DNA from: an uncultured Anaerolineales bacterium
GTDB lineage: Bacteria > Chloroflexota > Anaerolineae > B4-G1
DNA length: 58,280 bases
Direction: 5' to 3'
NCBI GenBank assembly: GCA_964568065.1
Contig: CAZMOT010000003.1
Location: forward strand, 1-58,280
Positions 1 to 58,280 of the stretch are shown in pieces. Position 1 is the stretch's first letter, and every line of letters begins with the position of its first letter. The position numbers were made by a program, and so were the translations under genes. The notes beneath the pieces are model-generated. The model was not told where the DNA came from. It did not search any database and was given only the letters and a program-made list of their open reading frames with translations.

Positions 1-2
1 AA

Positions 3-458
3 CTGGGGCTGCTGTGCGCGCAAGTGCTGGCCCTCACCGGCTGCGACCTGACCGCCGTGGGACATCACCAGGATAAACTGGACATCCTGGCGCGGCGGGG
101 CATCCCCACAGCACTGGAGAGCGATTCGGTCGAGGGCGGAGCCGACCTGGTCATCGAGGCGACCGGTCGCCCCGAGGGTTACGCGGCGGCGCGGCGACTC
201 GTCCGTCCGCGAGGCACCATTGTGCTGAAATCCACCTACCACGGCTCCGTTGACGCCGATTTGGCAATGGCTGTGGTGGATGAGGTCACACTGGTCGGCT
301 CCCGCTGCGGGCCGTTCGCGCCGGCGCTGCGGCTGCTGGAACGGGGCCTGGTGGAGGTGACGCCGTTGATCCAGGCTCGCTACCTGTTGAGCGAGGTCCT
401 AACGGCCTTCGAACACGCGGCCCGGCCGGGGATGCTGAAGGTGTTGGTGAAGATGTAG
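3..458 (+). CDS. Medium-chain (Zn-dependent alcohol) dehydrogenase family protein, C-terminal part; 5' end lies outside the window
   Basis: The frame is open from the window edge to TAG 456-458. The translation (...VIEATGRPEGY...IVLKSTYHG...LVGSRCGPF...LKVLVKM) resembles the cofactor-binding and C-terminal half of MDR oxidoreductases. Confidence 0.7.
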   Translation: MGLLCAQVLALTGCDLTAVGHHQDKLDILARRGIPTALESDSVEGGADLVIEATGRPEGYAAARRLVRPRGTIVLKSTYHGSVDADLAMAVVDEVTLVGSRCGPFAPALRLLERGLVEVTPLIQARYLLSEVLTAFEHAARPGMLKVLVKM

Positions 459-636
459 GGCAGACTCTGATTTGCTACACGATAGCTTCCCTATCCCTGC
501 GTTTCCTGTTGTAGCCTCAGCAAACTTGACATATAATAAGCCCACCGCGTCTGGAGGCAGGCCAAGTAGCTGCCTGGTGTTGATGTCAGGATCGAGGTCG
601 AACGTGGATATAGAACATGCTTCACCTGAAACAATC

Positions 637-1476
637 ATGGCCCGTCTGGGCAAACCCTGGGACGAGCTTGCCCGCTTAGCCGATAAACATACCATGGCCG
701 TTCAGGCGTGGCTATCAACGCGCGCGCCACAGGCTAAGCGCTTCGAGGGCATTGGTGTTATAGTCGGTCGCAGTGGGCTGGCAGTCCCGCTCCTGAACCT
801 GGCCCTCGGCAGCGACTATCCCCCCGGAATAAACGACGATGTGCTCGCCGCCGAAATCGAAGCCATCAAAGCGTTTTTCGCTGACCGAGGTGTGCCCTGG
901 TATTGGTGGCTTGGTCCACACCTCCGCCCGCCCGATATGGCCCAACGTCTGGAGCGCCACGGTCTGACGTTCGACCCGCCGCCTCTACCTGCGCTAGTTG
1001 CTCCTTTGCCGGCCCAATTTTCCCCTCTCAATCCTGATGTAAAGGTATGGCTGGCGGCCAGCCGGGCAGACTTGGAAGCGGCCAGCACCATCCGCCGGAT
1101 CGCCTTTCGCTTCCCCGATGGCGTAGCCCTGGACTACTTCGAAGCTATGGCTGATGACTGGCTAAATGGGGAGCCCGCTCGTCTCTACCTGGCACGCCTG
1201 GGCGATGGCCCCCCAGCAACCATTTGTGCGTTGATTATGGGCGCCGGGCTGCCGGGTGTCTACGTAATGGCGACCCTGCCTGAGTGGCGCCGTCGTGGGC
1301 TGGGCAAAGCAATTCTGGCTCGCATTCTTTCCGACGCGGCTGCCGATGGCCATAGCCTGATTGCACTCACGGCCTCCAGATTTGGCTATCCCCTTTACCG
1401 TCAGTTTGGCTTTGAGCACATCTTTGGTTATTCCATTTATCGTCTGGTACGGGAAGAAGATGCAGGGGAACTGTAA
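637..1476 (+). CDS. GNAT-family N-acetyltransferase
   Basis: C-terminal YVMATLPEWRRRGLGKAILARIL...FGYPLYRQFGF is a typical acetyl-CoA binding motif (RxxGxG/A). I chose ATG 637 (MARLGKPW). The ORF extends upstream to 472, but that part looks non-coding, so the start is uncertain. Confidence 0.7.
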   Translation: MARLGKPWDELARLADKHTMAVQAWLSTRAPQAKRFEGIGVIVGRSGLAVPLLNLALGSDYPPGINDDVLAAEIEAIKAFFADRGVPWYWWLGPHLRPPDMAQRLERHGLTFDPPPLPALVAPLPAQFSPLNPDVKVWLAASRADLEAASTIRRIAFRFPDGVALDYFEAMADDWLNGEPARLYLARLGDGPPATICALIMGAGLPGVYVMATLPEWRRRGLGKAILARILSDAAADGHSLIALTASRFGYPLYRQFGFEHIFGYSIYRLVREEDAGEL

Positions 1477-1568
1477 AGCCTGGCGGGGCTGTCGAGAGAT
1501 TGGCAAGGAAACGAGAAGCCAGGAATGCCAGGCAAAGGCTAACTGCTAATCACCAGGGAGGTGCAACT

Positions 1569-2714
1569 ATGGCCAGCCAGATTCGACGCATCGGCGTTCT
1601 CACGGGCGGTGGTGACTGTCCTGGTCTGAACGCCGTCATCAGGGCGGTGGTCAAGACCGCCATCAACGAGTACGACTGGGAGGTGCTGGGCATCGAGGAT
1701 GGCTTTGAGGGGCTCATCCAGCCGGGCAAGGTGCGGCCGCTGACCATGGCTGACGTGCGCGGCATTCTTCCCCGGGGCGGCACGATCCTCGGCACCACTA
1801 ATCGTGCCAACCCTTTCCATTACGAAGTCGAGGTGGATGGCGAGGTGAAGGTCTTCGACATGTCGGGCGACGTGGTGCGCCACGCCCAGGTGCTCGAGAT
1901 AGACGCACTGGTCGTTATCGGCGGCGACGGCTCTCTGCGCATCGCCCACGAGTTGATGCAGAAAGGGCTGAAGGTGGTCGGTGTGCCTAAGACGATTGAC
2001 AGCGATCTACAAGGCACGGTGATCACCTTCGGTTTCGACACCGCCGTCAACACCGCCATGGATGCCCTCGATAAACTGCACACCACCGCCGAGAGTCATC
2101 ACCGCGTCATCATCCTGGAAGTGATGGGCCGCGACGCCGGCTGGATCGCGCTCAAGGCTGGCATAGCTGGCGGCGCCGACGTCATCCTGATCCCTGAAAT
2201 CCCCTACGACCTGGACGTGGTTGCCGGTAAGATCTCTCGCCGCACCCGGAGCGGGTCCAAGTTCAGCATCGTCGTCGTGGCCGAAGGGGCCAGACCGACG
2301 GGCGGCGAGGCCGTTTACCACGCGCAGCGTGAGATCGGCGGGGTGCGGCGCTTAGGCGGCATCGGTGAGGTCGTGGCCGAGCAACTCAAGGAGCGCTGCA
2401 AGGTCGAGGTGCGCGTCACCGTGCTGGGGCACCTGCAGCGGGGTGGCTCCCCCACTGCCTTTGACCGGCTGCTGGCCAGTCGCTTCGGCTCAATGTCGGT
2501 GCACCTCATCGCGGACGGCAAATTGGGGCACATGGTCGCGCTGCAAAAAGAGTGCATCATCTCCGTGCCCATTGCCGAAGCGGTGGCACAGCAAAAGTTT
2601 GTCCCGCTCGACACCGACATCCTGCTCACCGCCTTTGGGCTTGACATTTGCCTGGGGAACAGCCGGGAGGTGATTGAGAAGATGCAGGCGGGGGAGTGGC
2701 AGGGTGACGAGTGA
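1569..2714 (+). CDS. pfkA: 6-phosphofructokinase (PfkA family)
   Basis: Motifs IGVLTGGGDCPGLNAVIR, VIGGDGS and EVMGRDAGWIA are present. A GGGAGG RBS lies just upstream of ATG 1569. Confidence 0.88.
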   Translation: MASQIRRIGVLTGGGDCPGLNAVIRAVVKTAINEYDWEVLGIEDGFEGLIQPGKVRPLTMADVRGILPRGGTILGTTNRANPFHYEVEVDGEVKVFDMSGDVVRHAQVLEIDALVVIGGDGSLRIAHELMQKGLKVVGVPKTIDSDLQGTVITFGFDTAVNTAMDALDKLHTTAESHHRVIILEVMGRDAGWIALKAGIAGGADVILIPEIPYDLDVVAGKISRRTRSGSKFSIVVVAEGARPTGGEAVYHAQREIGGVRRLGGIGEVVAEQLKERCKVEVRVTVLGHLQRGGSPTAFDRLLASRFGSMSVHLIADGKLGHMVALQKECIISVPIAEAVAQQKFVPLDTDILLTAFGLDICLGNSREVIEKMQAGEWQGDE

Positions 2715-3559
2715 TGACCGTTGAAGCGGTCCTGCTGGGTAGCGCTCAGGATGGGGGCGTGCCGCAGGCCGGGTGTTACTGTACCTATTGTGCTCCGGCG
2801 CGCGCCGACCCGACCAGGCGTAAATGGGTGGTGTGTTTGGGATTGGTGGATCAGGCCACCCATCAGAGTTGGCTGATTGACGCCACCCCCGACTTGCGGG
2901 AGCAGTTACACGCCCTGCACAGCCTGGTTCCAGATTGCCCACTGGCCGGAATTGTGTTGACCCACGCGCACATCGGGCATTACACCGGCCTGATCCATCT
3001 AGGACGCGAAGCTTGGAACGTGCAGGGGTTGCCGGTGTATGCCTCGCCGCGGATGGCCAACTTCTTGCGTGAAAATGGTCCCTGGTCGCAACTTGTCGCC
3101 TTGGGCAACATCAGGCTGCGTTTGCTCACTCCCGCCCGTGAGGTCCAACTCAACCCCAACTTGCGTCTGACGCCGGCGCTGGTCCCCCATCGCGACGAGC
3201 TTAGCGACACGCTGGCTTTCCTGGTGCGCGGCCCCGCTCGGCAATTGTTCTACTGCCCGGATATAGACACGTGGGATCGCTGGGAACACGACCTGAGACG
3301 CTTTGTGGCAGAGATGGACGTGGCTTTGTTGGATGGGACCTTTTTCAGAGCCGATGAGTTTGCAGGGCGCGACTTGAGTCAAATTCCACATCCCCTGGTC
3401 ACCGATACGGCCGAGCAGTTGGTGGGAGTGGATTGTGACGTGCGACTGGTTCATCTCAATCACTCTAACCCGCTGCACAGGGCTGGGCCAGAGCGGGATT
3501 GGCTGGCGGCACAGGGGATTGGCGTAGGGGTCTTTGGCGCTCGATGGAGGTTGGATTGA
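2711..3559 (+). CDS. MBL-fold metallo-hydrolase, PqqB-like
   Basis: The start shares an ATGA overlap with the pfk stop. Motifs LGSAQDGGVPQ..C.C..C and THAHIGHYTGL are metallo-beta-lactamase/PqqB-like. Confidence 0.7.
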   Translation: MMTVEAVLLGSAQDGGVPQAGCYCTYCAPARADPTRRKWVVCLGLVDQATHQSWLIDATPDLREQLHALHSLVPDCPLAGIVLTHAHIGHYTGLIHLGREAWNVQGLPVYASPRMANFLRENGPWSQLVALGNIRLRLLTPAREVQLNPNLRLTPALVPHRDELSDTLAFLVRGPARQLFYCPDIDTWDRWEHDLRRFVAEMDVALLDGTFFRADEFAGRDLSQIPHPLVTDTAEQLVGVDCDVRLVHLNHSNPLHRAGPERDWLAAQGIGVGVFGARWRLD

Positions 3560-3593
3560 TGCAATGGGATTTCGGATGAGATAGAGGTGATGT

Positions 3594-4820
3594 GTGACTG
3601 AGAACCAATTCCCCAAACTACGAGCCGTTGACACACATCCAATCATCCACGGCGGGCGACGATCCATCCTGCTGCGCGATCCGCTGCAACTGGCCGATGA
3701 GACGGTGGTCATTCCTCAGCAACTGGCCCCGGTGCTGCAACTGTGTGACGGGACGCGGGACGTGGGTGGTTTGCGTGCTTCCCTCGCCATCAGGTTTGGA
3801 CTGCGCGTCGGGCCGGGCGTGCTGGAGCAACTCGTGGCCGTGCTCGACGAGGCGCTGTTGCTTTATAACGACCGCTTTGCCCAGGCGCGAGAACGGGCGC
3901 TGGCCGAGTATCGCCAGGCCCCCTTCCGCCCGCCCTCACTGGCCGGGCAGTCGTACCCGGCCGACGCAGACGAGCTGCGTCGCGTGCTGGATGGCTACCT
4001 CGAAGCCGTGGAAGCTGTGGAGGATGTGAGCACCCGCTTCACCGATGGCCGCGGCCTGGTATGCCCGCACATTGACTACGCGCGCGGTGGGCCGGTCTAT
4101 GCCTGCGTCTGGAAGGCCGCGATGGAGATGGTCAGGGCAGCCGACCTGGTGGTGGTGCTGGGCACCGACCACTTTGGAGATGGCGGCCTGCTGACGCTGA
4201 CGCGCCAGAACTACACCACGCCGTTCGGGGTGCTGCCCACAGCGCGGGAGGTCGTGGACGCGCTGGCCGAGGCAATAGGGCCGGACGAAGCCTTCGCCGG
4301 CGAACTCATTCATCGCAGCGAACATTCCATCGAACTGGCGGCGGTCTGGCTGCACCACGTCCGCGAGGGAAAGCCATGCGAACTGGTGCCCATCCTGTGT
4401 GGCTCGTTCGGCCAATTCGTCCGGGGCGAGGCGGAACTGAAGCACGATCTGATGATCAACGGGCTCGTGGATAAGCTCGGGCAGGCGACGGCCGGGCGAC
4501 AGGTGCTCGTCGTGGCAGCGGCCGATCTCTCGCACGTCGGGCCGGCCTTCGGCGGCCAACCGCAAGGCTGGGTGGAGCGCGCCCAACTGCAAGCGGCCGA
4601 CGACGAACTCATCGAGCGGGTGTGCGCGGGCGACGCCGAGGGGTTCTTCGCCGCGATCAAGCGCGAAGGCGACCGGCGCAACGTGTGTGGGCTGCCCCCC
4701 ATCTACCTGGCGCTGCAAATGCTGAGCCCGGTCGTGGGGGAGCGAGTGGCCTACGAGCGCTGTCCGGCCGATCAGAACGGCACGTCATTGGTATCAGTTT
4801 GCGGTATCGTATTCAGATGA
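3594..4820 (+). CDS. MEMO1 / AmmeMemoRadiSam system protein B family protein with an N-terminal extension
   Basis: GTG start preceded by an AGAGGTGA RBS. Motifs CPHIDYARGG, GTDHFG, AADLSHVG and CGLPPIY are present. Confidence 0.7.
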   Translation: MTENQFPKLRAVDTHPIIHGGRRSILLRDPLQLADETVVIPQQLAPVLQLCDGTRDVGGLRASLAIRFGLRVGPGVLEQLVAVLDEALLLYNDRFAQARERALAEYRQAPFRPPSLAGQSYPADADELRRVLDGYLEAVEAVEDVSTRFTDGRGLVCPHIDYARGGPVYACVWKAAMEMVRAADLVVVLGTDHFGDGGLLTLTRQNYTTPFGVLPTAREVVDALAEAIGPDEAFAGELIHRSEHSIELAAVWLHHVREGKPCELVPILCGSFGQFVRGEAELKHDLMINGLVDKLGQATAGRQVLVVAAADLSHVGPAFGGQPQGWVERAQLQAADDELIERVCAGDAEGFFAAIKREGDRRNVCGLPPIYLALQMLSPVVGERVAYERCPADQNGTSLVSVCGIVFR

Positions 4821-4831
4821 AAGGAGTCTCT

Positions 4832-5605
4832 ATGCCCAAGAAGCGAAGACAAGCGAGTAAGAAGCGGAAACCGACCGGTAGGCGAAAGCAACTTCAGGCC
4901 AAACCCCAGCGCGAGTCCACCTGGACTGACTACTGGTGGATCGGCGTCGTCGCTGTGACCCTCTTGCTGGTTGCGGTGATTCTCTGGTTTACCGTGGGGC
5001 CGGGCAAACTGGTGGCTTCTACACCCACAGATGTACCTACAGAATCAACAGAAACAGAAAAGGAGACTGATTCAATGCCAGCAAATCCTACTGACCGCAA
5101 CAACATGTACAGCCAGCCGCCTGAGATGCAGATTGACTCCAGCAAGACCTACGTCGCCACCTTCGAAACCGAAAAAGGCGACATCGTCGTCGAACTGTCT
5201 GCCGACAAGGTGCCCAATACCGTCAACAACTTTGTCTTTCTCTCCCGCGAGGGGTTCTACGACAACACGACGTTCCACCGTGTCCTCGAGGACTTTATGG
5301 CCCAGGGGGGCGACCCCACCGGCACAGGTAGCGGTGGCCCGGGTTACAAGTTCCTCGACGAGTTCCACCCGGAACTGAGGCACGACTGCCCTGGCATCCT
5401 CTCTATGACCAACTCTGGCCTCAACACCAACGGCAGCCAGTTCTTTATCACCTACAAGGCCACCTCCTGGCTTGATAACCGCCACTCCGTGTTCGGCCAG
5501 GTTATTGAGGGCATGGATGTGCTCAACTCGATCTCGCTCCGCGATCCTGGCACAGCAACCACCCCCGGCGACCTGATCAAGACGATCCGCATTGAGGAGC
5601 GGTAA
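4832..5605 (+). CDS. Membrane-anchored cyclophilin-type peptidyl-prolyl cis-trans isomerase
   Basis: AAGGAG RBS at 4821-4826. The protein has a basic N-terminus, one TM segment (WWIGVVAVTLLLVAVILWF) and a cyclophilin core (FHRVLEDFMAQGGDP...GSQFFIT). Confidence 0.88.
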   Translation: MPKKRRQASKKRKPTGRRKQLQAKPQRESTWTDYWWIGVVAVTLLLVAVILWFTVGPGKLVASTPTDVPTESTETEKETDSMPANPTDRNNMYSQPPEMQIDSSKTYVATFETEKGDIVVELSADKVPNTVNNFVFLSREGFYDNTTFHRVLEDFMAQGGDPTGTGSGGPGYKFLDEFHPELRHDCPGILSMTNSGLNTNGSQFFITYKATSWLDNRHSVFGQVIEGMDVLNSISLRDPGTATTPGDLIKTIRIEER

Positions 5606-5623
5606 GAGAAGCAAGCAGTTCCG

Positions 5624-5664
5624 GCTACCCTTGTGAAGGCACTCCCAACCTTCACAAGGGTAGC
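5624..5664 (+). terminator. Perfect 16-bp stem / 9-nt loop hairpin downstream of the cyclophilin gene
   Basis: GCTACCCTTGTGAAGG cactcccaa CCTTCACAAGGGTAGC. There is no U-tract, so terminator function is inferred only from its position. Confidence 0.45.
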
Positions 5665-5678
5665 GCCAAAGACACGCT

Positions 5679-6542
5679 ATGTCCGCACAGCGTCCCTACA
5701 ACACAACCGCCTATCGCTATCCCCACGAGCGTCTTATTCTGGCGCTCACGCTGCTCCTGGTGTTCCTGGTCATCACCCTGACCGCCACGGCAACTGTTTG
5801 TCTGAGTTTCGTGTTTGTCGTGGCGATGGTGGCGTACTCCTACGCAGTCACCCGTTCGCAACACAGGGCGCTGTTGGAGCAAGCCCGGCAGGTCACCCCG
5901 CACGACACTCCCGCCCTGGCGATCCTCGTCGCCGAGAGTGTCGCCCGGTTGCAGGCCGGCGGGGTGCAGGTCTTCGTCGCGCCCGGCGACAGGCTGAACG
6001 CCTATACCTTCGGCCTCCTCTCCCCCAAAGTCGTGGTACTCCATTCGGCGCTCTTGCAGGTGATGGACGCGGACGAGCTGCGCTTTATCCTGGGCCACGA
6101 ACTGGGTCACGTGCGGTTAGGGCATACCTGGCTTAACTCGCTGGTGGGCGGGATGGCCGGCATCCCCAGCCCATTGATGGCCTCAGCCATCCTGGCGATG
6201 GCCTTTCTGTGGTGGAACCGGGCGTGTGAGTACTCGGCCGACCGGGCCGGGTTATTGGCCTGCGGCCAGCCCCGCAAGGCGATTTCGGCGTTGGTCAAGC
6301 TGGCCGGTGGGGTAGGGGCGCGCACGCAGGCCGACCTGGCGCGGACGCTGCAACACATCGAGGCCGAGGATGACCACGCGCTGGCCAATCTGAGCGAGGC
6401 GTTTTCTACCCACCCGATGACGGTCCGGCGTATCGAGCAACTGCACTGCTACGCGACCTCGGCCAAGTACCGTCGCCTGCAGCCACTGGTGGAGCGAAAC
6501 GTAGTGTGGAGCGAGCTGGGGGTGAGTGGTTCAGCAGGCTAA
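5679..6542 (+). CDS. M48-family zinc metallopeptidase (HtpX-like), membrane bound
   Basis: HELGHVRLGH zinc motif, two N-terminal TM segments, and a C-terminal STHPMTVRRI motif. Confidence 0.8.
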   Translation: MSAQRPYNTTAYRYPHERLILALTLLLVFLVITLTATATVCLSFVFVVAMVAYSYAVTRSQHRALLEQARQVTPHDTPALAILVAESVARLQAGGVQVFVAPGDRLNAYTFGLLSPKVVVLHSALLQVMDADELRFILGHELGHVRLGHTWLNSLVGGMAGIPSPLMASAILAMAFLWWNRACEYSADRAGLLACGQPRKAISALVKLAGGVGARTQADLARTLQHIEAEDDHALANLSEAFSTHPMTVRRIEQLHCYATSAKYRRLQPLVERNVVWSELGVSGSAG

Positions 6543-7426
6543 CAGAGAAGATCGCAGTGGATATCGAAATCCCTTCTGCCTGGGAGCACCTCACACTTTC
6601 CGCGCTGAGCAGCGTTATTCTCATCGTCGGCGCGCCGGATACAGGCAAGTCCACCTTCGCTCGTTACCTCTACCGTCGCCTATGCGAGTACCACGAGCGC
6701 GCGGCCTTCGTGGATGGGGACATCGGCCAGGCCACGCTGGGGCCCCCGACGACGATGACGCTGGCGCTGGGCGAGCCCGGCGACGACGCTTTCCCGCCCG
6801 CCGGCCCGCGCTTTCGCGCCTTCGTTGGCGACGTCTCTCCCCGCGGCCACATGTTGCCCACCGTCGTCGGCGCGCACAGGCTGGCGCAGAAGGCGCGTGC
6901 GGAGGGAGCCACTGTCATCCTGTTCGATACGACCGGGTTGGTGGCCCCGGATCATGGCGGCGGCGAGCTCAAGCGGGCCAAAGTAGAATTACTGCGGCCC
7001 AAGGTGGTCGTCGGCATCCAACGCCGCGATGAACTGGAGCATCTGCTGGTTCCCCTGCGCCGCAGCCGCCGCATCCGTGTGATAGACCTCCCGGCCTCGC
7101 GGGCCGCTCACCGCCGTGAAGTGGCCGTGCGCCAGGAGTACCGGGCCGCTCGCTTTCGCCGTTACTTCGAGGGGGCGCACACATTGGAGGTAGCCTGGCA
7201 GCGCCTGGCCGTCTTCCCGGCCCCTGCCTTTAAGCTCCACCACCTGGTGGCACTGGAGGACAGCGAGGGATTCACGCTGGCGCTGGGCATCGTCACCGCC
7301 AACGATCCGGCCCATGGCACGGTTGCCCTGTACACTCCTATCTCCACGCTGGCAGGTATAGACGCCATCCGTTTGGGCGATCTGGTGCTTGACTTCCATA
7401 CTTTTCGAGAATCGCGGCTCCGGTAA
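6506..7426 (+). CDS. Clp1/Grc3-like P-loop polynucleotide kinase family protein
   Basis: ILIVGAPDTGKSTFARYL (Walker A) is followed by FVDGDIGQATLGPPTTMTL, which is typical of the Clp1 P-loop domain. It overlaps the M48 gene by 37 nt, so the start is uncertain. Confidence 0.6.
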   Translation: MERAGGEWFSRLTEKIAVDIEIPSAWEHLTLSALSSVILIVGAPDTGKSTFARYLYRRLCEYHERAAFVDGDIGQATLGPPTTMTLALGEPGDDAFPPAGPRFRAFVGDVSPRGHMLPTVVGAHRLAQKARAEGATVILFDTTGLVAPDHGGGELKRAKVELLRPKVVVGIQRRDELEHLLVPLRRSRRIRVIDLPASRAAHRREVAVRQEYRAARFRRYFEGAHTLEVAWQRLAVFPAPAFKLHHLVALEDSEGFTLALGIVTANDPAHGTVALYTPISTLAGIDAIRLGDLVLDFHTFRESRLR

Positions 7427-7428
7427 TC

Positions 7429-7451
7429 AAAAACCGCGCTCGTAGGCGCGG
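7429..7451 (-). terminator. Intrinsic terminator for the GAF histidine kinase gene
   Basis: On the minus strand the stem CCGCGC/GCGCGG is followed by TTTTT. It sits between convergent genes. Confidence 0.5.
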
Positions 7452-7485
7452 CTCTTGCTTGGCTTGTGCTCTGTCTCATTCCACG

Positions 7486-8691
7486 CTACTGTGCACCTTC
7501 TACAGGCAGCATGAAGGTGAACGTCGTACCCCGCCCCTCCTCGCTGGTGACGGTGATCTCCCCTCTGTGAGCCTCAATGATTTGACGGGTGATGGTGAGC
7601 CCCAACCCGGTCCCCAATGCCTGGCCTTCGGTAGCGGACACGCGATAGAAGCGTTCGAAAATGTGGGGTAAGGCGTCCGCCGGGATACCGGGACCGGTAT
7701 CGGTGACGCTTACGGTCAGGTAGTGCTCCTCACCCATCGCCGTGACCGTGATGTTGTCACCCGGGCGAGAATACTTAACCGCGTTGCTCAACAAATTGAG
7801 CATCACCTGGTGCAGACGTTGCGCGTCCCCCACGACACTCGGTAGGGTAGCAGGGACGTCGACCGATACCCCGATTTGTTTAGCATCCGCTTGTGGTATC
7901 AGCACGTTGACCGCCATACGGATCACCGTGCTCAGGTCAACTGGATCCTGGGCCATAGAGGCACGGCCCGACTCCAGTCGCGCCAAGTCGAGAAAACGAT
8001 TTGCCAGATCACTGAGTCGCTCGGCCTCGTGCATGATGATGTCTGCAAACTGGGAATTCTGCGCCGTCGTCGCGTCTGGCCGCTGCATGAGTTCGGCATA
8101 GGCGACGATAGACCCCAGTGGCGTGCGCATCTCGTGCACGATCTCGGCAACCAGGTCGGATTGTTGGAAGAGCAAAGCGTTCTGCACTGCCACTGCCGCT
8201 TGATTGCCCAGCACGGTCAGCAGTTCGACGTCTTCTTCAGTGAACTCACCCCCACTCTCCTTGTTGACCGCCTGCAACACACCGATCACGTTGTCCCTGG
8301 CGATCAACGGTGTAGAGAGGATGGAGCGAGTGGTGAAACCGGACTGCTCGTCCGACTTGTGGTAAAAGCGAGGATCGTCGCGGGCATCCGGAACAACCAG
8401 GGGTTTGCCGGTCTGCACGACCCATCCGGCAATGCTACCCTCCATCGGGATGACGATCGAACCAAGACCTGGCAGATTGGTCGCCGCCTCGAAGTACAAT
8501 TTGCCACTCTTGCGATCCACCAGCAAGATTGAACAGGCTTCCGTCTGGGTGAGTTCCTGAGCTGCGGCGAGGATACGATTTAGCAGTGGACGCTTGCTAA
8601 GAGTCGAGTTCAACGAGCGGCTAATCTCAATCAGCCGTTCCAACCGTGCCACGCGCTCCTCATACCGTATTTGCTGCTGGAGATCTACCAT
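7486..8691 (-). CDS. GAF-domain sensor histidine kinase
   Basis: GAF region, then a HisKA H-box (IVHEMRTPLGSI) and HATPase_c (N box LLSNAVKYS, G boxes DTGPGI and GTGLGL). I chose ATG 8691 (MVDLQQQ), which lies just after the Sir2 stop. The ORF extends to 8766. Confidence 0.85.
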   Translation of the reverse strand: MVDLQQQIRYEERVARLERLIEISRSLNSTLSKRPLLNRILAAAQELTQTEACSILLVDRKSGKLYFEAATNLPGLGSIVIPMEGSIAGWVVQTGKPLVVPDARDDPRFYHKSDEQSGFTTRSILSTPLIARDNVIGVLQAVNKESGGEFTEEDVELLTVLGNQAAVAVQNALLFQQSDLVAEIVHEMRTPLGSIVAYAELMQRPDATTAQNSQFADIIMHEAERLSDLANRFLDLARLESGRASMAQDPVDLSTVIRMAVNVLIPQADAKQIGVSVDVPATLPSVVGDAQRLHQVMLNLLSNAVKYSRPGDNITVTAMGEEHYLTVSVTDTGPGIPADALPHIFERFYRVSATEGQALGTGLGLTITRQIIEAHRGEITVTSEEGRGTTFTFMLPVEGAQ

Positions 8692-8698
8692 CTTCTTA

Positions 8699-9475
8699 CT
8701 ACCTCTCTGTGCAGGCCCGGACGATGCGCGGCAATGCCTGGGCAACGTCAGCGTGGATGACCACATCAGCTACGTCGTCAACGTAGGTGGGTGTCAGGTT
8801 CACCACAATGATCCGGCCAGCGCGCTCACGTACTATCAGCGGCAACTGCGAGGCGGGCACAACCTCCAAAGATGAGCCTGCAATGAGCATCAGGTCGGCT
8901 TGGCGGATGTGTGCCATCGCCGCGTTGACCACCGCAACCGGCAACTGTTCCCCAAAAAGCACGACGTTGGGCTTCATCACGCCATCACACATAGGGCAGC
9001 GGGGAACTTTTTCTGAGGAAAGAAAGTCGTCCAGAAATTCCTCGGTAGGCAGAATTTTGTAGCAACGAATGCAAGTTGCCTCTCGCAGATGGCCGTGTAG
9101 TTCCAGTACCTCACGCGACCCAGCCCGCTGGTGCAAACCGTCAATGTTCTGTGTGATGACTGCTTTCAACCACCCGCCTTGTTCCAGTTTCGCCAATGCC
9201 AGGTGACCGGGATTGGGCTCAGCCTCCAGCAGCGCAGTCACCAGTGGCCGTACCCAGTTGTAGAACGCCTCGGGATGGCGTCGAAAGGCGTAGATCGTGG
9301 CCACTTCCATTGGATTCGCACGCTCCCACAGCCCCGTACCCGGCGAACGGAAGTCGGGAATGCCGGAGGGCGTACTATGACCTGCGCCGGTCAACGCAAC
9401 TGCATAACGAGCTTCTCGCAGGAGAGCTGCGGCACGTGCGATGTCATCATGCGCGATCTCATCGGCGTGACTCAC
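8699..9475 (-). CDS. cobB: NAD-dependent protein deacylase (Sir2 family)
   Basis: Motifs GAGHSTPSGIPDFRS, ITQNIDGLH and a Zn ribbon (CIRC...CPMC). I chose GTG 9475, which has an upstream GAGG. The ORF is open to 9541, but that start would overlap nfi by 59 nt. Confidence 0.82.
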   Translation of the reverse strand: MSHADEIAHDDIARAAALLREARYAVALTGAGHSTPSGIPDFRSPGTGLWERANPMEVATIYAFRRHPEAFYNWVRPLVTALLEAEPNPGHLALAKLEQGGWLKAVITQNIDGLHQRAGSREVLELHGHLREATCIRCYKILPTEEFLDDFLSSEKVPRCPMCDGVMKPNVVLFGEQLPVAVVNAAMAHIRQADLMLIAGSSLEVVPASQLPLIVRERAGRIIVVNLTPTYVDDVADVVIHADVAQALPRIVRACTER

Positions 9476-9482
9476 ATCTACC

Positions 9483-10184
9483 TCACAAGTCGAAAAGTGT
9501 CGGCTGGCGAGCCACGGGCAGAGGCTGACCCCCAGCCACACGATGTGCCCATCGAGTCGGCTCTGGCAGACGGTACTTGGTGGTGCAGTTCAACACTAAC
9601 GAAATCGCCGCCTCCAGGTCGGCTCGATGTCCAATGGATACAAAGACTGGCCGGACACCGTCGCGCGTTCGCACGACCGCGCCAATCACCTCTTCCCCAT
9701 CAGTCAGCGGGGTCCAACTGCCTTTCCGCTCCTCGGGCTCTACATACCCCCCACACAGACGTGATTTGGCGCATCCCACAGCAGGCATGTCGAGCAGGAC
9801 ACCGAGATGGGTGGCCAGCCCCATGCGGCGCGGGTGTGCCAATCCCTGTGCATCGAACATCAGCACGTCCGGCCGATCTGTCAACTGCTCCAGCGCCGCC
9901 AGCACAACCGGTCCTTCGCGGAAAGCTAATAACCCTGGCACGTAGGGGAACGAAACAGCCATCTTCGCTGTAACTGCTCGAAAAGGGGTAAGGTCAGGAT
10001 AGGCGATTAGCACCACAGCCGCCTGTGCCCACTTCCCTTGTATGCTGACGTCTATCCCCGCGATGATCTCTGGCTGGTGATCGGCGGGCTGCACGAGCAC
10101 ACGTCCACGCAATTGGCACTGAATCTCTTTGGCCTCAGCCGGTGAGACGTCCCAAGGATGGGTGAAGATAGGCCGGACAGCCAT
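9483..10184 (-). CDS. nfi: Endonuclease V (deoxyinosine 3' endonuclease)
   Basis: Motifs IAGIDVS, PYVPGLLAFREGP and DAQGLAHPRRMGLATHLG are typical of Nfi. Confidence 0.88.
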   Translation of the reverse strand: MAVRPIFTHPWDVSPAEAKEIQCQLRGRVLVQPADHQPEIIAGIDVSIQGKWAQAAVVLIAYPDLTPFRAVTAKMAVSFPYVPGLLAFREGPVVLAALEQLTDRPDVLMFDAQGLAHPRRMGLATHLGVLLDMPAVGCAKSRLCGGYVEPEERKGSWTPLTDGEEVIGAVVRTRDGVRPVFVSIGHRADLEAAISLVLNCTTKYRLPEPTRWAHRVAGGQPLPVARQPTLFDL

Positions 10185-10197
10185 ATTCCGCTAATAT

Positions 10198-11346
10198 TCA
10201 GATCTCAGCCAGACGCTCCGCAATGGCGTGGAATTGTTGGCTAACTAGACTCTCTGGCTGCATCATTACCATCGGAATCCCTCGCTCTAGCGATTCGAAT
10301 GCCAGCTCGGGGGCCGGAGTGACTACTCCGGCGAGGTTGTGCTGTAACAATTCCTCTATTGTATCTTTAGTAAAAGTGGTTGTAGTGGGGGTCCTATTGA
10401 TCAGCACTACACTGATCCTGTGGGTAGTGAGATTCAGCGACTGAGTCATTTCACTTAACAGTGCCTGTGCCAGTGAGAGCGACGTACGTTGTGGCTCGAC
10501 GGTCACAAAGATATGATCGCAACTCGGCAGAATGTGACAAGTTGTCTCATCAAGACCCACCCCCAGGTCAAGAAGGAGATAGTCGGCCGTGGCCCCAAGA
10601 TACCGGACGATGGCCTCAGCGTGAGCCGGGAGTACAGGTGTTGCTGTTCCGGGCGGCTCAATCTGGCCAGTCAAGATCAGCAGGCCGGTCGCATGCTCCT
10701 CCAACTGAGCCTCCACCATCCTATCCTTGATCTGCTTGACTGGCTTATTCAACAGTCGCACCAATGTCCCCTGACGTCTCAGTCCCAACTGGATAGAGGC
10801 AGTCGCCATGCCAGATCGCATTTCGGCCAGGACGATCTTCTGCCCCTTCGCCAGGTCTTGGGCCAGGGCAACGGCGACGTTCACCGCCAGAGTGGTGGTA
10901 CCCACACCTCCCTTTGAACCCAGGAGGCCGAGAATCTTTGCCTGTGCCAGAGGCTGTCCACCCATTTGACCCCGCGCTGAGCGCAACAGCACGGCCTCTA
11001 CACGGGAAATCAATTCCTCCGGATGGATAGGCTTGGTCAGATAGTCATCTGCCCCGGCCTGAAACCCGGCCACTTTTTCGTCCACCTGCATTTTGGCAGT
11101 GAACATGATAATAGGCAGACTGGCTGTAGCGGGATCAGCACGGAGTCGGCGGCAAACCTCATAGCCGTCCACGTCTGGCATCATGATGTCCAGAATCATC
11201 AAGTCGGGGTTCTCCGTCTGGACCTTCGCCAAAGCCTGAGTACCTGACTGTGCAGCGACAATGTCATATCCCCGCCGCTGCAACATCAACCCAACTAACT
11301 TTACGCTTTCCAGGTGATCATCAACTATCATAATCTTCTTAACCAT
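10198..11346 (-). CDS. Response-regulator receiver domain fused to a ParA/MinD-like (CpaE-like) ATPase domain
   Basis: REC domain (IMIVDDH...DLMILDIMMPDVDG...TAK) followed by the deviant Walker A LGSKGGVGTTT. GGAGG RBS upstream of ATG 11346. Confidence 0.8.
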   Translation of the reverse strand: MVKKIMIVDDHLESVKLVGLMLQRRGYDIVAAQSGTQALAKVQTENPDLMILDIMMPDVDGYEVCRRLRADPATASLPIIMFTAKMQVDEKVAGFQAGADDYLTKPIHPEELISRVEAVLLRSARGQMGGQPLAQAKILGLLGSKGGVGTTTLAVNVAVALAQDLAKGQKIVLAEMRSGMATASIQLGLRRQGTLVRLLNKPVKQIKDRMVEAQLEEHATGLLILTGQIEPPGTATPVLPAHAEAIVRYLGATADYLLLDLGVGLDETTCHILPSCDHIFVTVEPQRTSLSLAQALLSEMTQSLNLTTHRISVVLINRTPTTTTFTKDTIEELLQHNLAGVVTPAPELAFESLERGIPMVMMQPESLVSQQFHAIAERLAEI

Positions 11347-11413
11347 TGTTGCCTCCACACGCTACTGTAGCACATAACGGGCTACTTGGCAAGCATAAAA
11401 TGAGAAAATGAGA

Positions 11414-11437
11414 AGAGGCAACCCTCCGGTTGCCTCT
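11414..11437 (-). terminator. Intrinsic terminator downstream of tRNA-Pro
   Basis: 10-bp stem AGAGGCAACC/GGTTGCCTCT with a 4-nt loop, followed on the minus strand by TCTCATTTTCTCA. Confidence 0.6.
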
Positions 11438-11440
11438 CTG

Positions 11441-11515
11441 TCGGGGCGCCGGGATTTGAACCCGGGATCTCTACAACCCCATTGTAGCGCGCTAGCCAAA
11501 CTGCGCCACGCCCCG
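11441..11515 (-). tRNA. tRNA-Pro (anticodon GGG)
   Basis: I folded a 75-nt cloverleaf by hand. Acceptor stem CGGGGCG/CGCCCCG, D arm GCGC-AGTTTGGCTA-GCGC, anticodon arm CTACA-ATGGGGT-TGTAG, T arm CCGGG-TTCAAAT-CCCGG, discriminator A. CCA is not encoded. Confidence 0.9.
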
Positions 11516-11616
11516 CACAATAGAGATTATAACAGAGAGTGTACCGGTTGGCAAATCGAGATCAGTCACCGGCCGAAAGTCAGCGGGAATCCGACACATG
11601 CCAGGCAGGATATTCC

Positions 11617-12300
11617 TCAGGGCTTCTCCACACGCAGGTTATCGAAGTGGACCTCCACACCTGGCTCGAAGAATGAGCCGGCGTAAAGGCCAATATCGCC
11701 CTGGCGGTAATCCACGTCCTCAACCTGGGCCAGTTGCACGCCGTTGACGAGGAAGGTCATCGTCGTATCCTGGCAGATGACTTCTAGGAGATTCGTCGCG
11801 GCACCAGGATGGATCGCGTTGGAGGGAGTCCAGTCTCCGCTCAAACCCTTCCGTTCCTCGCCGTCGTACTTGCTGACCTGGTAGTGGCCATCGCCGCTAA
11901 TGGAGAAGAGGTAGAAATGGTCAGGGTCTCGTATCCGCACCAGCACGCCGTACGCGTTGTCGTCAGGGCCAGCGACCTGGGTGGCCTCAACGGCTAGGTG
12001 AAAGTCGGAGAACTCGCGCCCGGCAAAGGCCCAGGCAAGAAGGTTAGGCATCTTGACGAGGACGCGCATCGCGTCCTCGTGATACCCGACCTCTGCGGAG
12101 AAATCCGACTCGACCTGCCACCCACTGGCTGGGTTGGAGAAATCGTCGCTCCAAGGCAAGGCTGCCTTAGGCATGGGGGTAGGACGAGGCTTTCTTGGGC
12201 TAATGAAGGAATACAGCCCCCCAATCAAACCTAGGACGATCATGACAGCGACCAGCAAAATACCCAGCACCACGACGAGCGATTTTCTGACTCTCTTCAT
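11617..12300 (-). CDS. Membrane-anchored hypothetical protein (paralogue of 12345-12995)
   Basis: N-terminal TM segment (LVVVLGILLVAVMIVLGLIGGL). The ectodomain aligns by eye with its neighbour (DDFSN..SGW, F.LFSISGDGHY, LVNG..LA.V.D, FDN..V..P). Confidence 0.6.
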   Translation of the reverse strand: MKRVRKSLVVVLGILLVAVMIVLGLIGGLYSFISPRKPRPTPMPKAALPWSDDFSNPASGWQVESDFSAEVGYHEDAMRVLVKMPNLLAWAFAGREFSDFHLAVEATQVAGPDDNAYGVLVRIRDPDHFYLFSISGDGHYQVSKYDGEERKGLSGDWTPSNAIHPGAATNLLEVICQDTTMTFLVNGVQLAQVEDVDYRQGDIGLYAGSFFEPGVEVHFDNLRVEKP

Positions 12301-12344
12301 CTATCTATTCGCTCCAATTCGTCGTCGCCCTGCAATCCGCCGCT

Positions 12345-12995
12345 CTACGGCTCGGTAACGAAAAAGTCGTCGAACTGAATACGGGCTTCTCCCGCTGGAC
12401 CGCTTCCGCCCCCGATCCCCACGTCGCCCCGCGTGTGGGTATCATCGGTGACGGTCGCCAGAAGCTCGCCATTGACGTACAGGCTCAACTCATTCCCCTG
12501 GCAGACCGCTCGGACGTGATTAACTTGCTCGCCCGTCTTGATGGCAGAGGAGGGAGTCATCCCTCTACCACCGGCGGTGAGGGCTTCCAAATCGCCACCG
12601 CCTGCACGCCGGAAGATAACATAGTAGCCGTCGGCGCTGATGGCGAAATAGTAGAAATTCCCCATGTCCGCATGGCGGCAAAGGAGACCGAAATGAAGAT
12701 CGTGGGACCCGGAGGCCGGATGTGTCTCCACCTCAACGCTCACATCGTCGAACTCTTGGCCAGGATGGGCCCAGGTGAACCAGTTTGGCTCGTACAATTC
12801 GATAAAGTACTCACCCCCCTCATACCCGCGCTTGAACTCCTCGCGCTGATCCTTGCCCCATCCACTGCGTGAGTTATTGAACTCGTCCTGAAAAAGCAAT
12901 CCCTGATTGTCGCTTCGAGTGCAGCCACAAGCCAGCAATAACAGGACAAGCACGATCGGGCCATTCTTCACGCGCCGGTAATGTCTCTTCATCAT
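12345..12995 (-). CDS. Putative lipoprotein, hypothetical (paralogue of 11617-12300)
   Basis: Lipobox-like LLLLACGC. Shared motifs DEFNNSRSGW, FYYFAISADGYY, YVNGELLATV and FDDFFVTEP. Confidence 0.6.
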   Translation of the reverse strand: MMKRHYRRVKNGPIVLVLLLLACGCTRSDNQGLLFQDEFNNSRSGWGKDQREEFKRGYEGGEYFIELYEPNWFTWAHPGQEFDDVSVEVETHPASGSHDLHFGLLCRHADMGNFYYFAISADGYYVIFRRAGGGDLEALTAGGRGMTPSSAIKTGEQVNHVRAVCQGNELSLYVNGELLATVTDDTHTRGDVGIGGGSGPAGEARIQFDDFFVTEP

Positions 12996-13077
12996 AGCCT
13001 CCCACCTGCAAGCAATGCTCTGTCACGTAGGACTGAGGAGATTATAGCACGAGCAGAGAATTTGCCAAAGGCCGTCT

Positions 13078-13106
13078 TTGCCCATCTTTGACGACTGTGC
13101 TATAAT
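13078..13106 (+). promoter_or_regulatory. Sigma-70-like promoter (TTGCCC-N17-TATAAT, with TG immediately upstream)
   Basis: -35 at 13078-13083 and -10 at 13101-13106, with TG at 13098-13099. It lies about 100 nt upstream of the 13209 gene. Confidence 0.5.
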
Positions 13107-13208
13107 CAATCCCAGATTCACACTGCGAAAAATCATACCAGGATGGGCAACCATTCTGCTGGGCTCACGCCTCTCGGTACACGCAGTCTCATCGAAGGAG
13201 TAAGAGTG

Positions 13209-13880
13209 ATGGCGAAGAAGCGGGTTAGTAAGGATGACTGTCGTAAGGCGAGGAAATACGTAGAGCAGGGCCTTAAGGCCTACCAAGCATGGGACGCTGA
13301 CCGAGCCGTCCAGTGTTTCCAGGCCGCTGTTCGTATTGTCCCCGATGAGCCGGATTGCCTGCTTCACCTGGCGCGGGCGTCGGCTCGCAGAGGTGATTTC
13401 GACCAGGCGTTGCGGGCGTTGGCCGACTTCATGCGCCTGGAGCCCGAATCGTCGCTGGCCGATCGGTTCGAGCCGCTCTTCGCCAGCGGGATGGATGAAG
13501 TGGAGCGAGTGCTCACCGACAAGATGACCGATGCCGGGATGCCCATCAAGGAAATCGGTGTCGCCATTCAGATGTGGTTGGAGTACCGCATTGTTATCGG
13601 ACGTGAACCGCTCATCGTGCGCAAACCTGAGACCTGGGCAGCAGCGCTCGACTACACAGTGCGCAAAGTCAACTTGCGCCCTGTGACGCGAAAGAAGATC
13701 GCGGATTTCTACGGTATCAGCGATGGGGCTGTGCGAGACCGACACAATGATCTGGTAAGTACGCTTGACGTAATGCCGTGCGACTATCGGTACTTTGTGG
13801 GTGAGGAAAACCCACTGGACAAACTGGTCGAGGCTGCGGAGTTGCTAGAACAATTGGAGGCCCGTTTCCAAGAGCCGTAG
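13209..13880 (+). CDS. Hypothetical protein with a TPR-like N-terminus and a possible C-terminal HTH
   Basis: GAAGGAG RBS upstream of ATG 13209. Helical repeat (AYQAWDADRAVQCFQAAVRIVPDEPDCLLHLARASARRGDFDQALRAL) and C-terminal KKIADFYGISDGAVRDRHNDL. Confidence 0.55.
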   Translation: MAKKRVSKDDCRKARKYVEQGLKAYQAWDADRAVQCFQAAVRIVPDEPDCLLHLARASARRGDFDQALRALADFMRLEPESSLADRFEPLFASGMDEVERVLTDKMTDAGMPIKEIGVAIQMWLEYRIVIGREPLIVRKPETWAAALDYTVRKVNLRPVTRKKIADFYGISDGAVRDRHNDLVSTLDVMPCDYRYFVGEENPLDKLVEAAELLEQLEARFQEP

Positions 13881-13999
13881 CATAGCCAGGTAAAGCAATA
13901 CGTCGTTGTTCAACGGTCAGGCTCAGGGGCACGCATTTGCGCGTGTCCCGTCGTATTATGTATTCACCAGGTGGAGCTTTGAGAGGAGCAACTGGGCTT

Positions 14000-16900
14000 C
14001 TACGCGGAAACCTCTTCTCGGACCGCAGGAATGGTAAACGAAAAGGTGCTACCCCCGCCCAATTTGCTCTCGACCCAGATTTCACCACCCTGCAGTTCCA
14101 CCAGGCTTTTGGTGATGACGAGTCCCAGTCCGGTACCGGCCACGCTGCGCACATCCGGACTGTCGGCACGGAAGTATTTGGTGAACAGACGCTCCTGATC
14201 TTCAGGGGCCATTCCTATGCCTGTATCGGCTACCGAACACAGCACAAACTCACCTTGCCCGTCTGACCACTTCTGGGCACGGACCGTGATGTGTCCTCCT
14301 TCGAGTGTATACTTCCAGGCGTTGCTCACCAGGTTGGTCAAAACCTGCACCAAGCGGTCCTGATTCCCTCTCACGAGTGGTAGGTCGGGTGGGATGTCTG
14401 TTTCCAGCGTCTGTTGCTTGGCTTCGATCTGCCCGTGGGTCGTCCGTAGTACGTCTTCGATCACCTGCTCAATGGGCACGTTTTTGAATTCCAGCCGTAG
14501 GCGACCACTCTCAATGCGTGAGACGTCCAGCAAGTCGCTAACCAGTGTGTTCATGCGGTCCACGTTCGAGCGTACCGTTCCGAGGAAATTCTGCTGGGCG
14601 TCGTTCAGTTCGCCAGCGGCTCCCTTGGCCAACAGATCGGTGTAGCCTTTGATTGAGGTCATCGGCTGCTTGAGTTCGTGGGACACAAAAGAGATAAAGT
14701 CGGTCTTGGCGTCGTTGGCACGGCGCACCTCCGCGAAGAGGCGGGCGTTCTCAATGGCGATGGCCGCGTGGTCGGCCAGACGGGTGACAAACTCCAGTGC
14801 TTCCAGGTCGAGACGGCCCGGCTGGGAAGACCCCACGACGATGACGCCGACGATCTGTTCCTCCCGCCGGATAGGCACCGTCAATTGGGCCACCGTCTCT
14901 GGCACCACTGGTGTGTAGTCAGGGTCGTTCTCCACGTCCTCCACAAGTTCGGGATTGCCAGTCCGCACCACCCGTCCAATGATCCCCTGCTCCAGCGACC
15001 AGGGCTCCTCCTCGTGGGCGGAGACCAACTCCTCCGGATAGCCTCGGTTGGCCAGGAAACGCAGCCCGCGCAATCCCTCCTCCGTCTCCACGACGACGGC
15101 CACGAGTCCTACGTCAGCTCCCGTCGTCCGCAGCGCCCAGTCCAGCGTCAGGGCCAGCACCTGGTTGTAGTCCAGGGTGGCATTGAGCTCCCGATCAATG
15201 CGCTGCATCATCGAGAGCTCTTCTACTCGTGCGGCGAGAGCCTGATCGGTCTGGGTGAACAGCCGGGCGTTCTCAAGCGAGATAGTGGCATTGGCTGCAA
15301 ACGCTGTCAGCAGCCGTTCGTCGTCCTCGTCAAAGGGCACACCATCACGCCGATTCAGGAGTTCTATCGCGCCGATGGCGCGTCCCCGGCTGATCATCGG
15401 CACGGCGATGATAGAACGGGTGACGAATTGGGCATCGAGGTCCTGATACCAGCGCTGGTCGGTTTGCGCGTCCTTGATGATAACCGGTTTGCCCCCTTCG
15501 ACCACCGTACCCAGGACGCCGGTACCAGAGGGAAGGCGCGTGCCCACCAAGTCGGCAGAGCCTGGGCCGGTGGTCACCTCGAAGACCAGTTCGTCGGTAT
15601 CCTGGTCCACCAGTATCAGCGATCCGGCCTCAGCCTGGAGAAGCTCGACCGCCTTGTCCATAATCAGGTTCAGTACTGCCCCCATGTCCAGGGTTGACGT
15701 GATTACGCTGCCGACCTCGTTGAGGGCAGCCAACTGTCGGGCACGCTCCTCCATCTCTCGATAAAGGTGCGCCCTGTCCAGGATCGCGGCTGTCTGATCG
15801 GCAATGGCGGAGAAGAACTGCAACTGTTCGTCAGAATAGGTCACGTCGGGGTCGAAACTGGAGATGTTCATAACTCCGATGACCTTATCACCGACGCTGA
15901 GCGGCACCCCCATCCAGGCTCGTCCCGCCTGGCCTTCGGGCGTGACCTCCCGGCGCTGGCATTCCTGGGCGTAATCCTCTGTCACGATGGGCCGCCCCGT
16001 GCGGACAATTTCACCGGTCAAACCTACGTCCACCGGCCACTCATCGTCTGGATAAAGTCGCTCGCTATTCTCGACGTAGAACGCGAATGATAGCGTCTCC
16101 TTCTCCGGGCTATACAACGCGATGTAAAAGTTGCTGGTATCAAGCACGCGGCTGGTCTGAGCATAGACCAGCTCTATCAGGTCATCCACGTCCATGGCGA
16201 AGTTGATCGCCTGCCCGATCCAACGCAACACGTCCACCTCGGTCATCCGTTGCTCCAGATCGCTGAAGAGACGCGCTTTTTCCAGAGCCGCCGCTACTTG
16301 AGAACCGAGCGACTCCAGTGTGGCTAAGTCATCTGATGAAAAAGGTGCACCGCTGCTTTTAGGGCCTAGCGTCAGCCAGCCGTGGCCCGGCACCGGGATG
16401 AATAGGGAAGAACGTAGAGCCTCCAGTGGTTCGCGCTCGGCTATCAGATGGGAGGGCAGGGGACGGTCGTGATAGAGATAGACACTTTCGCGCCGCTGGA
16501 GCATCTGACGAGCGAGTGGCCCCTCCTTGGCGAAGGTAACGGGTGGAAATAGACTATCTCCGATGATACGGGGCGCGTAACATAGATCTTGCGGATCGTA
16601 CAGGAACAACGCGGAAAACTGCAAACGCCAACCCTCCTCCTGCGTTTCATCCAGAGCCTGCAGAACCGATGGCAGTCCTGTGGTCTCGGCCAGCCGGCTG
16701 GTGAAGCGACGCGTTATCTGACGGTGGTCAACCGCTTCGCGCAGGAAGACTCGATCTACTGCGCGCTGCAGACGTATCCGCGCTGGGTTCAATAGCAAGG
16801 CCAGCAAAAAGACAAAGATGCCGAGGGGGATGGGATCGTTGGCCTGCAGCGTCACGCCAAACACGAGGCCGACCAAGGATAGCAGTAGGGAATATGCCCC

Positions 16901-17995
16901 GACTATTGCGACGCTCAAGAGCGCATAGACGACGCCCCGGCTGACCACCAGGTTAATGGCGAACAGACGATAGCGCAGGATGGCGTAGGCGATGGAGAGA
17001 GGAAACAGGGCCAACCAGGGTATAACGAATGCTAAGGTTCCTCCAGAGTAACTTGTAGAGATAATCCAGACCACTATCGGGCCGAAGGCCAATAGGCTGC
17101 CCAATAGAATAGTACGCGCCTGGGCCTGCACGATGGGCGATTCGGAGCGGCGGTTCCGATAGACCATCATTGCCAGGAGGGCAACAATTCCTATGATCGC
17201 AAAGTAAAAGGCCACGCGCCAGGTGTAGAAATAAACTGTGGGCGCGTCGAAGTTCAGGACGGTGAATTGATTCCAGACGGCAATAACTCCACCCGGCACG
17301 TAGACCAAATAGCGAAGGAAAGGGGCACGTTCCAGAAATCGTGCCCGCTGAGGGAACACCAGCGCCAGGTGAGCGAGAACGCTGCCGATCAGAGAAACAG
17401 CCGTGATCCACACGCGCGGGAACCAGTGGGTGGTATAGAGATCGAACAGCAAGCCCAGAAACAGCGCAGCCACTGCACACAACAGCCCGAAAACCCTACC
17501 GGCCGATTCGTGCCGCCGCGCCAGGAAGACCCAGATGCCAGCTCCCAGATAAATCAACCCCATGACGTAGGGCAGGACGAACCAGACGGTCAACCCCTTA
17601 CTGGGAAAGGGCTCCAGGCGCACGCGCACATCGCGCGGTGTGTCATCCTCGCCCTGTGCCGTCAGCGTGACCACGTCGCCGGATTCGTGCTGTGCCAACG
17701 CCTGCATCAACGCGGTGGTGCCTTCCAGCGGCTGACCGTCGAGCTCGACCAGGCGGTCGGGAATGTGGAGTCCGGCGGCATAGCCAGGCCAGGCGAAATC
17801 GCCCACATCGTTGACGATCAGGGTGGGCTCGGCAAACAGGCCGGGGAAAGGAATCTGCATCGTGCGCCAGGCCAGGAGAGCAGCCTGCACCATGAGAAGC
17901 GTTGTCACGGCTAATATTGCCGCGACAATCCAGATCTGCAGGAAAACTCTGTCTCGGAAGTATTGGGGATTCTTGGGAGCGTCTGCGTCTCCCAT
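14000..17995 (-). CDS. Very large sensor histidine kinase with a PDZ-like ectodomain, about 10 TM segments, several GAF domains, HisKA and HATPase_c
   Basis: The ORF is uninterrupted over roughly 1,330-1,348 aa. H-box SFVSHELKQPMTSI, N box LVSNAWKYT, G boxes DTGIGM and GTGLGL. A PDZ-like segment (RLVELDGQPLEG...GDVVTL) follows TM1. The start could be 17995 or 18046. Confidence 0.85.
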   Translation of the reverse strand: MGDADAPKNPQYFRDRVFLQIWIVAAILAVTTLLMVQAALLAWRTMQIPFPGLFAEPTLIVNDVGDFAWPGYAAGLHIPDRLVELDGQPLEGTTALMQALAQHESGDVVTLTAQGEDDTPRDVRVRLEPFPSKGLTVWFVLPYVMGLIYLGAGIWVFLARRHESAGRVFGLLCAVAALFLGLLFDLYTTHWFPRVWITAVSLIGSVLAHLALVFPQRARFLERAPFLRYLVYVPGGVIAVWNQFTVLNFDAPTVYFYTWRVAFYFAIIGIVALLAMMVYRNRRSESPIVQAQARTILLGSLLAFGPIVVWIISTSYSGGTLAFVIPWLALFPLSIAYAILRYRLFAINLVVSRGVVYALLSVAIVGAYSLLLSLVGLVFGVTLQANDPIPLGIFVFLLALLLNPARIRLQRAVDRVFLREAVDHRQITRRFTSRLAETTGLPSVLQALDETQEEGWRLQFSALFLYDPQDLCYAPRIIGDSLFPPVTFAKEGPLARQMLQRRESVYLYHDRPLPSHLIAEREPLEALRSSLFIPVPGHGWLTLGPKSSGAPFSSDDLATLESLGSQVAAALEKARLFSDLEQRMTEVDVLRWIGQAINFAMDVDDLIELVYAQTSRVLDTSNFYIALYSPEKETLSFAFYVENSERLYPDDEWPVDVGLTGEIVRTGRPIVTEDYAQECQRREVTPEGQAGRAWMGVPLSVGDKVIGVMNISSFDPDVTYSDEQLQFFSAIADQTAAILDRAHLYREMEERARQLAALNEVGSVITSTLDMGAVLNLIMDKAVELLQAEAGSLILVDQDTDELVFEVTTGPGSADLVGTRLPSGTGVLGTVVEGGKPVIIKDAQTDQRWYQDLDAQFVTRSIIAVPMISRGRAIGAIELLNRRDGVPFDEDDERLLTAFAANATISLENARLFTQTDQALAARVEELSMMQRIDRELNATLDYNQVLALTLDWALRTTGADVGLVAVVVETEEGLRGLRFLANRGYPEELVSAHEEEPWSLEQGIIGRVVRTGNPELVEDVENDPDYTPVVPETVAQLTVPIRREEQIVGVIVVGSSQPGRLDLEALEFVTRLADHAAIAIENARLFAEVRRANDAKTDFISFVSHELKQPMTSIKGYTDLLAKGAAGELNDAQQNFLGTVRSNVDRMNTLVSDLLDVSRIESGRLRLEFKNVPIEQVIEDVLRTTHGQIEAKQQTLETDIPPDLPLVRGNQDRLVQVLTNLVSNAWKYTLEGGHITVRAQKWSDGQGEFVLCSVADTGIGMAPEDQERLFTKYFRADSPDVRSVAGTGLGLVITKSLVELQGGEIWVESKLGGGSTFSFTIPAVREEVSA

Positions 17996-18112
17996 GTCGC
18001 TCACCTCGCGCGGTGCCCAATGCCCGTGCATGCCCAGCGCATGCAATCCTTGGTGCTATTTTATCACAGATTGGGAGGGATTGTCAATCGTCATCACCTC
18101 GCATTTTCTGCC

Positions 18113-18140
18113 TGTAACTACTCTGTAACCCTGCCGTAAC
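18113..18140 (+). promoter_or_regulatory. Triple 11-bp-phased hexamer direct repeat TGTAAC-N5-TGTAAC-N5-CGTAAC (site 1)
   Basis: Hexamers start at 18113, 18124 and 18135. A -10-like TAGAAT lies 21 nt downstream at 18162-18167. The site sits in the divergent intergenic region upstream of the TPR-LCP gene. Confidence 0.6.
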
Positions 18141-18215
18141 GCCATTCCATCAGAGGGGCGGTAGAATATAAGATGAAACGCGGGGCGCAGCAGATGGAGC
18201 GGCTGTGCTCCTGCC

Positions 18216-20045
18216 ATGGAAGCGGAGACGATGACGATTACAGAGAAGCTATGGAGAGGAATGAGGGCAGCCCATGCCGGGCGGAACGCGGAGGCTCAAG
18301 CTGCTTTTCAGGCCGTGCTGCGCGAGGACCCGACCAACGAGACCGCGCTGGTATGGCTCGGTTACCTGGCCGACGACTCCCGCGCCAGCCTGAACTATAT
18401 CACTCAAGCGCTGGAGGCCCATCCACAGAGTCCACGCATTCACGCGGCGCTGAAGTGGACGTGGCGACGTACTGCTGCTTCCACCTCGGAAGCGGCCAGT
18501 GAAGAGCGTGAGTCCACTCCCCCAGTGCAGTCTTCCCGACGCCGACGGCGCTGGAAGGTGTACCAAACAGGGTTGGCCGCACTGTGGATGGTGCTCATGA
18601 TGTTTGCGCTGGTTGGATGGGTGATCAATCCACCGGCGTGGGCGGAGCCTCCGGCCGCAGCGGCAATGGCTGTCAGTTCTCCCAGTCCTCCCGCGCCGAT
18701 GACTACCGATCTTGACCTTCCTTCGGCGACTCCCACTCCCACCCCCATCTCTACCCCTGCCGGGACGCCATCTTCAACCTCTCCTGCATTCACGCCGACC
18801 CCCATCCCGACACCGACAACACCTCCTCCTCCGGGCGCTGATTTTGTGGTTCCAGAACCGTTTCCTACCATTGCCCCGACCGTCCTTGCTGCGGTCTCCA
18901 CTACGCTTCCCATTCCCACTCCTGTACCACCTGTTGCGGTGGCTGCCGACGCCATCAACATCGTCGTCCTGGGCAGCGACCAGCGGCCGGATTGGTCGGA
19001 GTGGCACACAGATGTCGTTCAAGTTGTCTCCATTCAGCGCGACCGGGGAGCAGTTTCTGTGATCTCCATCCCACGCGACCTATACCTCTACATCCCTGGC
19101 TTCTGGATGAGCCGGATCAACTTCGCCGACTTCTACGGGGAGACTTATGGCTACGAGGGAGGTGGCCCGGCGCTGGTGCGAGACACGCTGCTCTATAACC
19201 TGGGCATCCGGGTGGACTATTACGCCCGCACCAACTTCGACGGTCTGATTGGCGTCGTGGACACGGTAGGTGGAGTGGACATCCCCGTCCACTGCCATCT
19301 CAGCGACCACTGGCCCTATCCAGATGAGAACGGAGAGTATCCCATTCTGACCCTGGAGCCGGGGATACACCACATGGACGGGGAGACGGCTCTCTGGTAC
19401 GCTCGCTCACGGCTGACCACCAACGTCTTCTCACGCGAGCGTCGCCAGCAGCAAGTCCTCCAGGCTATCTGGCACAAGGCACGGGATGCAGGGATGCTCT
19501 CTCAGATTCCGGCTCTATGGAGTCAAGGGCAGGATATGGTGGAGACGGATCTGACGTTCACCGACATCCTGGATCTGGCACTGATAGCTCTCACTCTGGA
19601 GGACCAGAATGTGCGCTTCTACAACATCGGCGCGGATGTGTTAGACCCGTGGGTGACGCCCCACGGCGGATGGGTCTTCCTTCCCCGGTGGGAGGACGTT
19701 CAGCCCCTCCTGGCGGAGGCCATGGCCCCCGCTCCTGAGGCCCGTCTAGGCCGTGTCTACCTGACGGTTGATGTGTGGAATGGGACGCCTAACGAGGGCT
19801 GGGGCTGGCTGGCGGCGGATCGGCTGTATCGGGCTGGGTTCCCGGCGGTGGTCAATGAGGCAGACCGGCGGGACTATGCTGAGACCCAGTTGATCGTCCT
19901 CACCGAGCACACCAAGGGCACTGGGGTGGGGTACTTGCAGCAGATGTTCCAAATCCCAGATAGCCAGGTAATCCACCAGCCAGGTGGGTCCTCCCAGTTT
20001 GGCTTTCGCCTGATCCTTGGGGCAGATTATCAGACCTGCCCTTAA
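18216..20045 (+). CDS. TPR-like domain / TM / Pro-Thr-rich linker / LytR-CpsA-Psr (LCP) domain / LytR_C-like domain protein
   Basis: LCP core NIVVLGSDQRP...HTDVVQVVSI...VSVISIPRDLY. One TM segment (LAALWMVLMMFALVGWVI). The C-terminal V.VWNGT...AD...Q..I segment is typical of LytR_C. An alternative start is at 18231. Confidence 0.82.
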   Translation: MEAETMTITEKLWRGMRAAHAGRNAEAQAAFQAVLREDPTNETALVWLGYLADDSRASLNYITQALEAHPQSPRIHAALKWTWRRTAASTSEAASEERESTPPVQSSRRRRRWKVYQTGLAALWMVLMMFALVGWVINPPAWAEPPAAAAMAVSSPSPPAPMTTDLDLPSATPTPTPISTPAGTPSSTSPAFTPTPIPTPTTPPPPGADFVVPEPFPTIAPTVLAAVSTTLPIPTPVPPVAVAADAINIVVLGSDQRPDWSEWHTDVVQVVSIQRDRGAVSVISIPRDLYLYIPGFWMSRINFADFYGETYGYEGGGPALVRDTLLYNLGIRVDYYARTNFDGLIGVVDTVGGVDIPVHCHLSDHWPYPDENGEYPILTLEPGIHHMDGETALWYARSRLTTNVFSRERRQQQVLQAIWHKARDAGMLSQIPALWSQGQDMVETDLTFTDILDLALIALTLEDQNVRFYNIGADVLDPWVTPHGGWVFLPRWEDVQPLLAEAMAPAPEARLGRVYLTVDVWNGTPNEGWGWLAADRLYRAGFPAVVNEADRRDYAETQLIVLTEHTKGTGVGYLQQMFQIPDSQVIHQPGGSSQFGFRLILGADYQTCP

Positions 20046-20322
20046 CCCCATCGACAGCACCTGCTGCGATACCTTTGCTGCCTGCGCAGCCCAGAGTAGC
20101 TTTTTCGGCACTAACACGCGGGCCAAAGGCGCACATAATTGAGGGAGTGTTGAGATAAAGAGCAAGTCCAGCGCCGGTTGAGTGGAGCGAAGCGACGTAT
20201 CGAAACCAAGTGGGCTGCCCGTAGAGCCGCTTGCTTGGTCTCGATGCGTTTTGCTTAACAACCAGCTCACAGTGGGAGGAAGGAGAATCTCTCCCCTCAT
20301 TCCTGTGGATGAACTCTAACGT

Positions 20323-20350
20323 GCAACACCATTGTAACACAACTGTAACC
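20323..20350 (+). promoter_or_regulatory. Triple 11-bp-phased hexamer direct repeat TGCAAC-N5-TGTAAC-N5-TGTAAC (site 2)
   Basis: Hexamers start at 20323, 20334 and 20345. An AT-rich -10-like TATATT at 20373-20378 lies 22 nt downstream. The site is upstream of the bactofilin gene. Confidence 0.6.
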
Positions 20351-20417
20351 CCTTGTCCGCTCGCCCTATGTTATATTGCCTAGTGATGGCTCAAAACTAC
20401 CTGGAGCGCTGAAAGCC

Positions 20418-21644
20418 ATGGGCAAGGAACGACGGCACACGCCAGACACCACGGTCGGTCCGCAGGCCGCCTTGATTGGACACATGGACACTGATCAGCC
20501 ACTACGCATCTATGGGATCTTTGAAGGCGATCTCGAAGTCACCAACACGGTCTTCATTGATAAGGAAGGACTGGTGAACGCCAACGTCACGGCCGATCAC
20601 GTCATCGTGCAAGGGGTCGTCATCGGCAACGTCTGCGCTGAACGGGTCGAAATCCGCGCCAGTGGCAAGGTTTGGGGCAACGTCTGCGCCCAGAGTTTCT
20701 GTGTCGAGTCAGGCGGTTTTATCCGCGGGCAAGTTATTATCTCCCGCCAGACCGAGCACCAACTCAATACCCGCTTTCTAGAATCACTCGCCGACCCCAT
20801 CGTTCCCCCTCTGCAACCACTGTACGACGATGACCTGGATCACCTGTCGGCCGAACCGGAAGAGATCGCCCAAAAAGCCTCGGCTGTAGACGGCCTGCCG
20901 ATATCTCCCCAACCGGTGCACAGCAAGGAATCGTTGATCCGTGTCGCCGAAGCCAAGAACTGGACGAGCTTTCCACTGCAACTGGGGCTCCAGGCCGTTC
21001 GGCAGGCCTTGGCGGAGCAGGAAGCGTTGGTAGCGACTTTCTCCGCCAACATAGCCCACACCGGCAGCGAACGCGAAACGGCGCTGGTGCAGCACAACAC
21101 CGAACTGCGCGACGAACTCAAGTGTTCGCGCGTGACCGCCTCACAGCACCTGCAGAGCCTGGCCGAACTCCAGGTCGAACTGGACGAGACACGTCTGGCT
21201 CTGGAGACAGCCCAGGATGAGATCTCGCACCTAAACACTAACCTGACTGAGGCCAATGCTCAACTCCAAGGCCTGAGTGATGAGCTTGCTCGCAGCCAGG
21301 CTCGCTACGACCATCTGGTTGCTGAGACCCCCAAGGCGTCTGAGCAACTTCACAGACAACTGGCCGAGGCTAAGGCCGAACAGGATCGGGCGGCTGCCAA
21401 CTTCAATGCCGCCCTGGCCGAAAAAAAAGAGGTAGGAATCGCCCGCTTGCAGGCCGACCCTAAGACAAGCCGAAACCAGGTTGAGCAACAACAACAGGTA
21501 CACATCGCCTACTGTCTGACCTGCCACGGCCAGCGCCCCATGGCAGACGTGCGTGAAATCGTCATGCCCGACGGCCGCCGTACGGTCAAGGGACGCTGTA
21601 CTGCCTGTGGTGCCAGTCTCCTCAGCCTGATACCTTCGAACTAG
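20418..21644 (+). CDS. Bactofilin-domain protein with a long coiled coil and a C-terminal CxxC...CxxC zinc ribbon (DUF5679-like)
   Basis: The N-terminal beta-helical repeat (IFEGDLEVTNTVFIDKEGLVNANVTADHVIVQGVVIGNVCAERVEIRASGKVWGNV...) is typical of bactofilin/CcmA. The central part is Q/E/A/L-rich. The C-terminus reads CLTCHG...CTACG. I chose ATG 20418 because the track start (TTG 20376) overlaps the putative -10. Confidence 0.75.
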   Translation: MGKERRHTPDTTVGPQAALIGHMDTDQPLRIYGIFEGDLEVTNTVFIDKEGLVNANVTADHVIVQGVVIGNVCAERVEIRASGKVWGNVCAQSFCVESGGFIRGQVIISRQTEHQLNTRFLESLADPIVPPLQPLYDDDLDHLSAEPEEIAQKASAVDGLPISPQPVHSKESLIRVAEAKNWTSFPLQLGLQAVRQALAEQEALVATFSANIAHTGSERETALVQHNTELRDELKCSRVTASQHLQSLAELQVELDETRLALETAQDEISHLNTNLTEANAQLQGLSDELARSQARYDHLVAETPKASEQLHRQLAEAKAEQDRAAANFNAALAEKKEVGIARLQADPKTSRNQVEQQQQVHIAYCLTCHGQRPMADVREIVMPDGRRTVKGRCTACGASLLSLIPSN

Positions 21645-21671
21645 GGGGCTGTCTGGGAATGGCTGGCCGCC

Positions 21672-21764
21672 GTGGCTGTGCTGGCTGCCATGGGCCTGGT
21701 CCTGAGCGCGGGCCTGCTGGCCGAGCACTTTCTCATCGCCCTGGCGCTGAGCCACCAATCATAA
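21672..21764 (+). CDS. Candidate small hydrophobic peptide (24-30 aa)
   Basis: It is absent from the track because it is under 60 aa. The frame reads (V)AVLAAMGLVLSAGLLAEHFLIALALSHQS-stop with strongly G/C-biased third positions. Starts could be GTG 21672, GTG 21678 or ATG 21690. There is no clear RBS. Confidence 0.3.
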   Translation: MAVLAAMGLVLSAGLLAEHFLIALALSHQS

Positions 21765-21788
21765 TGCAACACAAGAGAGTAATGAATC

Positions 21789-22340
21789 ATGACCTACATC
21801 AAACTGGTCGTCACCGGGCCTTTTAGTGCTGGCAAGACAGCGCTCATCAATAGCGTCAACGAGATTCGCGGTGTGAACACCGATGTGGACATCGACGCAG
21901 GCCGCCAAGTCAAGCAGCAGACGACGGTGGCGATGGATTTTGGCCAGATCACGTTGCCCGATGGCCCCACGCTACACCTGGTTGGTACGCCGGGACAACA
22001 GCGATTTGCCTTCATGTGGGAGATGCTCATCATCGAGTGTAACGGCATACTGATGCTGGTGGACAGCAGCGATCCAAGTAGCTTTGCCGAGGCCAGGCGG
22101 ATGTTCGATTTTTTTGCTGTTCGTGCCAATGGCGTTCCGATGTTTGTCGCCGCCAACAAGCAGGATTTGCCCGGCGCGCTATCGCCTGATGAGGTGAGCC
22201 AAGCACTGAACTTGGTCGGCCTTGGACAGGCGGGGCGTGCGGTTGCTCTGTTGCCACCCCCGGGCTGCATCGCTTGCGACCGAAGCAGTGTATTGTCCGT
22301 CTTGGAAGCGATAGTGCCCTACCTGGCAGTCGGCCACTAA
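21789..22340 (+). CDS. Small Ras-like GTPase of the CvnD/MglA-like (ATP/GTP-binding protein) family
   Basis: G1 TGPFSAGKT, G3 LVGTPGQQRF (Asp replaced, as in conservon CvnD-type proteins) and G4 ANKQD. Length 183 aa. Confidence 0.8.
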   Translation: MTYIKLVVTGPFSAGKTALINSVNEIRGVNTDVDIDAGRQVKQQTTVAMDFGQITLPDGPTLHLVGTPGQQRFAFMWEMLIIECNGILMLVDSSDPSSFAEARRMFDFFAVRANGVPMFVAANKQDLPGALSPDEVSQALNLVGLGQAGRAVALLPPPGCIACDRSSVLSVLEAIVPYLAVGH

Positions 22341-22406
22341 GTGAAAACGGGAGGGTAACTGCTCAGCCATAGCTCCAAAAGATAGCCGATATAACACACC
22401 TGGCTC

Positions 22407-22489
22407 GGCCTGGATTGCCAAATCCAGGCCAAAGGCGATGAGATTAGATCGAATCAGTCTTTCAGCCGCCGGATCGCCAGATCCGGCGG
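22407..22489 (+). other. Two GC-rich perfect hairpins in the GTPase-Roadblock spacer
   Basis: Hairpin 1 is GGCCTGGAT-tgccaa-ATCCAGGCC (22407-22430). Hairpin 2 is CCGCCGGATC-gcca-GATCCGGCGG (22466-22489). Neither has a U-tract. Confidence 0.5.
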
Positions 22490-22523
22490 GAGCGGGTGAG
22501 TAGTTACACAGGAGGAAACGAAA

Positions 22524-23345
22524 ATGAACGAATCGCACAGAGGTGCCTTTTTAAAGGGAATTCTGCAGGGTCTCTATGGCACTCAGGGGAACATCCCCCC
22601 GGTACCAATGGGGGATCCTCTGAACAGCCTGCTGGGGCAGGTCATCCGACGACGGCCCTACATTTCGGCTCTGGCCCTGATCAGCCCCGGCGGACAACTG
22701 TGGGCCTCGGCGCTGCCGGGCGGCGTGGAGGCGGAAAGTGTGGCGGCGATGGCCGCGCCCGTCGCCTTGCTGGGGCGGCGTGTTGCCCTGGAGCAACTGA
22801 GATCCGATATGCGCCAGGCGTACGTCGAGGGGGAGGGTGGATACGCCATCTTGCGGGCTATCGGCGAAGCAGCAGTTCTGCTGACCATCGCCTCTGCCGG
22901 CGCCAACCTGGCCCTGGTCTTGCACGACGTGGATCTGCTTGAGGGTCACGTGGCCCAGATCTTGGGAGTCACCGTACCCGAGTCGGGCAAGTGGACTGAG
23001 GCTGCCACGTCCATCGAGCATTTGCGCAGGCTGATCAGCGAGAGGCCGACGTCTGAGGTGCTAGAGGAACGCCAGGATGACCTACGGGCCAAGCTCAACT
23101 CACTGGACATGGGCTTCTACCAGAAGCGAGTGGCTGCCATTCGTGCCAGACTGCAGGATCCCACCCAACTCGAAGAGATCAAGGACCTCGAAGAAATCGA
23201 GGCCGAGTTGCTGGCACTAGAGAGGGACGTGATGGCTACGTTAGAACAAGAAATGGTCCCTGCGACTGAACGGGCGGACCAACAGAATTCACTCTTGAGG
23301 AGGACACTTAAATGGTTAGCGTCGATGATCGAATCCGAAGACTAG
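22524..23345 (+). CDS. Roadblock/LC7 (MglB/CvnB-like) domain protein with a C-terminal coiled-coil extension
   Basis: AGGAGG RBS. The N-terminal region ISALALISPGGQLWASALPGG...AYVEGEGGYAILRAIGEAAVLLTIA follows the Roadblock pattern. The C-terminal roughly 120 aa are charged and helical. Confidence 0.72.
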   Translation: MNESHRGAFLKGILQGLYGTQGNIPPVPMGDPLNSLLGQVIRRRPYISALALISPGGQLWASALPGGVEAESVAAMAAPVALLGRRVALEQLRSDMRQAYVEGEGGYAILRAIGEAAVLLTIASAGANLALVLHDVDLLEGHVAQILGVTVPESGKWTEAATSIEHLRRLISERPTSEVLEERQDDLRAKLNSLDMGFYQKRVAAIRARLQDPTQLEEIKDLEEIEAELLALERDVMATLEQEMVPATERADQQNSLLRRTLKWLASMIESED

Positions 23346-23773
23346 GCGGGTTGCTGCGCCAGGTGCAGGGACTCACGCCTAATATCGAAGCCTCGGCTAT
23401 CGTCAGTCCCGAGGGATTGGTACTGGCGTCGGCCTTGCCAGCCGGCACCGACGAGCAGGAGATTGGTGCTATGTCGGCGGCCGTGCTCACGCTGGGCGAG
23501 CGCATTGCGAGAGAGCTACTGTCGGGTCAGGTCAGGCAGGTATACGTCGAAGGAGAGGGCACCGGATATGTCTTTTTGACCTCCATCGGTGAGGAGGCTA
23601 TCCTGGTCACATTGGCCAACCCCGACGCCAAGCTTGCTCTGGTCTTTATGGACATGGGGCGCATCGCCTCCGAGGCCCAGAAGATCTTGCAGGAGGACAT
23701 ACTGGCCGTGACTCAGGCCGATCAGCAACCAGCAATCAGTGTCCAGCAACCAGTGCCCAGTGCAGTGTCGTAG
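23312..23773 (+). CDS. Roadblock/LC7 (MglB/CvnB-like) domain protein
   Basis: GAGGAGG RBS. SAIVSPEGLVLASALPAGTDEQEIGAMSAAVLTLGERIA...VYVEGEGTGYVFLTSIGEEAILVTLA. It overlaps the previous gene by 34 nt. Confidence 0.78.
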   Translation: MVSVDDRIRRLGGLLRQVQGLTPNIEASAIVSPEGLVLASALPAGTDEQEIGAMSAAVLTLGERIARELLSGQVRQVYVEGEGTGYVFLTSIGEEAILVTLANPDAKLALVFMDMGRIASEAQKILQEDILAVTQADQQPAISVQQPVPSAVS

Positions 23774-24073
23774 CCAATCCGCCTACTACATTACCTCGAC
23801 CGTGCTGTGTCATCTGCTGGAGGCCAGCCTCAAGCTGCAGCGGATGGGATCACCGTACAGCGATGAAGTAGTGGAGTGCATCATCGAGAAACTGGGACAG
23901 TCGCTTTCCTCTGTGTCGTACGGTAGGGTTGCGCCGCTAGCAAGGACCCATGTATGGAACAGAAACGAGCTACCTGGCGCTCTTCACCTGGTTCCCTGTA
24001 TGATCCATATTCAGGGTGTAAGGTGCAGTACCCAGCGCCATAGCTCTTTATGGTAGTCACCAGAGTGAGAACA

Positions 24074-25900
24074 ATGAAACCCATTCAGATTTCTGTAAAC
24101 CATCGTCTTTTTGCCGCCTTAGGGCTCGGGGCGATCCTGGCGCTGCTGTTGCTCACAGTATCCCAGGTCGGGGCTCAACCCCCTGTACCTCACGACATAG
24201 TCTTCCTGATTGACAACAGCCAATCGGTGCGCACAGGCGAGGGAACACCAGATGGACAGCCCACCGATCCTGCACTGGTGCGGTTACGCCTGACCCGCTT
24301 TGTGATCACCGTGCTCGGTCTTGACCCCGCCAGTGCCAACCAGCGCGTGGGAGTGATCAGTTTTGCAGACCACACAGAGACTCTGATGCCAATGACACCG
24401 GTTCAGGATTGGTCAAGGGCGGATTTTGCCGAGATCCGCGCGGTAAGACAGGGAGGAACAGACTTTGCGCTCGCCCTGGACGCTGCCTCAGAGATGCTCG
24501 CTTCCGACTGTTCGCCAGACGTCCGTTGTTGTGACGCCATTATGGTAACCGACGGAATCTTCGAGAAATACAAAGCTCGGCGAGACCAGCAGGCGACCGA
24601 AGATGCCTTGCAGAGTCTGCGCTCCCGCGGCGTATCGGTACACCTGTTGACGTTTGGAGCGGGAGATCAGAAATGGCAGGAATTCCTGACCGACGACCTC
24701 ATTTCTACCTACCAGCCGAGCGTCACCTCGGCCCCTCCCGACCAGGTGTACGGCACCGTGCTCCGCAATCTGGGAGCTGAAGCGCTGCTGGCCGGCCTGA
24801 CGCCTGTGGAGGTGGTCGGTGAGGAGATCGTTGCCCTGACCGTCCACAACTTCCGCACCTGGACGCGCTACCAGATTTTGCCGGACTCACCGCTGACCGT
24901 GACGTTCCTCCACGCAGGCCAGGTAGTGACGCCGGTCGTGGTGGGCACTGAGTACACGTTGTTCCAGCCGCAAGCCGGGGAGTGGAACGTGCGGCTGCAG
25001 GGTGATGGACTGGCCTACTACCAGCAAACCGGTGAGGGCGTCGCTGACCTTTCGCTGTACCTGCGTGCACCGGAGGGGGTCTTGACGTTGGGGGAGGACG
25101 TAACAGTGCGCGCTGGGCTCACAGCAGATGGTGCACCTGTGACCGACCTGATCCCCTTCACCATTACGGCGGCAATCAACGGTGCAGCGGGTATCATCGG
25201 TCCGCTGAACCTGGAACTGGATAAGACGATTGGCCTGTTCGCAACCACGGCACCGGCGGACCGGTTCAAGAGCGGTGTGTACACCGTGACACTGGCGGCA
25301 CAGAGCAGCGTTCCAGGCTTAGGGGTGCAGCCTGTGACGGAGCAATTCGAGATAGCCGCACTACCGACGCTTGCAATGACGGTAACGCCGACCGGACCAA
25401 TCCGGCCCGGGCAGTCTGTGCATGTGATTGTGACAGTTGAAAACTGGAGACCGGGATATGTGCCCAGGCTTCGATTTTATGGCCCTGCGGCGGTTAGCAT
25501 CGACACACCCACCTGGAGCACCCAAGGGACGGGAGTGTTCACCGGCACGATAACGATGACTTCTGGCATCACGTCCTCTTTCGCCATAGTAGCTCAACTG
25601 GTGGGAGGAGCGGGGACACCTGCGGGCGAACTGTTTGACGCTATTGAAACTACACCGCAACTTGTTGAATTCACCACGATGTCCCCAGTTGTTATGACAG
25701 CCCAATACTCGATGTGGCTAACGATCCCTCTGTGCGCCTTGCTCACCATCGGCGCATTTGCTTGGTGGCGCTTTTATGGCACAAGTAGACAACGAAAACG
25801 ACGAATAAAACAGTTGCGCGACGAGGTAGAGACATTGGCCCGTATAGTGGGAGAAGTACCAGAGGAGTCTGGTGCTATTATTGAATCGTGGAATGTTTAG
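24074..25900 (+). CDS. Membrane-anchored von Willebrand factor A (vWA) domain protein
   Basis: N-terminal signal or TM segment, then the MIDAS motif DIVFLIDNSQSV. It continues with beta-rich repeats, a C-terminal TM segment (WLTIPLCALLTIGAFAWW) and a basic cytosolic tail. Confidence 0.75.
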   Translation: MKPIQISVNHRLFAALGLGAILALLLLTVSQVGAQPPVPHDIVFLIDNSQSVRTGEGTPDGQPTDPALVRLRLTRFVITVLGLDPASANQRVGVISFADHTETLMPMTPVQDWSRADFAEIRAVRQGGTDFALALDAASEMLASDCSPDVRCCDAIMVTDGIFEKYKARRDQQATEDALQSLRSRGVSVHLLTFGAGDQKWQEFLTDDLISTYQPSVTSAPPDQVYGTVLRNLGAEALLAGLTPVEVVGEEIVALTVHNFRTWTRYQILPDSPLTVTFLHAGQVVTPVVVGTEYTLFQPQAGEWNVRLQGDGLAYYQQTGEGVADLSLYLRAPEGVLTLGEDVTVRAGLTADGAPVTDLIPFTITAAINGAAGIIGPLNLELDKTIGLFATTAPADRFKSGVYTVTLAAQSSVPGLGVQPVTEQFEIAALPTLAMTVTPTGPIRPGQSVHVIVTVENWRPGYVPRLRFYGPAAVSIDTPTWSTQGTGVFTGTITMTSGITSSFAIVAQLVGGAGTPAGELFDAIETTPQLVEFTTMSPVVMTAQYSMWLTIPLCALLTIGAFAWWRFYGTSRQRKRRIKQLRDEVETLARIVGEVPEESGAIIESWNV

Positions 25901-25920
25901 GGCACCGTGCTGATTCCGAA

Positions 25921-26197
25921 CTCACCTTTGACCAATGCAAATTGGGGATCGCGCTGTTGGTGGCGGAGCGACTGTATCGAGCCGGTTCCCGGCAGTGGTC
26001 AGCGAGCCGGACCGGTCGAAATACGCCAAGACCTAGTTGGTCGCCTTCAGCGAGCACGTCAAAAGCGCCAGAAGGGAATACCTGCAGCGGATGCTCAGGT
26101 TCCAAACAGCCAGGTGCTCCACCAGTCAGGTGGGTCCTCCGAGCTTGGCTTTCGTCCGAGCCTTGGGGCGGATTATCAAACCCGCCCTCGACCCTAG
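25921..26197 (+). pseudogene. Decayed fragment of a third LCP/LytR_C copy (last 80-90 codons only)
   Basis: The nucleotide sequence aligns by eye with the 3' ends of 18216-20045 and 27306-30752. The homologous peptides are split over three frames (AERLYRAG / QLVAFSEH / QVLHQSGGSSELGFR..LGADYQTRPRP-stop). There is an in-frame TAG where the intact copies have CAG (gaccTAGttg). Confidence 0.7.
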
Positions 26198-26275
26198 CAA
26201 TGCTTCTAAATCCCAGAGCGACAACGCGGTCACCACGACCTGGGACGGTCTTGCTATTCTCCTGGCCTTGTTCTC

Positions 26276-26303
26276 AGTAACCAGCCTGTAACATGGCTGT
26301 AAC
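26276..26303 (+). promoter_or_regulatory. Triple 11-bp-phased hexamer direct repeat AGTAAC-N5-TGTAAC-N5-TGTAAC (site 3)
   Basis: Hexamers start at 26276, 26287 and 26298. TATAAT at 26325-26330 lies 21 nt downstream. The site is upstream of the ParA / PAS-GAF-LCP operon. Confidence 0.6.
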
Positions 26304-26551
26304 GTCCTCCCACCTAAAGCTATGTATAATAGAAGCGCAATAAATGCTTGCATCGCCGCTGTGCTGTGTCAGACCTTACACGTTGGGCGAGGATGTGACG
26401 GAACTGATCATTACCGTCTCCGGTTGGGCGGAGGTCAGCGAGTAGTTCGACAGCCAAACCTGCTGGGAGTCATCCTGTCCTCACACGGTGATGGAATAAG
26501 GTAAGTCATACGTAAGCGGTACCCTGGGTTTGTTGGAGGGTGAAATTAGCT

Positions 26552-27313
26552 ATGACCATAACTATTGCCATTGGTAATCAGAAAGGTGGAGTGGCTAAGA
26601 CCACCACGTGCCTGTCTCTGGGAGCCTGTCTGGCCGAGATGGGACAAATTGTCCTACTGATTGACCTGGACCCCCAGACCAACCTCACCCTCTCGCTGGG
26701 ATTGAAGCCAGAGAAACTGCGCTACACGGTGGACGATGCCTTACTGGGGAATACTTCGCTGGTGAGCGTCAGTCGCGAGAGTGAGGCATTCGGTCTGGAT
26801 ATCATTCCTGCCAACCGGGGGCTGGCTGCCCTTGACAAAGTCCTTTATGGGCGACGGAACTATGAGTTTTTCTTAAGGCGTGGGCTGGATGCTATGGACG
26901 AGAACTTCTACGACGTTGTCCTGATTGACTGTCCGCCCTCCTTTGGCACGCTAACTCTCAATGCCTTGACCGCGGCAGACTTGCTCATTATCCCTGTCCA
27001 GTGTGAGTACTACGCCGTGCACTCGTTGCGTCGAACCATAGAACTGGCGAAACTGGTGCGCGAGAAAACCAACCCGCGGCTGGTCTACCGTTTGCTGGTG
27101 ACAATGTACGACCAGCGCAACAAGATCTGCCGGATCCTGCTCGACTATATGCGGCAAGGGCTGAACAAGGTTCTCTTCGAGACTATTATCGAGGTAGACA
27201 CCAAGTTGAAAGAGAGCCCAGTGTTTGGTCAGCCAATTACGCTTTACGCACCAGGGACCCGAGGTGCTCAACAGTACCGGGCACTTGCAAAGGAGTTAAT
27301 GAATCATGGATAA
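26552..27313 (+). CDS. ParA/Soj-family deviant Walker-A ATPase
   Basis: IAIGNQKGGVAKTTT, LLIDLDPQTNLT and VLIDCPPS motifs. GGAGGG RBS upstream of ATG 26552. Confidence 0.85.
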   Translation: MTITIAIGNQKGGVAKTTTCLSLGACLAEMGQIVLLIDLDPQTNLTLSLGLKPEKLRYTVDDALLGNTSLVSVSRESEAFGLDIIPANRGLAALDKVLYGRRNYEFFLRRGLDAMDENFYDVVLIDCPPSFGTLTLNALTAADLLIIPVQCEYYAVHSLRRTIELAKLVREKTNPRLVYRLLVTMYDQRNKICRILLDYMRQGLNKVLFETIIEVDTKLKESPVFGQPITLYAPGTRGAQQYRALAKELMNHG

Positions 27314-30300
27314 CGACAAGGAGATGAAAGTTCAACTTGAGGATCTATTTTCCGAGTTGGAAGACCCCATAGTAGCCAAGGAAGATATGCTCGTGTCTCT
27401 GAAAGGTCTGATAGAGGATGTCACTGAGCGCAAGCAGACCCAGAAACAACGGATCATCTTCCGCGCCCTGGTGGAGAACGGCATAGACGCTATCACTGTC
27501 AGCGACCTAGAAGGCTGCCAGACCTACAGCAACCGCGCCTGCTACGAGGTCTTTGGCTACGACCACGAAAACCAGGAGATGAATGACCTGTCGCTGGTCA
27601 ATCTCTGGCCCGCAGAGGACACTTTCACTTTTCCCGGTCAGGTGCTTCCTCAGGCCAAGGCCGGAAGCTGGAGCGGCGAAGTGCAGCTCAAGCGCAGAGG
27701 CGGCACCCTGTTCGATGCCTACCTGACTGCCTTCCCTGTGCTGGACAAGGCAGGTCAACCCATCAGCATAGCCATCATCATCCGCGACATCTCCGAGCGC
27801 AAGCGACTGGAGCGCGAACGCAATACAATGCACGAGAACCGCGCCCGTCAGGTGCGGCTCATCACCGAGGTAGCCCAGGAGATTGCTGCCGCCCCGGCTC
27901 TGGACGAGCTCTACCGCCGCGTCGTAACCTTGGTCAAAGAACGCTTCGGCTATTACCACGTTCAGCTCTATCGCTACGATCCCGAACTGGACGACATGGT
28001 GGTCGTAGAGAGCTACGTCCAGGCCGGGGGGGAGATGAGCGCTGCCAGCCACAGATCGTCCCACAATGGTAATAGAGGCATCGTCGTCACGGCATCGGCC
28101 ACCGGGCAGCCTGTCCTGGTCTCCGACGTATCCCAGAACCCCCACTGGGTGGCCCACCCCGACTTGCCCGATGTCAAAGGTGAGTTGGTCGTGCCCATCA
28201 AGTTGCGCGGCCAAGTGCTGGGTGTGCTGGACGTGCTGAGCGACACGGTCGGCACACTCACCCGTGAGGACGAAATCGTGCTCCTGGAGTTGGCCGGCCA
28301 AATCGCCAGTGCTATGGAGAAGACCCGCTTGCTCGAAGAAGCTAATATCCTCCGCCAGTTTGGCAAAGCCCCCGAAGGGATTGGCTGGATTACATTAGAA
28401 GGTAGCATTATCATCTACATCAACCCCACTCTCTGCAGCATCCTCGGTGAAGCCAAACCAGAAGACACCTTCGGCAGATCCATCATCTCCTACTACCCCA
28501 GAGAATTGCGGCAACGCGTACAAAATGAAATCCTGCCTACCGTCCTGCGAGAAGGTCAATGGATTGGTGAATTGGCATTCCTCTCAGCCCGGGGCAAAAT
28601 CACTTCTACCATTCAGAGCATCTTCCTTATCCGTGACGAAAATGGGAATCCACTCTATTTAGCCAACGTGGTAACCGACATTACCGAACAGAAGCAGGCT
28701 GAATTCCTCCTGAACAAGCGCGCCGAGCAGATCAACTGCCTGAACGAAATTGGCCGGAGGATAGATGAGACCCCGCAGGTACCCGAGTTCCTGCAATGGG
28801 TAGCGGAGCGCATCCCACCGGCCATGCAGTATCCGGACGTGTGTGTGGCTGCCGTTGAGTTCGAAGACACCGACCACAGCGGTCGGGCAGTCTACGGTGT
28901 AGCCAAGGCGGTGGAGATGCCGTGTCAGATCGTGGAGGGTCTGAGTATCGGCGGTGAGACGGTGGGCCAGATGTACCTCTCGTATACTCAGGCGCACGAC
29001 TTTCTCGACGAGGAGAGAGCACTGCTGGGTGACATCGCTAGACGGGTGAGCAACTACATCGAGAGTCGCCGCCTGTTAGAGCAGACCCGGGATGCGCTGA
29101 CCGAGGTGAAGACTACCCATCAGCATTACATGCCCGGCCAGTGGACCAGGCTCGCCCCCCAGCAGACATCTCCCGAATCTGCCCAGCCAGACACGCCCCC
29201 CCCCGGCGACGATGGGCTGCAGGCTCGTCCGCGGGGCAGCCGCGTGGGCGCAGCGCTGCGGAAAACGTGGCAACGTGTGATCACGGGGCTGTCCGCCCTG
29301 GTGATATTGTTCTTGCTGGGAACGCTGCTCACGTGGACGTTCGGTCTCCAGGTGCAGGCAGATCCTCCGGCGGCGCTGGCTGTGGCCCTACCCTTCAGCT
29401 CTCCTTCGCCAACGGTTGCGCTTTTTCCCCGCCTCACGACGACGCCCAGCCTCATCTATCGCCCGATCAGATCGCCCCCGCACGTTTCTACCCCCTCATC
29501 CCCCCCCAGCCTGGCGCCGACTCTCTCTTCTTCGCACGCCTCCTTCATTGTTCCAGAGCCGTTCCCTGCCATTGATCCGAACGTCCCTGCCACGGTCTCC
29601 ACTACACTTCCCATCCCCACCCCCGTCCCGCCTGTCCCGGTGGCCGCCGACGCCGTCAACATCGTCGTCCTGGGCAGCGACCGGCGACCGGACTGGTCGG
29701 AGTGGCACACCGACGCCGTCCACGTTGTCTCCATCCAGCGCGACCGGGGAGAGGTCTCCGTCATCTCCATCCCACGCGACGTATACCTCTACGTCCCTGG
29801 TTTCTGGATGAGTCGGATCAACTTCGCCGATTTCTACGGGGAGGCTTATGACTACGAGGGGGAAGGCCCGGCGCTGGTGCGGGACACGCTGCTCTATAAC
29901 CTGGGCATCCGGGTGGACTATTTCGTCCGCACCAACTTCGATGGCCTGATCGGCATCGTAGACACGTTGGGCGGAGTGGACATCCCGGTCCACTGTCGCC
30001 TCAGCGACTACTGGCCCTACCCAGACGAGAACGGGGAGTATCCCATCCTGACCATGGAGCCGGGAATACACCACCTGGACGGGGAGACCGCTCTCTGGTA
30101 CACTCGTTCGCGGATGACGACCAGCGTCTTCTCCCGCGACCGGCGCCAGCAGCAAGTCCTCCGGGCTATCTGGCACAAGGCACGGGATGCAGGGATGCTC
30201 TCTCAGGTTCCGGCCCTGTGGAGACAAGGGCGAGACATGGTGAAGACCGACCTGACGCTGACCGACATTCTGGATCTGGCACAGATAGCTTTCACGCTGG

Positions 30301-30752
30301 AAGATCAGAACGTGCGCTTCTACAACATCGGCGCGGACGAGGTGACCCCGTGGACGACACCCTACGGCGGTGGCGTCTTTCTCCCTCGCTGGGAGGACAT
30401 CAAGCCCATCTTGGCAGAGGCGATGGCCCCCATACCTGAGGCCCGTCTGAGCCGCACCTATATGCCAGTCGAGGTATGGAACGGAACATCCAATCCAGAC
30501 TGGGACCTGCTGGCGGCGGATCGGTTGTATCAAGCCGGGTTCCCGGCGGTGGCCGGTGAGCCGGAGCGGCGAGACTACGCCGAGACCCAGTTGATCGTCT
30601 TCAGCGAGCACATCAAGGGCACCGGGGTGGAGTACCTGCAGCAGACGTTCCAGATTCCGGACGACCAGGTGATCCACCAGCCACACGTATCCTCCGAGTT
30701 TGGATTCCGCCTGATCCTCGGGGCGGATTACCAGACCTGCCCTCAACCTTAA
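27306..30752 (+). CDS. PAS-GAF-PAS cytoplasmic sensor region fused through one TM segment and a Pro/Ser-rich linker to an LCP (LytR-CpsA-Psr) plus LytR_C ectodomain
   Basis: The start overlaps the parA stop by 8 nt. PAS-like segments (FRALVENGIDAITVSDLEG..., ...IIIRDISERK; GWITLEGSIIIYINPT...VVTDITEQK). GAF-like segment (YHVQLYRYD...GELVVPIKLRGQVLGVLDV). TM segment LSALVILFLLGTLLTWTF. LCP core NIVVLGSDRRP...VSVISIPRDVY. Confidence 0.82.
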   Translation: MDNDKEMKVQLEDLFSELEDPIVAKEDMLVSLKGLIEDVTERKQTQKQRIIFRALVENGIDAITVSDLEGCQTYSNRACYEVFGYDHENQEMNDLSLVNLWPAEDTFTFPGQVLPQAKAGSWSGEVQLKRRGGTLFDAYLTAFPVLDKAGQPISIAIIIRDISERKRLERERNTMHENRARQVRLITEVAQEIAAAPALDELYRRVVTLVKERFGYYHVQLYRYDPELDDMVVVESYVQAGGEMSAASHRSSHNGNRGIVVTASATGQPVLVSDVSQNPHWVAHPDLPDVKGELVVPIKLRGQVLGVLDVLSDTVGTLTREDEIVLLELAGQIASAMEKTRLLEEANILRQFGKAPEGIGWITLEGSIIIYINPTLCSILGEAKPEDTFGRSIISYYPRELRQRVQNEILPTVLREGQWIGELAFLSARGKITSTIQSIFLIRDENGNPLYLANVVTDITEQKQAEFLLNKRAEQINCLNEIGRRIDETPQVPEFLQWVAERIPPAMQYPDVCVAAVEFEDTDHSGRAVYGVAKAVEMPCQIVEGLSIGGETVGQMYLSYTQAHDFLDEERALLGDIARRVSNYIESRRLLEQTRDALTEVKTTHQHYMPGQWTRLAPQQTSPESAQPDTPPPGDDGLQARPRGSRVGAALRKTWQRVITGLSALVILFLLGTLLTWTFGLQVQADPPAALAVALPFSSPSPTVALFPRLTTTPSLIYRPIRSPPHVSTPSSPPSLAPTLSSSHASFIVPEPFPAIDPNVPATVSTTLPIPTPVPPVPVAADAVNIVVLGSDRRPDWSEWHTDAVHVVSIQRDRGEVSVISIPRDVYLYVPGFWMSRINFADFYGEAYDYEGEGPALVRDTLLYNLGIRVDYFVRTNFDGLIGIVDTLGGVDIPVHCRLSDYWPYPDENGEYPILTMEPGIHHLDGETALWYTRSRMTTSVFSRDRRQQQVLRAIWHKARDAGMLSQVPALWRQGRDMVKTDLTLTDILDLAQIAFTLEDQNVRFYNIGADEVTPWTTPYGGGVFLPRWEDIKPILAEAMAPIPEARLSRTYMPVEVWNGTSNPDWDLLAADRLYQAGFPAVAGEPERRDYAETQLIVFSEHIKGTGVEYLQQTFQIPDDQVIHQPHVSSEFGFRLILGADYQTCPQP

Positions 30753-30778
30753 CACTACAACCGCACTAACCCGCTTCT

Positions 30779-32248
30779 TTATTCCCGTGGCACGTAGTAC
30801 AGTATTCTGAAGTCAGTCGTGCCATGCACGACACCATCAATGTAGAGCGTCACGCTGTAATTCCCACCAGAAAGCACCCGGCCGAGTTCGTTGTGGTAGG
30901 CTACCCAGTGCGTGCCCTCCGCCCCATCGGTCCCCACGTCCCAGAAGTATTCCTCCTGCGCCACCTCCCGACCATAGCGCATCCACACCGCCGCCCACCT
31001 CAGCCCACCGCTCATCCCCACGTACTCGAAGATGCCGTAGACCACTTTGGTGTTCCAATCGAAGACGTTATCTGGCGCAGTGATGATCGGCGTGCCGTCG
31101 GGTTGTACACCCAGAGCGATGGTGGCGCCGCTAAAGGCAGGGGGCACCACTTCTTCCACTGCCGCCTTCCCAATCGTGAGCCCCACACGGGCCTGCTCTT
31201 CGCCCGCCACAGCCACTGCTACCTCGCAGTCGCCGGGGGAGAATGATTGGTCGCCTGGGGCCTGGAAACCGACCTGCATCCGCCCCTGGGGGGCACCGCT
31301 CCACACATCCGTGTTCTCCTGGATCGCCCTCCCCTCGTGGTAGAGCGTGTGTGAGACGTCCAACCCTGGACATAATCCCTCATATTCGTAACTCAGATAG
31401 ATCACCCGCACGCCGGCTTCAAACACATTTCCATCCGCTTCATCGGGCGCTTCCTCGGCCGGCTCAGGCACATCCGCCACCCGCAGGTTGAAAACGCGCT
31501 GGACTGTGTCCAGCACCTGAAACGAGCGCCCCCCCACCACTTGCTCGCCCACGTAGATGAGCAGGTCATACTGACCCGGTTCCACACCCTCCGAACCACT
31601 GACCAGGGTGCGTATGGTGGTGCGCTGAGTCTCCTTTCCCCACGGGGTCGCAGGCTGAGCATCCACGACTACGCCATCGCGTTGCATTTCCCAGCGCCAT
31701 TCCATCTCAGGCTCAATACCCTCCAGCGCGAACTCGGCGATGATTTCAGGGCTGCCCAGGCAGAAGGTATCGGTGGCCGTCTTCAACGCGCCGCTCGTGT
31801 TCAGCTCTGTGCCCACCACAGCGTAACTCAAGAGGGGCACCGGCATCGGCGTGGCCGTTTCCCTGGAACTCGTGTCTACTACGGATGTAAGTGCGAACAG
31901 GCCCACGGCGATGATGACCACCGCTGCCCCACCGACGAGCATCCAGACCAGAGGGAACGGTGGGCGGCGGGCAGGCTCTTCTGGCGGGGGTGCTCTCCTG
32001 GGGTCGAGCGGCTGCAGCATGGTGTCGGGGTAGACGCCCGTGTGATCGTAGACGACGTTGCCCCAGAAGCGCATCAGCGCCCGCAGTTGGCCGCGTTTGG
32101 CTGGGTTAGCAACGACGGTGCCAGCCTGCCTCAGGTCGGTGATCAGCGTGTTGGTCTCGTCCAGGAAGGCTTCATCTACCACACCACGTTTCAGTTGGCC
32201 TAGTTTCTCTTGGTGCCGTCGTTGAAAGGTATCCAAAAGGTCGCTCAT
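30779..32248 (-). CDS. Hypothetical single-pass membrane protein with three repeated beta-rich ectodomain modules
   Basis: Cytosolic N-terminal roughly 90 aa, then the TM segment FPLVWMLVGGAAVVIIAVGLFAL. Three modules of about 100 aa each end in a G.Y.V.LY..G..V....F.. pattern. The start shares an ATGA overlap with the upstream gene. Confidence 0.55.
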   Translation of the reverse strand: MSDLLDTFQRRHQEKLGQLKRGVVDEAFLDETNTLITDLRQAGTVVANPAKRGQLRALMRFWGNVVYDHTGVYPDTMLQPLDPRRAPPPEEPARRPPFPLVWMLVGGAAVVIIAVGLFALTSVVDTSSRETATPMPVPLLSYAVVGTELNTSGALKTATDTFCLGSPEIIAEFALEGIEPEMEWRWEMQRDGVVVDAQPATPWGKETQRTTIRTLVSGSEGVEPGQYDLLIYVGEQVVGGRSFQVLDTVQRVFNLRVADVPEPAEEAPDEADGNVFEAGVRVIYLSYEYEGLCPGLDVSHTLYHEGRAIQENTDVWSGAPQGRMQVGFQAPGDQSFSPGDCEVAVAVAGEEQARVGLTIGKAAVEEVVPPAFSGATIALGVQPDGTPIITAPDNVFDWNTKVVYGIFEYVGMSGGLRWAAVWMRYGREVAQEEYFWDVGTDGAEGTHWVAYHNELGRVLSGGNYSVTLYIDGVVHGTTDFRILYYVPRE

Positions 32249-32880
32249 AGCATCCCTCCCAGCAGGCGTGTGGACAACCGCTGCAGCTTGTCCATGACCG
32301 CCCGTAGTTTGCGATCGGTCAGGGCCAGGTGGCGATGACAGACGCTGTTGAACTCCTCGGCCAGTTCGAGCAAGCTCTCAGGGCTGGGATGTTCTTCCTT
32401 CAGTGCATTCTCTAACAACAGTTGCAGCGCGACGATTTCCACCACCCATCGCTCCCCGCGCAATTCACGCCCTTCCCGCCGGAATGGGCGGCCGATGTGC
32501 TCGATCTCCTCAGCAAAGTCCACCAGCATATCCACCCTATCCTGGCAGGGCCGCCAGTTCTGCAGCAATGCCTGGCGTTCGTCTGCACTAAAACCACCCT
32601 CCCCGAATGGGATAACCCGAGTATGGAACAGGGAGAAGGCGACCAGTACCTCGTGCAGCAGGTGATGCAATTCTTTCCAACCTGCCATCCGGGCCTGCAG
32701 AGCGGTGAGTTTCGCGATTACCTCGCATAGTTCAGCCTGTGCCTGTTCGTCGGTCGGCAGCGAGTGCTGGAGAGTTTCTCTTACCCTCTCGGCCATCCAC
32801 TCGATTTCTTCAACGTGAATTACGTCACCCATTCGCGCCTCGAAGTCGCCGCCTGTGGGTGTTGCTTCGGTATCGTCCAT
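32245..32880 (-). CDS. Hypothetical cytosolic alpha-helical protein
   Basis: 211-aa ORF with no recognisable motif. It appears translationally coupled on both sides. An alternative start is at 32832. Confidence 0.5.
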   Translation of the reverse strand: MDDTEATPTGGDFEARMGDVIHVEEIEWMAERVRETLQHSLPTDEQAQAELCEVIAKLTALQARMAGWKELHHLLHEVLVAFSLFHTRVIPFGEGGFSADERQALLQNWRPCQDRVDMLVDFAEEIEHIGRPFRREGRELRGERWVVEIVALQLLLENALKEEHPSPESLLELAEEFNSVCHRHLALTDRKLRAVMDKLQRLSTRLLGGML

Positions 32881-34336
32881 TACGTCTCCTCCTCGTCAAC
32901 ATGGTGTGGGTCTCGTAGCCATGGCCGGCCGAGCGTTCGACCGATGAATCGCTGTCAGAGCCGCCAGGCACAGTGCAGGTGCGTAGTAACGGGGGCCATA
33001 AGATGGGGTTAAAGCATACGAAAAGAGTGTAGGCGCATAGAGATGAGTATGGAAGGAGCCAGTCTGCTTTACGGCCACGTTTCCAGTAATAGGCTAACAC
33101 GGTTAGCACAAGAGCCGCCTGGATTGGTTTCAGGGCTTGCTCCCAACCGGCGTACCAGAACCATCCGGCGAAACTGATCACGAAAAGCTGCTGGTGACCG
33201 TGCACGACCCAGGCGCTACGTGCGACAATATTGAGGTCGTTGAGCCAGGTGAACGCTCCATAGAAAAAGTCCTGGAGAGCCCAAACGACAAACGGCACCA
33301 TAAGAGCCAGGAAAGGCGCAAGCGTCAACGCTCCTAGTTTCCACCATCGTTTCGGTGAGATGGCGCGAGCCAGGTGTAGGGCGACAAAAGGCGAGATGAC
33401 CAGGGTCAATGGGCTGGTGGCCAAGGCTATTCCCCATATCAACGTGGCTGCCCAAACTCGTCCGGCCGCAAGAAGCGTGAAGAGAAGCACGATCAGCATC
33501 CAGAAGATGAGATGCTCGGTGTAGATATCAAATATGACAACAGATGGAGAAAGGTAGATCAGCATAGCAATCAGAGTTCCAAGGGGCAGGGAGTTGTGGA
33601 CCCGATTGTGATGACTGAGGGCCAAGGCCCCCAGGACGACCAGTCCAGCCATGGCGTTGACTAGCCTTGGGTCCAACGCGGTGGCTACGGCGGGCAGGTA
33701 GGCCAGCCACGTGCCTGGCAGGTAAGACAAAGGTAAGGGCCAGGAATGAAGGTTGTACAAGCGGTAGGGACTCAGACCTGCCAGGAAAGACTTGTTGGCA
33801 GCCTCTATTAGAGGTAACATAGCAGCACTTTCTACTGCAATGGGGTTAAGCCAAAAGGCCACCAAGCGTAGCGCAAGACCCGCTACAGCGACTGAGAAAA
33901 GCGACTTCTTGAGTGAGAATGGCTGAAAGGCCGACCAAATCAGCATACCCGCACACCCAACAATGACCACGGCAAGCAACGCTTCGTGGGTTTCCCAACC
34001 ATTTGCAGCCAGCCGTCGTATCAGTGCCACCGACGTAACCCCGTAAAAAGACAGGCCTGCCACGTGAAAGAAAAGCGTTATCCATCTGTCATTGACGTAC
34101 TTGATCGCCCATTGCTGTAGCCTGCCCGGCGGTTCCCGATTGGTCGTGAACAGAATAAACAGAAAGACGACCGTAGTTACGGCATAGACGAGCGGCCACT
34201 TCAAATCAAGACCTGGATGACTGGTGCGGGAGCCACTGGGCCAATCGTTGGTCAGGTAGAGGATGCCGCTGGCGGCAAATAGGGCCAGATCGGACCACAA
34301 GATGTTTATCAGACGGTACGTGGCAGAGTGTTCCAT
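32825..34336 (-). CDS. Polytopic membrane protein, probable GT-C-type glycosyltransferase (DUF2029/GT87-like)
   Basis: About 12 predicted TM segments over 450 aa and a basic C-terminal tail. The family assignment rests on topology and overall resemblance only. Confidence 0.5.
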   Translation of the reverse strand: MEHSATYRLINILWSDLALFAASGILYLTNDWPSGSRTSHPGLDLKWPLVYAVTTVVFLFILFTTNREPPGRLQQWAIKYVNDRWITLFFHVAGLSFYGVTSVALIRRLAANGWETHEALLAVVIVGCAGMLIWSAFQPFSLKKSLFSVAVAGLALRLVAFWLNPIAVESAAMLPLIEAANKSFLAGLSPYRLYNLHSWPLPLSYLPGTWLAYLPAVATALDPRLVNAMAGLVVLGALALSHHNRVHNSLPLGTLIAMLIYLSPSVVIFDIYTEHLIFWMLIVLLFTLLAAGRVWAATLIWGIALATSPLTLVISPFVALHLARAISPKRWWKLGALTLAPFLALMVPFVVWALQDFFYGAFTWLNDLNIVARSAWVVHGHQQLFVISFAGWFWYAGWEQALKPIQAALVLTVLAYYWKRGRKADWLLPYSSLCAYTLFVCFNPILWPPLLRTCTVPGGSDSDSSVERSAGHGYETHTMLTRRRRNGRYRSNTHRRRLRGANG

Positions 34337-34398
34337 AGATATGCTTCGCAGGGCTATGTCTGGCTTGACAGACCTGATTATAGGCCAGACGCTCAGAC

Positions 34399-34427
34399 TT
34401 TACAAATCGGCTGAGTTGTTGTAAAAT
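34399..34427 (+). promoter_or_regulatory. rpsT promoter (TTTACA-N17-TAAAAT)
   Basis: -35 at 34399-34404 and -10 at 34422-34427, about 40 nt upstream of the rpsT start. Confidence 0.55.
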
Positions 34428-34465
34428 AGCGCCCGCTGTAATCTGTCAAGTGGAGGGATTAGGTA

Positions 34466-34738
34466 TTGGCCAATACAAAGTCAGCAATCAAGCGTCTCCG
34501 CAGTGCGGAGCGTAGACGCCAGCGCAACCAGATATATCGTGGACGGGCCCGCACTACCATCAAGAAGGCTCGACGTTTAATGGAGGAGGGTCGTCTTGAG
34601 GAGGCCCGCGAAGCCGTGAGCGTGGCGATCAGCGCGCTGGATAAAGCCGCTGAGAAGGGCATCATCCATAAGAATAACGCCGCCCGGCGCAAGTCGCGCC
34701 TGATGCGGCGGTTGAATCAGATCGAACGTGCCGCTTGA
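34466..34738 (+). CDS. rpsT: 30S ribosomal protein S20
   Basis: TTG start with a GGAGGG RBS at 34452-34457. MANTKSAIKRLRSAERRRQRNQ...AARRKSRL. Confidence 0.92.
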   Translation: MANTKSAIKRLRSAERRRQRNQIYRGRARTTIKKARRLMEEGRLEEAREAVSVAISALDKAAEKGIIHKNNAARRKSRLMRRLNQIERAA

Positions 34739-34769
34739 TGATGAGGAGGGCCGCGATTCAATCGTGAGA

Positions 34770-34804
34770 GCACTGTTGCCTTGTGCAATGGTGCTTTTGT
34801 TTTC
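34770..34804 (+). terminator. Intrinsic terminator of rpsT
   Basis: 10-bp stem (GCACUGUUGC/GCAAUGGUGC, including 2 G-U pairs), loop CUUGU, then UUUUGUUUUC. Confidence 0.7.
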
Positions 34805-34818
34805 TTGATATGCCTTAT

Positions 34819-34847
34819 TTGGAATCCAGCCACAAGTGGTGTACAAT
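34819..34847 (+). promoter_or_regulatory. Promoter of the gcvH-like gene (TTGGAA-N17-TACAAT)
   Basis: -35 at 34819-34824 and -10 at 34842-34847. GGTAGGAG RBS, ATG at 34867. Confidence 0.5.
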
Positions 34848-34866
34848 ATAGGTAGGAGATGCAACA

Positions 34867-35298
34867 ATGCAGATCAACGGCTTCGAGTTCCCCGACGACC
34901 TGTACTATGATAAACTTCACGATTGGGCTCGGGTGGAGGGGAACGTAGTTACTCAGGGCTTGACCGAATTTGGCCAAGCGATCGCTCAGGAGATCGTTTT
35001 CGTCGAAGCCCCCCGCACCGGTCGGGAGGTCGAGCAGGGGCAAACCTTCATGTCCATGGAGTCAGGCAAGTGGGTCGGCCGCATTGCTGCTTTGGTCAGC
35101 GGCAAGGTCGCTGAGGTCAACGAGGAGCTAGAGTGGGAGCCCTCGCTGGTCAACGAGTCCCCCTACAAGGAGGGCTGGCTGGTCAAGATCGAGTTATCTG
35201 ATCTCTCCGAACTGGACAACCTGATGCAGGCCGATTCCCCAGAGCTGAAGGCCCTCATTGAGGAGGAAACGGAGAAGTACAAGGAAATCCTGGGTTAG
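34867..35298 (+). CDS. gcvH: Glycine-cleavage H-protein-like lipoyl carrier protein (GcvH/LbpA-like)
   Basis: HDWARVEGNVVTQGLTEFGQ..., a lipoyl-lysine region SMESGKWVG, and SPYKEGWLVKIE. No gcvT or gcvP lies nearby, so a role outside glycine cleavage is possible. Confidence 0.75.
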   Translation: MQINGFEFPDDLYYDKLHDWARVEGNVVTQGLTEFGQAIAQEIVFVEAPRTGREVEQGQTFMSMESGKWVGRIAALVSGKVAEVNEELEWEPSLVNESPYKEGWLVKIELSDLSELDNLMQADSPELKALIEEETEKYKEILG

Positions 35299-35484
35299 CA
35301 AGGTGCCTACCCGGAACCTGATTTTGATCCTCATATGCTGCCAAAACGGGCTCCGTGATGGATATAGCAGGCGCGGAACGCGATATCTGCCTTGTGGCAG
35401 GGCCTGGCAAGTGTGTAAGAAACATAGCAAATCGTCTGGAGAAACTTGCTCGACCCTATCGGCAGCGCAGGGGAAGGGCTGGAG

Positions 35485-35829
35485 ATGAAACTGGAGGAAC
35501 TGAGCTCTCAACTCTCATTGGAAGCGCGAACGGCGGCGGGGAAACTGGATACGGAAGTTACAGGCGGTTACGCTGCCGATCTGCTGAGTTGTGTGATGGC
35601 CCAAGCGCAGGCGGGCAACGTGTGGGTTACTCTGCAGGGGCATCCCAATATTGTGGCCGTGGCCAGCCTGCTCGGTCTGGCCGGCATCATCATTACCGAG
35701 GGAATGACTCCTGATGCCACTACCATAGAGAGGGCAGAGGAGGAAGGCATCCCCATTCTGACCACACAACTCACAACGTACACCGTCGTCGGCCGGTTGT
35801 TTGAGCTGGGTGTGCCAGGAGTGGATTAG
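35485..35829 (+). CDS. DRTGG-domain protein
   Basis: EVTGGYAADLLSCVM...VWVTLQGHPNIVAVASLLGLAGIIITEG...AEEEGIPILTT. GGAG upstream of ATG 35485. Confidence 0.7.
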   Translation: MKLEELSSQLSLEARTAAGKLDTEVTGGYAADLLSCVMAQAQAGNVWVTLQGHPNIVAVASLLGLAGIIITEGMTPDATTIERAEEEGIPILTTQLTTYTVVGRLFELGVPGVD

Positions 35830-35883
35830 TACAGCCCGGCGGGGATGAGTTGTCGGTGGATTTGACGAGGCTGGTCTGCCTGT

Positions 35884-36435
35884 ATGCGCGAGTTGAGTCT
35901 GCACATTCTGGACGCCCTGGAGAACTCGCTGGAAGCGGGGGCTACTGTCATTGAATTGATCGTTGAGGAAGACTTAGCTCTGGATCGGCTGACCATCATC
36001 ATTCGAGACAACGGTCGAGGGATGAGCGAGGCTCAACTGGCTCGCATTTTTGATCCCTTCTTCACCACGCGCAGCACGCGCCACGTTGGACTAGGTATTC
36101 CTCTCTTCAAAGCTGCCGCAGAACGCTGCAATGGGGATTTGACCATCACCTCGCAGTTGGAGGAGGGCACCACACTTCAAGCTACCTTCCAGCATAGCCA
36201 CATTGACCGCGCTCCCCTGGGCGACATGACAGGGACGCTGTTGGCGATTATCCTGTCGGGGTCGTGTGATGTGCATTATGTCCATCGGGCGGATGCCCAC
36301 CCGACGGGTGGAGGTGAGTTCGAATTTCACACAGCAGACATGCGAGCCGAGTTGGGGGAAGTACCGCTGACGCACCCGGCGGTGCGGAAGTGGCTGCAGG
36401 AGTTCATCGCCGAGGGAGAAAAAGAGTTGAGGTGA
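35884..36435 (+). CDS. GHKL/HATPase-like ATP-binding protein (anti-sigma-factor / kinase-like)
   Basis: HILDALENSLEAGA (N box), RDNGRGM (G1) and GLGIPLF (G2). There is no HisKA domain. Confidence 0.7.
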   Translation: MRELSLHILDALENSLEAGATVIELIVEEDLALDRLTIIIRDNGRGMSEAQLARIFDPFFTTRSTRHVGLGIPLFKAAAERCNGDLTITSQLEEGTTLQATFQHSHIDRAPLGDMTGTLLAIILSGSCDVHYVHRADAHPTGGGEFEFHTADMRAELGEVPLTHPAVRKWLQEFIAEGEKELR

Positions 36436-36477
36436 TCCATCCTGCCTAACTCGGTAGATTTTAAGGAGGCAATCGCG

Positions 36478-37671
36478 ATGACAGGGGAGAGTCTGGATCT
36501 GGCTAGTGCCACATTTGATCATTCATTCCTCGAAGCCATTGATCCGTCGGCGAACTTGCAGAGCTGCATACAGTGTGGCACTTGTTCTGCCACCTGCCCT
36601 ACGGCCTATGCCATGGACTACTCGCCACGGCAGGTGTGGCGCATAGTACAACTGGGTATGCGGGACAAGGTGTTAAATAGCCGCACCTTCTGGCTTTGCA
36701 CAACCTGTAAATCGTGCCAAGTACACTGTCCGCGGGGCATTGATCTGATGGATGCCATGATCGCCCTGAAGGAGTATTCTATTGGCAAAGACATCAACGT
36801 CCCTGAAGGGATGAAGATGTTTGGGGAGACGGTGGCTACCAGCTACAACATCTCCGGCGACGATAACAAGGAGCGCCAGATTTGGAGTCAGAACCTCGAC
36901 CACATTCCGCGTGGCGTCAAGCCCCGCCGCAGGAAGGCCGAGGTTCTTTACTTCATCGGCTGTGTCAGTTCCTTCTACCCCCGCGTCTACAGCATCCCCC
37001 AGGCGCTTGTGCAGATTATGGAGCGGGCTGACGTGGAGTTCACCACGCTGGGTGGCGACGAGTGGTGCTGTGGCTATCCCCTTCACATTGCCGGCATGGG
37101 CGCTCCGCTGGCGAAGTTGGCTCAGCACAATGTCAAGAAGGCACGAGCCGTGGGGGCCAAGAAGGTCGTCTTTACCTGCCCCTCCTGCTATTACGCCTGG
37201 GCGCATCTTTACCCCGAGGTCGCGGATGTTTCCGGTATCCAGTTGCAGCACTCCACCGAGTTCCTGGTCGATCTGGTCGCTGGCGACGGGCTCGCCCTCG
37301 GGCCGGTGGAAGAGGTGGTCACCTACCACGACCCCTGCGACCTGGGTCGCAAAAGCGGGGTCTACGATGCACCTCGTGAGCTGTTGGCCCTTATTCCAGG
37401 GGTGGACTTCCGCGAGATGTCGGCCATCCGCGAGGATGCGATCTGCTGTGGCGGCGGTGGCGACGTCGAAATCTCTGACCGCACTGTCTCCGTTGGCGTT
37501 GCCGCGCAACGGATGGCTCAGGTACAGGCCACCGACGCCAGCTACGTCATCTCCGCCTGCCAGCAGTGTAAGCGGACGTTGCAAGAGGGAGCTCGCCAGA
37601 ACAGGATTCGCGTCAGAGCCATGGACGTCGTCGAGTTGCTGTGGAACTCCATGCAAGCCGCCGAGGCGTGA
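36478..37671 (+). CDS. HdrD-like (fused HdrC/HdrB-like) iron-sulfur protein with two [4Fe-4S] motifs and two CCG-type cysteine-rich domains
   Basis: CIQCGTCSATCP and CTTCKSCQVHCP. The first Cys-rich unit is FIGCVSSF...CCGYP...CPSC and the second is YHDPCDLGR...CCGGGG...CQQC. Confidence 0.78.
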   Translation: MTGESLDLASATFDHSFLEAIDPSANLQSCIQCGTCSATCPTAYAMDYSPRQVWRIVQLGMRDKVLNSRTFWLCTTCKSCQVHCPRGIDLMDAMIALKEYSIGKDINVPEGMKMFGETVATSYNISGDDNKERQIWSQNLDHIPRGVKPRRRKAEVLYFIGCVSSFYPRVYSIPQALVQIMERADVEFTTLGGDEWCCGYPLHIAGMGAPLAKLAQHNVKKARAVGAKKVVFTCPSCYYAWAHLYPEVADVSGIQLQHSTEFLVDLVAGDGLALGPVEEVVTYHDPCDLGRKSGVYDAPRELLALIPGVDFREMSAIREDAICCGGGGDVEISDRTVSVGVAAQRMAQVQATDASYVISACQQCKRTLQEGARQNRIRVRAMDVVELLWNSMQAAEA

Positions 37672-37716
37672 GAGCGGGGAGTTGGTGAGCAAGCTGATCC
37701 CGATTGGGTCACTATA

Positions 37717-38481
37717 GTGCGCTTCTTTCTCGCTGACCTGCACATTCATACTGTCCTCTCGGCCTGCGCCGAGGCGGAGATGCTCCCGGAGTTCATCGTG
37801 GAGCGCGCCCAGGAACTGAACCTGGGTTTGATCACTGTCACTGATCACAACTCCGCGGAGAACGCGGCGGCAGTGCTCGCCGCCGCCGAAGGGACAGGTA
37901 TCACGGTATTGCCAGGAATGGAGGTACAGACGCGGGAGGAGGTGCACCTGCTCTGTCTGTTCGACACCCTGGAGCAGGTTGGGCTCTGGCAGGAGGAAGT
38001 CTATGCCCATCTCCCTCCCCTGAAGAACGACGAGGATGTGTTTGGGGCGCAGGTGGTGCTCGACGCTGAGGGGAGCGTCGTGGGACGTAACGATCGGCTG
38101 CTTTTGACCTCGACCTCATTTTCAATGGAAGAAGTCGTCCGAAGAGTCCACGACTTGAACGGTTTGTGTATCCCGGCCCACGTGGACCGGCCTGCCTACA
38201 GCGTCATCGCCAATCTGGGTTTCATCCCACCTGATTTGGAGATCACGGGGGTAGAGATCTCTCCTCTCGTCGGCCCGAAGGAGGCGCGTGCTCGCTTCCC
38301 GCAGTTGGAGCGCTACAGCCTGGTGGCTGGCGGCGACGCGCACCGTCTGCGGGAGATGGCCCGGCGCACGACGTTAAAGCTGGCGGAGGCGACGGTGGCT
38401 GAGCTTTCCCTGGCCCTTGCCAGTGAGGGGGACAGGGGTATCTGGGTGGATGGTATTCAGTCGGTAGGAAAGGGAGCTTGA
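37717..38481 (+). CDS. PHP-domain (polymerase/histidinol-phosphatase-like) metal-dependent phosphoesterase
   Basis: GTG start. ADLHIHTVLSACAE, ITVTDHNS and IPAHVDRP motifs. Confidence 0.75.
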   Translation: MRFFLADLHIHTVLSACAEAEMLPEFIVERAQELNLGLITVTDHNSAENAAAVLAAAEGTGITVLPGMEVQTREEVHLLCLFDTLEQVGLWQEEVYAHLPPLKNDEDVFGAQVVLDAEGSVVGRNDRLLLTSTSFSMEEVVRRVHDLNGLCIPAHVDRPAYSVIANLGFIPPDLEITGVEISPLVGPKEARARFPQLERYSLVAGGDAHRLREMARRTTLKLAEATVAELSLALASEGDRGIWVDGIQSVGKGA

Positions 38482-38487
38482 GACTAT

Positions 38488-38883
38488 CTACCAGAGGATA
38501 CTCACCAAACCGGATTGAGTGATCAGTGCGTCACGAGTAAGCAGTTGGGCATTCCATCGCAGTGCCTCGGAGACGATCAGGCGATCGAAGATGTCGGGAA
38601 TGGCGGTCAAAGTCGCGCTACTCAGTACGGTCTCAACGGAGAGCGGTGGCAGATGACAGACCGAATCGCGTTGGAGGCTTTGGACTACCCGTTGCAGGTC
38701 AGCCAGAGTGGCTTGTACCCGGCCTTTCTCGATCACATGACCATCTCAGCTACCACAATCACGGGTATGACCAACGTGGCCTGGCCCATTCCCACTTGGG
38801 CCAATGCGGCGTGTGCCCGCGCACTCTGGTTTGGGTTGAAGAAATACCAGAGTATAACGTGTGTCGGCTACATAGGTGGGCAT
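38488..38883 (-). pseudogene. PIN-domain (VapC-like) toxin gene disrupted by at least two frameshifts
   Basis: I translated the minus strand by hand. ATG at 38883 gives MPTYVADT. After a frame change in an ACACAC run it reads HVILWYFFNPNQSARAHAALAQVGMGQATLVIPVIVVAEMVM-stop. After a second frame change it continues as the track ORF IEKGR...DIFDRLIVSEALRWNAQLLTRD...ILW. Confidence 0.65.
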
Positions 38884-39152
38884 TATTCTGCGTTTTCTGC
38901 AAGGTTGGATATCAGCGAGCGCCAATGTGTTTCCGCTGCTTCCTGAGTGATTGCTCCGATCTCTTAAGTTGGATCACCCAGCTCTTTCCAGATACCTTGC
39001 AGGGCCGCGAAATCACTGGCGGGTGTATCTTGTGCGTCGGGGAGGACGATCTCGACTAATAGGGGCGTCTCTTCGGGCAGAGGTAATGGCGTCAAGGGAT
39101 ATAAAATCCCCTGGCGATAGATCACGTTCACGGTAATGGTTGTTTGTGTCAT
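38883..39152 (-). pseudogene. DUF104-like antitoxin gene with an in-frame premature TAA
   Basis: MTQTTITVNVIYRQGILYPLTPLPLPEETPLLVEI is antitoxin-like. The TAA at 38964-38966 is followed in the same frame by 26 more sense codons (EIGAITQEAAETHWRSLISNLAENAE). These end in a TAATG stop/start overlap with the PIN gene. Confidence 0.55.
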
Positions 39153-39219
39153 AACTCACCTCGATTTGATTGTACACTATTCTTGTGGCGCTGTCAATGC
39201 ACTCGCCTGGGGATAGGCT

Positions 39220-40365
39220 GTGAGTCTGTGGATTGAGATCGCATATCAGAGTCTCGCCAGAGCCGGCGAAGATGTGTGTTCTGACGTGGTAAGAACCTCT
39301 CAAAACGAAGAGCGGTTTTTCGCTATCCTCGCCTGTGGCCCGCAGGGCGGCGCGGAGGGAAAAGCAAAGGCGACGCTGATAGCAGATAAGGCGGCTTCCA
39401 TGCTGGCACAAAGGACGTCGCTTGACCTTGACAAGGTGGTGGAGAACCTGCTCGCCGTCCTGCCCCAGGGCGAGTATGTGCCCTTTTCCATCCTCCAGGT
39501 TCTTGGGGGATGTCGGGCCTACGTGGTGGAATGTGACACCCCTCCCCTGTTTCTGACCCGTGGTGGACAACTGGTGTTGCTGCCCGTGCTGGAGGAAATC
39601 TCCCATGGGCATCTGATCCGCGAGTGCCGGTTCCTCCTGCGGGATGGCGATCACCTGGCGATGGTCAGCGAGGGCTACCTGCGCCCCCGGGGCTGGGGAT
39701 GGAGCTGGGCCGACGTCGCCGTCGCCGTGCGGCGTTGGACCGACACCCGCTGTGACGCCGACGAACTGTCGGGTGCGCTGGTGCGCACTTACCGCCGCCT
39801 GAACCCTGAAGCTCCCCGGCAGGATGTGACCATCGTCGCCATGCACATCCGGCCGGAGCGCCGCGCCACCGTCTGGACTGGCCCGCCGGCCGATCCGGCG
39901 CAGGACGAGGTGACGCTGGACAAGCTGATGGCCGAACAGGGTGCGCGCATTATCTGCGGCGACACGACCGCGCAGATAGCCGCCCGGCTGCTGGGGGCCA
40001 AACTGGAGTTGGAACCGCGCCCCGAGGACGGCACGGATAAAAGACATTCGTGGGCGGAGGTGCCACCCGTCGCGAACCTGGAGGGGGTGAGCCTGGTCAC
40101 GGAGGGGCTGGTGACGCTGGGTAAGGCGCGGGAACGGATGGACGGAGCGCAGCGGTTGCGCGACTTGCCCCGGGGCGAAGATGGTGCCACGCGCCTGGCT
40201 CGTGCGCTGCTGATCGCCGATAAGATACACTTCATCGTCGGCCTGGCGGTGAACCCGCAGCAGGCCGATGAATCCGGCACTGTCCCCTTGCGCCGGTTGG
40301 TGGTGGAGGAACTGATCCGCGCTCTGAAAGCAGAGGGAAAACTGGTATCGGTTGAGTATCTGTGA
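39220..40365 (+). CDS. SpoIIE/PP2C-like serine phosphatase family protein
   Basis: 381 aa with a GTG start. The N-terminal half (GEDVCSD...FAILACG...LLRDGDHLAMVSEG...TIVAMHI) follows the PP2C/SpoIIE pattern. The family call is from memory of similar proteins in hydrogenase/Nuo-like operons. Confidence 0.6.
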   Translation: MSLWIEIAYQSLARAGEDVCSDVVRTSQNEERFFAILACGPQGGAEGKAKATLIADKAASMLAQRTSLDLDKVVENLLAVLPQGEYVPFSILQVLGGCRAYVVECDTPPLFLTRGGQLVLLPVLEEISHGHLIRECRFLLRDGDHLAMVSEGYLRPRGWGWSWADVAVAVRRWTDTRCDADELSGALVRTYRRLNPEAPRQDVTIVAMHIRPERRATVWTGPPADPAQDEVTLDKLMAEQGARIICGDTTAQIAARLLGAKLELEPRPEDGTDKRHSWAEVPPVANLEGVSLVTEGLVTLGKARERMDGAQRLRDLPRGEDGATRLARALLIADKIHFIVGLAVNPQQADESGTVPLRRLVVEELIRALKAEGKLVSVEYL

Positions 40366-40404
40366 TCTATGGACGAGGAAATGAAGATGGAAGGTAAGCG
40401 TTCA

Positions 40405-40425
40405 CCCCTCCCACCCAGGGAGGGG
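40405..40425. repeat. G/C-rich palindromic element (CCCCTCCC-accca-GGGAGGGG)
   Basis: Perfect 8-bp inverted repeat. It is related in sequence to the element at 40512-40536. Confidence 0.6.
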
Positions 40426-40511
40426 CGGGTGGAGGGTAGAGTCCCGGCAACCTGGCAGGGATACTGCAAATTCAACCGGTATATGGGACGCAATCTTCAC
40501 CCCCCACCCCA

Positions 40512-40536
40512 CCCCTCCCCCTGACAGGGGGAGGGG
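40512..40536. repeat. G/C-rich palindromic element (CCCCTCCCCC-tgaca-GGGGGAGGGG)
   Basis: Perfect 10-bp inverted repeat, the second copy of the same motif within about 110 nt (REP-like). Confidence 0.6.
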
Positions 40537-40549
40537 GCGAACGGTTACG

Positions 40550-40791
40550 ATGGCAGTACGGTGTAATTTCTGTGGTAGCGATCTCTGCGAAGAAAGGAGA
40601 ATCGACTATACAGCTACAAAGGGAAATACTTGTTGGTGCCGAACACTCCTGTCGAGGTATGCCTCGACTGTGGAATGGTTTACTATGATGTGGCTGTTCT
40701 CAAGGAGATTGAGCGACGCTTCTTCGCCATTCACCACAAGACGGAGAAGCCAGATTGTTACATTCAAGTGCCAGCAGTGTCATACACTTAG
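40550..40791 (+). pseudogene. YgiT-type (MqsA N-terminal-like) zinc-finger protein gene with a frameshift
   Basis: Frame 1 reads MAVRCNFCGSDL.... Another frame then carries YSYKGKYLLVPNTPVEVCLDCGMVYYDVAVLKEIERRFFAIHHKTEKPDCYIQVPAVSYT-stop at 40789-40791. The frame break lies near the GAAGAAAGGAG run. Confidence 0.55.
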
Positions 40792-40848
40792 GATGATCAG
40801 GACACTGCAAAGGCCACGGCCAAGGCGAAGCGGCTGATCAGTTCGATC

Positions 40849-41311
40849 GTGGCGTGGATGGCCTATCAGGAGGCACTGGAAGCGCGTACGGAGCCGGTCA
40901 CCCAGGCGGTGCTCATCGCCGGCATCCAGGCTGCGTTGACGATAGCAGATGCTGGCTATCCGGTCTACCTGGTCGAGCGGGAGCCTTCCATCGGCGGGCA
41001 CATGGCCCAACTGGACAAGACCTTCCCCACCCTCGACTGTAGCACCTGAATTCTCGGCTCCAACCAAGATGATGGATGCCGGTCGGCATCCCAAGATCAC
41101 GCTCCTGAGCCACAGCGAGGTCGAGCAAGTTTCGGGCTACGTGGGCAACTTCAAGGTCAAAGCGCGCAAGAAGGCCCGCTACGTGGACGAGGAGAAGTGC
41201 ACCGGCTGCGGTATTTGCCGGATCGAGTGCATGACAAGACGTATCCCGCGCCTGAAACTGATCAAGATGGGTGAGATTAGCGTTGGGGAGAGGAGGCCCG
41301 GAGAACAATGA
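40849..41311 (+). pseudogene. hdrA: Relic of an HdrA N-terminus (FAD-binding part), carrying TGA 41047-41049, a +1 frameshift, a lost GxGxxG and a truncation
   Basis: Frame 1 reads ...[52 protein letters not shown]. The +1 frame reads APTKMMDAGRHPKITLLSHSEVEQVSGYVGNFKVKARKKARYVDEEKCTGCGIC. The canonical VIGGG segment is missing. The relic ends by overlapping the nuoE-like start. Confidence 0.6.
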
Positions 41312-41853
41312 GTGAGATTCCGGTAAGCGAGATTCTCGACCGCTATCCGGCGGACAGAACTTCCAGTCTGGCTGTCCTGGAGGACATCCAGGCGGAGTAC
41401 AAGTACTTGCCCCGCGAGGCTCTGGAAGAGACAGCCGAACGGCTGCATATGTACCTGAGCGAGGTCTACCAGATCGCCACCTTCTTCCGGGCCTTCAGCC
41501 TGGAGCCAAAGGGTGAACACATGATCAAAGTGTGCCTGGGCACAGCCTGTCACGTTGCTGGCGGCCCACGCCTCCTCGACCAACTGGAGAGGGATCTGGG
41601 CATCAAGGCGGGGGGCACAACGCCCGACGGAAAGTTCTCCCTCGAGGCGGTCCGTTGCGTGGGTGCCTGTGCTCTGAGTCCTCTAATCTTGGTGGATGAG
41701 GAGCCCCATAGCAATATGACACCCGCCAAGGCCAGCGAGCTCATTGCGAAGATGGCCAGCGCGGGGGAAAAGGTGGGGGTTACCGAGGCGCCAACGGCTG
41801 ATGTGTCTTCGCGAACGTCGGTAGATCTTTCGGGTGTTCCGCCCACGGGATAG
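41308..41853 (+). CDS. NuoE/HydC-like [2Fe-2S] subunit of an NADH-dependent (bifurcating-type) complex
   Basis: IQAEYKYLP..., CLGTACHVAGG and VRCVGACALSP motifs. Confidence 0.85.
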   Translation: MSEIPVSEILDRYPADRTSSLAVLEDIQAEYKYLPREALEETAERLHMYLSEVYQIATFFRAFSLEPKGEHMIKVCLGTACHVAGGPRLLDQLERDLGIKAGGTTPDGKFSLEAVRCVGACALSPLILVDEEPHSNMTPAKASELIAKMASAGEKVGVTEAPTADVSSRTSVDLSGVPPTG

Positions 41854-41870
41854 GTAAAGGAGAGAGTTCG

Positions 41871-42242
41871 ATGCCAAAACTCAAGAGTCTCGAAGAACTG
41901 CACAAGTTGCGTCAGCAACTGCAAAAAGACATCAAGGCCCGCACTGAGACGAGCACAACCATCACCGTGGGCGTGGGCACCTGCGGTATCTCGACCGGGG
42001 CACGCGAAGTGATGCAATCAATCCTCGCAGAGTTGGAGGCACGCGATATTGATGCTCACGTGACCACCACTGGTTGTATTGGCATGTGCTCCAAGGAGCC
42101 CCTGGTGGATATCCAGCAGGGCGATGAACTGCGCGTCACCTACGGCAACGTCACCCCGGTGATAGTGCCCCACCTGATCGAGGAACACCTGGTGCAGGGC
42201 AACGTGGTGACCGAATGGGTCATCGGACGAGTAGGAGGGTAG
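41871..42242 (+). CDS. Thioredoxin-like [2Fe-2S] ferredoxin (HydD-like)
   Basis: AAGGAG RBS. VGVGTCGISTGA and TGCIGMCSKEPLV motifs. Confidence 0.75.
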   Translation: MPKLKSLEELHKLRQQLQKDIKARTETSTTITVGVGTCGISTGAREVMQSILAELEARDIDAHVTTTGCIGMCSKEPLVDIQQGDELRVTYGNVTPVIVPHLIEEHLVQGNVVTEWVIGRVGG

Positions 42243-42252
42243 GAGGGATAAA

Positions 42253-44049
42253 ATGGCTGAACGATATCGTGTTGACGTGCTGGTCTGCACCTGCCCGGCC
42301 TGTACAAAGGCCGGCGGGCCAGAAATGCAGCAGGCCCTGGAAGCAGAGGTGGAACGGCGTGGTCTAGCAAATGAGGTACGGGGGGTTGAAACGGGCAGCC
42401 GTGGTTTCTGCTCCATGGGGCCTATCGTCATCATCCAGCCCGAAGGTATCCTGTACTGCCAGGTGCACGCTGCGGATGTACCGGAGCTGGTGGAGGAGAC
42501 GCTGGTCAAGGGACGCATCGTCGAGCGTCTGACGTACAAAGAGCCAGCGACCCACAAGGCCGTACCTCACTACAGCGAGATTCCCTTCTACGGCAAGCAG
42601 ATGCGCGTCGTACTGCGCAACTGCGGGCTGATCAACCCCCAGAATATCGAGGAGTATATCGCCGTCGGCGGCTACCAGGCGTTGGGTAAAGCGCTCACCT
42701 CAATGACCCCCGAGGAGGTTATCGAGGAGGTCAAGAAATCGGGGTTACGAGGCCGTGGTGGGGCTGGCTTCCCCACCGGCCGCAAGTGGGAGTTCACCCG
42801 CGATGCCCCAGGCGACGTCAAGTACATCGTCGCTAACGGTGACGAGGGCGACCCCGGCGCCTTCATGGATCGCAGCCTGATGGAGGGTGACCCGCACGCT
42901 ATCCTGGAGGGCATGACCATCGGTGCCTACGCCATCGGCGCGCATGAAGGCCATATCTACGTGCGCGACGAGTACCCCCTGGCGCTGCGAAATCTGAACA
43001 TCGCGATGGAGCAGGCACGGGAGTATGGCCTGCTGGGCCAGGACATCCTGGGATCGGAGTTCGACTTCGACATCGAGATCACCCGAGGCGCTGGCGCCTT
43101 CGTCTGCGGCGAGGAGACGGCGCTGCTGGCCTCTATCGAGGGCCATGCCGGTGATCCGCGGCCGCGACCGCCTTACCCAGCCCAAAGCGGCCTGTGGGGC
43201 AGGCCAACCAACATCAACAACGTCAAGTCCTGGGCCAATATCCCGGTCATTATCAACCGAGGTGCAGATTGGTTCAACCAGATCGGCACCGAAACTAGTA
43301 GAGGGACAATGATCTTCTCGCTGGTGGGCAAGGTCAACAACGCCGGGTTGGTCGAAGTGCCTATGGGTATCACGTTGCGGGAGTTGATCTTCGACATTGG
43401 TGAGGGCATCCGGGATGGCAAGCAGTTCAAGGCGGTGCAGACGGGTGGGCCATCGGGCGGCTGCATCCCGGAGAAACTGCTCGACCTGCCGATTGACTAC
43501 GAACATCTGAAAGAGGCGGGCTCAATCATGGGCTCCGGAGGCATGATCGTCATGGACGAGAACACCTGCATGGTGGACATCGCCCGTTACTTCCTCGACT
43601 TCCTCAAGGACGAATCGTGCGGCAAGTGCACGCCCTGCCGTGAGGGGATCAAGCAAATGCTGGCTATCCTGACCCGCATCGCCGAGGGGGAGGGGGAAAT
43701 GGCCGATCTGCAGGTGCTGGAGTCGCTGGCCCACGTGGTGAAAGACACCTCGCTGTGCGGCCTGGGCCAAACGGCACCCAACCCCGTCCTCAGCACGCTG
43801 CGCTATTTCCGCGATGAGTACGTGGCCCACATTGTAGACCACAACTGCCCGGCTGGTGTCTGTGAGGCGCTGATCGAGTACTACATCATCGAGGATCTGT
43901 GCACCGGCTGCGGAGTTTGCCTCCACAAGTGCCCCCAGGAGGCGATCAGCGGGGAGAAGAAAGAGCTACACGTCATTGACCAGGCGTTGTGTATCAAGTG
44001 CGGCGTCTGCCGTGATCTATGCAAATTCGACGCAGTCGCTGTGCGGTAG
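42253..44049 (+). CDS. NuoF/HydB-like NADH- and FMN-binding subunit with an N-terminal Trx-like [2Fe-2S] domain and a C-terminal 2x[4Fe-4S] ferredoxin domain
   Basis: GLRGRGGAGFPTGRKW (FMN site), ANGDEGDPGAF, ESCGKCTPCREG, CTGCGVCLHKCP and CIKCGVCRDLC. Confidence 0.88.
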   Translation: MAERYRVDVLVCTCPACTKAGGPEMQQALEAEVERRGLANEVRGVETGSRGFCSMGPIVIIQPEGILYCQVHAADVPELVEETLVKGRIVERLTYKEPATHKAVPHYSEIPFYGKQMRVVLRNCGLINPQNIEEYIAVGGYQALGKALTSMTPEEVIEEVKKSGLRGRGGAGFPTGRKWEFTRDAPGDVKYIVANGDEGDPGAFMDRSLMEGDPHAILEGMTIGAYAIGAHEGHIYVRDEYPLALRNLNIAMEQAREYGLLGQDILGSEFDFDIEITRGAGAFVCGEETALLASIEGHAGDPRPRPPYPAQSGLWGRPTNINNVKSWANIPVIINRGADWFNQIGTETSRGTMIFSLVGKVNNAGLVEVPMGITLRELIFDIGEGIRDGKQFKAVQTGGPSGGCIPEKLLDLPIDYEHLKEAGSIMGSGGMIVMDENTCMVDIARYFLDFLKDESCGKCTPCREGIKQMLAILTRIAEGEGEMADLQVLESLAHVVKDTSLCGLGQTAPNPVLSTLRYFRDEYVAHIVDHNCPAGVCEALIEYYIIEDLCTGCGVCLHKCPQEAISGEKKELHVIDQALCIKCGVCRDLCKFDAVAVR

Positions 44050-44059
44050 GAGAAGACCC

Positions 44060-45868
44060 ATGGTTACTTTCACCATTGATGGACAAGAAGTTCAAGGCGA
44101 GGAAGGGCAGACCATCCTTGAGGTCGCTCAGCAGGTCGGGATCGAAATACCTACCCTCTGCTATCATCCTCTTCTCACGCCCTACGGCGGCTGTCGGCTG
44201 TGCACGGTGGAGATCGTCGCCAGGGGCAGGACAGGGCTGCAGACCGCCTGCACTTACCCGGCCGAGGAAGGGTTGGAGGTGCTGACCCGTTCCCCCGGCG
44301 TCGTCGAGGCGCGCAAGGTGATCCTGGGGCTGCTGCTTTCGCGCACGCCCAACGTCGAGGTGATGCAGGACCTGGCACGGGAGTACGGCATCACGGAACC
44401 ACCCTTCCCCACCGACACCCCCGACGAGCGGTGCATCCTCTGCGGCCACTGCGTGCGCACGTGCGACGAACTGGTCCAAGCCCACGTGCTGAACTTCTCC
44501 GAGCGGGGCATCGAACGGCGGGTGGGGCCGCCCTTCCTGGAAAAGACCCGCCAGTGCATCGGCTGCGGTGCCTGCACTATCGTCTGCCCCACCGGCGCCA
44601 TCGAGATCGCTCTGGAAGAAGCGGGGGTCTACCAGGCAAAGCCGCTGGGGCCGACTTCGGCCATCTATGTGCCTTCGCTGCAAGCGGTGCCGCAGGTGCC
44701 GGTCATTGATACCGACTCTTGTATTCGCTTCCGCCAGAACGATCGCACCGAGGGCGAGATCGCGGACGCCTGCGCGGCCTGCCAGATGCTGTGTGAGGCT
44801 GACGCGATCAACTTCGACCAGCAGGACGAGATCGTCGAGCTGGACGTGGGGGCCATCATCGTCGCTACCGGCTTCGAGATGTGGGATCCCACCCAGCTTT
44901 CCCAGTATTCCTACGGCAAGTCGCCCAACATCATCACCGGTATGGAGTTTGAGCGCCTCTCCAATGCCGGCGGGCTGACGGGCGGCAAGATCTTGCTCGC
45001 CGACGGCCGGGAGCCCGAGCGCGTGGCCATCATCCACTGCGTCGGCAGCCGTGACCACAACGCGCATCCCTACTGCTCCCGCATCTGCTGCATGTACTCG
45101 CTCAAACAGGCCCACCTGGTGCACGATAAAACCGGGGCCAAGGTGTACGAGTTCTACGTGGACATGCGCACCTTCGGCAAGGCCTACGAGGAGTTCTACG
45201 AGCGGGTGCAGAAGGAGAAGGGCATCTGTATGGTGCGCGGCCGGGGCGCCAGGGTAGAGGTGCTACCAGACGGCAAACTGCGCGTCAGGGGAGAGGATGC
45301 TAACCTGGGCCAGTTAGTGCACGTGGACGTGGACATGGTCGTGCTCAGCACGGCCATCGAGGCCCCGCACGACGCCGACCGGGTGGCGGCGCTCTTCGGC
45401 CTGGGCCGCACGGAGGACGGCTTCTTCGCCGAGGCGCACCCCAAACTGCGCCCGGTGGAGACCAACACCGATGGGGTATTCCTGGCCGGCGTTGCCCAAG
45501 GCCCCAAAGACGTGCCGGATACAGTGGCTCACGCCGGTGCGGCGGCCTCCATGGCCCTGGCTTTGCTGGGTAAGGGGGAAGTGACCATCTCGCCCGCCGT
45601 CGCCTGCGTGAATGAGAAACTCTGCTCCGCCTGCAAGACCTGCATCGCGCTCTGCCCCTACACCGCCATCAGTTTCATCGAGGAGATCGGTGAAAAGGGC
45701 GTGGCCCGCGTCAACGAGGTGCTGTGCAAGGGCTGCGGCACCTGCGCAGCAGCCTGCCCCTCCGGCGCCATCACGGCGCGGCATTTCACGGATCAGCAGA
45801 TCCTGGCTCAGATCGAGGGGCTGTTCCGCATGCCTGCGGCGCAACCTGCTGAAGGAGTACGCTCATGA
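44060..45868 (+). CDS. hdrA: Fusion of a NuoG/HydA-N-terminal-like Fe-S module with an HdrA-like flavoprotein body that lacks the HdrA N-terminal dinucleotide-binding segment
   Basis: N-terminus FTIDGQEV...PTLCYHP...GGCRLCTVE is a [2Fe-2S] motif. CILCGHCVRTC and CIGCGACTIVCPTGAI follow. The HdrA-like part reads AIYVPSLQAVP..., GAIIVATGFE, IIHCVGSRD, CSRICCMY and GVFLAGVAQGPKD, with a C-terminal CSACKTCIALCP...CKGCGTCAAACP. Confidence 0.78.
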   Translation: MVTFTIDGQEVQGEEGQTILEVAQQVGIEIPTLCYHPLLTPYGGCRLCTVEIVARGRTGLQTACTYPAEEGLEVLTRSPGVVEARKVILGLLLSRTPNVEVMQDLAREYGITEPPFPTDTPDERCILCGHCVRTCDELVQAHVLNFSERGIERRVGPPFLEKTRQCIGCGACTIVCPTGAIEIALEEAGVYQAKPLGPTSAIYVPSLQAVPQVPVIDTDSCIRFRQNDRTEGEIADACAACQMLCEADAINFDQQDEIVELDVGAIIVATGFEMWDPTQLSQYSYGKSPNIITGMEFERLSNAGGLTGGKILLADGREPERVAIIHCVGSRDHNAHPYCSRICCMYSLKQAHLVHDKTGAKVYEFYVDMRTFGKAYEEFYERVQKEKGICMVRGRGARVEVLPDGKLRVRGEDANLGQLVHVDVDMVVLSTAIEAPHDADRVAALFGLGRTEDGFFAEAHPKLRPVETNTDGVFLAGVAQGPKDVPDTVAHAGAAASMALALLGKGEVTISPAVACVNEKLCSACKTCIALCPYTAISFIEEIGEKGVARVNEVLCKGCGTCAAACPSGAITARHFTDQQILAQIEGLFRMPAAQPAEGVRS

Positions 45869-46401
45869 ACAGTACGGACTCTGAACCGAGAATCGTCGGC
45901 TTTCTGTGCAACTGGTGTACCTACGCCGCAGCCGACACGGCCGGTATCTCCCGCATGGAGCAGCCGTCCAACGTGGACATCATCCGCGTGATGTGCTCGG
46001 GGCGCATAGACCCGGTCTTTATCCTCAAGGCCTTCGCCGAGGGAGCCGACGTCCTCATCGTCTCAGGCTGCCACCCGCCCGGCGATTGTCACTATCAGGA
46101 GGGCAACTACAAGACCTTCCGCCGCATGCCGCTGGTGGAGGCGCTGCTGGCGCAGTACGGCATCGAGAAGGAACGCTTCCACTGGGGCTGGATCTCCGGC
46201 GCGGAGGCCCCTCAGTGGGCGCAACTAGTGCGCGAGTTCACCGTCCAGGTACACGACCTGGGGCCGGATGCGCCACCCGCTGAACACAACATCCTGGGGC
46301 TAATCCACAAGGTCGGTCTGGAGATCGATGGCAATGTGATCAGCAGCCGTGGAAAGGCTATGGACATCGTGGATATGCTGGGCGGCAAGACCATCCGGTA
46401 G
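45865..46401 (+). CDS. mvhD: MvhD/FlpD-like (methyl-viologen-reducing hydrogenase delta subunit family) protein
   Basis: ATGA overlap with the upstream gene. IVGFLCNWCTYAAAD...IRVMCSGRIDP...GADVLIVSGCHPGDCHY. Confidence 0.85.
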   Translation: MNSTDSEPRIVGFLCNWCTYAAADTAGISRMEQPSNVDIIRVMCSGRIDPVFILKAFAEGADVLIVSGCHPPGDCHYQEGNYKTFRRMPLVEALLAQYGIEKERFHWGWISGAEAPQWAQLVREFTVQVHDLGPDAPPAEHNILGLIHKVGLEIDGNVISSRGKAMDIVDMLGGKTIR

Positions 46402-46467
46402 ATTAGTCAGGGAGACCAATCTACCGATTTACCAGCTTACCAATCTACCTTTTCGAGAGCGATTGCT

Positions 46468-46944
46468 TTGAAGATATTGGTGCTGGGCCTGGGTAATCCG
46501 ATCCTGAGCGACGATGGAGTCGGGATTCACGTGGCGCGAGCAGTGGCGAAGCACTGTTCACAGGACGACGTGACTCTCACCGAAGCGAGCGTCGGAGGGC
46601 TGCGGTTGCTGGACGTCGTCGCTGGCTACGAACGGATCATCATGGTGGATGCAATTCAGACCCGCGACGGCAAACCGGGCGATCTTTATCGTCTGTCCCC
46701 CAATGACTTGAAGGTATCGTTGCATTCGAGCTCGACGCACGATCTTTCCCTGCCCGGCGCACTGGCCCTGGGTAGGAATCTGGGCATGACGTTGCCCGAC
46801 GATGAAGCCATCGTCATCATCGCCGTCGAGGTGGAGGACGTGCTGACGTTCGGTGAGGGATGCACGCCTGCGGTGGTAGATGCCATCCACCGGGCCGTGG
46901 AGGCAGTACTGGCTGAACTGGAGGATTTAAGATCGGCGGATTGA
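46468..46944 (+). CDS. [NiFe]-hydrogenase maturation endopeptidase family protein (HyaD/HycI/FrhD-like)
   Basis: TTG start. MKILVLGLGNPILSDDGVGIHVA...IIMVDA...HSSSTHDLSL. Confidence 0.78.
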   Translation: MKILVLGLGNPILSDDGVGIHVARAVAKHCSQDDVTLTEASVGGLRLLDVVAGYERIIMVDAIQTRDGKPGDLYRLSPNDLKVSLHSSSTHDLSLPGALALGRNLGMTLPDDEAIVIIAVEVEDVLTFGEGCTPAVVDAIHRAVEAVLAELEDLRSAD

Positions 46945-47030
46945 TGATTTGGGAACTTGATTGTCCGACTTCCGCGATCTGTGCTGCTGCGCCCCTGCCA
47001 AATCCGAAATCATAACAGAAGGCACACTGA

Positions 47031-48065
47031 ATGAAACTCTATCGTCTCAAAACCGTATCCTGGCAAGATTCCCAACTTCTCTATCACGCCCTGCCCCGCC
47101 TGGGCCGCGAGGGGGTGATCCTCTGTTCCCCTGCCACTACCTACGTCTGCAGTGGCTACTTCCAGGACGTGGGGCAGGAGGTGGACGTGGCGTTCTGCCG
47201 CGAGAACGACATTCCCATCTTCCGGCGAGAAGTCGGCGGTGGCGCGGTCTACCTGGACGGCGAGCAGCTCTTCTATCAGTTAATCATCCGCAAGGACAAC
47301 CCCTTGGCCCCTGCCAGCAAAGAGGCCTTCTACCGTAAGTTTCTCCAGGCCCCCATCGAGGCCTATCGGGCGCTGGGCATCCCCGCCGAGTACAAACCGG
47401 TCAACGACATCATCGCCAACGGGCGCAAGGTCTCCGGCAACGGCGTGGCCGAGATTGGCGAATACATCGTCCTCGTCGGCAATCTGATCGTGGACTTTGA
47501 CTACGAGATGATGGCCCGCGTGCTGAAGGTGCCCGACGAGAAGTTCCGCGACAAGGTCTACAAGACGATCTACGAGAACCTTTCAACCATCAAGCGAGAG
47601 ATTGGCGAGGTGCCACCGACCGATGAACTATGGACGCTGATGGCGGATAAATTCGCTGAGACGCTGGGCCCGCTGGAGGAGCACACGAAGGTGGACGAGG
47701 AATGGCGCGCCCAGGCGGACGAATTGGCGGCGCAGTTCCTCACCGATGAGTGGCTCCATCAGAAAAGGCATCCCCGTACCGACCGAGAGGTAAAGATCCG
47801 CGCTGGCGTGCAGGTTAGGCGTAAGATGCACAAGGCGTCCGGCGGCCTCATACGCGCTACGACCGAGGTGCAGGACGGTGTCATCGCTGCGGTGTCTCTT
47901 TCGGGGGACTTTTTCTTTTTCCCAGAAGAGAGACTGACCGACCTGGAGGCGGCGCTGGTAGACGTACGGGTCGAGGAAGTGGAGCAGGCCGTCGCCCGCT
48001 TCTACCAGGAGCACAGTATCGAAAGCCCTGGCGTAACGTCGGCGGATTTTGCGCAGGTAGTGTGA
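47031..48065 (+). CDS. Lipoate-protein ligase (LplA family)
   Basis: RREVGGGAVYLDGEQLFYQLI and NDIIANGRKVSGNGVAEIG (lipoyl-AMP-binding Lys region), plus a C-terminal accessory domain. Confidence 0.8.
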   Translation: MKLYRLKTVSWQDSQLLYHALPRLGREGVILCSPATTYVCSGYFQDVGQEVDVAFCRENDIPIFRREVGGGAVYLDGEQLFYQLIIRKDNPLAPASKEAFYRKFLQAPIEAYRALGIPAEYKPVNDIIANGRKVSGNGVAEIGEYIVLVGNLIVDFDYEMMARVLKVPDEKFRDKVYKTIYENLSTIKREIGEVPPTDELWTLMADKFAETLGPLEEHTKVDEEWRAQADELAAQFLTDEWLHQKRHPRTDREVKIRAGVQVRRKMHKASGGLIRATTEVQDGVIAAVSLSGDFFFFPEERLTDLEAALVDVRVEEVEQAVARFYQEHSIESPGVTSADFAQVV

Positions 48066-48182
48066 AGTGATGCCGAAAACATGAAATCCCCTGAACGTAC
48101 CCGGTGCTCTCTCCGACCTGGAAGAGTCTGCCAAAGAGCGCATCGGAGGGATACCGCAATTAATCCCACTTACAGATCTGAT

Positions 48183-48210
48183 TTGACATTCCCCCACGAC
48201 GTGATAGAAT
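48183..48210 (+). promoter_or_regulatory. Strong sigma-70-type promoter for rpsA (TTGACA-N16-TGaTAGAAT, extended -10)
   Basis: -35 at 48183-48188, TG at 48202-48203 and -10 at 48205-48210. This implies a leader of about 225 nt. Confidence 0.6.
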
Positions 48211-48442
48211 ACGCGCACATTCGAGATACTGCCCTTTATTTGTTCGTGCGGACGGCGACGCCGAACCGTCTCTTACTTGTTGGCCTTTTTGCGAGGTAGG
48301 CAGGGATAAGACGACCCGATTAAGTACCCGTCTAATATCAGGCGTGATCCCCGAACCCGGCATCGCCCGCACCTATTCCAAGTGCAGGTAGTGCCGGGTT
48401 TCTCATCGGAGGGCAGTATCTCAGGAGGAGTAACCTAGATTC

Positions 48443-50227
48443 ATGGTAGACGTGAATGCAGATGCTTCAACCCACCAGGGTCCAACTGACCATAACTTGA
48501 CCGACCAGGATCCGGCTGGCCAAGGTCCGAGTGACCAGGGCATGGGCGAGTATCTGGCGGAGTATCAGGCACCCCGGCGCGGAGACCTCTGCACCGGTGT
48601 CGTGATAGACACCAACGAGCGTGGTTTGGTCGTGGACGTCAGCCTTAAGCGAGAGGGCTTCGTCCCCGCTGAAGACCTGGCACGCCTGGACAAGGAAACC
48701 CGCTCCGCAATCCAGATCGGCACCACGGTCACAGTATTAGTGCTCCGACCAGAAGATAGGGATGGGCATCCCATCTTGTCCATCCATCAGGCTCGGCTGC
48801 AACAGGACTGGCTCAGGGCTGAGGAGATGATGGAGAGAGGCGAACTCTACGAAGGCGAGGTTTCCGGACACAACCGCGGCGGTCTCGTGGTTCAATTTGG
48901 TAGAATTCGCGGCTTCGTCCCTGCCTCGCAAATCGTAGGGCTGCCCAGACGATTGTCAGAAGAAGAGCGCCGCCGACGCCTGGCGGACATAGTCGGGCAG
49001 CAACTCGGCCTCAAGATCATAGAAGTGGATCGCCGTCGCCGTCGCCTGATCTTTTCCCAACGGCGAGCACTGCGCGCCTGGCAGGAACTACAGCGCGAGC
49101 GAGTCATGGCCCAATTAACCGAGGGGGAGACGCAACGTGGGCGAGTCACCGACATCACCAGCTTTGGTGCTTTCGTGGACCTGGGTGGGGCTGACGGCTT
49201 GATCCACGTTTCGGAACTCAGTTGGAGCCGGGTAGACAATCCACACCAGGTGCTCAAGGTCGGCGATGAGGTGGACGTCTACGTGCTCGACGTAGACCGC
49301 GAGCGGAAACGAATCGCGCTCAGCCTCAAGAAACTACAGCCCGATCCCTGGACTCAGGTAGACGACAAGTATCAGATAGGCCAGTTGGTCGAGGGATGTG
49401 TCACCCGTGTGCTAGATTTCGGCGCTTTCATCGAACTGGACCCCGGAGTGGAAGGACTACTCCACGCCAGCGAGATGATCGGCACACCAGAACTTAACCC
49501 CTCGGACATCGTTCATCCCGGCGAAACGCTGCTGGTGAAGATCATTCGCATAGATAGCCGGAGAAGACGACTCGCCCTGAGCGCCAAGCAAGTGCGGCGG
49601 AATGAGTGGGAACGTTGGGTAGCAGAGCAGCAGGCAGCAGCGGCTGAAGCAGCCCAACAAGAGGAAGCCGCAGAACTCACGGGCGACGAAGTAGCCGAGG
49701 AAGAGGCCGCGGCGCCAGAGGCGGGGGGCGTGGGTGACGAAGCAGCCGAGGAAGAGGCCATAGTCCCAGAGGTGGAGGGCGCGGGCGACGAAGTAGTCGA
49801 GGAAGAGGCTATAGCCCCAGAGGCAGAGGGCGCGGGCGACGAAGCAGTCGAGGAAGAGGCCGCGGCGCCAGAGGCGGAGGCTGAGGGCGACGAAGCAGTT
49901 GAGGAAGAGACCGCGGCGCCAGAGGCGGGGGGCGCGGGCGACGAAGCAGTCGAGAAAGAGACCGCGGCGCCAGAGGCGAAGGCCGTGGGCGACGAAGCAG
50001 TCGAGGAAAAGACCGCGGCGCCAGAGGCAAAGGTAGCGACCAGCGGAGCGGTTGAGGAAGAGACGACAATGTCAGAGGAAGTAGCGGGCGAGGAAGATGC
50101 CGAAGAGGTCACTGCAAACGAGGCAGCACCTCAAATAGAGGTTCCCCTAGCTCCCGATGAGGAAGCGGTGGAGCCCACCAGAGTTCCCGCTCCTGGCGTC
50201 GCATCTGAGGCAGAGGCCAACCTATAG
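48443..50227 (+). CDS. rpsA: 30S ribosomal protein S1 (four S1 domains) with a long acidic repetitive C-terminal tail
   Basis: AGGAGG RBS. Four repeats of the G..v.G.V......G..V.......G..... pattern. The tail starts after about residue 400. Confidence 0.9.
   Translation: MVDVNADASTHQGPTDHNLTDQDPAGQGPSDQGMGEYLAEYQAPRRGDLCTGVVIDTNERGLVVDVSLKREGFVPAEDLARLDKETRSAIQIGTTVTVLVLRPEDRDGHPILSIHQARLQQDWLRAEEMMERGELYEGEVSGHNRGGLVVQFGRIRGFVPASQIVGLPRRLSEEERRRRLADIVGQQLGLKIIEVDRRRRRLIFSQRRALRAWQELQRERVMAQLTEGETQRGRVTDITSFGAFVDLGGADGLIHVSELSWSRVDNPHQVLKVGDEVDVYVLDVDRERKRIALSLKKLQPDPWTQVDDKYQIGQLVEGCVTRVLDFGAFIELDPGVEGLLHASEMIGTPELNPSDIVHPGETLLVKIIRIDSRRRRLALSAKQVRRNEWERWVAEQQAAAAEAAQQEEAAELTGDEVAEEEAAAPEAGGVGDEAAEEEAIVPEVEGAGDEVVEEEAIAPEAEGAGDEAVEEEAAAPEAEAEGDEAVEEETAAPEAGGAGDEAVEKETAAPEAKAVGDEAVEEKTAAPEAKVATSGAVEEETTMSEEVAGEEDAEEVTANEAAPQIEVPLAPDEEAVEPTRVPAPGVASEAEANL
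49682..50038 (+). repeat. Seven in-frame tandem 51-nt repeats (17-aa unit GDEAVEEEAAAPEAxGA) inside rpsA
   Basis: GGY-GAC unit starts at 49682, 49733, 49784, 49835, 49886, 49937 and 49988. Confidence 0.9.
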
Positions 50228-50277
50228 AGTGCTGTATGCTTCCTAACCGTCGCAGCCAATGCGAAGAGGTAAACTGA

Positions 50278-50529
50278 ATGGGCAAAAAGAAAGAGGACAA
50301 GATAGATATGGAGGGCACCGTCATTGAGGCGTTTCCAGCCACTCAGTTCCGTGTACGGCTTGATAACGGTCACGTGATACTGGCTTACCTCTCTGGCAAA
50401 ATGCGCAAGTACTACATCCGTATCCTGCTGGGCGACCGCGTGCGGGTGGAACTATCTCCTTACGACCTAACACGCGGTCGAATCACCTACCGATATAAAC
50501 GCTCCGTTCAGCAGCAAGAAGAGCGGTAA
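50278..50529 (+). CDS. infA: Translation initiation factor IF-1
   Basis: [64 protein letters not shown]. Confidence 0.92.
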
Positions 50530-51398
50530 CCTCTTTTTGCCACCAGGCATACCCAGTCATCTCTCTGCTGCCGTTCTACTAGGGTAAGCCCGCCTCGCTC
50601 CAGTGCCGCAATGACCTCTGGCTCCTGATCAGCGATGATTCCGGCGGCGATTAGTACCCCCCCAGAGCGCACCCGCGTTGCGAGCCCCTCCTGCATCATC
50701 TCCACGATGACCTTCGCCAGGATGTTGACCACTGCCACGTCGTAACCCCTCGACACATCTGCAAGAGACCCGCACATCACGCTTACAGTCTCCTGCACCT
50801 CGTTGGTGACCACGTTGCTCCGTGCTGCTCTGACCGCCGCAGGATCATTGTCCACCGCCAGCACGCACCCAGCACCCAACTTGGCTGCCGCAATCGCCAG
50901 GATGCCGGAACCGGTACCCATGTCGAGCACTTCTGCCTCCGGGCGTACCAACTTCTCCAGCGTTACCAGACACATCTGCGTCGTAGGATGCAGACCGGTA
51001 CCAAAGGCCATTCCGGGGTCCAACTGGATGACGACGTCCCCAGGTGCGGGCGCGTAGTCGCGCCACGAGGGCCGGATGACGATGTGCTGGCCTACGTGCA
51101 GGACATTCAACCGCTCCTTCCACGCTTCTGCCCAGTCCGCCTCGGCGATAGGACGGAAGGTGGGCGCAGAAGTAGGCTGGATCTGACCCAGGTGCCAGAG
51201 CGCCTCCTCGACGCGGCGCTTGTTGTCCCGCAATTGGTCGTCGGCAGGTAAGTAGGCCCTAACAATCACCGGGCCCGCATTCCAACCGCTGGGCCCGGCT
51301 TCGATAACTACCCCACGATAGGCATAGCGCGAAAGCACCTCGGCCACCGCCTCCGCGGTCTCGTTCTCCACCGTCACACTGACCTCAAGCCACTCCAT
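50508..51398 (-). CDS. prmA: Ribosomal protein L11 methyltransferase
   Basis: MEWLEVSV..., [13 protein letters not shown] and [20 protein letters not shown] (SAM motif I). Confidence 0.88.
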
Positions 51399-51412
51399 GT
51401 TGGATCAGGAAG

Positions 51413-52081
51413 TCAGCATTGACCGATTGGCTCCAAAGGATTGGGAAAATGTCCAAATCTGACCTGAGGCCCGTCCACCAGTGCAGCCCAGTGCACGGCA
51501 TTGGCGATGACACGTAGCACCTCAGGCTGATGGAAGATCAGGTAAGTCTCGTGACCGGGGCGAAAGTAGAAGACCTTGCCCTTGCCACAGTGATAGCAGC
51601 GCCCGCTACGAAAAACCTCGCCGCCCTGGAACCAACTGACGAAGACCAGCGTATCGGGCGCGGGGATATCAAAGCACTCACCGTACATCTCTGTATAGGG
51701 AATCTCAAAATACTCGCCCAGACCTTCGGCGATGGGATGTCCCGGCTCAATCACCCAGATGCGTTCCTTCTCGCCTGCCTCACGCCACTTGAGGTCACAG
51801 GAAGTAGCCATCAGCTTCTTGAACTTAGTGTCCTGAGTGCAGCACGATCAGGCCCATCCCGTCCAACACGCGCCCATACACCCTATCCACGACCTCATCC
51901 TGGACTTTATCGTGTGCCATGTGCCCCCACCAGATCAGGACGTCGGTCTGGGCCAGCACGTCATCGGTCAAACCATGCTGATGTGGGTCGTATCCAACTG
52001 CTGCAACATACTTTGGATGTGATGGCGGGCCATTCCACCACAGCCGATGATGGTTGTCTGGATAGGTTTCTTTGCAGCCAT
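51413..52081 (-). pseudogene. ThuA-domain (trehalose-utilisation-like) gene, frameshifted and N-terminally eroded
   Basis: The C-terminal 132 aa are intact ([16 protein letters not shown]...FYFRPGHE). The preceding ...[50 protein letters not shown]-stop lies in another frame. There is no in-frame start codon for that segment. Confidence 0.6.
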
Positions 52082-52115
52082 GAAAGTCTGTTCTCCCAAC
52101 CAGTAGCAGACGGCG

Positions 52116-53246
52116 CTACAGGCCAAGTAACTCCCGTAGTTCGTCCAGAAAACTACGTTTCTCTTGCCAGACGGTCTCTGGCTCTAACGTTTCGCCCAGT
52201 TCCCGGAAGAGACGCTTCTGCTCGCGGGAGAGTTTGGTCGGAACTGTAACGCGCATCAGCACCAGTTCGTCTCCCCGCCCATTGCTTCGCAAATGAGGCA
52301 CCCCCTTGTTTCTCAACCGTAACACGGTGCCGCTCTGTATCCCGGCAGAGATGGTGATCTCCTCCTCACTCTCAAGAGTGGGCACCTTCACCTCGGCCCC
52401 CAGCGCCGCCTGAGCGACGTTGATCTGCAATTCGACCAGGATGTCGTCGCCGCGTCGCTGGAAGATGGGGTGTGGCTCCACATCCAAGACGACGTACAGA
52501 TTACCAGGGGGACCACCCCGCTCCCCAATCTGCCCCTCACCTGCCAGCCGGACCTGGGTGCCGTGATCCACGCCTGGCGGGACGGTGACGGAGAGCCTGC
52601 GGGTGATGTAGACCCGTCTCTTGCCACTACATTTGGAGCAGGGAATCGGAATCGTCTCCCCCTCGCCCTGGCAGACGGGACAGGTGGTGACGCTGACGAA
52701 GGAGCCCAGAATGGAGCGCTGGACCCGCCGCACCTGCCCGGTGCCGTTGCACTCCGAGCAGCGGACCGGCGACGTCCCCGCCTCAGCTCCGCTACCCTTG
52801 CACCCGGGGCACACCTCGTAGCGCGTAACCTCAATCTCTTTCTCACATCCGAAGACCGCTTCCTCAAAGGTCATGGGCAAGTCGTAGCGCAAATCAGCGC
52901 CGCGCCGTGGCCCGCGGCGGGTGGAGGTACGAAAGCCGAACCCCCGCCCGAAAACCTCCTCGAAAATCTCGAAGGGGTCACGGAAGCCGCCGAAGTCAAA
53001 ACTGAAACCCGTTCCACTCAGTCCGGCGTGGCCAAAGCGATCGTAAGTAGCCCGTTTTTCCGGATCGGAGAGCGCCTCGTAAGCCTCGTTGATCTCCTTT
53101 AAGCGGGTCTCGGCGTCGGGCGCGTTGCTGACGTCCGGGTGATACCTACGCGCTAGCCCTCGATAGGCTTTCTTGATTTCATCTTGGGTCGCCGAGCGAC
53201 CGACTCCCAGTACCTCGTAATAATCCCGTTTGCCACTCATACTCAT
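52116..53246 (-). CDS. dnaJ: Molecular chaperone DnaJ
   Basis: J domain (DYYEVLGV...YHPD), G/F region and four CxxCxGxG zinc motifs. The start could be 53246 or 53240. Confidence 0.93.
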   Translation of the reverse strand: MSMSGKRDYYEVLGVGRSATQDEIKKAYRGLARRYHPDVSNAPDAETRLKEINEAYEALSDPEKRATYDRFGHAGLSGTGFSFDFGGFRDPFEIFEEVFGRGFGFRTSTRRGPRRGADLRYDLPMTFEEAVFGCEKEIEVTRYEVCPGCKGSGAEAGTSPVRCSECNGTGQVRRVQRSILGSFVSVTTCPVCQGEGETIPIPCSKCSGKRRVYITRRLSVTVPPGVDHGTQVRLAGEGQIGERGGPPGNLYVVLDVEPHPIFQRRGDDILVELQINVAQAALGAEVKVPTLESEEEITISAGIQSGTVLRLRNKGVPHLRSNGRGDELVLMRVTVPTKLSREQKRLFRELGETLEPETVWQEKRSFLDELRELLGL

Positions 53247-53316
53247 CCACCAAGCAGCGAGCAACGAGGGGGACCTCGCTACTCGCTACCCATCCGCTCA
53301 TTTCACTACACGTTCG

Positions 53317-55209
<1,893 letters not shown>

Positions 55210-55222
55210 TGTACATCACTCC

Positions 55223-55849
55223 TTAGTCCTCAGTTGTATCGCTATCACTATCACTATCTTTCTCAAACTGGGCGGCCGGGGCCTTGGCTACCCGCACCAA
55301 CGCGGGTCGCAGCACACGCTCGCCGAGTATGTATCCCCGCTGTACCTCACCGATGATCTGACCTTCCTCGTAGCCTGAAACCTCCTCATACGTCACAGCC
55401 TCGTGGTAACGGGGATTGAACTCCTGCCCATCGGTCTCGATGGGCTTGACCCTCTCGAATTCGAGAATGGCATCCAATTTGTGCTTGATCAAAAGGACGC
55501 CTTCGCACCAGGTCAGTTGACTCAAATTGTAGGGTAGAGTCATCATAGCCCGCTCGAAGTCGTCCACTATGGATAGCAGTTTGCGCAACAGTGTCGCGTT
55601 TGCGAGCGTAATCATCTGTGCTCGCTCTGCTTCCTGACGCTTCTTGTAGTTAGAGAACTCCGCCTGAGCCCGCTGCCAACCGTCAAGATACTCGGCTGCC
55701 TGGGCCTCGGCCTTCCCCAATTCCTCCCGCAATTCCTCCAGTTCGTCGCGCTCCTCTTCCGGTTCCTCCTCAACCACTTCTGCTTCTACTGCCGCTTGCT
55801 CCTCCTCCACGGTCTCAACCTCAGCCTCTCGTTCTTTCTTCTTCGCCAC
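55223..55849 (-). CDS. grpE: Nucleotide exchange factor GrpE
   Basis: Acidic N-terminus, YLDGWQRAQAEFSNYKKR, and a C-terminal GY.L..RVLRPA.V motif. Confidence 0.9.
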   Translation of the reverse strand: MAKKKEREAEVETVEEEQAAVEAEVVEEEPEEERDELEELREELGKAEAQAAEYLDGWQRAQAEFSNYKKRQEAERAQMITLANATLLRKLLSIVDDFERAMMTLPYNLSQLTWCEGVLLIKHKLDAILEFERVKPIETDGQEFNPRYHEAVTYEEVSGYEEGQIIGEVQRGYILGERVLRPALVRVAKAPAAQFEKDSDSDSDTTED

Positions 55850-55893
55850 TTGGACCTCCTTGCGACCACGTCATTTGGTCATTGGCTATTGCG

Positions 55894-56925
55894 TTATTCC
55901 ACGTACACATCATACACCAGGTCAGATAACAGCCCGCCGACGAAACGCACGGCCGAGATGGCACGGCCATAGAGCATGCGGGTGGGACCTACGACGCCCA
56001 GCGCTCCAGTGACGAAGCCAGTCACGCCATAGCGTGCCAGCACCAGGCTGCAGGCCCGGAGTTCATCCCAACGCCCCTCACCGCCTATGAGAACCCGCAC
56101 ATTGCCCACCTCTGGACTGAGGGCGTCGGCCAGCACCGCCTCGAGAAAACTGTGCTCTTCCATCACCCGCACCAATCCCTGAGCCTGTTCCCCCTCAGAG
56201 AACTCTGGCTGCTGCAACACTTCGCCCAACCCATCACGATAGACCACCCCAGCAGCTCGCGAGTCGGTACGGCACATGATGTCAACCACAAGGCTGCCTA
56301 TATCGGCTTCGAAAGTGGGCAGTTCATCAAGACGGCCCTGTATCTCATCGGCCGCAAGCCCGCTACCCAGTTGGTTGAGCCGATCACTGGCCTCGTTGAG
56401 AGCTTCCTGGTTGAGAGGTTCAGTCAAAGTCAGCATCTGCTGCTTGACCGCCCCCCCACGCAGGACAAGGACAAGCAACACCATTTGCCCCTGAGTAGAG
56501 ATCAGTTGCAGGTGTTTATGGTACGATTCCGTGGCCTGAGGCGCGGTCACCAGAGCAGCCCCACGAGCGGTACGAGCCAGCACGGAAGCCGCCAACGGCA
56601 TCCACTGCTCAAAGTCCTGACGCGCCTGGTAAAACTGGTGGGCAATCGTACGGCGCTCTTGCAGTGGCAGTTCCACCCCACCCAGCAGCCGCGTGACGAA
56701 GCGACGGTAGCCCTTACCCGTGGGGACGCGCCCGGCCGAAGTATGCGGATGGGTGAGATAACCTAACTCCTCCAGTCGAGCCAGTTCGTTGCGCACGGTG
56801 GCCGTGCTCACCCCCAGACCATAACCCTCGACCAGCGCGCGGGAACTGATCGGGGAGGCACTTTCCACGTACTCCCGCACGACCAGGCCTAGAATTGTCC
56901 GTTGACGAGGTGTCAACTCATCCAT
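55894..56925 (-). CDS. hrcA: Heat-inducible transcription repressor HrcA
   Basis: LTPRQRTILGLVVREYVESASPISSRALV...VSTATVRNELARLEELGYL, with a CIRCE operator immediately upstream. Confidence 0.92.
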   Translation of the reverse strand: MDELTPRQRTILGLVVREYVESASPISSRALVEGYGLGVSTATVRNELARLEELGYLTHPHTSAGRVPTGKGYRRFVTRLLGGVELPLQERRTIAHQFYQARQDFEQWMPLAASVLARTARGAALVTAPQATESYHKHLQLISTQGQMVLLVLVLRGGAVKQQMLTLTEPLNQEALNEASDRLNQLGSGLAADEIQGRLDELPTFEADIGSLVVDIMCRTDSRAAGVVYRDGLGEVLQQPEFSEGEQAQGLVRVMEEHSFLEAVLADALSPEVGNVRVLIGGEGRWDELRACSLVLARYGVTGFVTGALGVVGPTRMLYGRAISAVRFVGGLLSDLVYDVYVE

Positions 56926-56944
56926 TTTTCATCTCACAACCTCT

Positions 56945-56971
56945 TTAGCACTCTCACCTATAGAGTGCTAA
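56945..56971 (-). promoter_or_regulatory. CIRCE operator (TTAGCACTC-N9-GAGTGCTAA)
   Basis: A perfect match to the consensus inverted repeat, 20 nt upstream of the hrcA start. Confidence 0.95.
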
Positions 56972-56984
56972 AGTTCAGTTCCCC

Positions 56985-57013
56985 ATAATACCACAGGGGG
57001 AAGAATCTGTCAA
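56985..57013 (-). promoter_or_regulatory. hrcA operon promoter (minus strand TTGACA-N17-TATTAT, with TG upstream of the -10)
   Basis: Plus-strand tgtcaa at 57008-57013 and ataata at 56985-56990. CIRCE lies just downstream of the -10. Confidence 0.7.
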
Positions 57014-57166
57014 ACAGACTTGAAAGCCACGCCGAACTGTGGAGGGGAAAAGAGGTATGGAGGCAAAAACCGCGTGTGGAGGCGGGTTCGAAAGCTGGTC
57101 CCAGCTACTGCAATGGACAGTGAAAAACGGAGATACCGAAGGACTCACGTAGATGGCAGACTACGC

Positions 57167-57580
57167 CTACTCCGCCTCCGGCGTTTCTGGTCCCTTTAGC
57201 TGGTACTCTCCCTCGATCACTACAGGAGGCCCATCATCCTCATCCACCACGCGCCACTCTTTGATACGCGCCCCTAGAGCCAGCAGATGCTCACGCACTA
57301 CGTCTGACGGAGCCAGTTCGATGAACAGCTTGACCCCGAGCAGCAGCACAGCAATGTCATCCAGTTGGCCCAAGCCCAGCGCTACGTCGGGGACAATGTC
57401 TATGGGGAAAAGAACATAGCCTAACGCTGCTGGCGGGATCAACTTTGTCCACAACGGCACACGCCGATCCCAGAACAGCCGCCAGGCCAAGCGTGCCTGG
57501 CGCGCCATATCCTGAAGCCACGCCAACAGCGCACTCGTATCACCCGGCGGAACCCGCATTGGTCGTCGATCTTTGCTCAT
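57167..57580 (-). CDS. DUF1232 (YkvA-like) membrane protein
   Basis: LGYVLFPIDIVPDVALGLGQLDDIAVLLLGVKLF is typical of DUF1232. Confidence 0.7.
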   Translation of the reverse strand: MSKDRRPMRVPPGDTSALLAWLQDMARQARLAWRLFWDRRVPLWTKLIPPAALGYVLFPIDIVPDVALGLGQLDDIAVLLLGVKLFIELAPSDVVREHLLALGARIKEWRVVDEDDGPPVVIEGEYQLKGPETPEAE

Positions 57581-57645
57581 TATTTCACTCCTTGGTGTAT
57601 GCAGTACATGGATAATTATAGTCCCTCACATTCAAATACGCAACC

Positions 57646-57735
57646 AGGCTTTTCCAGTTTCCTGATCGCCCCAGAATCTGCCAAGCAGCACGCTCTCTAA
57701 CCACGAGATATTTGCGAATCAGGCTGGAAAAGCCT
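57646..57735. other. Long imperfect inverted repeat (90 nt) in a divergent intergenic region
   Basis: AGGCTTTTCCAG (57646-57657) pairs with CTGGAAAAGCCT (57724-57735). The pairing is extended by CCTGATCGC (57661-57669) with GCGAATCAGG (57714-57723). Confidence 0.5.
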
Positions 57736-57860
57736 AAGCAATTCCCGCAATCAGGCCTTCTTACGCTGGCGTACGCTTGCAGTCAACATCCATGAAACAA
57801 CTACTTCTCTGGAATTGCCCTATGCCTTGTGGTATCACACAGTTGGGCTATAATACCGCT

Positions 57861-58280
57861 ATGCGCCCACTCCACCAATGTCTGCTCGATACCAACTTAG
57901 TCCGGCTGCGAGTCATCGCTCGTTTCTGGAACGTGGAACCGACAGCCAGCCGCCAGCGGGACGTAGCTGCCCAACTGGCCGAGGCAATGGCTGCCCCCGA
58001 AACCGTCACCGGTGCCTGGGATGCGCTTCCCGATGACCAACGCCAGGCACTAGAACAGTTGCTCACTGCTGGCGGACGGATGCCGCTGCGGGTTTTCGCC
58101 CGCGATTGGGGAGAAATACGCAGCATGGGACCAGGCCGCCTGGAGCGGGAGCAGCCCTGGCAGGAGCCCATCTCCCCCGCCGAAGGACTCTGGTACAGAG
58201 GCTTTATCTCCCGCACCTTCGATCAGGGACCTGATGGAACCTACGAGGTCGTCTTCGTCCCCCCTGAACTGTGCGCCCAC
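57861..58280 (+). CDS. Hypothetical protein, 5' part (continues beyond the window end)
   Basis: It is absent from the track because no stop is reached. ATG 57861 opens a clean frame to the window end (MRPLHQCLLDTNLVRLRVIARFWNVEP...WDALPDDQRQALEQLL...GRLEREQPWQEP...). G/C-rich third positions fit the local codon usage. TATAAT at 57849-57854 lies 6 nt upstream. Confidence 0.6.
   Translation, partial: MRPLHQCLLDTNLVRLRVIARFWNVEPTASRQRDVAAQLAEAMAAPETVTGAWDALPDDQRQALEQLLTAGGRMPLRVFARDWGEIRSMGPGRLEREQPWQEPISPAEGLWYRGFISRTFDQGPDGTYEVVFVPPELCAH

What the first reader, a model, noticed from the sequence alone, without database searches (positions are those of the whole stretch)
40849..41311. HdrA N-terminal relic with TGA at what I recall as the Cys/Sec position and a GGUC-loop hairpin downstream
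Seen: ...[25 protein letters not shown](41047-41049)-IL, then one extra G (41056/41057) shifts the frame. After the shift the text continues APTKMMDAGRHPKITLLSHSEVEQVSGYVGNFKVKARKKARYVDEEKCTGCGIC. The dinucleotide-binding GGG of canonical VLVIGGGIAG is missing (AVLIAGIQ). The ORF stops about 30 codons later, at the nuoE-like start. The hairpin gGATGCC-GGTC-GGCATCc (41074-41091) places its loop 31 nt after the TGA. Established knowledge, from memory and needing verification by alignment: HdrA is a selenoprotein in Methanococcales and some Deltaproteobacteria, with Sec replacing the second Cys of the DCSxC motif. Bacterial SECIS elements are hairpins shortly downstream of UGA, and the E. coli fdhF apical loop is GGUC. 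Inference: the ancestor of this fragment was probably a Sec-containing HdrA. The fragment now carries multiple lesions and is most likely a pseudogene left by the rearrangement that created the downstream fusion.
Basis: partly seen in the sequence, partly recalled or inferred. Interest (0 to 1): 0.65.

Follow-up and report, generated by a model that had tools for sequence, protein, structure and literature searches.

The report
Decayed selenocysteine HdrA front-half gene
This is a broken, recently dead copy of a small selenium-containing enzyme gene (the detached front half of HdrA) that is intact in related marine-sediment Anaerolineae; it still carries its selenocysteine codon and RNA hairpin, so it is a real but ordinary pseudogene of a known selenoprotein family.

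Summary
Window 40798-41311 is homologous to HdrA residues about 108-281. TGA 41047-49 lies at the Cys197/Sec position. The hairpin GGATGCC-GGTC-GGCATCC is at 41074-91, the GGG motif is missing, and the frame shifts.

Related Anaerolineae MAGs settle the origin. A 281-codon "HdrA-N" gene normally sits directly upstream of nuoE, a ferredoxin gene, nuoF, a NuoG-N::HdrA-C fusion and mvhD. In 12 of 14 copies from other organisms it has the same in-frame TGA. All 12, plus one Cys-form copy, keep a nucleotide-identical hairpin that meets every constraint of the bacterial SECIS model. Sec ancestry is therefore strongly supported.

The window copy is dead:
- it lacks codons 1-107
- it has a 15-nt deletion that removes the GGG motif
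- it has a net 4-nt insertion (a CCAA duplication, not one extra G)
- a substitution replaces an otherwise invariant Pro

Six independent metagenome assemblies carry the same lesions, so they are not assembly errors.

The front half is not debris from the fusion event; it is a working subunit elsewhere that decayed later in this species. mvhG and most of mvhA were also deleted here.

Known kind, low to moderate interest.

The parts
40798..41046 (+). Relic segment A: homolog of HdrA-N residues ~108-195 (linker plus the first part of the thioredoxin-reductase-like FAD domain). It has no start codon of its own, and codons 1-107 are missing.
   Evidence: tblastn of P0001 aa 108-207 against 40798-41082; alignment A1; no trace of codons 1-107 in the window.
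40913..40914 (+). Site of a 15-nt in-frame deletion that removes (V/I)VGGG of the GxGxxG dinucleotide-binding motif.
   Evidence: DNA alignment A2 with L002 and L001; protein alignment A1. Present in exact contigs from runs of four studies and in six assemblies.
41047..41049 (+). In-frame TGA: the ancestral selenocysteine codon, at the position of HdrA Cys197 (second Cys of DCSxC).
   Evidence: Aligns to Cys197 of 5ODC_A and to X197 of 9sfi_A. TGA at the same codon in 12 of 14 copies from other organisms. Every contig at least 80% alike laid across it in runs X1 and X4 keeps TGA.
41059..41065 (+). Frame-shifting lesion: TCCAACC where orthologs have CCC. This is a net +4 nt (CCAA tandem duplication 41060-41067) with loss of the invariant Pro.
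   Evidence: The exact path is present in Logan contigs of X5, X23 and X24 at flank depth and in assemblies L015-L020.
41074..41091 (+). Retained bacterial SECIS hairpin: 7-bp stem GGAUGCC/GGCAUCC with loop GGUC. It lies 31 nt after UGA here and 27 nt after it in intact orthologs.
   Evidence: Folds at -11.5 kcal/mol. Invariant at all synonymous sites in 12 of 12 Sec-type copies. Meets the bSECIS model constraints quoted in PMC13188914.
41066..41311 (+). Relic segment B (+1 frame): homolog of HdrA-N residues 201-281, with the first Cx2Cx2Cx3C motif of the inserted ferredoxin domain and the native tail GERRPGE. The stop TGA overlaps the nuoE ATG, and the nuoE ribosome-binding site GGAGG lies inside it.
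   Evidence: tblastn 80% identity to P0001 aa 201-281; same end in all split orthologs.
40550..40791 (+). Context: a frameshifted YgiT-like zinc-finger (antitoxin-like) gene that occupies the place of the lost hdrA-N 5' end. It is absent from orthologous loci.
   Evidence: Three-frame translation; no hit in L001-L014. Naming it YgiT-like rests on motif recall; it was not scanned against Pfam.
41308..45868 (+). Context: intact downstream genes of the operon. These are the NuoE-like gene (41308-41853), a thioredoxin-like ferredoxin gene (41871-42242), the NuoF-like gene (42253-44049) and the NuoG-N::HdrA-C fusion (44060-45868).
   Evidence: Pfam; full-length matches to L001 orthologs; dN/dS not clearly raised.
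45865..46401 (+). Context: mvhD fused in frame at about codon 131 to a 46-codon remnant of mvhA (aa 118-163; 46258-46395). mvhG and the rest of mvhA are deleted. An orphan HycI protease gene follows at 46468-46944.
   Evidence: tblastn; Pfam; relatives L001, L004, L007 and L008 keep mvhG, and where the contig reaches it (L001, L004) mvhA.

Best explanation
Window 40798-41311 is a recently pseudogenised copy of the selenocysteine-type 'HdrA-N' gene.

In related Anaerolineae, hdrA is split by a NuoE, ferredoxin, NuoF and NuoG-N module inserted within the coding region of HdrA's inserted ferredoxin domain. The front half (281 codons) holds the N-terminal Fe-S domain, the Rossmann/FAD part and the first ferredoxin motif. 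It is a separate, conserved subunit gene. The back half is fused to a NuoG-like N-terminus.

The front-half gene is a selenoprotein gene. UGA at codon 196 (equivalent to Cys197 of methanogen HdrA) is recoded by a SECIS hairpin GGAUGCC-GGUC-GGCAUCC 27 nt downstream.

In this species the gene was inactivated by:
- loss of its first ~107 codons, replaced by toxin-antitoxin-like DNA
- a 15-nt deletion of the GxGxxG glycines
- a CCAA duplication that shifts the frame
- a Pro-to-Ser change

The UGA and the SECIS are inherited features and are not lesions. The same locus also lost mvhG and most of mvhA. The Hdr/Mvh part of the operon is therefore decaying, while the nuoE, nuoF, fusion and mvhD reading frames are still open.

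Shown: homology, the lesions, their reproducibility, and the Sec signature in orthologs. Inferred: that UGA was actually read as Sec, that the relic gives no functional product, and the order of events.
For: (1) Homology: the read-through fragment hits ~280-aa HdrA-N proteins at E = 5e-74 with 73% identity. It hits solved HdrA at E = 2e-104 when the intact ortholog L003 is the query.

(2) Intact split orthologs with identical gene order occur in L001-L010. Unsplit full-length Sec-HdrA occurs in L011-L013.

(3) TGA sits at codon 196 in 12 of 14 copies from other organisms. Codons 204-208, which form the hairpin, are single-codon in all 12 Sec copies. Only 4 of the other 115 conserved degenerate columns are single-codon.

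(4) The bSECIS constraints are met: loop 4 nt, stem 7 bp, GG as the first loop bases, spacing 27 or 31 nt, -11.5 kcal/mol.

(5) The TGA aligns to Cys197 of 5ODC_A and to X197 of 9sfi_A.

(6) Lesions relative to orthologs are shown. The relic deviates at 5 of 92 otherwise invariant residues, against 0-3 for intact Sec copies.

(7) dN/dS of the relic against L003 is 0.24, against 0.09-0.13 among intact copies.

(8) The lesions are identical in six independent assemblies and are supported by k-mers in three runs.

(9) The mvhA remnant fused to mvhD shows a second decay event in the same operon.
Against: - None lies in the window or in 10 kb beyond its 3' end.
- The downstream genes, including the HdrA-C fusion that should need this subunit, show no clear relaxation of selection. 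Exact-match contigs for them occur in a metatranscriptome. Either the loss is very recent or the function is supplied from elsewhere.
- The retained 169 codons carry no further stops and are still 85% identical to L003. Evidence for neutral drift is therefore modest.
- There is no experimental evidence that any of these UGAs is read as Sec.
Confidence: 0.88

Rival explanations
1. The gene is functional and the apparent lesions are assembly or sequencing errors: a working split Sec-HdrA-N subunit, mis-assembled in a region shared by many community members.
For: The stretch 40980-41200 is highly conserved among co-occurring organisms. Logan contig graphs break there. In runs X1, X4 and X7 no exact contig covers 41041-41063.
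Against: - Six independent assemblies from different samples and assemblers carry 40300-41400 at 100% or 99.9% identity with no gaps.
- Exact 83-92-nt unitigs span the TGA and the 4-nt insertion in X5, X23 and X24 at flank depth.
- The 5' truncation junction and the 15-nt deletion lie on exact contigs from four studies.
- Four separate lesions of different kinds cannot be read errors.
Confidence: 0.03
2. The TGA is a plain nonsense mutation of a Cys codon (one more lesion), and the hairpin is a by-product of coding for MDAGRHP.
For: TGC or TGT to TGA needs one base change. A Cys-form ortholog (L001) encodes the same peptide with the same hairpin.
Against: - TGA stands at this codon in 12 copies from different MAGs, in frames that are otherwise open for 281 or more codons.
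- Five consecutive degenerate codons of the hairpin never vary, while neighbouring synonymous sites vary freely.
- The Cys paralog L002b, free of the UGA, has lost the hairpin.
- HdrA is an established selenoprotein family (PMC1794560), and a non-standard residue stands at the aligned position 197 of the solved chain 9sfi_A.
Confidence: 0.03
3. The relic is debris of the ancestral rearrangement that split hdrA and created the NuoG::HdrA-C fusion. On this view it has been functionless ever since.
For: Unsplit Sec-HdrA exists in the same class (L011-L013). The break point lies inside the inserted ferredoxin domain, so an insertion event did create the split.
Against: - In eight distinct split loci (L001-L010; L006 is the same contig as L002) the front half is intact, conserved and ends at the same native stop. 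dN/dS is about 0.1.
- About 7,900 proteins of the searched length range (about 95-300 aa), most of the listed ones 270-300 aa, match at E <= 0.001.
- The window copy is 85% identical to L003 with dS 0.35, which is far too similar for debris as old as the split.
Confidence: 0.02
4. The remnant keeps a residual role. Its 3' part (an 80-codon ORF from ATG 41069, carrying one Cx2Cx2Cx3C motif) is still translated. It would either supply half of the split ferredoxin domain to the fusion protein, or merely provide the ribosome-binding site and translational coupling for nuoE.
For: - The ORF is open to the native stop, which overlaps the nuoE ATG.
- GGAGG lies 8 nt upstream of that ATG, inside the relic.
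- The downstream genes look intact and may be transcribed.
- Gene callers list 63-aa and 80-aa ORFs here.
Against: - No promoter-like site is found on the + strand in 40200-41450.
- There is no evidence of translation.
- Without the Rossmann half the HdrA-C domain cannot bind FAD in the canonical way (established knowledge of thioredoxin-reductase folds).
- Keeping a ribosome-binding site is a passive effect and does not amount to a function of the relic as a gene.
Confidence: 0.07

Closest known systems
Sec-containing HdrA of Methanococcales and of Deltaproteobacteria/Firmicutes (HdrA selenoprotein family; Zhang et al. 2006, PMC1794560; solved Cys form 5ODC, chain 9sfi_A with a non-standard residue at 197)
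   Same: - Same protein family (E = 2e-104 to 5ODC_A for the intact ortholog).
- Same recoded position (Cys197 of the DCSxC motif). According to PMC9012536 this residue supplies a ligand to the N-terminal [4Fe-4S] cluster of the partner HdrA.
- In bacteria, a SECIS hairpin lies just downstream of the UGA.
   Different: - Here the family member is only the front 281 codons of HdrA, encoded apart from the rest.
- The host is Anaerolineae (Chloroflexota).
- The window copy is dead: no N-terminal domain, no GGG motif and a shifted frame.
Split 'hdrA_N-unknown-hdrA_C' arrangements noted in Deltaproteobacteria (PMC1794560), and the BamGHI-BamF-BamE coupling of class II benzoyl-CoA reductase (bioRxiv 10.64898/2026.04.10.717634)
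   Same: An HdrA-type flavoprotein is combined with a NuoE/NuoF/NuoG-like (HydBC-type) NADH module and an MvhD-like adaptor in one operon. hdrA is interrupted by other genes.
   Different: - No BamB/BamC tungsten enzyme was seen among the ORFs scanned around this locus.
- Here the NuoG-like part is fused to the HdrA back half.
- In Bam the selenocysteine is in BamF (MvhD-like); here it is in the HdrA front half.
- Relatives of this locus carry MvhAG hydrogenase genes instead.
Selenoprotein loss events and remnant ('fossil') SECIS elements in Cys homologs (PMC1794560, Figure 4 and Tables 2 and 4)
   Same: - A selenoprotein gene is lost in one lineage while sister lineages keep it.
- A Cys-form ortholog (L001, TGC) still carries the unchanged SECIS hairpin.
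- A Cys paralog (L002b) has lost the hairpin.
   Different: Here the loss is caught in the act, as a recognisable pseudogene that still holds both the UGA and the SECIS. Usually it is only inferred from absence.

Membership tests
HdrA (heterodisulfide reductase subunit A), N-terminal and thioredoxin-reductase-like part | Significant sequence homology to HdrA over the FAD-domain segment | tested here: met
   E = 5e-74 to HdrA-N proteins. Intact ortholog L003 hits 5ODC_A residues 1-256 at E = 2e-104. Pfam gives only weak FAD_oxidored and Fer4 hits for the fragments.
HdrA (heterodisulfide reductase subunit A), N-terminal and thioredoxin-reductase-like part | N-terminal domain with its Cys ligands for a [4Fe-4S] cluster (residues 1 to about 107) | tested here: not met
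   Absent. Homology starts at 40798, which corresponds to about residue 108. No remnant is found anywhere in the window.
HdrA (heterodisulfide reductase subunit A), N-terminal and thioredoxin-reductase-like part | GxGxxG dinucleotide-binding motif (VxGGGxAG) | tested here: not met
   A 15-nt deletion leaves AVLIAGIQ.
HdrA (heterodisulfide reductase subunit A), N-terminal and thioredoxin-reductase-like part | Uninterrupted reading frame | tested here: not met
   A net +4 nt at 41059-41065 shifts the frame. It is reproduced in six assemblies.
Bacterial selenoprotein gene (Sec-UGA plus bSECIS) | In-frame UGA aligned with Cys (or Sec) of homologs | tested here: met
   Aligns to invariant Cys86 of alignment A1, to Cys197 of 5ODC_A and to X197 of 9sfi_A.
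Bacterial selenoprotein gene (Sec-UGA plus bSECIS) | bSECIS model: 3-9 nt apical loop, 4-16 bp upper stem, G in the first two loop positions, 16-37 nt from UGA to the loop, MFE <= -7.5 kcal/mol (PMC13188914) | tested here: met
   Loop GGUC (4 nt), 7-bp stem, spacing 31 nt in the window and 27 nt in orthologs, -11.5 kcal/mol. bSECISearch itself was not available.
Bacterial selenoprotein gene (Sec-UGA plus bSECIS) | UGA and hairpin conserved in orthologs beyond what coding requires | tested here: met
   12 of 12 Sec-type copies have TGA and an identical 23-nt ATGATGGATGCCGGTCGGCATCC. All five degenerate hairpin codons are single-codon, against 4 of 115 elsewhere.
Bacterial selenoprotein gene (Sec-UGA plus bSECIS) | Sec machinery (selA, selB, selC/tRNA-Sec, selD) in the same genome | not testable with these tools
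There is no tRNA-Sec and no sel gene among the ORFs scanned in the window or in the gene kb past its 3' end.
Pseudogene | Several disabling lesions relative to intact orthologs, reproducible in independent data | tested here: met
   5' truncation, GGG deletion, frameshift and Pro>Ser. Six assemblies and three runs agree.
Pseudogene | Relaxed selection on the remnant | tested here: inconclusive
   dN/dS is 0.24 against 0.09-0.13, and the relic deviates at 5 of 92 invariant sites against 0-3. The direction is right, but this rests on 168 codons with no formal test.
Class II benzoyl-CoA reductase (BamBCDEFGHI) | BamB/BamC tungsten aldehyde-oxidoreductase-type catalytic subunits in the cluster | tested here: not met
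   None of the ORFs from 35.9 to 48 kb scanned with Pfam is of that type. Only the NuoEFG-like, HdrA and MvhD modules resemble Bam.

The most novel reading that the evidence does not exclude
The NuoE, NuoF, NuoG-N::HdrA-C and MvhD genes remain functional in this species after losing both the FAD/Sec front half of HdrA and the MvhAG hydrogenase.

Two routes are possible. An HdrA-N paralog encoded elsewhere could complement in trans; tandem Sec and Cys copies do exist in relative L002. Alternatively the complex could have been re-purposed as a non-bifurcating NADH-linked electron-transfer module.

If so, this would be a natural dissection of a two-module (HydBC-type plus HdrA-type) bifurcating enzyme.
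Probability: 0.2. Interest if true: 0.5.

Novelty: new member of a known kind. Interest (0 to 1): 0.3.

Why it matters
By itself the window feature is a pseudogene and changes little. Its value is as a pointer.

- Marine-sediment Anaerolineae carry a conserved Sec-type split HdrA front-half gene. Public gene calls cut it into 195-aa and 80-aa ORFs, so the selenoproteome and the Hdr-type bifurcation capacity of this abundant sediment group are under-annotated.
- The invariant GGAUGCC-GGUC-GGCAUCC hairpin is a clean search handle for these genes.
- The locus set holds all stages of Sec dynamics side by side: an intact Sec form, a tandem Sec and Cys pair, a Cys form with a fossil SECIS, and this dead Sec copy.
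- The Sec replaces Cys197. A published structural reading (PMC9012536) assigns that residue as an inter-subunit Fe-S cluster ligand, which is an unusual role for selenium and worth testing.

Tried and rejected
The key check, whether the same genome has selA, selB, selC, selD, other TGA selenoproteins or further hdrA copies, could not be made.
- Rfam and ARAGORN on the window found only tRNA-Pro.
- Folding 41040-41110 as a whole gave z = -0.1, which is not significant. The significance of the hairpin comes from comparative conservation, not from its energy.
- In runs X1, X4 and X7 no exact contig covered 41041-41063. This briefly suggested an assembly artefact. A targeted word search then found runs X5, X23 and X24 with the exact path, and six assemblies confirmed it.
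- I tried to use strain SNPs that postdate the lesions as a test of purifying selection on the downstream genes. It failed: the populations are nearly clonal. The only cluster of 12 SNPs lies in 100 nt of mvhD and looks like recombination or a chimeric assembly.
- dN/dS for the downstream genes was uninformative because dS is near saturation.
- Walking along the contig gave 10 kb past the window's 3' end, with no Sec genes there. The look-up at the 5' end found nothing on record.
- The promoter and terminator scan of 40200-41450 found nothing on the + strand.
- Rejected readings: a single extra G as the frameshift, a nonsense origin of the TGA, and a programmed frameshift. The last has no conserved slippery context, and orthologs have no shift.
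Full report
**What is in the sequence**

- One frame gives ...[75 protein letters not shown], then TGA (41047-41049), then ILG.
- The +1 frame continues ...KMMDAGRHPKITLLSHSEVEQVSGYVGNFKVKARKKARYVDEEKCTGCGICRIEC...GERRPGEQ. It stops at 41309-41311, overlapping the ATG of a NuoE-like gene.
- The hairpin GGATGCC-GGTC-GGCATCC lies at 41074-41091, with its loop 31 nt after the TGA.

Downstream lie, in order:
- a NuoE-like gene
- a small thioredoxin-like ferredoxin gene
- a NuoF-like gene
- a 602-aa fusion of a NuoG-like N-terminus with the back half of HdrA
- MvhD
- a HycI-type hydrogenase protease

**What the fragment is homologous to**

I searched with the fragment read through the TGA and across the shift. 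It matched about 7,900 proteins of the searched length range at E <= 0.001; the best was 281 aa, 73% identical, E = 5e-74.

Aligned with them, the window copy has:
- no counterpart of the first ~107-114 residues (GVYxCxCGxNIA..., the N-terminal Fe-S domain)
- a gap of five residues, (V/I)VGGG, in the dinucleotide-binding motif
- its TGA at an invariant Cys (DCSxC)
- one extra residue at the frame shift

Its C-terminal tail (RIPxLKLIKxGExSxGERRPGE) is the family's native end. Two contigs encoding the best hits show the same gene order as the window: HdrA-N, NuoE, Fd, NuoF, NuoG-N::HdrA-C, MvhD, then MvhG and MvhA.

**The decisive comparison**

On contig L002 (a Thermoflexales MAG), gene callers list a 195-aa and an 80-aa ORF just upstream of the intact 281-aa Cys-type gene. 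Together these are one 281-codon frame with an in-frame TGA. Its sequence around the TGA is almost letter for letter that of the window: tgaattctcggccccaagatgatggatgccggtcggcatccc.

A scan of species-representative genomes with the window's fusion protein returned 12 loci, 11 of them Anaerolineae/Chloroflexota MAGs and one weak archaeal hit. The closest were 82-83% identical. The window's own genome was not returned.

Across all fetched loci there are 14 HdrA-N or HdrA copies from other organisms.
- Twelve have TGA at codon 196 in an otherwise open frame (192 in L012a). All twelve carry ATGATGGATGCCGGTCGGCATCC unchanged.
- No other gene of the operon has a conserved in-frame stop.
- In a codon alignment of the 12 Sec-type copies, 121 columns have a conserved degenerate amino acid. 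Only 10 of these use a single codon. Six of the ten are the TGA and the five consecutive hairpin codons GAT GCC GGT CGG CAT.

That last pattern is constraint at the RNA level. The hairpin meets every constraint of the published bacterial SECIS model (PMC13188914):
- 3-9 nt loop
- 4-16 bp stem
- G in the first two loop positions
- 16-37 nt from the UGA
- MFE <= -7.5 kcal/mol; the observed value is -11.5 kcal/mol

The TGA aligns with Cys197 of Methanothermococcus HdrA (5ODC_A) and with a non-standard residue (X) at position 197 of chain 9sfi_A. HdrA is an established selenoprotein family in Methanococcales, Deltaproteobacteria and Firmicutes (PMC1794560). Marine Anaerolineae are reported to have Sec-containing formate dehydrogenases (PMC5736913). 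The inference that this fragment descends from a Sec-containing HdrA is therefore strongly supported.

**Why the origin story is wrong**

An insertion did split hdrA at some point. L011, L012 and L013 carry unsplit, full-length Sec-HdrA followed by mvhD, and the break point lies inside the inserted ferredoxin domain.

But in eight distinct split loci the front half is an intact, conserved gene (dN/dS about 0.1). It is a working subunit there. The window copy decayed later. Its retained 169 codons are still 85% identical to L003, with dS 0.35.

**The lesions**

Against the orthologs:
1. Homology begins at 40798. Codons 1-107 and the start codon are gone, and a frameshifted YgiT-like zinc-finger gene (40550-40791), absent from all relatives, occupies the space.
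2. A 15-nt deletion lies between 40913 and 40914.
3. GGC CCC AAG has become GGC TCCAACC AAG (41059-41065). This is a net +4 nt, best read as a CCAA duplication, with the invariant Pro lost. It is not a single extra G.
4. Five substitutions fall at residues that are invariant in all intact copies, against 0-3 for intact Sec-type copies.

dN/dS against L003 is 0.24, against 0.09-0.13 among intact copies. This is a modest sign of relaxed constraint and fits a young pseudogene.

**Are the lesions real?**

Logan contigs of runs from four studies carry exact contigs across the truncation junction and the 15-nt deletion. In X1, X4 and X7 no exact contig covered 41041-41063, so I searched for that stretch alone. 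Runs X5, X23 and X24 hold it, with exact 83-92-nt unitigs at the depth of the flanks.

Independently, six metagenome assemblies carry 40300-41400 at 100% or 99.9% identity without gaps:
- JGI 3300008517
- JGI 3300005823
- JGI 3300008516
- JGI 3300011118
- ENA ERZ25073496
- ENA ERZ27251135

The pseudogene is therefore present in this species in every assembly that carries the locus. In X1 and X4, every contig at least 80% alike laid across 41047-41049 keeps TGA. Sec-type copies dominate among the relatives in these sediments.

**State of the rest of the operon**

The window's MvhD (178 aa) is MvhD residues 1 to about 131 joined in frame to residues 118-163 of the hydrogenase large subunit MvhA. 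mvhG and the rest of mvhA are missing, although L001, L004, L007 and L008 keep mvhG, and where the contig reaches it mvhA. The HycI protease gene is thus an orphan.

The NuoE-, Fd-, NuoF-, fusion- and MvhD-like frames are full length. Their dN/dS against relatives is not clearly raised. A metatranscriptome from one holder sample has exact-match contigs on several of them at low depth. That is weak evidence, since DNA carry-over is possible. Strain SNPs were too few for a selection test.

The loss is either recent or compensated. For the same reason the presence of selA, selB, selC and selD is untested. None is in the window or in 10 kb beyond its 3' end.

**Comparison with what is known**

The family (Sec-HdrA), the recoding signal (bacterial SECIS), selenoprotein loss and fossil SECIS elements in Cys homologs are all described (PMC1794560).

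The combination of a NuoEFG-like module with an HdrA-type module and an MvhD-like adaptor resembles BamGHI-BamF-BamE of class II benzoyl-CoA reductase (bioRxiv 10.64898/2026.04.10.717634). No BamB/C-type subunit was seen among the ORFs scanned here.

According to PMC9012536, Cys197 is a ligand, from the partner protomer, of the N-terminal [4Fe-4S] cluster. The Sec would then sit at an Fe-S ligand position. That is the paper's structural reading, and I did not test it here.

Earlier notes of this scan on other genomes reached the same view of Sec-type and split HdrA in Anaerolineae.

**Verdict**

The feature is a dead member of a known selenoprotein family.

Noticed in passing
L002:7400-9109 (GCA_034434835.1, DAOTXX010000108): Tandem paralogs of the HdrA front-half gene. 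A Sec-type copy (TGA at codon 196, SECIS intact; called as 195-aa plus 80-aa ORFs) is directly followed by a Cys-type copy (P0002) whose hairpin is destroyed. Their 3' thirds are nearly identical, which suggests gene conversion. This recalls the Sec/Cys isoenzyme pairs of Methanococcus.
   Followed up: partly
L001:10586-10640: A Cys-type ortholog (TGC) that still carries the unchanged SECIS hairpin GGATGCCGGTCGGCATCC. It is probably a recent Sec-to-Cys conversion with a fossil SECIS.
   Followed up: partly
window 45865-46401 (remnant 46258-46395): mvhD is fused in frame to a 46-codon remnant of the [NiFe] hydrogenase large subunit gene mvhA (aa 118-163). mvhG and the rest of mvhA are deleted, which leaves the HycI maturation protease gene (46468-46944) without a substrate gene nearby.
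   Followed up: yes
L003-L013 vs window 40798-45868: hdrA occurs in two layouts within Anaerolineae: unsplit full-length Sec-HdrA plus mvhD (L011, L012 twice, L013), and a split form with NuoE, Fd, NuoF and NuoG-N inserted in the inserted ferredoxin domain (L001-L010). The half-ferredoxin motifs end up on two polypeptides. About 7,900 proteins of the searched length range match the front half, so the split form is widespread.
   Followed up: partly
window 38488-40791: An island of decayed toxin-antitoxin-like genes interrupts the cluster. It holds a PIN-like toxin whose peptide is spread over several frames (38488-38950, minus strand), a DUF104-like antitoxin ORF (38964-39152, minus strand), a frameshifted YgiT-like zinc-finger gene (40550-40791) and a perfect G-rich palindrome CCCCTCCCCC-TGAC-AGGGGGAGGGG near 40514-40538. 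These family names rest on motif recall and were not scanned against Pfam.
   Followed up: partly
L016 vs window 45966-46065: All 12 differences between two otherwise identical 9.5-kb assemblies fall within 100 nt of mvhD. This looks like recombination with a relative, or a chimeric assembly in a conserved stretch.
   Followed up: no
L003:8516-9998 and downstream of 11806: The closest relative has about 1.5 kb of extra DNA between nuoF and the fusion gene, and no mvhD, mvhG or mvhA after the fusion. Its Sec-type HdrA-N is nonetheless intact. The hydrogenase module is therefore being lost repeatedly in this clade.
   Followed up: no
window 39200-47000, run X21: A sediment metatranscriptome holds exact-match contigs on the 381-aa gene and on the nuoE/fd, nuoF and fusion genes at depth 3-9. 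This is weak evidence that the remaining operon genes are transcribed in situ.
   Followed up: partly
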